Assembly (NCBI GenBank): GCA_014382285.1
Contig: JACNKA010000104.1
Location: forward strand, 1 to 49,156
From: Nitrospinota bacterium
GTDB taxonomy: Bacteria; Nitrospinota; Nitrospinia; Nitrospinales; VA-1
Length of the DNA stretch: 49,156 nucleotides
Direction: 5' to 3'
Shown piece after piece: positions 1 through 49,156 of this stretch (the first letter of the stretch is position 1; the number at the start of each line of letters is the position of its first letter). The translations under genes and the position numbers were made by a program. The notes beneath the pieces were generated by a model. That model was not told the DNA's origin, did not search any database, and saw only the letters and a program-made list of their open reading frames with translations.

Positions 1-53
1 AAACACTCTGGAATGAAAATCTCATCTCCAATGCTTGACATTTAACACAGTTG

Positions 54-87
54 CTTCGGGGCATGAAAGCCAGGGTTAGGTATCACA
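54..87 (+). repeat. Dispersed intergenic repeat, family 1 (CTTCGGGGCATGA-N13-15-TATCACA), copy 1
   Basis: cttcggggcatga-N14-tatcaca; the same motif pair occurs at about 32034-32066, 35839-35886 (minus) and 40937-40984. Confidence 0.6.
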
Positions 88-123
88 CACTCGCAACGAT
101 GGTAAAAATCAAATCACAAGTGG

Positions 124-1851
124 CTAGCTACCCCTACGGCCAGTAGTAATTGGAAGTCGCCGGTCTTTGCCGAAGGCTTTGGGGGTGATTTTTATGCCCG
201 GTGGACCTTGGCGGCGTTTGTATTCGTTGAGGTCAACCAGTCGGGCGATGCGCTGGATTTCGGCTTTGGAAAGTCCCTTCACTTTAATTTCTTCGAGAGA
301 TGCATCTTCTTCGATATAACGCAACAAAACCGGGTCGAGCAGGTCGTAGGGGGGCAATGAATCGGTGTCTTTTTGATCGGGGCGCAGTTCTGCCGAGGGT
401 TCTTTGGTGAGGACATTTTGTGGGATGATTATTTTGTCGCGGTTCAGCCAGCGTGAAAGTTGGTAAACCAAAACTTTCGGCACGTCTTTGATCACGGCGA
501 ACCCGCCTGCCATGTCGCCATAGAGGGTGCAGTAGCCCATACTGAACTCACTTTTGTTGCCGGTTGTTAAAACCATCCAGCCAAATTTATTGGAGAGCGC
601 CATCAGCAAGTTGCCGCGAATGCGGGCTTGCAGGTTTTCTTCTGCCAGGCCAGGTTCTGTGTCAGAGAAGGTTTCTTTCAAAATGTATTCATAAGCTTTC
701 ATCGCCGAAACGATGGGGAAGGTGAAAGTTTTTATTCTTAAATTTTTCGCCAACGCCAGCGAGTCATTCACACTGCCGGACGATGAATGCGGTGATGGCA
801 TCAGCACGCCGACCACATTGGCCGCACCCAATGCATCGACCGCTATGGCGGCGGTCAGGGATGAGTCGATGCCACCGCTCAAGCCCAAAATGACTTTGGA
901 GAATCCGTTTTTGCGAATGTAGTCGCGTGTGCCCAGCACCAGAGCTGAATAGACTTCTTCCTCTTCCGACTTTTCCATGTATGAGTGAGCGGGCAATGCC
1001 TGCAGCTTTTTTATTTTCGACAGAGAGGCCGGAGTCTTGACACTGCGAATCCCAACGACTTCTGCTTTGCTATTTTTGACTGGCAAAGTGATATAAGAAT
1101 AAATAATTTCTTCTTCAAAGGAGTTGGCTTGAGCGATGACTTCCCCGTCGGCAGTTACCACCAGGCTGTTGCCGTCGAACACCAACTCGTCTTGCCCCCC
1201 GACCAGATTGACATAGGCGATGGGGCATTTATAGGTTTTAGCGCGTTTGATAATCATCTGCCTGCGCGCCTGAGCTTTGCCTTTATGGTAAGGCGAGGAC
1301 GAGATGTTGAGTAGAAGGTCTATATGTTTGCTTAAAGATTTCCCCGGCCCCGACTCTTCCCAGATGTCTTCACAGATGGTGAGCCCGATTTGCACACCCT
1401 TCAAGGAAAAGCGCAGAGGTTCTTCCCCTTCGGTGAAATAGCGTTTCTCGTCGAACACACCATAATTGGGCAGGAGCATTTTGCGGGCGGTTGCCACATG
1501 TTTTCCGTCACACATTAAAGCGGCGGAATTATAAAGATGTTCGCCTTGTTGTTCGGCGAATCCGATAACGGCTGTCAGCCCACGTGTAGCGGGAGCGATT
1601 TTTTTTAACGTTTTTTTGCAATCTTCAAGAAAGCTTTTTTTCAGCAATAAATCTTCTGGCGGGTAGCCGGTGACCATCAGTTCGGGGAACAGCACCACAT
1701 CGGCACCCATTTTTCGGGCTTGGGTGCAGGCCGTTTTCACCTTTTCGGCATTGGCTTTGAATCCGCCCACCAACCCATTAGCTTGAACCAGCGCAAGGCA
1801 CAGGGAGACACTCCTCTTCGATTCAGTCGCTTTTTTTGTGCTTCGTGTCAT
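124..1851 (-). CDS. nadE: Glutamine-dependent NAD+ synthetase
   Basis: N-terminal nitrilase-type domain (FPEL, RKMLLP, TICEDIW giving the E-K-C triad) plus a C-terminal synthetase domain (GLSGGIDS, ENLQARIR, TGNKSE, PSAELRPDQKD, EYKRRQ). Confidence 0.95.
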   Translation of the reverse strand: MTRSTKKATESKRSVSLCLALVQANGLVGGFKANAEKVKTACTQARKMGADVVLFPELMVTGYPPEDLLLKKSFLEDCKKTLKKIAPATRGLTAVIGFAEQQGEHLYNSAALMCDGKHVATARKMLLPNYGVFDEKRYFTEGEEPLRFSLKGVQIGLTICEDIWEESGPGKSLSKHIDLLLNISSSPYHKGKAQARRQMIIKRAKTYKCPIAYVNLVGGQDELVFDGNSLVVTADGEVIAQANSFEEEIIYSYITLPVKNSKAEVVGIRSVKTPASLSKIKKLQALPAHSYMEKSEEEEVYSALVLGTRDYIRKNGFSKVILGLSGGIDSSLTAAIAVDALGAANVVGVLMPSPHSSSGSVNDSLALAKNLRIKTFTFPIVSAMKAYEYILKETFSDTEPGLAEENLQARIRGNLLMALSNKFGWMVLTTGNKSEFSMGYCTLYGDMAGGFAVIKDVPKVLVYQLSRWLNRDKIIIPQNVLTKEPSAELRPDQKDTDSLPPYDLLDPVLLRYIEEDASLEEIKVKGLSKAEIQRIARLVDLNEYKRRQGPPGIKITPKAFGKDRRLPITTGRRGS

Positions 1852-1945
1852 AGAATTAAATTTTGCGGAATACCGTATTTTGCATTACTGTGGATTATAC
1901 TATACTCCTGAATAAAACCAATCTTGAGGCGTTGTCGAAGTCCCT

Positions 1946-2383
1946 ATGAGCGAAGCTGAAACTAATCCTGCTGAAGAAAGCATCAAACACTCCATTCGCA
2001 AGAATGGGTTTCCTGAGAAGATTGTCCGCCTGCCCTTCAAACCGGTTTATGATGCCTGCAAAAAACACGGGTCGTCACTGACAGATGTGTTGGACAAACT
2101 TCAGGATGAACAGATTTTCGGCAAGATCGTTGGCAACCATGTGGAGTTTCGTGCGCGGGACAAAATTGACTTAAAAGCACCGGACGGAAAACCATCGGAT
2201 GAGTTTTCCTGGGTCAAGGGTGCCGCCAACCTGAAAGGGTTTCAAGACGCCGCCAAGGATGCTATGGGGAAGATGACTCCCGAGCAAATGGCGGACGCAC
2301 GTAAAATGATTGAGGACATGAGCGATCAGGAAAAAATGGACATCCTGAAAATGTTCACCCAGCGCTTTGATTCCGGAAAATAA
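1946..2383 (+). CDS. Hypothetical protein with a Met-rich helical C-terminus
   Basis: 145-aa ORF divergent from nadE with protein-like composition; no family recognised. Confidence 0.75.
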   Translation: MSEAETNPAEESIKHSIRKNGFPEKIVRLPFKPVYDACKKHGSSLTDVLDKLQDEQIFGKIVGNHVEFRARDKIDLKAPDGKPSDEFSWVKGAANLKGFQDAAKDAMGKMTPEQMADARKMIEDMSDQEKMDILKMFTQRFDSGK

Positions 2384-2408
2384 ACAATACAGGACACCAT
2401 AAAAAACT

Positions 2409-3266
2409 ATGTTGATCTTCGCTAAAGACATCGGAAAAAGAGACCACAAGCACGCACTCGAAGACAAGCTGCCCGAGTTGAAACAGTATATGGAATACCA
2501 GCGCAAGCTATTCCCTTACACAGTGGTGCGGGCGGGACTGGACCTGGCCTACAAAGAGCTCGATGACATTCTGGATTTTGTCGAAAACGGTTACCGGCCG
2601 CCGCAAGACTCTTCGCGGCAGGAATATCCGACGGATGTCAACCAGTGGTACAAAAGCCGGTTCCCCTGGTCATCGGCGTTCTTGAGAATGGAAGATATGC
2701 ATTTCGCACTGGTCGTTCTCGTTAAGGCGATGGATTCCTTTGGCACCCACGAACAGGTCAACGCCTATCACTGGGCTGTGCTCTATGATTCTGTCCACAA
2801 TATCATTCAAGTTTATAATGATCTGGTTCAGAACGACCCTGGTAATTCCCGCGATATTCATTTGAGCAATGCAGTAGAAGTGAACTTCGATGACTTCATC
2901 AACAATTACTGGCCTGATCTGGATTTCATGACTTTTTCTCAGGCCGACTACCCTCATGCCCGTCATCAGGAAAGAAAAAGTTTACTGGAAGAAGAAATCA
3001 AGGACGTCATGTCAGAAGGCGTAGAGCCTCTGGTCGCTTTGGAAAAGCTTGAACCCCCATTCAGGCTTGACGGAGCTACTTTAAAACTTCTCAGGCGGGA
3101 CCCGGTCGAAACCCGGTTCCTCGAATTAAAAGGGTTTCCTGATACTGGCAACGAGTTTGACAGTATCTATAACGAGTATGTCGAAGACCCTCAGCACGGC
3201 AAACTGAGTGTTATTGATGCGGAGTACATTAAAACCGGGTTACGCCCGGTGGAAATAGAGCAATAG
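2409..3266 (+). CDS. Hypothetical protein
   Basis: 285-aa ORF 25 bp after the previous gene; acidic and aromatic-rich; no family recognised. Confidence 0.8.
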   Translation: MLIFAKDIGKRDHKHALEDKLPELKQYMEYQRKLFPYTVVRAGLDLAYKELDDILDFVENGYRPPQDSSRQEYPTDVNQWYKSRFPWSSAFLRMEDMHFALVVLVKAMDSFGTHEQVNAYHWAVLYDSVHNIIQVYNDLVQNDPGNSRDIHLSNAVEVNFDDFINNYWPDLDFMTFSQADYPHARHQERKSLLEEEIKDVMSEGVEPLVALEKLEPPFRLDGATLKLLRRDPVETRFLELKGFPDTGNEFDSIYNEYVEDPQHGKLSVIDAEYIKTGLRPVEIEQ

Positions 3267-3281
3267 CCCATCGAGCCGTAA

Positions 3282-3333
3282 ACATCGTTGCCAGCGGTAG
3301 GTGTGATATTCTTCTAAGCCTGCGGAGCATGAA
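3282..3333. repeat. Degenerate or rearranged member of repeat family 1 between convergent genes
   Basis: Contains gtgtgata (reverse complement of tatcacac), atcgttgc (reverse complement of gcaacgat, which follows copy 1) and cctgcggagcatgaag. Confidence 0.35.
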
Positions 3334-3338
3334 GGCAG

Positions 3339-6300
3339 TTATAGCTTACCGACTCCACGTCGAGTGGGCGCAGCAAACCCAAGATAACCCGATTCAGTTT
3401 TCTGGATGTTCGGTGCCGGTTTTTTCAGAGTAATGGAAGCTGTGTCGTCCACTTTCTGCCTGTCCCGCTTCTTCCTCTTTGCGGTTCTCTGCCTGGAGCG
3501 AGTCTTTTTATCCGAGTCTTTTCTTTCAGCCACTTCCAGTGTCGGTTGCTTCGGGCCTCCCCAGAAAGACTGGCTCACTTCCATGCCATCAAATTTTCCA
3601 TCGGTTCCCGCAGCCAGCTCAACCAGTTCAAATTTTTTACTGAAAAGATCTGCCGTGAAGGGGCCATTGGGAGAACTGGCGATATGATCTACCGGTGTCT
3701 TTTCTACATAGTTTTGATCATTCAATTGGAAGATATCAAATTTAAGCTGTTGAGTGGTGCCGTCAGAAAGTTGGCCCAGAGTTTTCCCCGTACCGGGTAT
3801 GAGTTCGTTTCTGATATCGCGACGAACAAACAAACATAATCCGGCAGCCACACAATTTGTTTTTCCAGAAATCAGCCCTTCAAATGAAACCTCGACACCG
3901 CCGCCAGCATTATTAATATTAAAAATATCCAGATCATCAAACTCGAAGATGTTGACTTTCCCCGATGTAGAATTGTCGATATCTACGGAATTGACTTTCG
4001 TTTCAATAGCGTTATCTGCACCGAACCCGGTTACCAGATCCGCTACCAGTCTGCCATTTGCCGCATCAATATCAAGCCACGCACTGGTATCGCCCCCGAT
4101 TCTGGTTGAGCTTGGCGGGAATGCAGTACCACCATCGACCACCCCGCCGCTGCTTGAAGTCAACGTCACCGCCGTGTCCGAAGAACTGCTGGTCTTAACC
4201 AAGCCGAGGGTAATGTCTTCATCGGCAGAGAGGACCAGAGTTCCGGAACCCGCGTTCATCACCGTTCCATTCGCCATGGTCAACGCTCCGCCTGAACCGT
4301 TTTTGTCGAGATCGTTGTCAGCGGTGACGGTGATATTTCCGGACGTGGTGGTCAAGTCGCCGGCAGCGGTGAAAATGATGTCATCGTCTGCGCGGAGGCT
4401 GATAGAATCACCGGCTGACCCCGCGCCTGCCACATTCAAAGAATTATCTCCCCCCACTGTCACACTGAGATTTCTACCAACAGTGGAAGTAGAAAGAGTC
4501 ACCGCATTATTGCTGACCAATGTGGCATCGCCGGTTCCTGAAGTGTTCAAGCTCACCGCGCCGGTGAACGCATTAGATGTGTTGTCCAGAAGGATTGCCT
4601 GATTGGCAACATCTGTGGTGAAGATGGATGTCCCCGCTATTGTTAAAGCTCCTGTATCCGTGATCGCCCCGCCTGAAGTGACGCTCAAATTTCCAGTCGT
4701 GGTCACATTCACTCCGAAGTCCACCCCTCCCGTTCCCGCGTCCACAGTCAGGCTATTGAATGAAGATGCGGTGGAAGAAAAGTTCACTGCGCCCGCACCA
4801 GAATTTGCGATCAAAGTCAGCGGTGTAGAAGTTGAAGTCACCCCATCCACCGTGATTGTTCCATTCGTCGCACTCCCTATGGTCAGGTTACTGGCAGTGA
4901 TCTGAGCCAGATCGGCACTACTGAGAGAAAAAACACCCGCACCACCTCCGAGTCCAATCGTGTCTCCCGATTGGGAAACCTGCAAGGTAGTTCCCGCAGT
5001 ACCAGAGTTGATCACACCGTCCGTATTGAGGGACATGCTTTTGGAAGTAATGCTCAACGTGTTGTTAGTTGTATTGAGCGTTTTAAGAGAGTCGATCGTA
5101 AAACTTCCAGTGCCGGTACTGTTTGAATCCGAATTAAAAGTTGTTGTGCCATTAGTAGTCAGGTTTGAAGAAAGTGTGATGCCATCTCCCGCATTCACCG
5201 TCAAGCCTTGAAAAAAGGAGTCCGTGGTTCCAAAAGTGATCGAAGATGCGGAAGCCGTCGCGTTCAATGTGAGTGCGCCAAACTGGTCGCTGTTGGCAGA
5301 GAGAACTCCATCGACTGTGATATTTCCATTCGTGCCATCACCGATGCTAAGGCTACCGGCTGTTATACTTGCTAGTTCCGTATTACTCAGGCTCATGCTA
5401 CCTGTCGTTCCCAGCCCGATAGAAGTTCCTGACTGAGAAGCCAGAATTGTCGTGCCCGCAGTTCCACTACTAAGAGTACTGCTCAAGTCCAGATCTACCG
5501 CAGTAATGGAGAGAGCATTGTTTCCGGTACTCAGTGTCGAGGCAATGGTGAGTGTACCTGCACCCGTATTATCCGTATCGGCATCAAAAGTCGTAGTGCC
5601 TGCCGATGTGAAAGTATTACTTATGGTAATGCCATCGGTTGCGTTTAACGTTATTGCGCCCGGGGTAGTAATGCCACCAGTGGTCGCGTTCAATGCAAGA
5701 GAACCCGTTGCCGAGACAGTGTTGCTGTTGATGACCAAGCCATTGGTGCCTGTTAATGTAAGAGCACCCTGTCCAGTAATGGTTCCACCGCTTTGACCAA
5801 TGGTCAGTTTTCCTGTCGAGCTAAAACTGTTGCTGGCAGAAAAAGTGATGCTGCCATTCACAAGGTTGATATCGCCGGTGCCAGTGATACGGGTCTGCTC
5901 GGTGGTGTCAATATTCATCCCGAAACCGGAACTGAACCCGATGCCCAAAGAACCTCCATCTGAAACATTAATGCTGGTCGAGCTAGTGCCACTGGCAAGT
6001 GTTCCAGTCAAAGTTAGGTCATTGGCAGTCACCGTTAATGCGTTGTTGGTGGTCGATAAAGTGCCTGAGGAAATAATAAAATCACCTGAACCATTATTGT
6101 CGAGATCTGCATCCAGAACCACTGCGCCATTAGCAGCGAAACTGTTTGCCAGGGTTATTCCCGAATTGGCATTGAGTGTCGCCGACCCGGCTGAAGTCAA
6201 TGCGTCACTGACCGTGATACTGCCATTCGAGGAAAGTGTGAGCGCTCCATTTGCGGTGATCGATCCTCCCGAAGCGCCCAGGGTAATGTTTCCGGCCGAT

Positions 6301-9005
6301 GAGGTGATACCCATACCACTGGCAAGTGTTAGCCCTGTGCCACCTTGAAGGGTGATATTGCCCGCACCCGTCAGTGTACTGTTGTTCAAGGTAAGGCCAC
6401 TGATGGCTGTCATGGCTACTGCTCCCGTAGAAGTCAGGGCGCTATTAACGTTTATCGTAGACCCAGCAAGAGTCAGGCTCCCTAAAGAAGTGGCATTACC
6501 TGCGGCAAGAGTCAATGCGCCTGCCGAGTTCAAAGCAACTCCACTTGCTAGCGACAAGGTTGAAGAATTTGCGTTGATGTTTAAAGTGCCGCCGGATGAA
6601 GTAGTAATATTATTATTTAAAGTGATACCGGAAGTTGCGGTCAGGGCAACGGCCCCGGCCGCAGTCAGGTTGCCGGTCAGGGTAATGCTGGAGGGTGCGG
6701 TCAAGGTTAAAGCTCCGGCGGAGGATATTCCGCCAGTCGTCGCGCTCAGTGAAATGTCCCCCGCACTGGTTAAGATGACCCCGCTGGCAATGCTGATATC
6801 ATCCTGTGGCACCACATTCTCAGCAATGTTATTGGAGTCCCCGTCCAGAGTCAGTGCTCCGGCGGTGGTCGTCAGGTTGGCATTGACGTCTATGCCATTT
6901 ACTGCATCAGCCGTTAAAGTCGAGAAAGTGGACGCGCCTTGAAAAAATATCCCTCCTTGTGCACCGGAAATATGTGCGTCTTTCAGTTCCACTCCGCTGG
7001 TGAAGGTACTCGTGGTCTGTGTCACCCCATCAACATAGATAGCCCCGTTATTCGCACTGCCGTTGACGATGAGTTTGCTGCCTCTCATTTTGCCAAGGTC
7101 ACTGTTGCTGATTGTCATGTCACAGGTTCCGGAACACGTAGTGCTTCCAAGACCTATTTCCGTAGTGCTGGACCCGGTTATACTGATGTTACCCGCCCCG
7201 GCGTTTAAGATTGTTGAGGAGCCGGGTAATAACAAGTCCCCAGCGGTCAGAGAAATATCCCCCCCATTAGAGGTCAGATTGCCCAGAGTCAAGTCTCCGC
7301 TTGTGTTAAAAGTTATGTTTCCACCTTGAGTAGATATCGTGTCTTGAGTATCAGAAAAACTAATGGTGCCGTTTGTGACTTTGAAGGTGACCGAGTTGCC
7401 ACTGGTTTGCGCCATGTTGAGCAGGTTGTCGCTGAGGTTGTTCAACACAATACTGTCGTTAGCCAGAAGGATGACGTTTGTGGACGCGGATGCGCCCTCA
7501 AGAGTTTGCTCAGAAATAGTGGCATTGTTTACAGATTGGAAGTTAATGGTTACAGCACCACTGGTGCTGGCCCCTGCGCCATCCGTTATAGTGATCGTGT
7601 CCGGGTCAAGAAGCAGGGTTCCGGTTTTGCCATTAGCAGCGGTGGTGTCCACCGAGCCATCAAAATATAATTCTTCTTTTCCGGATACCTCTACAAACCC
7701 GCCATCGCCAAAATATTTGCCACCGCGACCTTTAACAATACCGAAAAACCGCATACGCCGGTCGGCCCAGAAAATCATCCTGCCACCGTTGCCATTAGTC
7801 ACGGCATCTGCAAAGGTCTGAGTATTTGGTCCAACATATACATCTGTCGCGTTAGGAACCGTGCCGAGACCTTGATAGTCACCACCAAAAAGAAGTGTGC
7901 CTCCACCCAGATCGCCGGAAACATCAATGAGGCCAGTGCCGGAAAAATCCAGCATGTCACCCAGGACATGAACGGTACCCCCTGTTTCCCCTGCATCGTA
8001 GCCCGAGGCATCCAATGTACCCGATACACTGACTGCGCCAGCATCACCTCCCATGAGGATGATTGTTCCGTTTTGCTCAGCCACCGAATGCGCCTGAATG
8101 ACGCCATCCATATTGATCACCCGATCCACAATATTCTAGGCTGCATTAACATCCAGCTGAACCACTCCGCCATCGGCAAAGATGCTTCCGCTATTGGTGA
8201 CAAGAGAAGACAAAACTTCTCCATCCATTCCGGTCACTTGCCCCATCACCTGACTATCCACTGCCAGGTTGATGAGCTGGTCGCCATACAAATCCACCGT
8301 AAAAGTTTTTCCGGAAGCCAGGCTCACCTTGCCCAAACGCGCGTTGATAACTCCCATGTTCTGCACACCGGGAGCGACCAGAGCAACCAGCCCGCCTTCG
8401 GCCGCTGTAATGCTACCCTGATTGACCACCGTCGAAGCCAGACTGGAAGGAACGCCGAAGTTATAATTGCTGCTCAAAAAATCTGCATTGGTAATATCGC
8501 TGGTGGTCGCGAGCAAGCCATGAACATCCACCTGCGCCCCAGCACCAAAAAGAATTCCGTTGGGATTGATCAGCCAGAGATCGCCGTTTGATGTCAACTT
8601 ACCAAAAATCTGCGAAACATCGTTTCCAGTTACCCGGTTGAGCGTGACGCCGCCCTGGGATAATTGAAAATCAACCTGCTCAGTACTGCCAATTCCAAAC
8701 CCCTGCCAGTCGATGATGGCTTTTTCGGTAGTTTGATGAATGGTCATTTGCTGAGAAGAAGGCTGATCGATGGTGGCCGACCCGGCTTGAACTGTCCCGC
8801 CAGTAGGAAGAGCAAAGACCATGGAAGGAAAAATGCCAATAAGATAAGACAAAAATGAAACCAGAAAAATAGCCGTATTGCTCGGTTTTTTCGGAATCCG
8901 AAAAACTCCTCCCCTGCGACGGGTCACGTCCACCGGCTTGGCAGGCAACGAGCAACCGGCGGCTGCGCCGGGGAATGCCCTCTGATTCATTTTAAAAACG
9001 TTCAT
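3339..9005 (-). pseudogene. TpsA filamentous-haemagglutinin-family exoprotein (about 1888 codons) interrupted by one in-frame TAG at 8136-8138
   Basis: ORFs 8136..9005 and 3339..8129 are in the same frame and read VNAA*NIVDRVINMDG across the junction. The N-terminal part has an extended signal peptide (…SMVFA|LPTGG) and a TPS secretion domain (INPNGILFG). The rest is G/S/T/N-rich beta-helix repeats. It lies next to tpsB. Confidence 0.8.
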
Positions 9006-9031
9006 AAAGTTCCCTAAAACTTTGCCGATAG
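9005..9031 (+). promoter_or_regulatory. Putative sigma-28 (FliA) promoter, antisense to tpsB
   Basis: TAAAGTTC-N11-GCCGATAG versus the FliA consensus TAAAGTTT-N11-GCCGATAA. Confidence 0.45.
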
Positions 9032-10747
9032 GCTGAAAAAAGCTCGTCCGTCATTGTTACCTTCTGAAGCCACCTCTCGACTTAGCGGCTTGTTCCATTC
9101 CATATATCCGGAGATCACATCCGTTATGTTGAACCGGACGCCGAGTCCCAACGAATAAAGATCCTGAGATCTGGAACCTGTGGCGATCTCAATGCGATTC
9201 CACACCTTTCCGTAATCGAAAAAGGTGTAAGCCTGCACATCTCTGAAGTATTTTTTCTTTGGCTGAAAAGCTTTTTGGAGTTCCAGCTTAAAAGCCAGTC
9301 CCTGATCTCCAGTAATTTCAGAAGAATCATAAGCCCGACCAAACTGCGCGCCACCCACACCAAATTCTTCGGAAGCCAAAAGTTTTTCAAACGAATACTG
9401 CCAGGAAAGTGCTCCCAGCAACATCCATGAAGGTGCCAGTTGTTGCAGCCGAAGTGCCTCGCCGGTCACCTTGGTGAAGTCGCTATGGCCTGTCGGACGG
9501 GTAAGTTTTTCTGTTCCCGTTTCCGTTGAGTCGAAAATATCAAAGCCCTTGCTCAAATTAAAACTGATCAGATTGATCCCTCGATATTTGTCAACAAAAT
9601 CGTAGGACACCCCCAGATTAAAGATACGAAGGCGGTCTTCTGAATCCAGTGTCCCCAAAATCTCCGTTTCCGTGTCTCGGTTCGTATAACCTACGAATCC
9701 ATTCAGATTTTCAGATCTGGATCGGATGAAGGGATGCGTCAGTTTGAGCGTGAAGGTTTTGCTTTCTCCCACCACCTCAAAATCTTTGAGGGCGGAACCG
9801 GGTTCGGAATCACTGAATGATCCGGAAAAAAACAGTTTGGTGCCTTCCGCAGATATAGGTTGCTCATAGAAGCCGCTAAAAAACTTCAACTCATCCGTAC
9901 TACTGGTCACCACGCCCTGTAAGCCGATGCGCTCATAGTTTTTGAGAAGCGCATTGCTGGACATCCCGGCATTGATCTGGATCGGTCCGTTAAACTTAGT
10001 GCCTCGGTTGTCCGCACCAAAACTTCCGTCATAGCCTTTATTAGTAAGAATCAGTGTCAGGTTAGTGGCACCCTGTTTAAACTTCGAAGGAGTCAGAACC
10101 GATTTGACCGAAACCCCCGGCAAGTCATCCACCAAAAGTAAATATCTTTCAAGGTCCCTGGCTTTCAGAGGTCGGGATTTTAAAAGTGCCTTTCGATATT
10201 CGTTGAGAAGTTTTCGTGGACCGCGCACCTGGCCTTGAATAGCAACCCGATCAACAAAACCCTCAATCACATCAATTTGAACCACGCCCTCCTCAATTTT
10301 CTGAGGAGGCACCACTGCCTTGGAAAGAATGTATCCATCGGTGCGATACATATTTGTGATTTCCTGAGCGATGATATAAACCTGCTCAAGGTTTACTCTT
10401 CGATGCAGATACTTTCTGAACAACCGAGAAAATTTTCGCTTGCCATAAATCGTTGAGCCTTTGATGACCATTCTCTGGAGAAGAAAATTCACCTTCCTCA
10501 TCTCGGCTGGAAAAGAAGGCTTTAAGCTGTCCGGTTTTACAGGAACCCTCTGCGATTGAGGATATTCCTGTTTTTTGAATCTCTCTTCAAACCGGCCTGG
10601 GGCCGCCTGTTTATAAGTCTGATCCCGTCCCTGAGGGGTAATTTGAGCGTAGGTTAGCGATGCCATAGAACTCCACCAAAGGCAGACAAAAACCCCTATT
10701 AGCAATATTTTGCTAAAAATTCGATTATTTGTCTGGTCCCAGTTCAT
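9014..10747 (-). CDS. TpsB (ShlB/FhaC/HecB family) two-partner secretion outer-membrane transporter
   Basis: Signal peptide, POTRA motifs (ITNMYRTDGYILSKAVVPPQ, VIEGFV), DNRGT motif, beta-barrel with GRAY loop and C-terminal Phe. Start placed at MNWDQ (10747); the ORF is open to 10906. Confidence 0.92.
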   Translation of the reverse strand: MNWDQTNNRIFSKILLIGVFVCLWWSSMASLTYAQITPQGRDQTYKQAAPGRFEERFKKQEYPQSQRVPVKPDSLKPSFPAEMRKVNFLLQRMVIKGSTIYGKRKFSRLFRKYLHRRVNLEQVYIIAQEITNMYRTDGYILSKAVVPPQKIEEGVVQIDVIEGFVDRVAIQGQVRGPRKLLNEYRKALLKSRPLKARDLERYLLLVDDLPGVSVKSVLTPSKFKQGATNLTLILTNKGYDGSFGADNRGTKFNGPIQINAGMSSNALLKNYERIGLQGVVTSSTDELKFFSGFYEQPISAEGTKLFFSGSFSDSEPGSALKDFEVVGESKTFTLKLTHPFIRSRSENLNGFVGYTNRDTETEILGTLDSEDRLRIFNLGVSYDFVDKYRGINLISFNLSKGFDIFDSTETGTEKLTRPTGHSDFTKVTGEALRLQQLAPSWMLLGALSWQYSFEKLLASEEFGVGGAQFGRAYDSSEITGDQGLAFKLELQKAFQPKKKYFRDVQAYTFFDYGKVWNRIEIATGSRSQDLYSLGLGVRFNITDVISGYMEWNKPLSREVASEGNNDGRAFFSLSAKF

Positions 10748-10996
10748 ACATCTTTCCCCGTTCTTAACGGCATAAAGGGGTCTAAAGTTAAGCGTTTCTG
10801 ACATCCACCAAAATCCTTGAAATACCGAATACAAAGGGGTTACATGTTTTTCACCGGAAGCAAAACCCAACGGCCAACTCTGCAATAATCTGAATTTATT
10901 ACCCATAAATCAGCGTGTTTCACCCTTCAACCCAGGCCAGAAAACCCTTTGTTTCAATTAACCCCAAAATTGGGCGTAGTTGTTCGCAAGAAGGTG

Positions 10997-11012
10997 AGCA
11001 AGGAGTATGCCA
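10997..11012 (-). promoter_or_regulatory. Sigma-54 (-24/-12) promoter for tpsB-tpsA
   Basis: The minus strand reads TGGCATACTCCTTGCT, which is GG-N10-GC with the TGGCA…TTGCT consensus, oriented towards tpsB. Confidence 0.7.
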
Positions 11013-11344
11013 AACGGAAGGGTTCACGAGAAAGCGCATAACCAGCTTAAATACATATGTTTATGAGATTGTTTGACGGGGCTGTGTAATTAGGCGTCGC
11101 AGCTCACAAGGTAATAATTTCATCAATCCGTCAATAAATTGTTTTGTTCACTAATTTTCAGGAAGTGGGGCGGGAAAATCTGGCAGGACAAGAAAAACAG
11201 GGAGTTCCAAATATTCACACTATATAGATTTACAAACACGTCTTTATTATTTATGATGGGTGGCAAAAAACAGGCCTTTTCAATAGCTGGTGTGAGGGGC
11301 AGATCGACCACTTAGGACACTGAATTATGAAAAGGAAAAATACG

Positions 11345-11533
11345 ATGGTGATTTTGAATATGTGCGACTTTTGTTCGTACGAGAGGTGTGATTGTGACGC
11401 TCAGCCGACTCTGGCTGACCGGCTGAATCTTGACAACCTCGACTCGGCGCAAAAAAGCTTCGTGGTAGCTTGCGACAAGTATAGAAGCCCTGTGGATGTG
11501 CTCAAAGAGAGATTTCACGACCCCAACCTGTAG
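11345..11533 (+). CDS. Small cysteine-rich protein (CxxC-x4-CxC…C)
   Basis: AAGGA RBS before the ATG at 11345 (ORF open from 11327); 62 aa with five Cys. Confidence 0.65.
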   Translation: MVILNMCDFCSYERCDCDAQPTLADRLNLDNLDSAQKSFVVACDKYRSPVDVLKERFHDPNL

Positions 11534-11638
11534 GAAAGTGCCCCTATTTCAACTTTTTTGAACGCACCTCGGTTTAAACCCCCTGTTTTTTATTAAGTTT
11601 TTCGAACTCATTCAGAACAAATGCTCACCTTCTCAATC

Positions 11639-11677
11639 TTTACAGGGTTGTAACAATGGCTTAACAGACATGTAATG
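11639..11677 (+). promoter_or_regulatory. Pho-box-like (OmpR/PhoB family) direct-repeat array
   Basis: TTTACA (11639), GTAACA (11650), TTAACA (11661) and GTAATG (11672) at an exact 11-bp period. Confidence 0.55.
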
Positions 11678-11732
11678 GTTACAGCCTAAACTGTTTCCCA
11701 TAACAAGACTTTATTGGGAAAGGGGAACAACT

Positions 11733-12161
11733 ATGCCTTGGGAAAAGGATAAGAAAAAAAGGTTGGCTGAATATCTTTGGGCGGAGATCAATAAAGCAAT
11801 CCTGAAATCTCCTGATGTGCAGCTCGCCATAAAGAAGCTTGAAAAATTACAGCTCCTTGATTATGTGGCAGAGTTTAATCTCGTGCTGGAAGTGGACAAG
11901 CTGATAGAAAGCATTTTGAAAAAAGGTGCAGAGAAAGAAGCCGAACCTGACTCGATCCACAAGGAAACACAACTGCATGACGAGCATGACCCGGAAGAAA
12001 AAGCATTGCCCAATATTTCCTCGGTCTTTTCTTCCAAATCCAAACAGTGGGTTGACGGTAGTGCCCTGTCAGAAAATGAAATCCTCTTTGAAGAATATTT
12101 GAATCGGGGGTTCGATGAAAAACACTGGATGGAAAAGGCTAAAATCCGCTTCGACAGCTAG
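11733..12161 (+). CDS. Hypothetical protein
   Basis: AAGGGG RBS; 142-aa ORF with a helical N-terminus, acidic linker and conserved-looking C-terminus. Confidence 0.75.
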   Translation: MPWEKDKKKRLAEYLWAEINKAILKSPDVQLAIKKLEKLQLLDYVAEFNLVLEVDKLIESILKKGAEKEAEPDSIHKETQLHDEHDPEEKALPNISSVFSSKSKQWVDGSALSENEILFEEYLNRGFDEKHWMEKAKIRFDS

Positions 12162-12208
12162 TCGTCCAGCGAGAAAAATAGCGGCGCAGAATAAAGTCTC
12201 TGATTATC

Positions 12209-12472
12209 TTATGGAGTGGTGAGCAAGTGATCGGCAATGAGGACGATGTTCTGCTTGTTGACAGCAAGGAATTCCGATTTGAATAGAACATTTCCGGTCA
12301 GCAGGCAGTAAACCGTTGCATCAAGAACCGGGATAAAATTTTCGTCTCCCTGATTCAACATGTCCAGAAGACGATTACTCGGGAGTTTTGAAATTTTTCC
12401 TTCTATTTTTTCCCCCGATGTTCGAATTACCGCATCAACCGTTTCTTTCTTCACAAAAGCGTTATAGGCCAT
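12209..12472 (-). CDS. Small beta-rich hypothetical protein (DUF6812-like)
   Basis: GAGG RBS before the ATG at 12472; motif IRT…IEG…RLLDMLN…FIPVLDA…FLAVNK. Confidence 0.7.
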   Translation of the reverse strand: MAYNAFVKKETVDAVIRTSGEKIEGKISKLPSNRLLDMLNQGDENFIPVLDATVYCLLTGNVLFKSEFLAVNKQNIVLIADHLLTTP

Positions 12473-12729
12473 AACCCAATCCTCTTGAATTTCCAATAAT
12501 TCACCTACTTACTTCTTAATCGGATGGCCTCATTTTAACCCCCAAAAAAATTAAAATCCAGTAAAACCTTTTTAATTTCAATGCGCTAGAGATCCAACAC
12601 CGGAACATTGTTTTTTTTAACCAGCTTGTCCTGCTTCTTTCTTTAAGGTGCCCTATGTTACAATCGCCGGGCCGCTGGAAACCTTTGTATTTCAAAATAT
12701 TCTTAATCCTTTCTGGCGCTCAATTTCGC

Positions 12730-14790
12730 ATGAAACCAAAAACAATTTCAACGCAAATACCCGTACCCAGCCGCCTGCAAGGTACCGATGGGGTACGCCG
12801 AGAAATCAAATTGGCAAAGGATTCCGAATGCAAAGGGCAAACTCCAATACAGGTGTTTCTGGAAAAAGGCTGGATCACTGAAGAGTTCATGGAGCTCTAT
12901 GCCTATTGCTACGTCAAAAACCAGCCCAGGAACAAATCAACATCCTCTAATAATAAAACCATCGTTATCGGCTGGGACCCTAGAGACCCTTCCGGTGTTT
13001 TCACGGAAGCCGTGGTTCGGGGTGTCCGCAAAGCGGGAGGGAAAGCCCTGGTTCTGGGTGTCGTGCCAACCCCCCTGGTTCCCTTGTTCATGCTGCATGA
13101 AGGGGCAGATGGCGGCATTATGGTCACGGCTTCCCACAATCCCAAAGACCAGAATGGCATTAAACTTTTCCTGCCTTTTCATGGTGTGAAACCGTTGCCC
13201 GCTGACGATGCCGAGCTGACCCAAAACCTGCTCAAGCAAAACTTCGTTGCCATAAAAAAAGCTTCCATAAAGGGCGGAAAAACCGATTGTCGACAAAAAG
13301 CCCTGGAACTGTTTCGACATTTTTCCCTGCTGCCAGAAAATTCATGGATTGAATCTCGTGCTACTTTGAAAAACCTCACTCTGGTCGTAGACCCCGCTTG
13401 CGGGTCACTGGCAGGAATCGCCGCGCAAATTTTTCGGGAAGCCGGAGTCGGCAAAGTCTATGAAGTCAACAAAAGTGGCGCGGTCAATCTACGTTCCGGA
13501 GTCGCGGACCTGGAAGGGTGCCCACGCATCACCGCAGACATGATCTTGAAACCGGGCAGTCGCTTCCATCGCCATAAAGCCGTCGTCAAACTTTTTGAAA
13601 TCGGTCGGGCAAACCAGGAGTCAGCAAAGTCTGGGAAAAAAAGAATTGCCGCAGCCATCTTCGATGCGGATGGAGACCGGTTTTTCCGCCTCGAATACGA
13701 TCCATTTCAAGACACATTGTGGGTCTTGAGCGGAGACGAGACTGCTATTCTGCAGGCACGGCATCTGGTGTACCACAACAAGCACAGCGGATCGCTTTAT
13801 ATCAACACCGTGGAGAGCGATCTCAATGCTTCTACCTCCGCCAAGTCAATGGGGTTAAGCCCTCTCCTCACGGCTGTTGGAGATAAGTGGATTCTGCTTA
13901 AAATCCGCCTCGCTCTATTGGAACAAAAACTGGTCACAGCAAAGCTTGCGAAGAAAAAATCAACGCAACTTAAAAATAAAATTAAACCATTACAAAAGAA
14001 TGGAGTGACGAGCGTAAACGCGCTTCTGGACCTTGATGCATTAATTTCCGAAGCCCCTGACACAACAAAAAATGAAGTCCTGACAGTAGGCAGTGAGGAA
14101 ACGGGGCACAACATCACCACGGGTTATTTGACCCTACCCAACAAAAAGAAAATGCAGGTGTATTCCGGCAATGGGTTAAAAAGTGCTCTCAATACCTTTG
14201 CCGCCACCGAGCAACTGGCATTAACCCTGCCACCGGAAAAGTATATCCGGTCCATTCGTCAACCTTTTCCCCCAGGTTTTAAATCCACTCTTTACACGTA
14301 TTACATCCGTCAGGACCTGTTTTGCCGGGATTCTCAAGTGTGGGCAAAGGTGAAGCGGCTTTTATTGCAAACCGCAAAACAAAACGGATACTCCGGCAAA
14401 ACCCGAAATTTCCCTGACGACCCGGATATGTTATATATTTCCCTTGCAGAGGGGAAAGTCGGTGTCTTTGTTAGAAATTCCGGCACCGAAAACAAAATCA
14501 GCGTTAACCTGCGCGGCAGAAAATCGGATGCCAGCAAACTGAAAAAAATAGGACTTGAAATTCATAAACTATTGTTCTCTCTACTTAAAGATCCTGACAA
14601 CGCTTTATATAAAATGGAACTGTACGCCCTCAGTCAAATCGCGTCTCAACCCGTGACCGATGAAAAGCTGGAAGTGAAAAACCAGTACAGGTTAAGACTG
14701 ATCGATGAAATGAAAAAACAAAACCTGATTCAATCCAGCCCCGAGGGAAACCGCCTGACCCCTCTGGGAAAGTGGTATATACTTCATTAA
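12730..14790 (+). CDS. Alpha-D-phosphohexomutase (GlmM/PMM-like), enlarged
   Basis: GTDGVR, DPR, PTP, catalytic TASHNP, metal-binding DADGDR, GSEETGH and VRNSGTE motifs. Start uncertain (12655 or 12730). Confidence 0.85.
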   Translation: MKPKTISTQIPVPSRLQGTDGVRREIKLAKDSECKGQTPIQVFLEKGWITEEFMELYAYCYVKNQPRNKSTSSNNKTIVIGWDPRDPSGVFTEAVVRGVRKAGGKALVLGVVPTPLVPLFMLHEGADGGIMVTASHNPKDQNGIKLFLPFHGVKPLPADDAELTQNLLKQNFVAIKKASIKGGKTDCRQKALELFRHFSLLPENSWIESRATLKNLTLVVDPACGSLAGIAAQIFREAGVGKVYEVNKSGAVNLRSGVADLEGCPRITADMILKPGSRFHRHKAVVKLFEIGRANQESAKSGKKRIAAAIFDADGDRFFRLEYDPFQDTLWVLSGDETAILQARHLVYHNKHSGSLYINTVESDLNASTSAKSMGLSPLLTAVGDKWILLKIRLALLEQKLVTAKLAKKKSTQLKNKIKPLQKNGVTSVNALLDLDALISEAPDTTKNEVLTVGSEETGHNITTGYLTLPNKKKMQVYSGNGLKSALNTFAATEQLALTLPPEKYIRSIRQPFPPGFKSTLYTYYIRQDLFCRDSQVWAKVKRLLLQTAKQNGYSGKTRNFPDDPDMLYISLAEGKVGVFVRNSGTENKISVNLRGRKSDASKLKKIGLEIHKLLFSLLKDPDNALYKMELYALSQIASQPVTDEKLEVKNQYRLRLIDEMKKQNLIQSSPEGNRLTPLGKWYILH

Positions 14791-14818
14791 TCACACAGGG
14801 ATAAATAGCAAAAGAAGC

Positions 14819-14894
14819 AAATCCCCCCAACCCCCTTCGTAGAAGGGGGAGTTTTAATGGACCCCTCTTTTCCAAAGAGGGGCTGGGGTGATTT
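14819..14894. repeat. GC-rich double-hairpin REP-like element, family 2, copy A
   Basis: Hairpins cccccttc-gta-gaaggggg and cccctcttt-tcc-aaagagggg enclosed by the outer pairing aaatcccccca/tggggtgattt. Confidence 0.75.
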
Positions 14895-14933
14895 ACAACC
14901 CTTAGAAAATTAACTTAGTTTTAGGGACCACGA

Positions 14934-15743
14934 ATGTTTATGAAGGACTTAAACCTGTTTTTTTTAAATTTGGCCGAACCTTATCGTGAGATTTTTTCCG
15001 ATTGCGAACGGGTATGGGACCCTTTAAAAACACTGGGCCCTCTGCTGGAAAAACTGCTACAACAAAAGGCTGAGAGCGGGTCCTATGTCTCTCATTTGCA
15101 GGGGATAAAGACCACTCTCGATTCCACCAGCTACCACCGTGGTGGAAAAGGACTTTATGTTGAAGACTGGATTGACTTGGCCGAGTCGGTTTATTTGAAG
15201 GAACTGGATATCTTCATCGGCAAGGGAACGCAGTTGGAACCTTCGGCCATCATCAAAGGCCCCGCCATGATTGGTGAGAACTGCGACATCCGACAAGGGG
15301 CCTACATCCGTGGCAATGCTCTGGTTGGGAACCACTGCGTGATCGGCCATACCACTGAACTGAAAAACAGCATTCTCATGAATCACACCGAAGCAGGCCA
15401 TTTCAATTACATCGGTGACAGCATAATAGGGAGCCATGTCAATCTAGGCGCAGGATCGAAACTGGCCAACCTGCAGTTTAGAAGTGCTGATGAAAAACTA
15501 AAGGGCTATATCAACCCTGTTCATATTCCTCTCGACTCCGAGACCCTGGATACCGGAATGGAAAAACTCGGTGCAGTGATCGGTGATAATGTTGAACTGG
15601 GTTGCAATGCCATCGTCTGCCCCGGCGCGCTGATTGGGAAAGATGTCTGGGTCTACCCCGGCCTGACTATCCCCAAAGGTTATTACCCTGCCAAAACCCG
15701 GCTCGTTCCAAAAGAACGCAAACCCCGATCCCTCGAAGGATGA
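14934..15743 (+). CDS. Hexapeptide-repeat (left-handed beta-helix) acyltransferase resembling the C-terminal domain of archaeal-type GlmU
   Basis: IKGPAMIGENCDIRQGAYIRG, HFNYIGDSIIG, VNLGAG and KLGAVIGD motifs; lies next to the GlmM-like gene. Confidence 0.8.
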   Translation: MFMKDLNLFFLNLAEPYREIFSDCERVWDPLKTLGPLLEKLLQQKAESGSYVSHLQGIKTTLDSTSYHRGGKGLYVEDWIDLAESVYLKELDIFIGKGTQLEPSAIIKGPAMIGENCDIRQGAYIRGNALVGNHCVIGHTTELKNSILMNHTEAGHFNYIGDSIIGSHVNLGAGSKLANLQFRSADEKLKGYINPVHIPLDSETLDTGMEKLGAVIGDNVELGCNAIVCPGALIGKDVWVYPGLTIPKGYYPAKTRLVPKERKPRSLEG

Positions 15744-16264
15744 TGGAACAAAACGAACCCGACAACAAAACCCGGCTCGATAGTTTTTTTGATATGTTCG
15801 ATGCCGTCGAAGAAGATATTTCCCAATTGGTTTCTGATGACAATGAAGTGGCCGCAGAAATTGGCGGCTATGAATGCCTGTACATCGCTTTCAGCAATCT
15901 GCGACTATATTGCGAAAACTCAGGAGTCAATCTGGAACAAATCAAAGACCAATATCAGGCGCTCAAAGAATCACCCGCTAACGAAGAGTCTGAAAGCTTC
16001 GCGATTCAGGAAGACCTGGTTAAAACCAACGAAGTCATTAATTTCTGCAAACTGCTGGAACAGATTGAAAACAGTCTTTCCGCTTTTGAACAACGTTGCA
16101 AAAATAGCGAAGAAGTTTTTGACGAGTGGAACGGTGTTTTCATCATGTACTCCTACCTCAGGAATTATTGCGCCAAAGAAGAAGTCGATTATAAAAGCCT
16201 CCAGCAGGAAATCTCGCAACTCCATGCAGAAATGAAAAAAGACGAAAATTCCCAGGAAACTTAG
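15740..16264 (+). CDS. Acidic hypothetical protein with an internal duplication
   Basis: ATGA overlap with the previous stop and a GAAGG RBS; two similar halves containing LRxYC. Confidence 0.75.
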   Translation: MMEQNEPDNKTRLDSFFDMFDAVEEDISQLVSDDNEVAAEIGGYECLYIAFSNLRLYCENSGVNLEQIKDQYQALKESPANEESESFAIQEDLVKTNEVINFCKLLEQIENSLSAFEQRCKNSEEVFDEWNGVFIMYSYLRNYCAKEEVDYKSLQQEISQLHAEMKKDENSQET

Positions 16265-16379
16265 ATATTTGCAGAATCCGTGCCTATTAAATGATATATT
16301 GCTTGTAGCGGTTTTCTGCAGGGGGTCTGCAAAATAGCTGAAAAATCCGGGAAAAACCATATAAATCATTGAATAAAAA

Positions 16380-16461
16380 GCCGAAGTGGCGAAATTGGTA
16401 TACGCGCTGGTTTTAGGAACCAGTGCCGCAAGGCGTGGAGGTTCGAGTCCTCTCTTCGGCA
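16380..16461 (+). tRNA. tRNA-Leu (anticodon TAG)
   Basis: Acceptor stem GCCGAAG/CTTCGGC, anticodon stem CTGGT/ACCAG with loop TT-TAG-GA, long variable arm, GGTTCGAGTCC T-loop. CCA is not encoded. Typical position upstream of tig. Confidence 0.96.
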
Positions 16462-16534
16462 TTAGATATCAAGATTTATAAACGCGCAGGGTTCACGAGG
16501 TACTTGGCGCCAATCTTTAAATATTTGGAAAGTT

Positions 16535-17878
16535 ATGAAAATCGAGATAGAAGACGTTGATTCCTGTAATAAAAAAATCAAGTTTGAGATTCCTCACCAG
16601 GAATACGACACCAAACTGAAACAGTATTACCAGAAACTCGGGCGTGAGGTTAAGGTTCCCGGGTTCCGTCCAGGAAAAGTGCCCCTTGCCATGCTGGTAC
16701 AAAAGTTTGGTCCGGATGTCAAAAAGGAAGTCCTGAGCAACCTGATCAGCGATCAACTCAATAACGCCATTGTTGAAAAAGACCTGAGAGCGGTGGGCCA
16801 ACCCCATCTTTTGGATGTCAGCGCTGAAGAAGGAACAGATATCTCTGTTTCCGCATCTATCGAAGTGCTCCCCACTGTAGAACTCAAGGACTACTCCGGC
16901 ATTGAGCTGGCAATGAAAACCCCGCGTATCACGGATGAGGATATCAGCCAAACGATTGAAGCCATACGCCAGCGCAAGGCCAAAAATGTCGATGTGACCG
17001 ACCGACCAGCGCAAGAGAAGGATCTGCTCAAAGTAGATTTTACCAGCAAGATTGGTGATGAGCCCTTTGAAGGAGGGGCCGCGAAGGACCAGATTATCCA
17101 GGCAGGCGGAGGGCAATTGATTGAAGGGCTGGACAAGGGCATGATCGGCATGGAAATTGGTGAAACCCGGGACATTCAAGTGAAGGTTCCCGATGATTAC
17201 CAAAATAAGGAAATCGCCGGAAAAGATGTCGATTTCCAAATTGTTCTGAAAGGCGTTCAGGAACAAAAATTACCCGATCTGGACGATGACTTTGCTAAAA
17301 ACATAGAGGATAAGGATTTTACAAGCCTCGATGACATGAAGCTGAAAATTCGCTCCGAACTGGAAGAATATGAGCGCAAAGAAGCCCGCAAGGCAATCAA
17401 AAAGCAACTGACGGAAAAAATCAACGAGCAGAATCAGCTAGACCTTCCCGAAGGACTAGTGAAAGAGCAGGTCAAGTTCATGGTCGAGCAAGGCCAAAAG
17501 GCAAAGGAGAAAGCCGGCGGTCAAAAACATGACCACGATCATGATCACGACCATGGTGTCGAGGTGACCCCGGAGTTGCTCGATCAATATCGCGAACCGG
17601 CCATGAAAGCTCTGCAGGAAGAATTGATTCTCGACCAGTTATCTCGCGACCTGGAATCGCAAGTCAGCGAAGAAGAGTTGGAGAAGGAAGTCCAAAACAT
17701 GTCCCAATTGCTGGGCGGGGGGAACCTGCAACAGATAAAACGTGAGTGGGAAAAAAATGGGGTTCTGGCCCGCCTCCACAGCCGCATGAAACGGGATAAA
17801 ACCCTTGACGCTGCACTGGAAAAAGTAACGATTAAAGAAGAAATAGTTGACAGAAAAGATTTAATTGCTGATAATTAA
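16535..17878 (+). CDS. tig: Trigger factor
   Basis: PGFRPGKVP ribosome-binding signature, FKBP domain and tig-clpP-clpX synteny. Confidence 0.96.
   Translation: MKIEIEDVDSCNKKIKFEIPHQEYDTKLKQYYQKLGREVKVPGFRPGKVPLAMLVQKFGPDVKKEVLSNLISDQLNNAIVEKDLRAVGQPHLLDVSAEEGTDISVSASIEVLPTVELKDYSGIELAMKTPRITDEDISQTIEAIRQRKAKNVDVTDRPAQEKDLLKVDFTSKIGDEPFEGGAAKDQIIQAGGGQLIEGLDKGMIGMEIGETRDIQVKVPDDYQNKEIAGKDVDFQIVLKGVQEQKLPDLDDDFAKNIEDKDFTSLDDMKLKIRSELEEYERKEARKAIKKQLTEKINEQNQLDLPEGLVKEQVKFMVEQGQKAKEKAGGQKHDHDHDHDHGVEVTPELLDQYREPAMKALQEELILDQLSRDLESQVSEEELEKEVQNMSQLLGGGNLQQIKREWEKNGVLARLHSRMKRDKTLDAALEKVTIKEEIVDRKDLIADN
17847..17875 (+). promoter_or_regulatory. Sigma-70-type promoter for clpP within the last codons of tig
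   Basis: TTGACA-N17-GATAAT, about 130 bp upstream of the clpP start. Confidence 0.6.
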
Positions 17879-18002
17879 AAATCAACCATTACAAAGATAT
17901 CTAATTATTTTTTAATGACTTACACGCAAAAAACGCTTCCTGGATCACAGTTCGGTTCAGAGAAAAGTTTTTCCTTGCCTAATTCTTAATCTTGAGAAAA
18001 CC

Positions 18003-18638
18003 ATGACAGAAATTCACAACCAATTGGTACCTATCGTAGTAGAACAAACCAGTCGAGGCGAAAGATCTTATGATATTTATTCGCGCCTGCTCAAAGACCG
18101 GATCATTTTTATAGGGAGTGCCATTGAAGATCATATGGCTAACCTGATCATCGCCCAGTTGCTGTTTCTGGAGTCGGATGAGCCTGATCAGGATATCTAT
18201 CTTTATATCAACAGTCCCGGTGGACAGGTTAGTTCTGGAATGGCTATCTATGACACAATGCAATATATCAAGCCGGATGTTCAAACCATCTGCATAGGTC
18301 AGGCGGCCAGTATGGGAGCCCTGCTTCTGACAGCTGGCGCACCAAACAAGCGATTTGCCCTACCGCATTCACGCATCATGATTCATCAGCCGAGTGGCGG
18401 ATTTCAGGGACAGCACACCGATATCGAAATCCAGGCTAAAGAAATCACCAGAATCCGAGCCATTCTCGATGGCATTATGGCCAAGCACTCAGGGAAAAGT
18501 GTTTCCCAGGTCCACAAAGATACCGAGAGAGATCACTATATGACAGGTGAAGAAGCCAAGAGTTATGGCCTCATTGACAGTGTCATCAGTAACCGGGAAG
18601 AAGTCAAATCGGATGACAAGAGTAAAAAGAAAAGCTGA
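18003..18638 (+). CDS. clpP: ATP-dependent Clp protease proteolytic subunit
   Basis: [25 protein letters not shown] and IMIHQP motifs. Confidence 0.98.
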
Positions 18639-18679
18639 TTCGAGTAGAATGAGCACCCCACCCAAACCCCGAGGGCTTT

Positions 18680-19927
18680 ATGGCAAAGAAAAGTACAACC
18701 ACCGGAAATTACCGCTGTTCTTTTTGCGGTAAAAGTCAGGAAGAAGTCAAAAAACTGATTGCCGGACCCAGCGTCTACATTTGTGACGAGTGTATTGAGC
18801 TTTGCAATGAAATCATGGTGGAAGAGTGGGCCCAGGAAAAGGGCGAAGACTTCCAGCACCTTCTCAAGCCGCATGATTTATTCAAGCATCTCGACCAATA
18901 TATAATTGGGCAGGAACGCTGTAAAAAAATCCTCTCGGTTGCCGTCCACAACCACTTCAAACGAATCGACTCCAATTCAGACACAGATGATGTGGAACTG
19001 CAAAAAAGCAATGTGCTTTTGATCGGCCCCACCGGGTCCGGGAAAACTCTCATGGCTCAGACCTTGGCGCGAATTCTTGATGTTCCCTTCACTATTGTAG
19101 ATGCGACCACTTTGACCGAAGCTGGTTATGTGGGAGAAGATGTGGAAAACATCATTTTAAAACTTCTGCAAAACGCCGACTACGATGTTGAAAAAGCCGA
19201 GCGCGGCATCATCTATATAGATGAAATTGATAAGATTTCCAGGAAATCAGAAAATCTTTCAATCACCCGTGATGTTTCCGGTGAAGGTGTGCAACAAGCA
19301 CTTTTGAAAATCATTGAAGGCACAACAGCCAGTGTTCCCCCTCAGGGCGGACGGAAACACCCGCATCAGGAATTTCTTCAGGTCGACACCACCAATATTC
19401 TTTTCATCTGTGGCGGTGCATTTGTCGGGCTGGGCTCGCTGATTCGCAACCGAATCGGCAAGAAAAGTCTCGGTTTCGGACATGAAATTATTTCCAAAAA
19501 GGAACTTGATGAAGAAGATATTTTTGAGAAGACACAACCGGAAGACCTGCTTAAATACGGTCTCATTCCTGAATTTGTCGGGCGTTTTTCAGCCGTTGCC
19601 ACGTTGAAAGAACTGACCATCGAAGCGATGGTAAAAGTTTTGACCGAACCTAAGAACGCTCTGATCAAACAATACAAAAAATTATTTGAGTTTGAAAACA
19701 CCAAACTTAAATTCACCGATGCGGCAATCCGCGCCATCGCCGAAAAAGCGACCGAACGCAAAACCGGGGCAAGAGGCCTCCGTGCTGTTCTGGAAGAGAC
19801 CATGCTCGATATTATGTTTGACCTCCCTTCCCAGCCAGACGTGGAAGAGGTGATCATTAATGACGAAGTAGTTCTTAACGGCGAAAAACCCATGTTGGTT
19901 TACGAAAACAAAAAACAGGCCAGTTAA
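18680..19927 (+). CDS. clpX: Clp protease ATP-binding subunit
   Basis: CSFC…CDEC zinc finger, [19 protein letters not shown] and GARGLR motifs. Confidence 0.98.
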
Positions 19928-19931
19928 AATC

Positions 19932-22340
19932 ATGGGTTCAGAAAAAATCGCGTTACCGCTTCTCCCGTTAAGGGATATCATTGTCTTCCCGTTCATGGTG
20001 CTTCCTCTGTTTGTAGGCAGGGAGAAATCCATTCTGGCCCTGGAAAAATCCATGGCCGAGCAAAAAAGCATCTTTCTTTCCGCCCAGCGAAACCCCAACA
20101 ATAACGAACCGCAAGCCGCAGACATCTTCGAGATGGGAACGGTGGCGAATATTCTCCAGATCCTCAAACTGACCGATGGCACCATGAAAGTTCTGGTCGA
20201 AGGTCTGCAAAGAGGACGCATTGAATCGTTCATTGAAAACCCGGACTATTTTGAGGTGGAAGTAAACCGCATCCATGAAAATGATCAACTGACACCCGAT
20301 GTAAAAGCGTTGATGCGTAGTGTCGGAACAGTGTTCGAGCAATACGTGAAGTTGAATCAAAAAATTCCTCTGGAAGCCGTGGCCGCCAGTTCCAATATTC
20401 TGGAACCGCACCGCTATGCCGACACCATTGCCGCTTACATGGTTTTTCAAACTCAGGAAAAACAGGAGTTGCTCGAAACCCTGAATCCAGCAGACCGGCT
20501 GAACAAGCTTCTCGGCATTCTAAAATCCGAGATGGAAGTCCTTAAAATTGAAAAGCGCGTTCATGGCAGGGTGCGAAAACAAATGGAACGCAGTCAAAAG
20601 GAGTTTTATCTCAACGAGCAGATCAAAGCCATCCAGAAAGAGCTGGGCAAACGCGATGAGTTTAAAACCGATATGGATGAGCTCAAAGCAAAAATCAAGA
20701 AAGCCAAAATGCCTAAGGACATTCATGAAAAGGCCGTCAAAGAATTAAAACGGCTGGAACTCATGCAGCCCATGTCCGCAGAAGCCACGGTTGCCAGAAC
20801 CTATATCGAATGGCTCGCCGATCTGCCCTGGAAAAAAGGTGCCGGCGCTGAAAAAATCAAAATCCCTGAAGCCCAGAAAATTCTGGATAAAGACCATTAC
20901 GGGTTAGAGAAAGTCAAAGAACGCATCACCGAACACCTTGCCGTGATGAAACTGGTAAAAAAAATTAGAGGGCCCATCCTCTGTCTCGTTGGCCCACCGG
21001 GTGTAGGCAAAACATCGTTAGGACAATCCATCGGCAAAGCCATGGGCCGAAAGTTTATCCGCGTCTCCTTAGGTGGCGTGCGGGATGAAGCAGAAATCCG
21101 TGGGCATCGTAGAACTTATATTGGAGCGTTACCGGGGAAAATTATTCAAGGCATCAAAAAATCAGGTGTCCACAACCCTGTTTTCATGCTCGATGAAATC
21201 GACAAAATGAACGCCGATTTCCGCGGGGACCCTTCCTCCGCATTGTTGGAGGTTCTCGATCCAGAGCAGAACTCCACTTTCAACGACCATTATCTGGAGG
21301 TTGATTACGACCTTTCCAATGTTCTTTTTATCTGTACCGCCAATGTCCTGCACTCCATTCCGCAACCGTTGCTCGACCGAATGGAAGTGCTCCGCTTGCC
21401 CGGTTATACCGATCAGGAAAAAATGGGCATCGCTAAAAGTTTTCTCGTCCCTAAAAAAGTACCGGAACATGGCCTGACCAAGAAGAATATAGAAATTACT
21501 GACAAAGCTCTGGATAGTATCATCCACGACTACACCCGCGAAGCAGGTGTGCGAAACCTGGAACGGGAAATCGCCACACTCTGTAGAAAAGTGGTTAAGA
21601 CCGTTGTCGAAAAAGGCAAGAAGACCAGCGTAAAAATCACCCCAGCTGTCTTGGAAAAGTATCTCGGCATCCCCAAATTCAAGAAACCCGAATCCGAAGG
21701 CCCAATGGAAATAGGCACCGCCACCGGACTGGCATGGACAGAGTTTGGCGGCGAAACCCTCACTATAGAAGTTACAGTACTTCCCGGTAACGGTAAACTG
21801 GTGCCCACCGGGCAACTCGGCGATGTCATGAAGGAATCGGCGCAGGCGGCCATGACCTATGTGCGTTCACGCGCCGGAGATTTAGGACTGCCCAAGAACT
21901 TCTACCAGAAAAACGATTTCCACATTCATATTCCCGAAGGTGCTGTTCCTAAAGACGGTCCTTCAGCAGGAATCACCATGGCAGTGGCTCTGGTCTCGGC
22001 ATTGACCAAAACCCCTTTGCGCCCCGACCTCGCCATGACCGGAGAACTGACCCTGACCGGGAAAGTTTTGCCCATAGGCGGACTCAAAGAAAAAGTTCTG
22101 GCAGCACACAGGTTCCGCATCAAGCACCTCATTATCCCAGTGGAAAATGAAAAAGATATTCCCGATATCCCGGAAAATGTCAGGAAGAACATACAGTTTT
22201 ACCCCGCCACCACCATGGACGATGTGCTCAAACACTCGTTTGATAAAAAGCTCAAGGTTAAGAAAAAACCCGCCCCCAAAAAAAATAAGGCCACCGCAAA
22301 AACACCCAGCAAACAACCCGCCGCCTCCCGATTAAACTAG
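19932..22340 (+). CDS. lon: Lon protease
   Basis: LPLLPLRD N-terminus, [20 protein letters not shown] and PKDGPSAG catalytic Ser motif. Confidence 0.98.
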
Positions 22341-22354
22341 TCGGGCAAGCCCGA
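22341..22354 (+). terminator. Short hairpin immediately after the lon stop
   Basis: tcgggc-aa-gcccga inverted repeat; no U-tract, so a terminator role is weakly supported. Confidence 0.25.
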
Positions 22355-22696
22355 TAGCTGATTGCAATAGTGTTCCTTGCGGGCAAAAAGTTATCCCGGC
22401 TTAAGATAGATTGCTCTCTTATTTTAAAGATCCAGGCCCCCCCCAGGGTTTGATGATGGGCTTTTTATGGAACAATTCTGCTGAACGGGGTTTGTGCATA
22501 GTCAAGAATGGCGCATCCGCTTTATCCCTCTAAGCACACCTGCAAAAGTCCATCCTCCACACTTTTCGATGTGTTCCCAATTTCAGGGGAAGATCAGTTA
22601 GAATGAGGGGAGGTGCATAAAAATCAAGTTCACTTTTTACTTATTTTCCCGTGCAATATCCGGGCTGTGACCCATTTTTGATGAGGAGATTTTGCT

Positions 22697-23362
22697 ATGA
22701 AAAAGATTGGTGTGGTGCTTTCGGGATGTGGAGTGTTTGACGGGGCGGAGATTCATGAGTCGGTCATCACTCTTTTAGCGATTGATCGGGCCGGTGCCCA
22801 GGCCGTGTGCATGGCTCCCAATGTCGACCAGATGCATGTGGTCAACCATCTCACCGGTGAAGAATCTGCTGGCGAAAAACGTAATGTTCTTGTCGAAGCG
22901 GCACGCATTGCCCGTGGCGAGATTAAGGATATCTGCACGGTCAAGGCTGATGATCTTGACGCTTTAGTGTTCCCCGGTGGATTCGGCGCGGCCAAAAACC
23001 TCTCAACCTTTGCGGTCAAGGGCGAAAACTGCGAGGTCCACCCGGAAGTTCTCCGACTGGTGAAAGAGTTTGCCGCCAAGAAAAAACCACAAGCGGCGTT
23101 GTGCATCGCTCCAGCCATGATGGCAAAAATTTATGAGGATGCCCCCAACAAACCCACTCTGACCATCGGCAACGACAAGGACTGCAGTAGCAAGATGGAA
23201 ACGATGGGAACCACGCATCAGGATTGCTCAGCACGGGATTTCGTCTTCGATGAGCAGAATAATATTGTCTCGACCCCGGCCTATATGCTGGGTCAGAGCA
23301 TCTCGGAAGTGGCCGAAGGTATCGAAAAAACCATCAATAAACTTATAAAAATCACCCCTTAG
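22697..23362 (+). CDS. elbB: ElbB/ES1-family glyoxalase (DJ-1/PfpI superfamily)
   Basis: VVLSGCGVFDGAEIHE, RNVLVEAARIARG, PGGFGAAKNL and STPAYM motifs; GAGGAG RBS. Confidence 0.93.
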   Translation: MKKIGVVLSGCGVFDGAEIHESVITLLAIDRAGAQAVCMAPNVDQMHVVNHLTGEESAGEKRNVLVEAARIARGEIKDICTVKADDLDALVFPGGFGAAKNLSTFAVKGENCEVHPEVLRLVKEFAAKKKPQAALCIAPAMMAKIYEDAPNKPTLTIGNDKDCSSKMETMGTTHQDCSARDFVFDEQNNIVSTPAYMLGQSISEVAEGIEKTINKLIKITP

Positions 23363-23392
23363 TTCATTGAAAAGGTAACACCCCGGCAGGTC

Positions 23393-23426
23393 AACCACCC
23401 CAGCCCCTATTTGATAAAGAAGGGTC
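23393..23426. repeat. Degenerate half copy of repeat family 2
   Basis: aaccaccccagcccctatttgataaagaagggtc resembles the first arm of the elements at 14819 and 41051. Confidence 0.35.
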
Positions 23427-23590
23427 ATTTTACCTCTTTGCGCCGAGAAGTCTGCTGTTTACGGTAAAAAGCCATTGCTAGTGCGCGTGGAGGCACTCCA
23501 CCTAAAGGATTTAGGCCATTTTTCCGTAAAGAAATACTGGGCCCTTATATATAATGGTAACGAACCAGATTTTTGTCACGCAGGGAGGCT

Positions 23591-24598
23591 ATGAGCGAAA
23601 AAACTTTATTGGTCACAGGCGGTGCGGGTTTTATTGGTAGCAATTTCATCAATTTTATCCATAAACGCTACCCGAACACCAAAATCCTTTTGCTGGATGC
23701 TTTGACCTATGCCGGCAACCTCGACAATATACCTGCCAGTCTGAAATCCAACGGACACTTTCAATTTCATCACGGCAACATCACGCACCCGGACATTGTC
23801 GGCAAGCTGGTTTCGGAAGCGGATATTGTGGTGCATTTTGCGGCGGAGTCGCATGTGACCCGCTCGATTTATGATAACGCGATTTTTTTCGAGACGGATG
23901 TCATTGGCACGCAGGTGGTGGCCAACGCCGTTGTGAATAATCCGGTCGAACTGTTTGTGCATATCTCTTCTTCGGAAGTGTATGGCACGGCTTTGACTGC
24001 TCCGATGGATGAGGAGCATCCGTTGAATCCGATGAGTCCGTATGCGGCGGCCAAGGCCGGGGCGGATAGGTTGATTTATTCTTACGTCAAGACTTACGAT
24101 CTACCGGCGGTGATCATTCGTCCGTTTAATAATTATGGCCCGTGTCAGCATTTGGAAAAGGCCATCCCCAATTTCATTGTCAGCGCTTTGCAGGATCAGC
24201 CGTTGACCATTCATGGTAATGGCGAGAGTTCCCGCGACTGGATGTTTGTGGAAGATACTTGTGAAGCGTTGGATCGGGTTTTGCATGCCGAGCGTGATCG
24301 GGTGATTGGTCAGACGATTAATCTAGGGACAGGAACCGACACATCTGTGGTGGAAATAGCCCGGAGAATTTTGCGGTTGATGGACAAGCCTGAAAGTTTA
24401 TTGCAGTTCATTGAAGACCGTCCCGGTCAGGTGACCCGGCATATTTCTTCAACACAAAAATCGCTTGAATGTCTGGAATGGAAGTCAAAAGTAGATTTGG
24501 ATGAAGGTCTCGAACGTACCATTGAGTTTTATAAAACTAATCGCAAGTGGTGGGAACGGACTCTGTGGATGAAAGAACTCTGGGCTCACAAAGGATAA
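23591..24598 (+). CDS. dTDP-glucose 4,6-dehydratase-like extended SDR (RfbB/RmlB family)
   Basis: GGAGFIG, DALTYAGN, AAESHV, YAAAK and NNYGP motifs; GGGAGG RBS. Confidence 0.9.
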   Translation: MSEKTLLVTGGAGFIGSNFINFIHKRYPNTKILLLDALTYAGNLDNIPASLKSNGHFQFHHGNITHPDIVGKLVSEADIVVHFAAESHVTRSIYDNAIFFETDVIGTQVVANAVVNNPVELFVHISSSEVYGTALTAPMDEEHPLNPMSPYAAAKAGADRLIYSYVKTYDLPAVIIRPFNNYGPCQHLEKAIPNFIVSALQDQPLTIHGNGESSRDWMFVEDTCEALDRVLHAERDRVIGQTINLGTGTDTSVVEIARRILRLMDKPESLLQFIEDRPGQVTRHISSTQKSLECLEWKSKVDLDEGLERTIEFYKTNRKWWERTLWMKELWAHKG

Positions 24599-25311
24599 TG
24601 GTTATGCGGGTTACCATACTTCAACCTTCGTATTTGCCGTGGCTGGGATTTTTTGAGCAAATGAGCCGTTCTGATAAATTCGTTCTGCTGGATGATGTGC
24701 AGTATACAAGGCGGGACTGGAGAAACAGGAACCGGGTTCGAGTGAATGAGGGTTGGGCCTGGCTGACGGTACCGGTTCTGCAAAAAAGCAAATTCTCACA
24801 AAGCCTTCTTGAGACACACATAGATAATTCTGTGCCGTGGCGGAAAAAACATTTAGAGACTCTGCGCCAGCATTATTCCAAGTCGCCATTTTTTGAGCAA
24901 TATTTTTCCAGGTGCCAGAAAATTTATGAAAAGGAGTGGACCTTTTTATTCGACCTTTGTCTGGAAACGATTATTCTTCTGAAAGAAGAACTTGGTGTTG
25001 AGACTCCGCTCCTGCGCTCATCTCAGATGGAAATCTCCGGACAAAAAACCGAGAGGTTGCTTTCGATTTGCCGGGAACTGGGCGCGACCCATTATTTGAG
25101 TGGCGAGGCGGCGAGCGATTATATTTTGGAGGCGAATTTTTCCAGTCAGGGCATTGAGCTTGAGTATCAGAAATATGATCATCCCGTTTACCCGCAGCGG
25201 TATCCCGGCTTTGTTCCACAGTTATCAGCAATTGATTTACTGTTCAACTGCGGTGAGCAAAGCCTGAGTATTTTGAAACAAAATGCAGAGTCAGGTTCCC
25301 GTTGTTCATAG
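24598..25311 (+). CDS. WbqC family protein
   Basis: QPSYLPWLGFF, DDVQY, WRNRNR, WLTVP, YLSG and LSAIDLLFN motifs; TAATG coupling to the previous gene. Confidence 0.9.
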   Translation: MVMRVTILQPSYLPWLGFFEQMSRSDKFVLLDDVQYTRRDWRNRNRVRVNEGWAWLTVPVLQKSKFSQSLLETHIDNSVPWRKKHLETLRQHYSKSPFFEQYFSRCQKIYEKEWTFLFDLCLETIILLKEELGVETPLLRSSQMEISGQKTERLLSICRELGATHYLSGEAASDYILEANFSSQGIELEYQKYDHPVYPQRYPGFVPQLSAIDLLFNCGEQSLSILKQNAESGSRCS

Positions 25312-25321
25312 GTTTTTTATT

Positions 25322-26557
25322 ATGATGGATTTTAAATTCTTACAAAAAATATTGCCACGGCTTTATTCGTTTCTGCCGTTTTATTTGATGCCACGGTTTT
25401 CCTTGCCACCGGTGCAGGCTTTTTTTGAAGTGACCTATCGTTGCAACTTGCGTTGCGATATGTGCCACTATTTAGAGATCATTGAGGAGACGGAATCGAA
25501 GCAAACTTATAAAAATGAGATGTCGAGTGAGGAAGTGAAAAAAGCAATTTCCAGGCTCCCCCGGTTTTCGCTGGTAACTTTTACAGGGGGTGAGGCGTTC
25601 ATGAAAAATGATTTCATGGATATTCTTGAGTTTGCGACTCGTCGGCACAAAGTGCATATCATCACTAACGGAACCACATTGAGCGAGAAAGTTGTGGAAG
25701 AGCTCATGCGGCTGAGGTTGAAGTCTTTCTGGGGTTCTGGATTATTTTATATGGGGGTTTCACTTGAAGGCGGCGAAGCTCTGCACGATAGCATCACCAC
25801 GGTCCCCGGTTCTTATAAAAAGACCACTCAAGGATTGGAGCGGTTGGTGGCTCGGCGCAAGGAGTTAAAATCCCGCTTCCCGCTCATTCATGTGACTTGT
25901 GTTATCAATCGGGGTAATGTGCGAGAGTTGGTTCCTCTGTATGAATATGCCAACAAGTTGGGAGTTAATGTCGCCAATTATGTTTTGAGCAGCCCGGCCA
26001 CTTACTGGCATGGCAAAGACTATGATCAGGATGAACACTTGCAGCGCCCCACAGTGGCGGTCGAAGAAATTGAACCACGACTTTTGCGGGAGCAGTTGCA
26101 ACTGTTGCGGAAAAAAAGCGAGGGTGGCACGACCCAGCTAAGGTTTTCGCCGAACTATATTACGGTGGATGAGATTGTCCGCTACTACAGCAATGAAAGT
26201 TCGTATCAGGATTACCGTTGCTACATCCCCTGGACGAAGGTGGCTTTTTCAGCTTATGGCGATGTTTTCAGTTGTCCACATTACAGGGTTGGGAATGTCA
26301 GTGATGGAAATGGATCACCGGCCTGGCAGTCGAACCGAATTCGCGATTTCCGCGAGAAACTAAAAGCGGAAGGAATTTTTCCCGGATGTCTGGGATGCTG
26401 TCAATCGGAGTATGTTGGCTCCACCCTTTTAGCGGGTGATGCCGTTGGCGAAGATCGGATTAAACGAGTTGAGTTTTTGAAAGTAAAAGAAAATGGTTGT
26501 TCAGCACCCGCTTTCTATCGAGAGAATCCTGACCTCTCTGGTGCGGGAGACAGGTAG
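25322..26557 (+). CDS. Radical SAM protein with a SPASM/twitch domain
   Basis: CNLRCDMC, TGGEA, TNG, and C-terminal CYIPW…GDVFSC…CLGCC. Confidence 0.9.
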   Translation: MMDFKFLQKILPRLYSFLPFYLMPRFSLPPVQAFFEVTYRCNLRCDMCHYLEIIEETESKQTYKNEMSSEEVKKAISRLPRFSLVTFTGGEAFMKNDFMDILEFATRRHKVHIITNGTTLSEKVVEELMRLRLKSFWGSGLFYMGVSLEGGEALHDSITTVPGSYKKTTQGLERLVARRKELKSRFPLIHVTCVINRGNVRELVPLYEYANKLGVNVANYVLSSPATYWHGKDYDQDEHLQRPTVAVEEIEPRLLREQLQLLRKKSEGGTTQLRFSPNYITVDEIVRYYSNESSYQDYRCYIPWTKVAFSAYGDVFSCPHYRVGNVSDGNGSPAWQSNRIRDFREKLKAEGIFPGCLGCCQSEYVGSTLLAGDAVGEDRIKRVEFLKVKENGCSAPAFYRENPDLSGAGDR

Positions 26558-26637
26558 CCAGACCCGTCAGCCGAGCGAACCTGTAATTAGTTTATTAACG
26601 CTATTGCCAGTTTTGGCCCCAGGCCGAGTGGAAGGAT

Positions 26638-27567
26638 ATGGATAAAAATCCGGAAATTTCTATAGTCGTTCCTGTTTATAACGAGGAACCCCTGATCGAA
26701 GAACTGTGCTCACGCCTGAAATGTGTCGGTGACGAGTTGAACCGTTCTTACGAAATATTGATCGTGGACGATGGCAGCGATGACGGGTCGTTTGAAAAAC
26801 TCAAACGCATAAGTGAGACCGACAAAATATTTCGTCTGGTGCGGTTGACTAGGAACTTCGGCCAGCAGTCTGCCGTGCTGGCGGGTTTTAGAATGAGCCG
26901 GGGAGAGATTGTAGTTCAATTGGATTCGGATTTACAGAATCCACCAGAAGAAATTCCTAAACTGCTTGCAGCGTTGACAGAAAATATTGACCTGGTCACC
27001 ACCACCCATAAAAAGCGCCAGGATGGTTTGTTGCGAGTCATAGGATCGAAGGTGTTATGTAGATTTGGGCAAATGCTTTTTGGAAAATCGGTAAAACTGA
27101 ATTTAAGTTCCTTCCGCGTAATGCGCCGAAGTGTGATAGAGAAAATTGAAGCCTGCCGGGATCGGTCGCGTTACATGGCTGTCCTGATGAGTTGGATGGG
27201 GTTGCCCAGTATTGAGATCGAAGTGGAGCACCATTCCCGAAAAAAAGGAGAAACCAAATACAGCCTCTTGACCCTGACAAAATTATCGTGGGATTTGGTG
27301 ACGGGGTACTCCAGCTTTCCATTGAGATTAGTGACCTATATGGGGTTGTTTGGTGCCTTTATCGGATTTCTCATGATGGCATTTCTGTTGTATCAGCGCA
27401 TTGTTAATGGAATTTTAATCGAAGGATTTGTTGTTCTCTTGGCGGTGTTTGCTTTTTTTGCCGGTGTCCAGCTTCTTTCCGTTGGGTTTCTGGGCGAATA
27501 TCTTGGACGCGTTCATTCCCAGGTTCAGGCCCGCCCGGATTATATTATTGAAAAGGTGATTGAATGA
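26638..27567 (+). CDS. GT2 polyprenyl-phosphate glycosyltransferase (ArnC/GtrB-like)
   Basis: VVPVYNEE, DDGSDD, RNFGQ, DSDLQNPPE, two C-terminal TM helices and GEYLGR. Confidence 0.9.
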   Translation: MDKNPEISIVVPVYNEEPLIEELCSRLKCVGDELNRSYEILIVDDGSDDGSFEKLKRISETDKIFRLVRLTRNFGQQSAVLAGFRMSRGEIVVQLDSDLQNPPEEIPKLLAALTENIDLVTTTHKKRQDGLLRVIGSKVLCRFGQMLFGKSVKLNLSSFRVMRRSVIEKIEACRDRSRYMAVLMSWMGLPSIEIEVEHHSRKKGETKYSLLTLTKLSWDLVTGYSSFPLRLVTYMGLFGAFIGFLMMAFLLYQRIVNGILIEGFVVLLAVFAFFAGVQLLSVGFLGEYLGRVHSQVQARPDYIIEKVIE

Positions 27568-28412
27568 TGCAAATCAAACCTCTCACGTCTTTGATTATCG
27601 AGCCGACCAATACCTGCAACCTGCGTTGTACGTTTTGCTTTGTGACGGATGGCATGACGCGGGAGGAAGGCTTTATGAATTTGGAGTTATTCAAAAAAGT
27701 CATTGATGACTGCCCTGATCTCGAACATCTTTGCATGCACAATTGGGGAGAACCTCTGCTGCACAAGGAAATTTTCAAGATGTTTGATTATGCCCACGAG
27801 GCGGGTGTTAAATTTATTGTGATGAATACCAACGGGACTTTGTTGACGGATAAAATGATTAGCAGGATAGTTGATAGCCCTCTTGACATCATCCGTTTTT
27901 CTATTGATGGTTCGGCTGAAACGTTTGAGCGGATACGGGGTGTGGAGCTTGATAAGATAGAAAAAAATATTATCAAACTTAAAAAAGAAAAAGAAAAAAA
28001 GCGGCCTGAATTGAGTATGGGGGTGGTCTTCACCGTAGAAGAAGAAACTCAGGAGGATGTGGATCCCTTTATCAGCCATTGGGAATCCATCATGGATCAC
28101 GTTCGCACGCAACCTAAGCTGATTCAAAGCCCAAGAGAAGAACCTTGCCCGGAGCCTTTTGGCAAAGACTATGGAAAGCTGGTGGTGTTATGGGATGGTA
28201 CGGTGATCCCCTGCTGTGTGGATTACAATGCGACCTTAAAACTGGGAAGTGCTGTTCATGACAACGTGCAAGACTTGTGGCAGGGCAGAGAGATTGAAAG
28301 ATTGCGCGCCCAGCATGAAAGAGGGGAATACCCCGATGTCTGCGTCAATTGTAACGAATGCAAGACATCAAAAACCAAAAAACGCTTCTTTTTTGAAGAA
28401 CTCGTGCCCTGA
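27564..28412 (+). CDS. Radical SAM protein with a twitch/SPASM domain (BtrN-like architecture)
   Basis: CNLRCTFC, WGEPLLH, NTNG and CPEPF…DGTVIPCC…CVNC motifs. Confidence 0.9.
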   Translation: MMQIKPLTSLIIEPTNTCNLRCTFCFVTDGMTREEGFMNLELFKKVIDDCPDLEHLCMHNWGEPLLHKEIFKMFDYAHEAGVKFIVMNTNGTLLTDKMISRIVDSPLDIIRFSIDGSAETFERIRGVELDKIEKNIIKLKKEKEKKRPELSMGVVFTVEEETQEDVDPFISHWESIMDHVRTQPKLIQSPREEPCPEPFGKDYGKLVVLWDGTVIPCCVDYNATLKLGSAVHDNVQDLWQGREIERLRAQHERGEYPDVCVNCNECKTSKTKKRFFFEELVP

Positions 28413-29218
28413 TGGAATCGGCGATGGCATCCCCTGCCACTAAAGAAAAAGTGTTGGAAGAGAACCGCAGAGTGCATGCTCTGGAAAATCGGTTATATCT
28501 TTCCCGCCACCCTGAGCAGACAAATTTTTTCCAAAGGGGCATTTTAGAAAAAATGATGGCTGAGGTTTGCACTACCCTGAGGCCCGGCTCGAAAATTCTC
28601 GATCTGGGTTGCGGGACGGGTTATCTCTCCCTGGGTTTTTTATCCAGAGGATATCATGTGACCGGCTTGGATTTATCGCGGGAAATGATACAGGCGTTTG
28701 AGGAGTCCATCCCCGCAACACTTAGGCCTCAGGCTCGTCTGGTAGTCGGGGATGCTGAGGAGTTCTTGTCGCAGAATCAGGATGAGTATGACGTGGTCGT
28801 CTTGTCGGCAATTTTGCACCACCTCTTCGATTACGAATCGGTGCTTCGTCAAATTTGCGTGAGGCTTTCTTCTGGAAAACAACTGTTAGTATTTTTTGAG
28901 CCGCTTAAACAAGAAGTTCACTCCCCGATAAAATTTGTCCTGCATCGCGCCCTATCATGGCTGGATGAAAAGTTATATCGGTTTGAAATGAAAGCGAAAA
29001 GTATTCCTGTGCTGGATGATGAGTATCATCACTCAGATTACCAGCGGCAGTTTGGAGGCATTGACCCGAACCGGATCCTTGAAATTCTGCGGGAAGAAGG
29101 GCTGGAAGTTTTAAAAATTGAGAAATATTGCGCCCGCCGTTATGGGCTTCATGCCTGGCTGGCAAACCGGGTATTGGGAACGCAAAACACTTTTAACTTG
29201 TTCGCTACCCGGCCCTAG
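28412..29218 (+). CDS. Class I SAM-dependent methyltransferase
   Basis: ILDLGCGTG, GLDLS, GDAE and ILHHL motifs. Confidence 0.9.
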   Translation: MESAMASPATKEKVLEENRRVHALENRLYLSRHPEQTNFFQRGILEKMMAEVCTTLRPGSKILDLGCGTGYLSLGFLSRGYHVTGLDLSREMIQAFEESIPATLRPQARLVVGDAEEFLSQNQDEYDVVVLSAILHHLFDYESVLRQICVRLSSGKQLLVFFEPLKQEVHSPIKFVLHRALSWLDEKLYRFEMKAKSIPVLDDEYHHSDYQRQFGGIDPNRILEILREEGLEVLKIEKYCARRYGLHAWLANRVLGTQNTFNLFATRP

Positions 29219-30405
29219 TTTTTTGGAGTGTTCTTTTTGGTATTTTGATGGATGGGAACTCCCAGACTTTTTGCCAACGCTTCTGCTATTTCACTTCCAT
29301 CCGTATCACTGATTTCCAGAAATGAAACTCCAATATCATAATGGGAGTCAAACTTTTCCACCCTTGCTACCTGAGCTTTTATATTAATAGGTGCGTTGAG
29401 GTTCTGGTCTGCAAGTTCTATCTTCACCTGTGTGCCGATTTCAATGGGAACAGGGCTTTCCAGAAGCAAACCGGAGCAGCTGAAATTTTTCCCCTGAACG
29501 GTAATTTGTTCGGATTCCTGATCCACTTTGCTGATCTGAACGTCCCCGGCAAAATCTATTCTTATATAATGCCGCTTGTCCAGGGTATGCAGGAAAACTC
29601 TGTTTTTACCGTTTTCCTTCGCTTGATAAAGCGCAATGTCGGCTGCGTGGATCAATGACTTGGCATCCTTCGCATCTGTGGGATAAGAAGCGACTCCGCC
29701 ACTTAAAGTGAGACCAAATGATTGCCCATCAAACTCTAGTTTCAGTTCTTCGACTTTCTGCCGAATGCGCTCAGCAATAACCAGCGCGTTGATCTTTCGA
29801 GTTTCAGGAAGAATGAGAACCAGCTCTTCCCCGCCATACCGGCAGACAAAGTCTTCGGTTCTTTTTTCCAGCATCATGATTTCGGCCACTTGTTTCAGGG
29901 TCAAGTCTCCTGCCTGATGACCATAAGTATCATTCAGGTTCTTAAAATTATCGAGGTCAAAAAATATGAGAGAAAATCTTCCATCATATCTTTGAACCCG
30001 GTTCATTTCACCTTCCAGCGCCTCATCGAAAAATCGACGGTTAAAAAGTCCGGTTAAACCGTCTGAGCGGGAATTCTTTCGAGTTTCCTCGAGTGCTTGT
30101 AACTCAATCATTGCTGGAGCGCGCAGACTTTTAGAAACCTCACTGAAATAGTCGCACACAGCAGTTATCAGCTTGACGGGTCTTCCCAGCTTTGTTTCCA
30201 GCAGATGGTGATGTTTAAGGATACCACCCCAATTAATTTTGGCATCCTGAATGCTGAATTCAAGGTGGGTCAATACACTGAGCAAAGCAGGGTAAACCTC
30301 TTCCCCTTCTTTTGCGACAATATCCTGAACTGTTTCCAGAAGATCAGAATTGTCTGAGGAATAAGAATCCAGAGAATCTATGATGGTTTGTCTCAAATCA
30401 CCCAT
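29215..30405 (-). CDS. Diguanylate cyclase with a C-terminal PilZ domain
   Basis: DGLTGLFNRR, DLDNFK, RTED I-site and RYGGEEL; PilZ motifs RHYIR and NFSCSG. Confidence 0.92.
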   Translation of the reverse strand: MGDLRQTIIDSLDSYSSDNSDLLETVQDIVAKEGEEVYPALLSVLTHLEFSIQDAKINWGGILKHHHLLETKLGRPVKLITAVCDYFSEVSKSLRAPAMIELQALEETRKNSRSDGLTGLFNRRFFDEALEGEMNRVQRYDGRFSLIFFDLDNFKNLNDTYGHQAGDLTLKQVAEIMMLEKRTEDFVCRYGGEELVLILPETRKINALVIAERIRQKVEELKLEFDGQSFGLTLSGGVASYPTDAKDAKSLIHAADIALYQAKENGKNRVFLHTLDKRHYIRIDFAGDVQISKVDQESEQITVQGKNFSCSGLLLESPVPIEIGTQVKIELADQNLNAPINIKAQVARVEKFDSHYDIGVSFLEISDTDGSEIAEALAKSLGVPIHQNTKKNTPKN

Positions 30406-30475
30406 AATTGTTCTGCATAGCAATATTTATGTTTGATGCCTTTCCCATTCAATATAGTACCCAGGTTGGGAAAAT

Positions 30476-30536
30476 CAATCGGCAGAAAAAGAATTTACCT
30501 CAAATAGCTGTATCGGCAGAAAGGGGGGACAACTTA
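30476..30536 (-). promoter_or_regulatory. Tandem sigma-28-like promoters for the GGDEF-PilZ gene
   Basis: The minus strand reads TAAG-N15-GCCGATAC (30536-30510) and TGAG-N15-GCCGATTG (30502-30476). Confidence 0.6.
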
Positions 30537-30608
30537 ATATGGCTATGCTGAATTCTTTTCTTAGGCGGGAGTTTTGAAACGGGTTTCAATCAACAGGGAA
30601 TTGTTATT

Positions 30609-31961
30609 TTAAACAATTTCCAGAACCTGGAGGTTGGTCAGTGCCGTTGATTTTTGTAGAGCATCTTCCCCTTTGGGACTCAGCTTGTTGCCCGCTACGT
30701 TTAAAAAATGCAGACCAGAGAGTTGCTGGGAATTGGCTAAGTAAATTGCGCCCTCATCGCCTATGACATTCAGGGCGAGCACTAGACGACGCAAACTGGA
30801 CAGATTTATGGACTCTGCCATCGCCTTGATGCCTTGCGCGTGAATCCAGTTTTCGTTTTCCAGATATAAGGACTCCAATTGAGTCAGGGTGGTGGAGCGG
30901 GCGAGCGCCGAAGCTCCTTGATCGGCAATATTATTATTATTCAGCCGTAAAGATTTAAGCCCGGCGCAATGGGGAGATTGTGCCAATGCCTTTGCGCCTT
31001 CCGAGCCGATTTTATTCTCACCGAGATCCAGAGTTTCCATGTCTTTCATATTTGCGGACCCTGCCAGTGCTTCCACTCCCTCGGCGCGAAGATCGTTATT
31101 ATTAAGATCCAGCATTCTAAGTCGAGTGATCGATTTAGATGTGGAAAGAGAAATGGCACTGTCAGTCGTCAATCCGTTATTGTGCATGACCAGTGTTTCC
31201 AGATTTTCAAACATCGAAGACTCGGCCATGGCATAGACCCCATCATCACCAAGATGGTTATTGCTCAGGATCAAAACTTTGAGATTGGGAAACACCCCGG
31301 ACCGTGCCAGAGCTTCCATTCCTTCATGGGTCAAACCATTATCGGAAAGATCAATCCTGACAATCTTTTCAAGAGGGGGCACCTGCATAAGAAGCCTTAG
31401 ACCCTCATCACCAATTCCCGTGTCGCGAAGATTGATATCACTCAATTGCCGACCCAGTTTTGAGTCTGCAAGGGATTTAATGCCAAGCGGTTCTAAACGG
31501 TTAAAGGAAAAGTTTAACCGCTCCAGATTGTTCATGCCCGCTGCCAGGGAAAGAACCTTTGCTCCCAGTGCGCCGATTTCGTTGCTGGATAAACTCAAGT
31601 CCTTCAGAAGTGTTAAGGCCTGGCATTTGGAAAGGAAGAATAAGGCTTCATCGTCGAGGTTATTGTTTGCCAGCGAGAGGTTTTCCAGATTGCAAAAACA
31701 GTCGGAAGCGCTGAGCGGTTGCAGTCCGGCAGAATTCAACCCTGTTTGTTCAAGGTTCAAATAAGAAAGAGATATAAGGGGGCTGGCACCGGCAATGGTT
31801 TTGAAGTCCTCTTCTTTAAGCTGGCAGCCTAAAAGATCCAGAGATTTTTTGTCGAGGCTCAACTTTTCCCGGATGAGAGAGCCGAGGTCGGGGTTCTCGG
31901 TATTCTTTTCAAAATGCCGAAGAAACTCCAGGCTATCGTCAATGTCTTTTGCTTCCGCCAT
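30609..31961 (-). CDS. Leucine-rich-repeat protein (RI-like/GALA-type, 28-aa repeats)
   Basis: About 14 repeats of LxxLxLxxNxIGxxGAxALAxS. Confidence 0.9.
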   Translation of the reverse strand: MAEAKDIDDSLEFLRHFEKNTENPDLGSLIREKLSLDKKSLDLLGCQLKEEDFKTIAGASPLISLSYLNLEQTGLNSAGLQPLSASDCFCNLENLSLANNNLDDEALFFLSKCQALTLLKDLSLSSNEIGALGAKVLSLAAGMNNLERLNFSFNRLEPLGIKSLADSKLGRQLSDINLRDTGIGDEGLRLLMQVPPLEKIVRIDLSDNGLTHEGMEALARSGVFPNLKVLILSNNHLGDDGVYAMAESSMFENLETLVMHNNGLTTDSAISLSTSKSITRLRMLDLNNNDLRAEGVEALAGSANMKDMETLDLGENKIGSEGAKALAQSPHCAGLKSLRLNNNNIADQGASALARSTTLTQLESLYLENENWIHAQGIKAMAESINLSSLRRLVLALNVIGDEGAIYLANSQQLSGLHFLNVAGNKLSPKGEDALQKSTALTNLQVLEIV

Positions 31962-32033
31962 AACAAGGTACAGTCAGTTCATGTGAAGCGAATTATACCC
32001 CGGCGCCTCCACCGGTGGCAATAGGGCGCTGAT

Positions 32034-32066
32034 ACCCCGAGCATGAAGCAAATGAAGCGTATCACA
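32034..32066 (+). repeat. Repeat family 1, degenerate copy 2
   Basis: accccga-gcatga-N13-tatcaca(cac). Confidence 0.45.
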
Positions 32067-32125
32067 CACGGAAAATATTTCTTGGCCTAACGGGTCATTG
32101 CTAACTGACTCCAGCATCACGCTGG

Positions 32126-35100
32126 CTAGTTGAAGTGGACGGAAACTGCTTTGGAGACACCCTGTTCTTCCATGGTGATGCCATAGAGAGCGTTGGCGAA
32201 AGACATGGTTTTTTGGTTATGAGTGATGATGATGAATTGCGTGTTGACGGCCATTTCCTTGAGCATTTCCTGGAAACGAACGACATTAGCCTCATCCAGC
32301 GGGGCATCCACTTCATCCAGAAGGCAGAAGGGGCTGGGTCGGACTTTGAAAACCGCGAACATCAGAGCGATGGCGGTCATTGCTTTTTCTCCACCGGACA
32401 TCAGGGCCAGACTTTGCAGGCTTTTTCCAAAAGGGTTGGCGGTGATTTCAATTCCCGAGTCGAGAGGGTTGGATTCATCGACCAGGGTCAGGCTTGCCTT
32501 GCCTCCCTGAAAGAGTCGCGCGAAAATTTCCTTGAAGTTTTCGCTCACAAGTTTAAAGGTGTCGAGAAACCGTTGTTTGGTAGTGTGGTTTATTTTTTCG
32601 ATGGTTGAGTGAAGCAATTCTATGGACTCGGCCAGATCGTCCTGTTGTCTTTTTAGAAAGGTGTAACGCTCGTTGGTTTTTTCAAAATCCGAAAGCGCAG
32701 CAAGATTGACCTCACCTAATTTCGCCACTTTTTCTTTCAGTTCTTTAACCAATTCGTCTGTTTCGCTTTCATTAATGTTTTCATCGTAAGCAGACTTTAA
32801 TTCTTCCCGTGTTGCGTTGAAGTCTTCGTAAGCGCGTTCTTCCAGATGGACGATTTGCAGGCGGTTCTCAGATCGTTTGATTTCTATTTGAGAGAGGGTT
32901 TCGATGATCTCCTGAATTTTTCGGGAAAGTTCACGTGTGTCCTGCTCCATTCCTTTCAGGGCGTCTTCTTTTTGTCGCAGCGACTCTTCTTCCTGAACAG
33001 CTGTTTCCGTTAACTGGTCTTTTTCCCGGGAAAGTTTCAGGACGGTATCTTCCAGCATCGAAATTTCGCCTCCAATTTCAGTGATTTTATTCTGATTGGA
33101 AACGAGGTCAGATTCGCGCCTGACAATTTGTTGTTTTAAGTTTTGCTGCTGAAGCTCCAGTCGCTTGATTTCGGTGAGCGTGTTTTCTCGTCGGCCGATC
33201 AGAGAAGCAATCAGAACCTTGAGTCGGCTGATCTCGGATGAAATTTCCTCAAGGCCGGATCGGCTTTGTTCCAGTTCTTCTCTGTGCCCGATTAAAAGTT
33301 CTTCTTCAGCAACTCTTTTTTGTTCGACGGATTCCAACTGTTGGTCCAGCGAAGATTTCTCCGCGACCCATTTTTCTCTTTCCACGTCTATGGCCGTAAT
33401 TTCCCCTTCAATGGTGGTGTGCCTGTTTTCAAGACGCTCGGCTTCTTTACGCGATTGTTCCAGGTCGTGCAGTTTATTGTTCGTTGCGATCTCAGTGGCA
33501 TGGGTTTGTTGGTCCAATTGTCTCAGGTTGGCCTCAAGTTGGGAAAGGCCCTGTTTTTTTCTTTCGATGTTTCCCTGTGAAGCATCCAACACCTTTTTAA
33601 CGTTGCTGACACTGCTGGTCAGAGTTTCTATTTCACGGTTTCTGGCCAGCAGGCCTGAGGAATCATGTTCCAATGAACCTCCGGTGACGAACCCGTTAGC
33701 GTCAATCATTTCCCCATTCAGGGTGACGACAGTTCCGTAAAAATCTGGTTTCTGATGCAGGTGAAGGGCGACATCCATATCCTGAACGATTACAACGCTT
33801 TTCAGTAATAAATCGATAACGGGCCGATACTCTTCCGGGCATTCAATAAAATTGAGGGCCGTGCCTACGATTCCCTGTGTGCCATTCATATTAAGAGGCT
33901 CGAAAGGAATCGGTTTTGGATTGAGAGGTGCGAACAAGCCTCGACCGGAATGGTGATTCTTAAGATAGCCGATGGCCTCCATCGAATCAGAATGGGAATT
34001 GACAATAACGCTTTGGAGTTTTTCGCCCAGAGCGGTTTCGATAGCCACTTCATATTCTGCCGGGGTTTGCAGGACATCGACCAACACTTCCCGAAGTCCG
34101 GGAATGCGTTCGCCGTTCTGGTTGTTCATGAGGGATTTAACGCCGTCGTGAAATCCTTCAAACTGGTTTCTAAGTTTTTCCAATGAACCCAGCAGGGAGG
34201 CCTTATGAAAATAGTCTTCTTTTTGGGAGCTATGGCTGTCTATTTCTACTTGGAGCTGTTGCGAGCATAAGGTGGTTTCCTGCCGCAAGGCCTCTTGTTG
34301 TTCCTTTAAACGTGCAAGCTCTTCTGTTTTTTGTTGGTGTTCAGCTTCTCTTTGCTCAAGCCCTGACTGGTTTTCCTGAGCCTGAGAACGGTTTTCTTCC
34401 TTTTCCGTCACAAGCTTCCTCTGACCGGTTTCTAACCCTTGAATGCGGGTTTCAAGAGCGGTCATCTGATTTTTTGATTGGGCTGTTTGCTGGAATAAAC
34501 TGTGAACGCTTCTTTCGCCATTGAGAACTTGTTCCTGAATTTTCTGCAAAGCTTCCCGCTTCTGCTCGTTTTCAGCCTTGCGCTGATCCAGTACAATTTC
34601 CTGCTCGTTGATTTCCTGTAATGTGGCGGAAAGGTTTTGTCTTTCGCTTTCGATCTGCGTTGTCAGGCCACCAATGTCCCCTGTCATTTGGGAAATTTCC
34701 CCGGTAGCAGATTCGATGTCTGCTTCGGCTTCAGATTTCTGCTCCTTCTTGAAAGCAATACTCTGCTCACTGCTTCCGATTTGGGATTTCAACTGATGAA
34801 TGGTTTCTCGGGCTTCATTCAACCGGCCCAGCGATTCTTCGATTTCCACATTAAGCTGAGCGATCTGGTTTTCAAATGTAGCGTGACGGGCGTTCCACTC
34901 GGTTTTCTTTTCTGTTTGCTGCTCGAACTCGGCTTCTATCACCTCCAACTGCGATTGGTAGCGGCGAACTTTTACCGAGAAAAGACTGAGAGACAGTTCC
35001 TTGATCTCGGTTTTGTATTTTTTATAGCGTTCTGCCTTGGCGGCCTGGCGCTTTAACGACTCAACCTGTCGAGCCAGCTCCTGAACAATATCTGCCACAC

Positions 35101-35683
35101 GTTCCAGGTTTTGGCGCGAGCTGTCGAGCTTGCGAATGGCTTCATTTTTGCGGTGTTTGAATTTCAGAATTCCTGCGGCTTCTTCAATCAGGATACGCCT
35201 TTCTTCTGGCTTGGAAGTGATGATATCCTGAATATGGCCCTGTTCAATAATGGTCAGGACCTTTGGGCTGATGCCCGCATCCATGAGGAAATCCGTGATA
35301 TCCTTTAAGCGGCATGGAATCTGGTTGATATAAAATTCGCTTTCGCCGGAACGATGGTAACAACGGGTGACTTTGACATCTTCCGCTACATTGGGAACTC
35401 CGGCAATACGGATTCCCGTCGGCACACTGGACAGGGTCAGGGAGATTTCCGCCCGGTTCACGGGTTTTCGGCTACTGCTACCATTGAAAATGAGATCCGT
35501 GATACGGGTGCTACGCAGGGTTTTGGATCTTTGCTCACCGATGACCCAGCGAATCGCGTCGGAAACATTGCTTTTTCCACAACCGTTGGGGCCGACAATG
35601 GCCGTAAAACCGTTTCTAAACTCCAGGTTGGTGGAGTCGACAAACGATTTAAAACCCTCTAATTCTAAATTTTTCAGGTACAT
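32126..35683 (-). CDS. smc: Chromosome segregation protein SMC
   Basis: GFKSF, Walker A GPNGCGKSN, coiled coils, hinge, signature MSGGEK and Walker B LLDEVDAPLD; 1185 aa. Confidence 0.97.
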   Translation of the reverse strand: MYLKNLELEGFKSFVDSTNLEFRNGFTAIVGPNGCGKSNVSDAIRWVIGEQRSKTLRSTRITDLIFNGSSSRKPVNRAEISLTLSSVPTGIRIAGVPNVAEDVKVTRCYHRSGESEFYINQIPCRLKDITDFLMDAGISPKVLTIIEQGHIQDIITSKPEERRILIEEAAGILKFKHRKNEAIRKLDSSRQNLERVADIVQELARQVESLKRQAAKAERYKKYKTEIKELSLSLFSVKVRRYQSQLEVIEAEFEQQTEKKTEWNARHATFENQIAQLNVEIEESLGRLNEARETIHQLKSQIGSSEQSIAFKKEQKSEAEADIESATGEISQMTGDIGGLTTQIESERQNLSATLQEINEQEIVLDQRKAENEQKREALQKIQEQVLNGERSVHSLFQQTAQSKNQMTALETRIQGLETGQRKLVTEKEENRSQAQENQSGLEQREAEHQQKTEELARLKEQQEALRQETTLCSQQLQVEIDSHSSQKEDYFHKASLLGSLEKLRNQFEGFHDGVKSLMNNQNGERIPGLREVLVDVLQTPAEYEVAIETALGEKLQSVIVNSHSDSMEAIGYLKNHHSGRGLFAPLNPKPIPFEPLNMNGTQGIVGTALNFIECPEEYRPVIDLLLKSVVIVQDMDVALHLHQKPDFYGTVVTLNGEMIDANGFVTGGSLEHDSSGLLARNREIETLTSSVSNVKKVLDASQGNIERKKQGLSQLEANLRQLDQQTHATEIATNNKLHDLEQSRKEAERLENRHTTIEGEITAIDVEREKWVAEKSSLDQQLESVEQKRVAEEELLIGHREELEQSRSGLEEISSEISRLKVLIASLIGRRENTLTEIKRLELQQQNLKQQIVRRESDLVSNQNKITEIGGEISMLEDTVLKLSREKDQLTETAVQEEESLRQKEDALKGMEQDTRELSRKIQEIIETLSQIEIKRSENRLQIVHLEERAYEDFNATREELKSAYDENINESETDELVKELKEKVAKLGEVNLAALSDFEKTNERYTFLKRQQDDLAESIELLHSTIEKINHTTKQRFLDTFKLVSENFKEIFARLFQGGKASLTLVDESNPLDSGIEITANPFGKSLQSLALMSGGEKAMTAIALMFAVFKVRPSPFCLLDEVDAPLDEANVVRFQEMLKEMAVNTQFIIITHNQKTMSFANALYGITMEEQGVSKAVSVHFN

Positions 35684-35775
35684 ATGTGGTTAGGCTCCCG
35701 GGATTATCGGATCTTCAGCATCTCATATTCTGGGGGGAAGATTATCCCAATCCTGTGATATTGTAAAGTGAAATT

Positions 35776-35823
35776 ATACCATGTTTGGTATACTCTAAAA
35801 CCCAGCCCCACAATATATTGTGC
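35776..35823. promoter_or_regulatory. Tandem NrdR-box-like operators
   Basis: ATACCATGTTTGGTAT (35776-35791) and CCACAATATATTGTGC (35808-35823) match the NrdR consensus acaCwAtATaTwGtgt; their starts are 32 bp apart. Confidence 0.65.
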
Positions 35824-35838
35824 CACTGGGCGTGGGGC

Positions 35839-35886
35839 TGTGATATTTCTTCGTTATCTCTCATGCCCCGAAGGGGTACAACGAGC
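35839..35886 (-). repeat. Repeat family 1, copy 3
   Basis: The minus strand reads gctcgttgtaccccttcggggcatgagagataacgaagaaatatcaca and aligns without gaps to copy 4. Confidence 0.65.
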
Positions 35887-36023
35887 AATGGCTTTCATAT
35901 GCGAGCAAAAAGTTGTCTCGGCTTGATAGGTTATTGCCCCGTTGCCCTTTTAAGCCGAGAGGCAGATTGAAAATAAGGTGAAGCCATTGCTAGTTGGCCC
36001 CACGCCTAGTGGAGGAGATTTTT

Positions 36024-36368
36024 ATGATGAAGTTGTATTCTTATAATAAGTGCGGAACCTGTCGTAAGGCGGTCCGCTTTCTGGAAGACAAGAAGGTAAA
36101 GTTTGAACTGTTCGATATTACCGAAACGCCGCCGACCAAGCAGATTCTTAAAGCGGCGATGAAAGCCAAGGGACTGAAAAAACTTTTCAATACCAGTGGC
36201 GTTCAGTATCGTGAGTTGAAGATCAAGGACAAACTGGCAACGATGACCGATAGTCAGGCGATAGACTTGCTGGCTTCCAACGGAAGGTTGGTCAAACGTC
36301 CGTTCGCGGTGGATAAGGATAAAATCACCGTTGGCTTCGACATCGAAGAATATAAAAAGGTTTGGTAG
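36024..36368 (+). CDS. ArsC/Spx/MgsR family protein
   Basis: CGTCRKA, LFNTSG…YREL, LVKRP and VGF motifs; GGAGGAG RBS. Confidence 0.9.
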   Translation: MMKLYSYNKCGTCRKAVRFLEDKKVKFELFDITETPPTKQILKAAMKAKGLKKLFNTSGVQYRELKIKDKLATMTDSQAIDLLASNGRLVKRPFAVDKDKITVGFDIEEYKKVW

Positions 36369-36384
36369 GCAACTTGAGACGACG

Positions 36385-36939
36385 ATGGATCTGTTTTTAA
36401 TCAAACATAAACTGAAGAACGATTTTCCTCTAGTGCGGGAGGCGACTCAAGCGCATCCCCAGCGGGCTGCCGTGATGGTTATGCTTTATCCCAGGCATAA
36501 TAAAACGCATGTGTTGATGACCCGAAGAGCCACGCACCTCAAGTATCATGCGGGTGAGGTGAGTTTTCCCGGCGGGGTGTTTGAGGAAGATCAGGATGAT
36601 GACCTGCTGGCCACGGCTTTAAGGGAGACCGAGGAAGAGCTTGCCATTGAGGTTGATCAGGGAGATGTGTTGGGCCGACTCCCTATTGTTAATACGCGGT
36701 TGGGGTTTGAAATCACCCCTTTTGTTTCCGTGTTGTCTTCTGCGCCGGAGTACGAACCCGCCGAGAGTGAGGTGGGGGAAGTTTTGGAAATGCCCTTCAC
36801 CTCTCTGCTTGCCACGCAACAACGGGATGTTGGGAGCAAGCCCTCTGAGGAAGGGGTGATGTACTGGTTTCGACACCATAGAATTTGGGGTGCATCGGCA
36901 AAGATTCTCAACCAGATTGCACATCTGGGTACGTATTAG
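36385..36939 (+). CDS. Nudix hydrolase, CoA pyrophosphatase family
   Basis: AAV, LMTRRA…HAGEVSFPGG, ALRETEEEL Nudix box and IWGASA. Confidence 0.9.
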   Translation: MDLFLIKHKLKNDFPLVREATQAHPQRAAVMVMLYPRHNKTHVLMTRRATHLKYHAGEVSFPGGVFEEDQDDDLLATALRETEEELAIEVDQGDVLGRLPIVNTRLGFEITPFVSVLSSAPEYEPAESEVGEVLEMPFTSLLATQQRDVGSKPSEEGVMYWFRHHRIWGASAKILNQIAHLGTY

Positions 36940-36964
36940 TTTTTCAGAAAGAGAACTTTTTTAA

Positions 36965-37900
36965 ATGAAAACTTTAAAAATCCTGTTTCTGGCCTCGCAT
37001 TGGAGGGTTTCTCTCATCAAAGCGTTCCAGGACGCCAAGTTGTCGATGAAGCTGATCTGCGCTGACAGCGATCCAGACGCGCCTTCTTTGAGTGAGGCTG
37101 ACCGCTCACAGGTTATTCCGCTTTTTTCAGATCCTCAATGTCTGCCATCTGTTCTTGAGTTATGCGAGGCCGAAAAAGTTTCTGCCCTGGTTCCCCTGAC
37201 CAACAAGTCTATTGAGTTCATGGCTGACCATCGCCAGGAACTGGGGGCAGGAGGTCGCCGTTTATGGATACCGCAAAATCGTGTCATCGAAACTTGCCAC
37301 GATAAATGGAAATTATTTGAGTTTTTAAAAAGTGAAGGATTCGGCACCCCTCTAACATTTTTGCCGGGAAAAACAGCAACTTCGTTCCCCCTCATCGCTA
37401 AACCGCGTCGGGGAGAAGGCAGTAAAGACCTGTTTGTGCTGGAGAATTCTGACGACCTGGACTTTTATATGAAAAAATGCCCCCATCATGTATTCCAGCA
37501 ACGGATTGATGGACAGGAATTCAGTGTCGATGCGTTTTTCGACCAGCACGGTTCGCCCCGCCTGATTGTTCCGCGTGAACGGTTGGCGGTTCGTGGTGGT
37601 GAGGTCATGGCCAGCCGTATCAATATGGATGCGGGTATCATCGACAAGGTGACTGCGTTGGGAACCAAGCTGGGTTTGACAGGCCCCTGCACCATCCAGG
37701 GTATACAGGATGATGAGGCGTTTTATTTCACCGATGTGAACCTGCGTTTTGGCAGTGGTTTTGTGCACACCATTTCTGCGGGTGGCAACGTGCCCTTAAT
37801 GATGTATAAAGAACTGGCCGGGCAAGAGTTGGACTCTATGAAAATAGACATCAAAAATCATTCGGTCATGACTCGTTATCCTGAGAGTATTTTTCGCTAA
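36965..37900 (+). CDS. ATP-grasp protein (CarB-like, type often found in polysaccharide clusters)
   Basis: CHDKW, AKPRRGEGS, EFSVD, PRERL and DVNLRFGSG motifs. Confidence 0.8.
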   Translation: MKTLKILFLASHWRVSLIKAFQDAKLSMKLICADSDPDAPSLSEADRSQVIPLFSDPQCLPSVLELCEAEKVSALVPLTNKSIEFMADHRQELGAGGRRLWIPQNRVIETCHDKWKLFEFLKSEGFGTPLTFLPGKTATSFPLIAKPRRGEGSKDLFVLENSDDLDFYMKKCPHHVFQQRIDGQEFSVDAFFDQHGSPRLIVPRERLAVRGGEVMASRINMDAGIIDKVTALGTKLGLTGPCTIQGIQDDEAFYFTDVNLRFGSGFVHTISAGGNVPLMMYKELAGQELDSMKIDIKNHSVMTRYPESIFR

Positions 37901-37906
37901 TAACTT

Positions 37907-38617
37907 ATGAATACTATGAGCCCACAAGATAGATTGATCTTTGCACTGGATGTCCCGGATAAAAAGGCAGCAGAGCGCTACGTCCAATTGCTGGAAGGAG
38001 TGGTCGGTTGTTTCAAGGTCGGCTTGGAATTGTTTATCAGCGAAGGTCCCGATGTGGTCAAAATGATTCAGGATCAGTCTACGGCAAACATTTTCCTCGA
38101 CCTCAAGCTGCACGATATCCCGGCGACGGTGAGAGGGGCGTTGCGATCCGCTGAGAAGTTGGGAGTCCAGTACATCACCATCCACTCTACAGAAGGGGAA
38201 GCGATTCTTGAGACGGCTCAAGAAGTGAAAGGTTCGGGGCTGGAAGTGCTGGCAGTAACGGTGCTCACCAGTACGAGTGTTTCTTCTCTGGCGAGTCTTG
38301 GAATTCGTGAAGACATTGATGCGGCGGCTTTGGTTTTGGATCGCGCTACCCGGGCGCAAAACTCGGGATGCGCCGGGGTGGTTTGCTCGGGGGAGGAAGC
38401 AAAACTGGTCAAACTAAAATGTGGTGAAGGATTCAAAATTGTGGTTCCGGGAATCCGTCCAGAATGGGCTCGTGTTGCGGGTGACGATCAAAACCGCATT
38501 GCAAGTCCTGCCCAGGCCATAGAGGATGGGGCGGATATGATTGTTGTCGGTAGGCCTATTCGCGATGCAGAAGACCCAAGAGAAGCGGCACAAAAAATTA
38601 TTGCGGAAATCTCGTGA
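37907..38617 (+). CDS. pyrF: Orotidine-5'-phosphate decarboxylase
   Basis: ALD, KVG, DLKLHDIP, VTVLTS, PGIRP and VVGRPI motifs. Confidence 0.96.
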   Translation: MNTMSPQDRLIFALDVPDKKAAERYVQLLEGVVGCFKVGLELFISEGPDVVKMIQDQSTANIFLDLKLHDIPATVRGALRSAEKLGVQYITIHSTEGEAILETAQEVKGSGLEVLAVTVLTSTSVSSLASLGIREDIDAAALVLDRATRAQNSGCAGVVCSGEEAKLVKLKCGEGFKIVVPGIRPEWARVAGDDQNRIASPAQAIEDGADMIVVGRPIRDAEDPREAAQKIIAEIS

Positions 38618-38663
38618 CACTGGACTCGATGAGGAATGTTCATAATAAAGACCAGGTATCAAA

Positions 38664-39119
38664 ATGCTATCCACACTAATAAATTTTATTTATCTGCTAA
38701 GCCTGGTTTGCTGGATAGGCAGCATTATCTTTTTCTCTTTCTTTGTGGCTCCTGTAGTTTTTAAAACCCTGGAGCGGGAAAAAGCCGGTGAAGTGGTGGG
38801 CATTATTTTTCCTCGCTACTACATGATCGGTTATGTGTGCGGAATTTTGGTGTTGATAGCACTTCTTCTGAACGGGCCAGCAGGTCTTAAGTGGTGCGCC
38901 TGGGGTATCATGATGCTTGGCACTGCCTGTGCCGGTCTGGTTGTGAACCCTAAAGCCAAAATTCGTAAAGAACAATTGAAAGATTCTCCCGAAGCTGAAA
39001 AACCTGCCCTCGAAGCCAGCTTTAAAACTCTGCATTCTTTGTCGGTCAAATTGAACGCGGCGGTTCTATTTGCCGGGCTCTGGCTACTCTGGCTAAGTGC
39101 TGCGAAAATTCCTATTTAA
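38664..39119 (+). CDS. Four-TM membrane protein (DUF4149/TMEM205-like)
   Basis: WIGSIIFFSFFVAP…F, FPRY and FKTLHSLSV motifs. Confidence 0.8.
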   Translation: MLSTLINFIYLLSLVCWIGSIIFFSFFVAPVVFKTLEREKAGEVVGIIFPRYYMIGYVCGILVLIALLLNGPAGLKWCAWGIMMLGTACAGLVVNPKAKIRKEQLKDSPEAEKPALEASFKTLHSLSVKLNAAVLFAGLWLLWLSAAKIPI

Positions 39120-40934
39120 ATGAACGTGCTTGGAATATCTGCGTTCTACCACGACTCGGCGGCGTGCCTGGTGCAAGATGGTGAAATCATTGCGGCGGCG
39201 CAGGAAGAGCGGTTCACCCGCAAGAAACACGATGCATCATTCCCAAAAAACGCGGTGGAGTTCTGCCTGAAGCAGGGAGGCATAAAAACTTCTGACCTGG
39301 ATTATGTTGGTTTTTATGATAAGCCGTTCATCAAGTTTGAGCGCATTCTGGAAACCTATCTGGGCATCGCTCCTAATGGACTTCGGCAGTATTTGTCGGC
39401 GATACCAATTTGGATGAAAGATAAAATATGGACCCGGGCCAATATTCGCAGAGATTTAAACTATAAAGGCCCGGTTCTGTTCGCCGAGCATCATGAGTCG
39501 CACGCCGCCAGTGCATTTTTTCCATCCCCATTTCAGGAGGCCGCTATTCTCACCTTGGATGGGGTTGGGGAATGGGCGACCAGTAGCATTGCCTGCGGCA
39601 AGGGCAATAAGATCGACTTGATGCAGGAGCTTCGCTTTCCGCATTCTCTCGGCCTGCTTTATTCGGCGTTCACCTATTATCTCGGATTCAAAGTCAACAG
39701 CGGTGAGTACAAAGTTATGGGGCTGGCTCCTTATGGCGAACCTAAATATGCAGACCTTATTCTAGATCGCCTGATCGACTTGAAAGAGGACGGCTCTTTT
39801 CGGATGAACATGGAGTACTTCGATTATCTGGGCGGTATGACGATGACCAATGACAAATTCGCCGGGGTGTTGGGCCACCCTGCCCGCAAAGCTGAAACCC
39901 AGCTCACTCAAAGGGAAATGGATATCGCGGCCTCCCTGCAAGCGGTGACAGAAGAAATCATGCTTAAAATGGCGCGTCATATACGCGAACTCACCGGCAT
40001 GAGAAACCTGTGTCTCGCGGGAGGTGTGGCATTAAATTGCGTTGGCAACGGCAAGATTCTCAAGGAAAAAATATTTGAAAATATTTGGATTCAACCGGCG
40101 GCGGGAGATGCGGGGGGAGCCTTGGGCGTGGCGCTCAGTATCTGGCATCAGATGCTGGGAAATGCAAGAACGAGCAACGGCAAAGACTCGATGCGGGGAG
40201 CCTATCTCGGCCCAAAATTTGAAGAAGATGAAATCCGACAATTTTTAGACGGGGAAGGAATCCCCTATAAATATTATAAGGACCCTGAACTGGCTCCAGC
40301 GGTGGCGAAAGATTTGCAATCCGGAAAAGTAGTCGGCTTGTTTCAGGGGCGGATGGAGTTTGGTCCGCGCGCATTGGGGGGGCGGAGCATCATTGGTGAT
40401 CCGAGAAACCCTGAAATGCAATCGACAATGAACTTGAAAATTAAATACCGCGAATCGTTTCGCCCTTTTGCTCCGGCGGTTCTGGCCGAAAAGGTTCAGG
40501 AGTGGTTTGAGATCGATTCCGAGAGTCCTTACATGCTTTTGGTGGCAGGAGTGCGCGAAGATAAACGTCTTCCAATGACTGAGGAGCAAAAGAAATTGTT
40601 TGGCATCGATTTGTTGAACATTCCCCGGTCTGAGATTCCGGCAGTCACGCATGTGGATTACTCGGCTCGCATTCAAACGGTTCACGCGGAAACAAACCCC
40701 AGGTTTTATGCAGTGATTAAAGAATTTGAAAAAGCCACGCAATGCGCAGTATTGATCAACACGTCCTTCAATGTTCGTGGCGAGCCAATTGTATGCACAC
40801 CGGAACAGGCATTCCGCTGCTTCATGCGTACGGGAATGGATACTCTCGTGTTGGAAAATTTTGTGCTCGATAAAAAAGATCAGCAACCCCTCGAAGCAGA
40901 CAGCAACGGGCAGGAAGAATTTGAGTTGGATTAA
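39120..40934 (+). CDS. O-carbamoyltransferase (NodU/CmcH/TobZ family)
   Basis: HDSAA, EERFTRKKH, EHHESHAAS, EYKVMGLA, GGVALN, EFGPRALG, RESFRPFAP and NTSFN motifs. Confidence 0.94.
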   Translation: MNVLGISAFYHDSAACLVQDGEIIAAAQEERFTRKKHDASFPKNAVEFCLKQGGIKTSDLDYVGFYDKPFIKFERILETYLGIAPNGLRQYLSAIPIWMKDKIWTRANIRRDLNYKGPVLFAEHHESHAASAFFPSPFQEAAILTLDGVGEWATSSIACGKGNKIDLMQELRFPHSLGLLYSAFTYYLGFKVNSGEYKVMGLAPYGEPKYADLILDRLIDLKEDGSFRMNMEYFDYLGGMTMTNDKFAGVLGHPARKAETQLTQREMDIAASLQAVTEEIMLKMARHIRELTGMRNLCLAGGVALNCVGNGKILKEKIFENIWIQPAAGDAGGALGVALSIWHQMLGNARTSNGKDSMRGAYLGPKFEEDEIRQFLDGEGIPYKYYKDPELAPAVAKDLQSGKVVGLFQGRMEFGPRALGGRSIIGDPRNPEMQSTMNLKIKYRESFRPFAPAVLAEKVQEWFEIDSESPYMLLVAGVREDKRLPMTEEQKKLFGIDLLNIPRSEIPAVTHVDYSARIQTVHAETNPRFYAVIKEFEKATQCAVLINTSFNVRGEPIVCTPEQAFRCFMRTGMDTLVLENFVLDKKDQQPLEADSNGQEEFELD

Positions 40935-40936
40935 CC

Positions 40937-40984
40937 ACTCGGCGTACCTCTTCGGGGCATGAAACAAGCGAAGGGAATATCACA
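40937..40984 (+). repeat. Repeat family 1, copy 4
   Basis: actcggcgtacctcttcggggcatgaaacaagcgaagggaatatcaca, immediately after the carbamoyltransferase stop. Confidence 0.65.
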
Positions 40985-41050
40985 TGCTGCCAGTGGACAA
41001 CCGCTTTTGCTGGCCCTGATATTGCATGAGTATTCTTAGTCAATGGTTTT

Positions 41051-41122
41051 AACCCCCCTAATCCCCCCTTATCAGGGGGGACATTTAATAGATTCCCCCT
41101 GATAAGGGGGATACAGGGGGTT
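41051..41122. repeat. GC-rich double-hairpin REP-like element, family 2, copy B
   Basis: aacccccctaatccccccttatcagggggga…ttccccctgataagggggatacagggggtt: two hairpins that also form one long inverted repeat. Confidence 0.8.
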
Positions 41123-41167
41123 GCCCTTTGAGAAATACAGGCTTGTTCGTTCTTACCGGGTTTTTTT

Positions 41168-42283
41168 ATGAAGACAAAAAGTTTTATTATCGCTCTGGCT
41201 GTGTTGGCCGTGTACAGCTATGGCTGGAAGGTGACAGAAATAAATGTGGGGGAATTGTTTCGCGATTTTCACCTCGTCAAACCGCTTGTTAAAGAATTGG
41301 TTTCACCTGACCTGTTCACGCGTGAGAAAAAATCACAAATAGTTGAAGCCGAATTCTTCCTTTCCCAAAACCACAGAGAAAATACTCCCCGTGATAATGA
41401 GAGCATGACTCCGATGCTGGTGCTATCCCGTCAGTCCGGTGAAATTTCGGATAGGATAACGGTACATGGCTTCAACCTGAAACCTGCGCAGTCAGGGGTT
41501 TTGTATTGGGTCAATGCTATCGAGCAGGAGTTTCCATTGGGAACTTTTGCCACGGATTCGTCCGGCGCATTTCAGGGGAATATCATCGTGCCACCCAGCG
41601 CACGCGGTCTGCGTCAGACTGTGAAGGCGGTAATAAGTTGGGAGGAGGGCGCCTGGCAGATCAGCGATACACTTAGCCTGACCTTTGAAAAAATGGTGGA
41701 AACGGTTTTTCTGGCGTTGATGGCGACGACCTTTGGTGTGCTGGTGGCGGTGCCTTTAAGCTTTCTCGGTGCCCGGAATCTTATGACGGGAAGTCGGGCG
41801 GGTACCTTTGTATATTATGTAGTGCGTACCGGGCTGAATATTTTGCGATCGATAGAGCCGTTGATCATGGCGATCCTGTTTGTGGTCTGGGTGGGCATTG
41901 GTCCGTTTGCCGGAGTGCTGGCGTTGGGGTTGCACTCCGTTGCGGCTTTAGGGAAATTGTTTTCGGAACAGATCGAGTGCATTGATCCGGGTCCGGTAGA
42001 GGCGGTCACTGCTGTTGGAGCTAAACCGGTGCAGGTGGTTTTTTTTGGTGTATTGCCGCAAGTGATCCTGCCGTTCATGGCTCTCAGTTTTTACCGCTGG
42101 GATATTAATGTGCGCATGTCCACCATTATTGGTTTCGTTGGTGGAGGAGGGATTGGTTTTTTACTGCAACAATGGATCAACCTGCTCAAATACAACGAAG
42201 CCGGGACAGCGTTACTGGCTATCGCCATTGTGGTTATCACGCTCGATACCCTGAGCTCAAAAATTCGCGCCCGGGTTCGGTAG
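41168..42283 (+). CDS. phnE: Phosphonate/phosphite ABC transporter permease with an inserted periplasmic domain
   Basis: MVETVFLA, LRSIEPL, GLHSVAALGKLFSEQIE, EAA-type loop and YRWDINVRMSTIIGFVGGGGIG. Confidence 0.88.
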   Translation: MKTKSFIIALAVLAVYSYGWKVTEINVGELFRDFHLVKPLVKELVSPDLFTREKKSQIVEAEFFLSQNHRENTPRDNESMTPMLVLSRQSGEISDRITVHGFNLKPAQSGVLYWVNAIEQEFPLGTFATDSSGAFQGNIIVPPSARGLRQTVKAVISWEEGAWQISDTLSLTFEKMVETVFLALMATTFGVLVAVPLSFLGARNLMTGSRAGTFVYYVVRTGLNILRSIEPLIMAILFVVWVGIGPFAGVLALGLHSVAALGKLFSEQIECIDPGPVEAVTAVGAKPVQVVFFGVLPQVILPFMALSFYRWDINVRMSTIIGFVGGGGIGFLLQQWINLLKYNEAGTALLAIAIVVITLDTLSSKIRARVR

Positions 42284-42408
42284 CGGTGGGGTGATTTCGC
42301 GCTACGATGGATGAAAAATTTAAAAAGCTTGCTTCCGGGATAAACCAACGTTTAAATAGAAGATAATAGATATAGACTGTAGTCGCATTGAATTGGAAAG
42401 GAGGAAAT

Positions 42409-42864
42409 GTGGACACTCTTAGAAAATTTTTGAGCGGAACCATTCATACCGTTTCAGAGAGCTCTATGGTTCAAGACGCTATCGATAGATTCAGTTCTCA
42501 TAAAGCCACCGCGTGTTTGGTTGAAAAGAATGGTGAATACATTGGTATTATTACTAGAGAGGATGTCATCCATAAAGTCACGGGCAAAAAAGATTCGAAA
42601 TCCACACCCACTGCTGACATTATGTCTGCACCTATTTATACCGTCGATATCAATATGTCAAAAGCGGATGGCTGCATCATGATGTCGAAACAAGAACGAC
42701 GGCATCTGGTGCTTGAAGAGAATGGTTCTATCGTGGGTATTGTGTCGGTGAGGGACATGGTTCCCGAGGAGATGATCACCTCTTCTCGTACAGGAGCTGA
42801 GCTGTTTGTTAAAGTGGGGAATTATGGCGATCAGCTTCTTAAAGACGAAAAGGCTCAGGGGTGA
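42409..42864 (+). CDS. CBS-pair domain protein
   Basis: AAGGAGG RBS and GTG start; GIITRED, ADIMSAPIYTV, RRHLV and GIVSVRD motifs. Confidence 0.88.
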   Translation: MDTLRKFLSGTIHTVSESSMVQDAIDRFSSHKATACLVEKNGEYIGIITREDVIHKVTGKKDSKSTPTADIMSAPIYTVDINMSKADGCIMMSKQERRHLVLEENGSIVGIVSVRDMVPEEMITSSRTGAELFVKVGNYGDQLLKDEKAQG

Positions 42865-42917
42865 CTCGCTCTGGTTTTGATGTTGACAGGTTAACTCAAT
42901 AGAAATGGAAAAATTAA

Positions 42918-43409
42918 ATGAAACTTGATGCTCAAATTCTAGCGAAAATCGTGGGGCAGGTGAAAGTATCTGTTTCAAGAAAGCTCACCAGTATCTGCCA
43001 GGAGGAGGTCAAATTTGAGAGAGTCACCAAGGAGTTTACTAACAACCTGGTGGGAATCGTGTCTTTTATTGGCGATGTGAGTTTTATTCTTCTGATCATG
43101 CTGACTGATGAACATATCAGGAAGATATCCTCCAAATTCGTAGGTGTTGAAATGGACAGCAGCAGCGATGATATTGGCGACTTGACCAGTGAAATCGCCA
43201 ACATCGTTTTTGGTGATATCGACATGGACTTAAAAACGATTGATCTTCGCACAGAGCGCTCCCTGCCAACCATCCTCAAAGGCAAGGACATGCAACCGGT
43301 ATTGCGTAAAAAGGCTCCCTCCATCATTCTTTCTTTCGGGAAAGATAATATCCTGGTGGAGATGATTGGCGCTACCGATGATTCTCTGCACAAAAAACCG
43401 GGATCATAA
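42918..43409 (+). CDS. CheX-like chemotaxis phosphatase
   Basis: GIVSFIGD, ExxN motif (SEIANIVFG) and SLPTILKG. Confidence 0.75.
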   Translation: MKLDAQILAKIVGQVKVSVSRKLTSICQEEVKFERVTKEFTNNLVGIVSFIGDVSFILLIMLTDEHIRKISSKFVGVEMDSSSDDIGDLTSEIANIVFGDIDMDLKTIDLRTERSLPTILKGKDMQPVLRKKAPSIILSFGKDNILVEMIGATDDSLHKKPGS

Positions 43410-43424
43410 AATAGCTCTATTCTG

Positions 43425-44129
43425 CTATTTCCTTTTTTTGTGAGGAGCCAGGTGGTTGAATATTTTTATGAATTGTTTTCCGGATTCAGGAATTTCTCCG
43501 GCCTGATTGGAAAGCAGGATGTTCTCTGCCGTCAATGGCTTGCCATAGTATGCTTGGTTGGCATCCACGTCGGAAGTGATGACGGTGCCTTTCACGGAAA
43601 CCCCGCCAAAAATGCCCTTGCTTCTGGAGTAGGAATAAATTTCTCCCTGCATGAAGACATCGGCTGATGCTTCTGCATGACGGCCAACAGGTCCCACCGC
43701 CAGAGCGATGTCTCCACCCAGCGTGAACTTTTCGCTGAGTAGCCCTTCTAGTCCCCTTTGCGTCATGACGAGCAGAATCAGGTCTACCGCTTCTGCTCCA
43801 AACTGAAACCCGAAACTACCGCCAGCGGTATAAAGAAAAGCCGGGGCACCCCATTCCCCGTTGTCTTCGGAGCGTACCGAGGCAAACCCTTTACCGTATC
43901 GTGCGCCGACAAAAAAACCCGCTTTCACCATGGTGGGAAAGACAATGATAGCCTTGGCTTTGGCGATCAACTTTGCCGGTATATTATGGTCGGGAGAATT
44001 CTGGATTTCTTCCAAAACGAGTTGTCCGGTTCGCAGCAATTTTCGTTGTTGGGCTCCATCGGGGCTCTGGGCCAAAAGTGTGGATGCGAAAAACAGAGTA
44101 AAAATGATACTGAGGGTGAGGCTTTTCAT
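43425..44129 (-). CDS. Secreted SYLF/Ysc84 lipid-binding domain protein
   Basis: Signal peptide; KAGFFVGARYGKG, GGSFGFQFG, YSYSRSKGIFGG and NQAYYG motifs. Confidence 0.9.
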   Translation of the reverse strand: MKSLTLSIIFTLFFASTLLAQSPDGAQQRKLLRTGQLVLEEIQNSPDHNIPAKLIAKAKAIIVFPTMVKAGFFVGARYGKGFASVRSEDNGEWGAPAFLYTAGGSFGFQFGAEAVDLILLVMTQRGLEGLLSEKFTLGGDIALAVGPVGRHAEASADVFMQGEIYSYSRSKGIFGGVSVKGTVITSDVDANQAYYGKPLTAENILLSNQAGEIPESGKQFIKIFNHLAPHKKRK

Positions 44130-44289
44130 ATGGGCTCCAATTATATTCACTGTATCTACTATAAAGGAAGTCAGTCGTATAATTCAACCTCGTTGAAAGG
44201 GGAAGCATGAAGAGGCACAAGTTGCATATTTTGACTGCACCTGAATTTAATTTTGCGCTTTTGAAATTGTGCCCGTACCATGCACGATC

Positions 44290-46275
44290 ATGACATCAAA
44301 GCGGGTGGACAATTATCTGGGAAAAGAGGGGGCCCTGTCTTCGGGGGTGGAGGGATTTGAGTTTCGTCATCAGCAAATGGATATGGCGGTAGCGGTGGAG
44401 GGCGCATTTGATAATGCCAAACACTTGATCGTGGAGGCAGGAACTGGGACAGGCAAAAGCCTGGCCTACCTCATCCCGGCTATTTTATGGGCCGTAGAAA
44501 ATAACAAGAAAGTGGTCATCTCCACTTATACCAAGACGCTACAGCATCAGATTCTCAATCACGACATCCCTTTTCTTCGCGATAAGTTGGGAATTGCCTT
44601 TCGCTACGCCCTCTGTATGGGCAACGAAAACTACCTGTCGCTCAGAAGGTTGAAACGATCGGCCCAGGCGGGACTGTTCACTCAGTCCGATGAGGAAAAC
44701 CAGTGGGAAGGCATTTTCAACTGGGCCGGAGAGACAGAGACCGGGTTCCGCAGTGACTTGCCTTTTGAGGTGCTTCCTCAGGTGTGGGAAGAAGTGGGGC
44801 GGCAGAAGGATCTGTGTCTGGGAAAAAATTGCGAAACTCATTCGTCCTGCTTTTATTTTAAGGCACGCAAGAAATGGTTCGGCGCCCATCTTTTAATTGT
44901 TAATCACCATTTATTTTTTGCCAACGTTGCCAACGCTGGAGCAGTGCTCCCGGCTTTCGATGCAGTGGTTTTTGACGAGGCCCAGAATCTGGAAGAAGCG
45001 GCCACCCAGTTTTTAGGGTTGGAAATTTCCAACTCCAGCTTGATCTATTTCCTCGACCGATTGCATAACCCGCGCACCAGGCGGGGGTTGCTGACCCGTA
45101 TTGATCATGATTCGGTGCCGCACCTGCGCAAGTTGGTGATGGCAGCACGTCAGGCAGCGGATGTTTTTTTTAATCAACTGCTGGAAGAGTATGGGACGAA
45201 CGACCGGGTCCTGCGATTTTATAAACCGCCGGTGTTGGATAACGGTTTGTACGTTCCGCTCGAGGCTCTGCGGGAGGCATTGAAATCTCTGGAAGGAGGT
45301 CTGCACTCAGAAGAAGATCGTGTCGATGCTTCGTCTGCCGCCGAGCGTTGTTTTGAGTTCAATAACGCTTTGTCTGCCATTCTCAACCAGCATATGCGCG
45401 GATATGTTTACTGGTTGGAAATCACTCCGAGAAAACGCTTTCACCGTGTGGTCTTGCGCGGGGTTCCCATTCATGTGGCGGAAGAACTGCATGCGCAGGT
45501 GTTCGAGAAAATTGACCGCATTGTTATGACCTCGGCCACACTGACCACTTCCAAAGGATTCGGATTTATTAAAGAACGCATCGGTTATCAGCCGGATGAG
45601 GAGTTGTCCCTGGATGCACCTTTTAATTACCCCAGTCAGGCTATGCTCTATGTTCCTGCTGACCTCCCTGAGCCGGGAGATGAGGCGGGAATTTATGTGG
45701 AGGGTATTTCTAATCGGTGCCGCGAACTGGTAGAGGCTTCTGGTGGCAAAACTTTTATATTGTTCACCAGTTACGCGCTGCTCAATCAGGTTTATGAAAA
45801 GCTGGATGGATTGCGGTTTCCGCTTATCCGGCAGGGAGAGATGCCCACCGTCCAGATGATAAAAAAGTTTAAAGAGAAGCCTTCAGTGATTTTTGGCACC
45901 AACTCTTTCTGGCAGGGGGTGGATATACCCGGGGACGCGTTGCAAAGCGTCATCATCACCAAACTGCCCTTTGACGTTCCTAAGGAACCGTTGACGGAAG
46001 CCCGCATTGAAGAATTGCGTCGACAACATATCGACCCGTTCAGGCACTACCAGATTCCGCGGGCGATTATTCAATTGAAGCAGGGATTTGGCAGGTTGAT
46101 TCGCAAAAAGACCGACACGGGTGTTGTTTCTATTCTTGATTCTCGTATAAGTCGGCGGGGTTATGGAAAGCAGTTCATCGCCTCGTTACCTCCCTGTCCG
46201 GTTGTGACAGACCTGGAGGCGGTCCGGAATTTTTTTGCACTCAACATGTCCGGGCAACATGGCAATGAACAATAA
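44290..46275 (+). CDS. DinG/YoaA-family DNA helicase
   Basis: Q motif, EAGTGTGKS, NHHL, DEAQ, SATL, FTSY, FWQGVD and QGFGRLIR motifs. Confidence 0.93.
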   Translation: MTSKRVDNYLGKEGALSSGVEGFEFRHQQMDMAVAVEGAFDNAKHLIVEAGTGTGKSLAYLIPAILWAVENNKKVVISTYTKTLQHQILNHDIPFLRDKLGIAFRYALCMGNENYLSLRRLKRSAQAGLFTQSDEENQWEGIFNWAGETETGFRSDLPFEVLPQVWEEVGRQKDLCLGKNCETHSSCFYFKARKKWFGAHLLIVNHHLFFANVANAGAVLPAFDAVVFDEAQNLEEAATQFLGLEISNSSLIYFLDRLHNPRTRRGLLTRIDHDSVPHLRKLVMAARQAADVFFNQLLEEYGTNDRVLRFYKPPVLDNGLYVPLEALREALKSLEGGLHSEEDRVDASSAAERCFEFNNALSAILNQHMRGYVYWLEITPRKRFHRVVLRGVPIHVAEELHAQVFEKIDRIVMTSATLTTSKGFGFIKERIGYQPDEELSLDAPFNYPSQAMLYVPADLPEPGDEAGIYVEGISNRCRELVEASGGKTFILFTSYALLNQVYEKLDGLRFPLIRQGEMPTVQMIKKFKEKPSVIFGTNSFWQGVDIPGDALQSVIITKLPFDVPKEPLTEARIEELRRQHIDPFRHYQIPRAIIQLKQGFGRLIRKKTDTGVVSILDSRISRRGYGKQFIASLPPCPVVTDLEAVRNFFALNMSGQHGNEQ

Positions 46276-46291
46276 CTTTAGTGATGGCAAG

Positions 46292-47251
46292 TCATGGGAC
46301 GATCGGCGCAAATTGAGGGGTGTAAACGAAGTTGGCTTGAATGGATAACTTCTCCCTTTGAATGGTTGTGGGGAAGGGATAAAAGGGGGCTGCTTCCTTC
46401 ACGGCTTTGAGTGCGGCCACATCCAGAATTTCATAGCCTGACCTATCCATCAGGCGAACTCCAAGAAGGTTGCCGTCCTTGGAAATCCTGAAAGTTAAGG
46501 TGAGATCACCGCTGATGCCACGTTCTGCCGCCTCGGTGGGGTAAATCCAGACGCGTTCGATCTGGTGCTTGATCCTCGCGAAATAAGAGGCGTATTTAAC
46601 TTCTGTCGTATCAAGAGAAACCGGTTCGTCATCGTCGATGTTTTCAAGGTCTTCTGTATTGAGTGATGCGAAGGGTTCTGGGTCAAACCCGTCCAGAAGA
46701 GCCAGAGAATTGCCAATGCCCGCTTTGGGGTTGGCGGATGATGTTGACGGTTGGGGTTTTTCCTTGCTAAGGGACTTATACTTTCCAATATCTGATTCGG
46801 GTAGAAGTCTTTTTCTCGGCTTGATTGAGGCTCGTTTCTGAGGTTTGTCGGCGGTTTTCTTTTCTCGAACGGGCGCAGTACTTGTTTTGCCTGCCGACCC
46901 TTTCGATTTTGGCACCATGGTTTTTTTGCGCTGATAAGTTTTTGCAGTTTTCTTTGCGGTGTTGGAATGGGATCGGCTGTCATATTTTGCCAGTAGCTCT
47001 TTGGTCCGGGCTTTCTCGGTTTTTTTGGGTGGTGTGGGTGTGTCAATGATTTGACCCGTTTTCGCGGCCTTGGTTTTCTCCGGTTCGATGTACTTCACCT
47101 GAATAGGAGGAGGGCCCTTTATTTTTTCTTCATGGGTAGGGAGAGCCATATGGACGATCACCGTTGTCAGATGAATGCCCAGCGATACAAGGATAAACCC
47201 GGATAATCGGGTTCGGTTCAATAAACTATTTTTTGACCACGTATTTGACAT
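46292..47251 (-). CDS. TonB-family energy transducer
   Basis: N-terminal TM with S-x3-H (VSLGIH), K/P/T-rich linker and TonB_C domain (WIYP…A…GISG, SGYEILD, AAPF). Confidence 0.88.
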   Translation of the reverse strand: MSNTWSKNSLLNRTRLSGFILVSLGIHLTTVIVHMALPTHEEKIKGPPPIQVKYIEPEKTKAAKTGQIIDTPTPPKKTEKARTKELLAKYDSRSHSNTAKKTAKTYQRKKTMVPKSKGSAGKTSTAPVREKKTADKPQKRASIKPRKRLLPESDIGKYKSLSKEKPQPSTSSANPKAGIGNSLALLDGFDPEPFASLNTEDLENIDDDEPVSLDTTEVKYASYFARIKHQIERVWIYPTEAAERGISGDLTLTFRISKDGNLLGVRLMDRSGYEILDVAALKAVKEAAPFYPFPTTIQREKLSIQANFVYTPQFAPIVP

Positions 47252-47363
47252 TTTCGGCTTGGTTTGTCTGCATGCTTAAAATTTAGTGCATAGCAGCTAT
47301 ATTATAGCGTTATTTTTGGTTTGCAGAAAGCAGGTTTGCGGATGATGCCCGCAGTTATTCCCG

Positions 47364-48680
47364 TCAGGCACGTTGCAGGTTTTCAGGAGCCGTATTCTGT
47401 TTCAGCAGTTCACATTTTTGTTTATACCAGTGGTATGCGAGTTCCACTTCCTTTAAACCTGCGTTAGGCGAGGTGTATTGTTTGTCCTTGTCAAAGGGCA
47501 CATGACCCATCTTGAGCGTTTCATAAATCGAGTTGAGGTAGGAAGGGAAATCCCGATACATGGGGATTTCTGTTTGCAGCTCAGGCATGCCTTCTTCACG
47601 AAACCGGGTCAAAGATTTTCCAAATGGGTGGATGATTTCCAGCCCTTCCGGGCCATGAATTTTTTCTGCATAATGAGTGAGGGACTCGAAATCTTCCCAA
47701 TCTTCCAAAGCATCGATATCGGAAACGAAAGCCGGGTCGTCATGCACCGTGGTGGTCATGGGAGTGTTGAGCAAGTGAGAGGCCCCTTTGTGAAAAATTT
47801 TCCGGGACATACCAAATTGATACTGGTCACCGGATCTGAGGCGGTTCACTTTTGGTTGGAACGTTAATAGATGCTCTATGAAATAAGGAAAAACCTTGAG
47901 TAAGCGTAAAGGTTTTTGCAAGGCGGTTTGGATGCCCGCGTGGATTATTTGCCCGTCTTTGCGTGAAGAATGCAGTTGGTCAATGATATCCGAATCCATC
48001 ATGGCAAAATTAATGGGATACAAATTAGGTTCTTTAAGATCCAGCAGGCCGTCTTCATGGTCGCTGAGAGTGCGGTAATGGTAATTGCGTTTGACGAACT
48101 CACTGGCTGGGTTTTTTTCAAACTCCGGAAACATTTGTTGCCGGGAGTTCAGCCAGAGCACCATGTTGTATTTTTTGTTATCGGGCCAATGCAATACTTT
48201 TTCCAGATCATAAAGGAAAGGCAGGTCGCCGGGCTGAAAGAGAACCAACTCATCGCGAGCAGGGGAAAGTAACTCCCGGCCCAGGTTCATGGTGTTGACC
48301 AGATTGAGGTGTTGGGCATCTTCCAGAACAAACTGAACGGTTTTCCCGCAGGTGCCAACAATATCGAGAAAGCGGTCCATGACCTTTTTGACTTCCTCGG
48401 AACCGACCACGACGATTTCGCGCAAACTGGAGTTCAACAGGTTCCCCAGCGCGTAACACATGATGGGAACCCCTCGGATCAAAAAAAGAAATTTTAGTCG
48501 ATCAATGTCATCATCATCGGCCCTTAAAATCAGATGGCTGATGCCATTTTTCCCGGTAGCGATTTCACGTTCTGCCTTGGAAAGGCTCAAAGCATCCGCT
48601 TCTTTGCGGGCGGAATATTTGTTGTGGCTGAAGCTGATGATGCACTTTTCGATAGCAGTTTTGTTGTTCACAACGATCAT
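47364..48680 (-). CDS. Hypothetical protein with a nucleotidyltransferase-like (GT-A/NTP_transf) region
   Basis: KFLFLIRGVPIMCYALGNL…EIVVVG, PGDLP and DID motifs resemble MobA/IspD-like folds; no canonical GxGxR loop. Confidence 0.6.
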   Translation of the reverse strand: MIVVNNKTAIEKCIISFSHNKYSARKEADALSLSKAEREIATGKNGISHLILRADDDDIDRLKFLFLIRGVPIMCYALGNLLNSSLREIVVVGSEEVKKVMDRFLDIVGTCGKTVQFVLEDAQHLNLVNTMNLGRELLSPARDELVLFQPGDLPFLYDLEKVLHWPDNKKYNMVLWLNSRQQMFPEFEKNPASEFVKRNYHYRTLSDHEDGLLDLKEPNLYPINFAMMDSDIIDQLHSSRKDGQIIHAGIQTALQKPLRLLKVFPYFIEHLLTFQPKVNRLRSGDQYQFGMSRKIFHKGASHLLNTPMTTTVHDDPAFVSDIDALEDWEDFESLTHYAEKIHGPEGLEIIHPFGKSLTRFREEGMPELQTEIPMYRDFPSYLNSIYETLKMGHVPFDKDKQYTSPNAGLKEVELAYHWYKQKCELLKQNTAPENLQRA

Positions 48681-48860
48681 AGATCCAGAAACTTATTGTT
48701 AGAGATTACTTTTCATTAAAGAGGGTCGAACCCTGTTTTTTGCCGACCTCTGCAGGAACACGGAAAAATTATGTGAGAGCTTTTCAGGGCAATGGCTAAT
48801 AGAAGTCCTATCCTAATATAATGAAAAGGTTTTCTCTACTAAACCTTTGAGAAAATTGAC

Positions 48861-48890
48861 TTGATTTATAAATTTTTTTGTTCATACAAT
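48861..48890 (+). promoter_or_regulatory. Possible sigma-70 promoter for the terminal gene
   Basis: TTGATT-N18-TACAAT in an AT-rich divergent intergenic region. Confidence 0.35.
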
Positions 48891-48922
48891 TGAGTGTTCT
48901 CAATAAAAATAAAGGAATAATC

Positions 48923-49156
48923 ATGGGAGACCAAACCCATATCATAGAGTTGATTGACCAGGTTTTAAATGAAACCGAGGATAAGCCCCAATTGCAGGAA
49001 AAGATCATCGATCTCAGGGATGCTCTATTCCAAGCCCAACAGTCGGCTCAGCAGTATGCGCTAAAAATTAAGACTCTGGAGGAAGCTATTGAAAAGCTGA
49101 AGTCTCCCGCCCATCGCATTGGCACGATTTTGGGTCAGGGAGAAGATGGCTTGGTG
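48923..49156 (+). CDS. Partial CDS, probable proteasome-associated AAA ATPase (ARC/Mpa-like) N-terminus
   Basis: Not in the ORF track. AAGGA RBS and an open frame to the window end: MGDQTHIIELIDQVLN…LKIKTLEEAIEKLKSPAHRIGTILGQGEDGLV, a coiled coil ending in the LxxP…G(T/Y) junction typical of ARC/PAN. Confidence 0.6.
   Translation, partial: MGDQTHIIELIDQVLNETEDKPQLQEKIIDLRDALFQAQQSAQQYALKIKTLEEAIEKLKSPAHRIGTILGQGEDGLV

Follow-up and report, generated by a model that had tools for sequence, protein, structure and literature searches.

Does the operon carried by this window (the whole 49,156-nt stretch of Nitrospinota DNA that was analysed) set adhesion against motility? The first-pass annotation had proposed that a sigma-54 promoter drives the two-partner-secretion (TPS) genes tpsBA, and that an opposing sigma-28 (FliA) promoter fires antisense into tpsB as a motile/sessile switch. 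Our comparison with relatives points in the other direction. The adhesin is probably activated in concert with flagella rather than in opposition to them, because its sigma-54 promoter is conserved, because boxes of the flagellar type lie upstream of it, and because the operon and the flagellar rod gene flgC are present or absent together. On the strength of these sequence comparisons, we consider it fairly likely that tpsBA is switched on along with the flagellum by a FleQ/FlrA-type enhancer-binding protein acting through sigma-54 and tandem boxes, and that the antisense site is a product of chance.

tpsBA is an adhesin-type two-partner-secretion operon on the minus strand. tpsB (9014..10747) encodes an intact 577-aa outer-membrane transporter with POTRA and a ShlB barrel, and its domains (PF08479 and PF03865) and PDB matches (CdiB and FhaC) are those of a type Vb transporter. 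Translation likely starts at the ATG at 10747, since orthologs carry stops among codons 1-53 of the long open reading frame (ORF); these stops, together with frame-changing indels, exclude an N-terminal coding extension of tpsB as the cause of the conservation of the leader. The 5′ part of tpsA (8136..9005) specifies 289 aa, comprising a long signal region and a TPS domain (PF05860, E 7.8e-29; TIGR01901), and ends at a premature in-frame TAG at codon 290 (positions 8138-8136). The 3′ part (3339..8135) continues in the same frame for ~1,598 open codons and contains a repeat passenger with DUF5649. The first-pass annotation had missed this TAG and the shorter tpsB start, nor had it noted that boxes are conserved in the leader as well as upstream of the sigma-54 site. 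Scans for sigma-70 promoters and terminators gave no excess over shuffled sequence.

A full-length passenger is therefore not encoded in this genome. In 14 of 16 long loci the tpsA ortholog is a single ORF of 1,813-1,949 aa. Contigs from two other studies (runs X8 and X10) carry the same TAG, which rules out a sequencing error; this check omitted X7, whose contigs end too close, and X3, possibly the source. Stop-codon recoding was also ruled out, as TAG is an ordinary terminator here (341 of 1,520 long ORFs) and no suppressor tRNA with a CUA anticodon was seen among the 30 tRNAs found in the genome. With the passenger cut to 289 aa, the TPS system is probably non-functional in this particular genome, and any antisense transcription is probably inconsequential. 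Relaxed selection on tpsB was not seen in this genome: near-invariant sites hold 3 private changes here, and from 3 to 25 in the orthologs.

The sigma-54 motif, TGGCATACTCCTTGCT, lies at 10997..11012 on the minus strand (11012-10997) and points into tpsB-tpsA, as had been claimed, with a predicted start at ~10986. Its -24 GG and -12 GC are exactly spaced, rpoN is present in the genome, and a matrix trained on 11 other sites ranks it 11 genome-wide. The motif is kept in 19/19 orthologs with upstream sequence, a conservation that extends into another genus, and the proposal of a sense sigma-54 promoter for this operon is thus supported. Outside the family, none of 12 tpsB loci has a sigma-54 motif within 450 nt, which counts against co-activation.

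Two boxes lie further upstream. Box A (11130..11143; GTCAATAAATTGTT on the plus strand) is a pseudopalindrome of the FleQ/FlrA type that precedes the predicted sigma-54 start by ~145-157 nt, and box B (11110..11124; GGTAATAATTTCATC on the plus strand) lies about two helical turns from it. Box A matches the published FleQ consensus, quoted as GTCAAT-N2-ATTGAC in the available text of PMC12271599, at 12/14 positions, a level of match that is common when taken alone (26 in the genome). Its placement is fixed: the TTGAC of box A is found 120-123 nt from the -24 element in 20/20 tps loci (one a duplicate), as expected of an activator site at fixed distance. The tandem box also resembles those at the fliL, flgF, flgC and flgB promoters. 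When the box matrix was trained only on these four flagellar promoters, the tps box scored 10.6 bits, within the top 1.0% of 5,346 intergenic windows, and the tps promoter ranked 8 among 30 sigma-54 candidates; scores across the tps loci were 8.1-14.8 bits in 20/20. None of 300 column-shuffled matrices reached the tps median, and pilM orthologs scored below 0 in 4/4. The spacing W4-TGAC-N18-CC, a pattern set post hoc, was found in 18/20 tps, 9/12 fliL and 11/12 flgF promoters; it was missing from flgC (0/14) and flgB (0/11), which counts against co-activation. A putatively IHF-like, AT-rich tract (11039..11065) separates the boxes from the sigma-54 promoter, and both the tps orthologs and the sigma-54 promoters of flagellar genes have a similar tract equally far away. 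The boxes are not a property of the divergent small gene, as their distance to the divergent promoter varies and their distance to the sigma-54 site is fixed; they also persist at loci where divergent genes were not found (L022/L082, L089, L091 and L031).

Of the 11 typical activators in the genome, the best candidate for a protein binding these boxes is encoded at positions 17410-18462 of contig C1. It has an AAA+ domain and an HTH, its best PDB match is Pseudomonas aeruginosa FleQ (8p53), and it shares with FleQ the RTTLVEK recognition helix, which is found in none of the other 10 activators. One of two tandem arginines is kept. The N-terminal domain of FleQ is absent from the relatives examined, where an in-frame stop lies 2-27 codons ahead of the AAA+ start in 30/30 loci, and aligning the C1 protein to the c-di-GMP pocket residues given in PMC10723142 showed that R185 alone is kept, with R138, R144, R151, E330 and R334 lost. 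Because this domain and most of the pocket are missing, we file the protein as FleQ-like and not as FleQ. From the likeness of helix and motif, this receiver-less protein without a c-di-GMP pocket is likely the binder of boxes A and B. Boxes are also found upstream of its own gene.

We propose that the FleQ-like protein would bind boxes A and B, that IHF would bend the spacer between boxes and promoter, and that sigma-54 polymerase would thereby be activated near 10986. The same protein would also activate the fliL operon, which leads to fliA. The chances are about even that FliA would then add late sense transcription of tpsB from a weak motif, CTTAACTT-N13-GCCGTTAAG (10763..10792 on the minus strand, read 10792-10763), 16 nt 5′ of the tpsB start. 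This motif holds a fixed place in the window and in 14/14 close orthologs, scoring 10.0-15.5 bits (background 99th percentile 10.8; real FliA promoters 16.2-22.5), and 2-8 bits with a stricter matrix. Its CGTTAA -10 core recurs in the FliA-type promoter of a flaG-like gene in 13/13 genomes. ECF sigma factors recognize the consensus AAC-N16/17-CGT, but an ECF reading of the leader motif is not favoured: the motif was not found upstream of three ECF-type sigma genes, and a matrix built from it retrieves FliA-type promoters rather than ECF ones. An alignment of 20 leaders revealed, in addition, a conserved 32-nt element (10810..10841, minus strand) with one strong copy in the genome, which is likely a DNA site for protein binding or bending. 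RNA structure was not detected in the tpsB leader (0 compensatory pairs, an empty consensus fold and a z-score of +0.88); a riboswitch or structured leader was accordingly rejected, with one sub-threshold Rfam match and no covarying helices found.

Across the 25 genomes of family f1, flgC and tpsBA occur together in 16, neither occurs in 9, and in 0 does either occur alone; tpsBA was thus found in 0/9 of the relatives lacking flgC. In G006, G008, G010 and G019 a clean deletion has removed the tps cassette, with conserved neighbours left on either side. The non-flagellated genomes do not form one clade (p-AU 1e-7; 5 changes), indicating about five joint losses, although a sign test on the 4/4 supported pairs is not significant (p 0.125). 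Outside the family, a tpsB match is absent from several flagellated genomes, which counts against a tie between tps and flagella.

These data bear on the alternative that survives best, in which the boxes serve a general regulator of surface genes, be it the FleQ-like protein acting more widely or a different typical activator (for example, the FleR/FlrC-like one at C189). The timing of tps would then be untied from flagella, and co-loss would reflect streamlining. Indeed, the FleQ-like gene is apparently intact in 7/9 non-flagellated genomes and is therefore not flagellum-specific; two sigma-54 promoters of genes without known function also bear the box; and pilM is missing or broken in 3/5 non-flagellated genomes (not found in 2, a fragment in 1), so that general streamlining, with pili lost too, confounds the link between tps and the flagellum. 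However, the five known box-bearing targets are all flagellar or lead into a flagellar two-component operon, tps without flgC is seen in none of the 25 genomes, and G014 keeps an intact pilM yet has neither flgC nor tps. We consider a general regulator unlikely.

The antisense FliA-like motif is found where the first-pass annotation had placed it. TAAAGTTC-N11-GCCGATAG lies at 9005..9031 on the plus strand (9005-9031), is complete only in this genome, and reaches from the A of the tpsA ATG (9005) across an 8-nt spacer and the tpsB stop into the L-S-A-K-F codons. The genome encodes fliA, rpoN and flagellins, and run X7, from a different study, has a contig with the same site. A genome-wide ranking with a genus-trained matrix cut both ways. 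At 20.1 bits and rank 10, the site is on the lower margin of what real promoters score (at least 20.2 in the training set) and, with a -35 identical to that of a flagellin promoter, resembles a weak real FliA promoter. It also falls inside the chance tail: 11 sites of at least 20 bits occur in the genome, compared to 0, 5, 1 and 0 in four simulated genomes, so that 0-5 such sites per genome would arise by chance. Likewise, 10 sites in 2.97 Mb, this one among them, match at least 14/16 positions of the FliA consensus, and three Markov-simulated genomes contained 4, 4 and 5.

Conservation argues against a regulatory role. TAAAG and CCGATA are both kept in 0/13 same-genus orthologs, with loss through synonymous change, an outcome that the first-pass annotation had named as refuting its switch, although 11/13 of these genomes have fliA; as a control, the flgM promoter is kept in 12/12. 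At the corresponding position the 13 orthologs score -10.0 to 7.7 bits; pointing the other way, with a softer matrix 5/14 close orthologs still reach 11.6-13.2 bits. The first-pass annotation had itself cautioned that the -10, lying in L-S-A-K-F codons, might be chance, and 5/8 of its bases are indeed dictated by L-S-A. At the two free third-codon positions, the Ser base is common to 36% and the Leu base to 56% of comparable orthologs, no better than the tpsB mean of 56%, and we therefore see no codon-independent constraint. Codon choice in one lineage has likely produced the site by chance, and there it may or may not fire. Silencing of the adhesin by FliA while flagella are made, the switch originally envisaged, is thus not supported, with the remaining evidence favouring co-activation. 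The available text of 10.1101/188474 describes intragenic FliA sites in E. coli as mostly active promoters, but also as not conserved and unlikely to be regulatory; given, moreover, that the truncated tpsA leaves little to switch here, we regard such silencing as very improbable. At most, a weaker form might apply, namely a loop of recent origin, confined to one lineage, whereby the FleQ-like activator would turn tps on and then off through FliA.

Equally poor are the prospects of a switch as in Pseudomonas, in which the FleQ-like protein would activate flagella but, bound at the tandem boxes, would repress tps as long as c-di-GMP stays low, leaving adhesin and flagella opposed: a flhG/fleN-like gene, recognized by eye, does adjoin flhF and fliA, and in the available text of PMC10723142 tandem FleQ boxes mark P. 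aeruginosa biofilm promoters, including cdrAB, that are repressed without c-di-GMP, but those promoters are sigma-70-dependent, whereas here the boxes are spaced from a sigma-54 site as an enhancer would be, like those of fliL and flgF, and the protein lacks the N-terminal domain and every named pocket residue but R185.

In the textbook case, adhesion is set against motility through FleQ and c-di-GMP. Co-activation would reverse this logic, as the TPS adhesin apparently belongs, through sigma-54, to the flagellar regulon and is lost along with the flagellum. Our results also give an initial outline of how flagellar promoters are composed in these marine nitrite oxidisers, a major group, with a FleQ-type enhancer and a FliA motif with a CGTTAA variant. 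The family falls into lineages that have flagellum and adhesin and lineages bare of both, a split that can be compared with particle-attached and free-living habitats. Searches that reached little of the subscription literature, and so do not prove absence, found nothing combining Nitrospina with TPS and flagella, or filamentous hemagglutinin with FleQ, RpoN and the flagellar regulon; those for Nitrospina and FleQ found Nitrospira work only, and none of the papers otherwise listed mentions Nitrospinaceae.

Among known systems, the P. aeruginosa FleQ regulon, which includes the TPS adhesin pair cdrAB (PMC10723142), shares with tpsBA a FleQ-type box, the tandem arrangement of boxes at an operon for a TPS adhesin, and a type of regulator that also serves flagellar sigma-54 promoters; among solved structures, FleQ itself is closest to the candidate activator. 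In the portion of that work available, its adhesin promoters use sigma-70 and oppose motility via c-di-GMP; here the boxes form a predicted sigma-54 enhancer, and this layout, with an activator lacking the N-terminal domain and most c-di-GMP contacts, leads us to predict co-activation. Desulfovibrio vulgaris DVU2894, a single-component FlrA/FleQ-like regulator, is similar in its predicted motif (yGTCA-N6-TGACr), its small flagellar regulon and the boxes upstream of its own gene, but a TPS operon is not named among its targets in the accessible text (PMC4641369).

The antisense site, for its part, is like the FliA promoters that lie within genes in E. coli and Salmonella in being a consensus-like site over coding sequence, unconserved and possibly active with unstable RNA (available text of 10.1101/188474 and 10.1101/2020.09.09.289983); those were mapped experimentally, and the present site is a sequence match. 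The one conserved intragenic case, the promoter of motA within flhC, constrains codons (10.1101/188474), which the site in tpsB does not.

Finally, among solved structures the one closest to the N-terminal part of TpsA is EtpA of the ETEC EtpBA system (E 4e-39; the protein ranked second has 6e-26), whose N-terminal domain reportedly binds flagellin (available text of PMC10284417). The likeness is confined to the secretion domain, and by sequence likeness TpsA is a candidate flagellin binder; unlike EtpBA, the tpsBA locus has no glycosyltransferase gene seen beside it, and its host is a free-living marine nitrite oxidiser. We offer as a tentative and rather doubtful extension that TpsA might be an environmental counterpart of EtpA, a flagellum-mounted adhesin controlled early by a FleQ-like activator, receiver-less and blind to c-di-GMP, with sigma-54, and late by a sense FliA promoter, and discarded with the flagellum; motile Nitrospinaceae would then attach by the flagellum itself to particles or to ammonia-oxidising partners.

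The genome containing the window (contig C168 of G000) spans 2.97 Mb, is 94% complete and encodes RpoN, flagellins, 11 typical sigma-54 activators and FliA, on whose presence the antisense motile/sessile switch proposed in the first-pass annotation depends. Its minus-strand operon comprises tpsB (9014..10747), with POTRA and ShlB domains, and tpsA (5' part 8136..9005, 3' part 3339..8135), with a TPS domain and DUF5649. Among named TpsB relatives (65-89% identity), 17 of 18 loci are labelled Nitrospina, Nitrospinaceae or Nitrospinota MAGs. In orthologs, stops interrupt the opening 53 codons of the long ORF, so tpsB likely begins at the ATG at 10747. Divergent from the tps promoter lie a 68-aa Cys-rich ORF (11327-11533, plus strand; sigma-70-like promoter at 11229-11257) and a 142-aa ORF (11733-12161, plus strand), and family searches gave no convincing match for either. 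Both are kept in most orthologous loci and were lost along with tpsBA in four relatives (G006, G008, G010 and G019).

The two motifs of the first-pass annotation, a sigma-54 promoter (10997..11012, minus strand) and an antisense FliA-like site (9005-9031, plus strand), were found exactly where it had placed them. The -24/-12 elements of the sigma-54 promoter are retained in every one of the 19 orthologs that have upstream sequence, even where, in another genus, TpsB identity falls to 57% (locus L025, with no upstream DNA, was left out). Outside the host's family, 0 of 12 tpsB loci had a sigma-54 motif within 450 nt. A TTGAC box (box A, 11130..11143) stands 120-123 nt upstream of the sigma-54 site in all 20 loci compared, including those without the divergent neighbour genes. 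The box matches the P. aeruginosa FleQ consensus (PMC12271599) at 12 of 14 positions, which is weak alone, there being 26 such matches in the genome. Conserved TGAC boxes occur at a similar distance in the orthologous flgC, fliL, flgF and flgB promoters; orthologous pilM promoters, compared likewise, showed none. With a matrix trained on these four flagellar promoter families only, the tps box scored 10.6 bits, a value within the highest 1.0% for 5,346 intergenic windows. Of 30 sigma-54 candidates it ranked eighth; above it stood the four training promoters, that of an operon leading to a flagellar two-component pair, and those of two unknown genes. Scores were 8.1-14.8 bits across all 20 tps loci (in one, the best match was box B, 11110..11124), 4 of 4 pilM orthologs fell below 0, and 0 of 300 shuffled matrices reached the tps median. 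A second box at fixed spacing, W4-TGAC-N18-CC, a pattern defined only after inspecting the promoters, was present in 18/20 tps, 9/12 fliL and 11/12 flgF promoters and in 0/14 flgC, 0/11 flgB and 0/5 pilM promoters.

The same enhancer box accompanies sigma-54 promoters of two unknown genes, L144 (C137:8896; 12.4 bits; 41-aa ORF), whose promoter also overlaps a FliA-like motif, and L143 (C16:2572; 13.6 bits; 128-aa ORF). Behind the genome's top-scoring sigma-54 promoter stands L148 (C35:3688-3930), encoding an 80-aa protein with sigma-70 region 4 alone and a partial FliA-family match, possibly a decoy or anti-sigma antagonist.

The likely binder of the tps boxes, judging from sequence, is a 350-aa activator (C1:17410-18462) whose best PDB match is FleQ (8p53). 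The two have in common an RTTLVEK helix that was not seen in the other 10 typical sigma-54 activators of G000. The N-terminal domain is absent in 30 of 30 loci of this type and, among the c-di-GMP contacts named in PMC10723142, R185 alone is kept. Against this reading, the gene looks intact in seven of the nine non-flagellated genomes of the family and decayed in two (G008 and G014). The gene (L200-L229) is preceded by conserved GTCAA/TTGAC boxes and a promoter of sigma-70-like type, which suggests autoregulation.

The 240-nt tpsB leader contains two conserved blocks; RNA structure was looked for there and found no support. The second block (10763..10792, minus strand) reads TAAC/TTAAC...RCCGTTAA on the sense strand. 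A matrix built from it picks out FliA-type promoters, and the top one lies upstream of a stand-alone flaG-like gene (L230, C58:14164; PF03646). This promoter, with a TAAAG-type -35, N11 and the variant -10 CGTTAA, is kept in 13 of 13 genomes, and the same -10 occurs in a predicted Shewanella FliA promoter (PMC3765264). The tps sense motif reaches 10.0-15.5 bits in the window and in all 14 close orthologs, and 4.6-10.3 bits in five distant ones, values below those of real promoters; in other families, 4 of 12 tpsB loci have a motif of this kind upstream. Two orthologs (L081/L020 and L024) lack the homologous start ATG and have an in-frame ATG ~45 nt upstream, just before the motif, a poor fit to a transcription start downstream of it. 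We consider the chances that this motif is a weak late promoter to be about even; if it is, FliA would turn the adhesin on, not off.

Among the 25 genomes of the host's family, tpsB and flgC occur together in 15 and are both missing from nine. G018 has flgC together with a tpsA 3' half that lies at the end of a contig, giving 16 of 25 with both. Queries of the nine with tpsA gave no match, and fliA was not found in any of the five tested; three of the nine are less than 90% complete (57, 74 and 86%). In G006, G008, G010 and G019 the genes that flank the tps cassette elsewhere lie side by side, the cassette itself being absent; synteny was uninformative for G007, G014, G021 and G023. In a clpP-clpX-lon tree (G001, G005 and G015 omitted, having no clpX match), the non-flagellated genomes do not form one clade (p-AU 1e-7) and five changes are needed. 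Supported independent pairs agree in 4 of 4 cases (3-4 of 4 before G018 was recoded), which is not significant (p 0.125). Since pilM is missing in two and fragmentary in one of five non-flagellated genomes tested, streamlining is a real confound for the co-loss. Several flagellated genomes of other families gave no tpsB match.

The FliA consensus is meaningful in this lineage, as its top matches in G000 precede flagellin and a flgM-like gene (flgM labelled by eye). The antisense site is one of 10 matches of at least 14/16, where simulated genomes yield 4-5. With a matrix built from 39 promoters of the genus, it scores 20.1 bits and ranks 10th in the genome; 11 sites reach this level, against 0, 5, 1 and 0 in four simulated genomes. 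TAAAG and CCGATA are kept together in 0 of 13 same-genus tpsB orthologs (fliA is present in 11 of these genomes), which score -10.0 to 7.7 bits at this position; in comparison, the flgM promoter retains at least 13/16 in 12 of 12 relatives. Of the eight -10 bases of the antisense site, five are dictated by Leu-Ser-Ala. The bases at its two free third-codon positions are common to 36% and 56% of comparable orthologs, versus 56% across 204 fourfold sites, and co-occur in 1 of 13. With a softer matrix, 5 of 14 close orthologs score 11.6-13.2 bits, roughly the best 1% of background, which counts against loss; none of the 14 reaches the 16.2 bits of the weakest real promoter. In E. coli, most intragenic FliA sites are active yet lack conservation, and a regulatory role for them was considered unlikely (10.1101/188474). 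Together with this precedent, our data suggest that the antisense site may be active as a promoter in G000 without being a selected switch. With both cores conserved together in none of the 13 same-genus orthologs and five of the eight -10 bases set by codons, the proposed FliA switch finds no support.

In G000, tpsA carries an in-frame TAG at codon 290, followed by ~1,598 open codons. The TAG is spanned without differences by contigs of sequencing runs X8 and X10, from two other studies, and a search of G000 for a TAG suppressor tRNA found none. The stop is absent from all 16 long ortholog loci, of which 14 encode 1,813-1,949 aa, one is cut off by the end of the locus and one (L081, genome G016) has an independent frameshift near codon 1,195, real or an assembly error. 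A second, divergent X8 contig across the tpsA 5' end (8842-9005) points to a co-occurring relative or strain.

We think it probable that tpsBA is co-activated with flagellar operons through a FleQ-like protein and sigma-54, the antisense site being a neutral near-consensus in a lineage with tpsA already truncated. The FleQ-like activator would bind boxes A and B and, by looping through an IHF-like tract, drive sigma-54 transcription of tpsBA jointly with the fliL, flgB, flgC and flgF operons, with FliA possibly adding late sense transcription.

Among proteins of solved structure, EtpA is the closest to the TpsA N-terminus; the N-terminal domain of EtpA reportedly binds flagellin (PMC10284417). 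This kinship suggests TpsA as a flagellum-mounted adhesin, a role by analogy that we regard as unlikely, the likeness to EtpA being confined to the secretion domain. For Desulfovibrio DVU2894, a single-component FlrA/FleQ-like regulator, the predicted motif is yGTCA-N6-TGACr (PMC4641369). P. aeruginosa keeps FleQ-controlled adhesin promoters such as that of cdrAB repressed as long as c-di-GMP is lacking, and biofilm promoters under FleQ are described as sigma-70-dependent (PMC10723142), whereas the arrangement at tpsBA is that of a flagellar promoter. Membership of tpsBA in the flagellar regulon, rather than the unsupported switch, would represent a new form of FleQ-type control.
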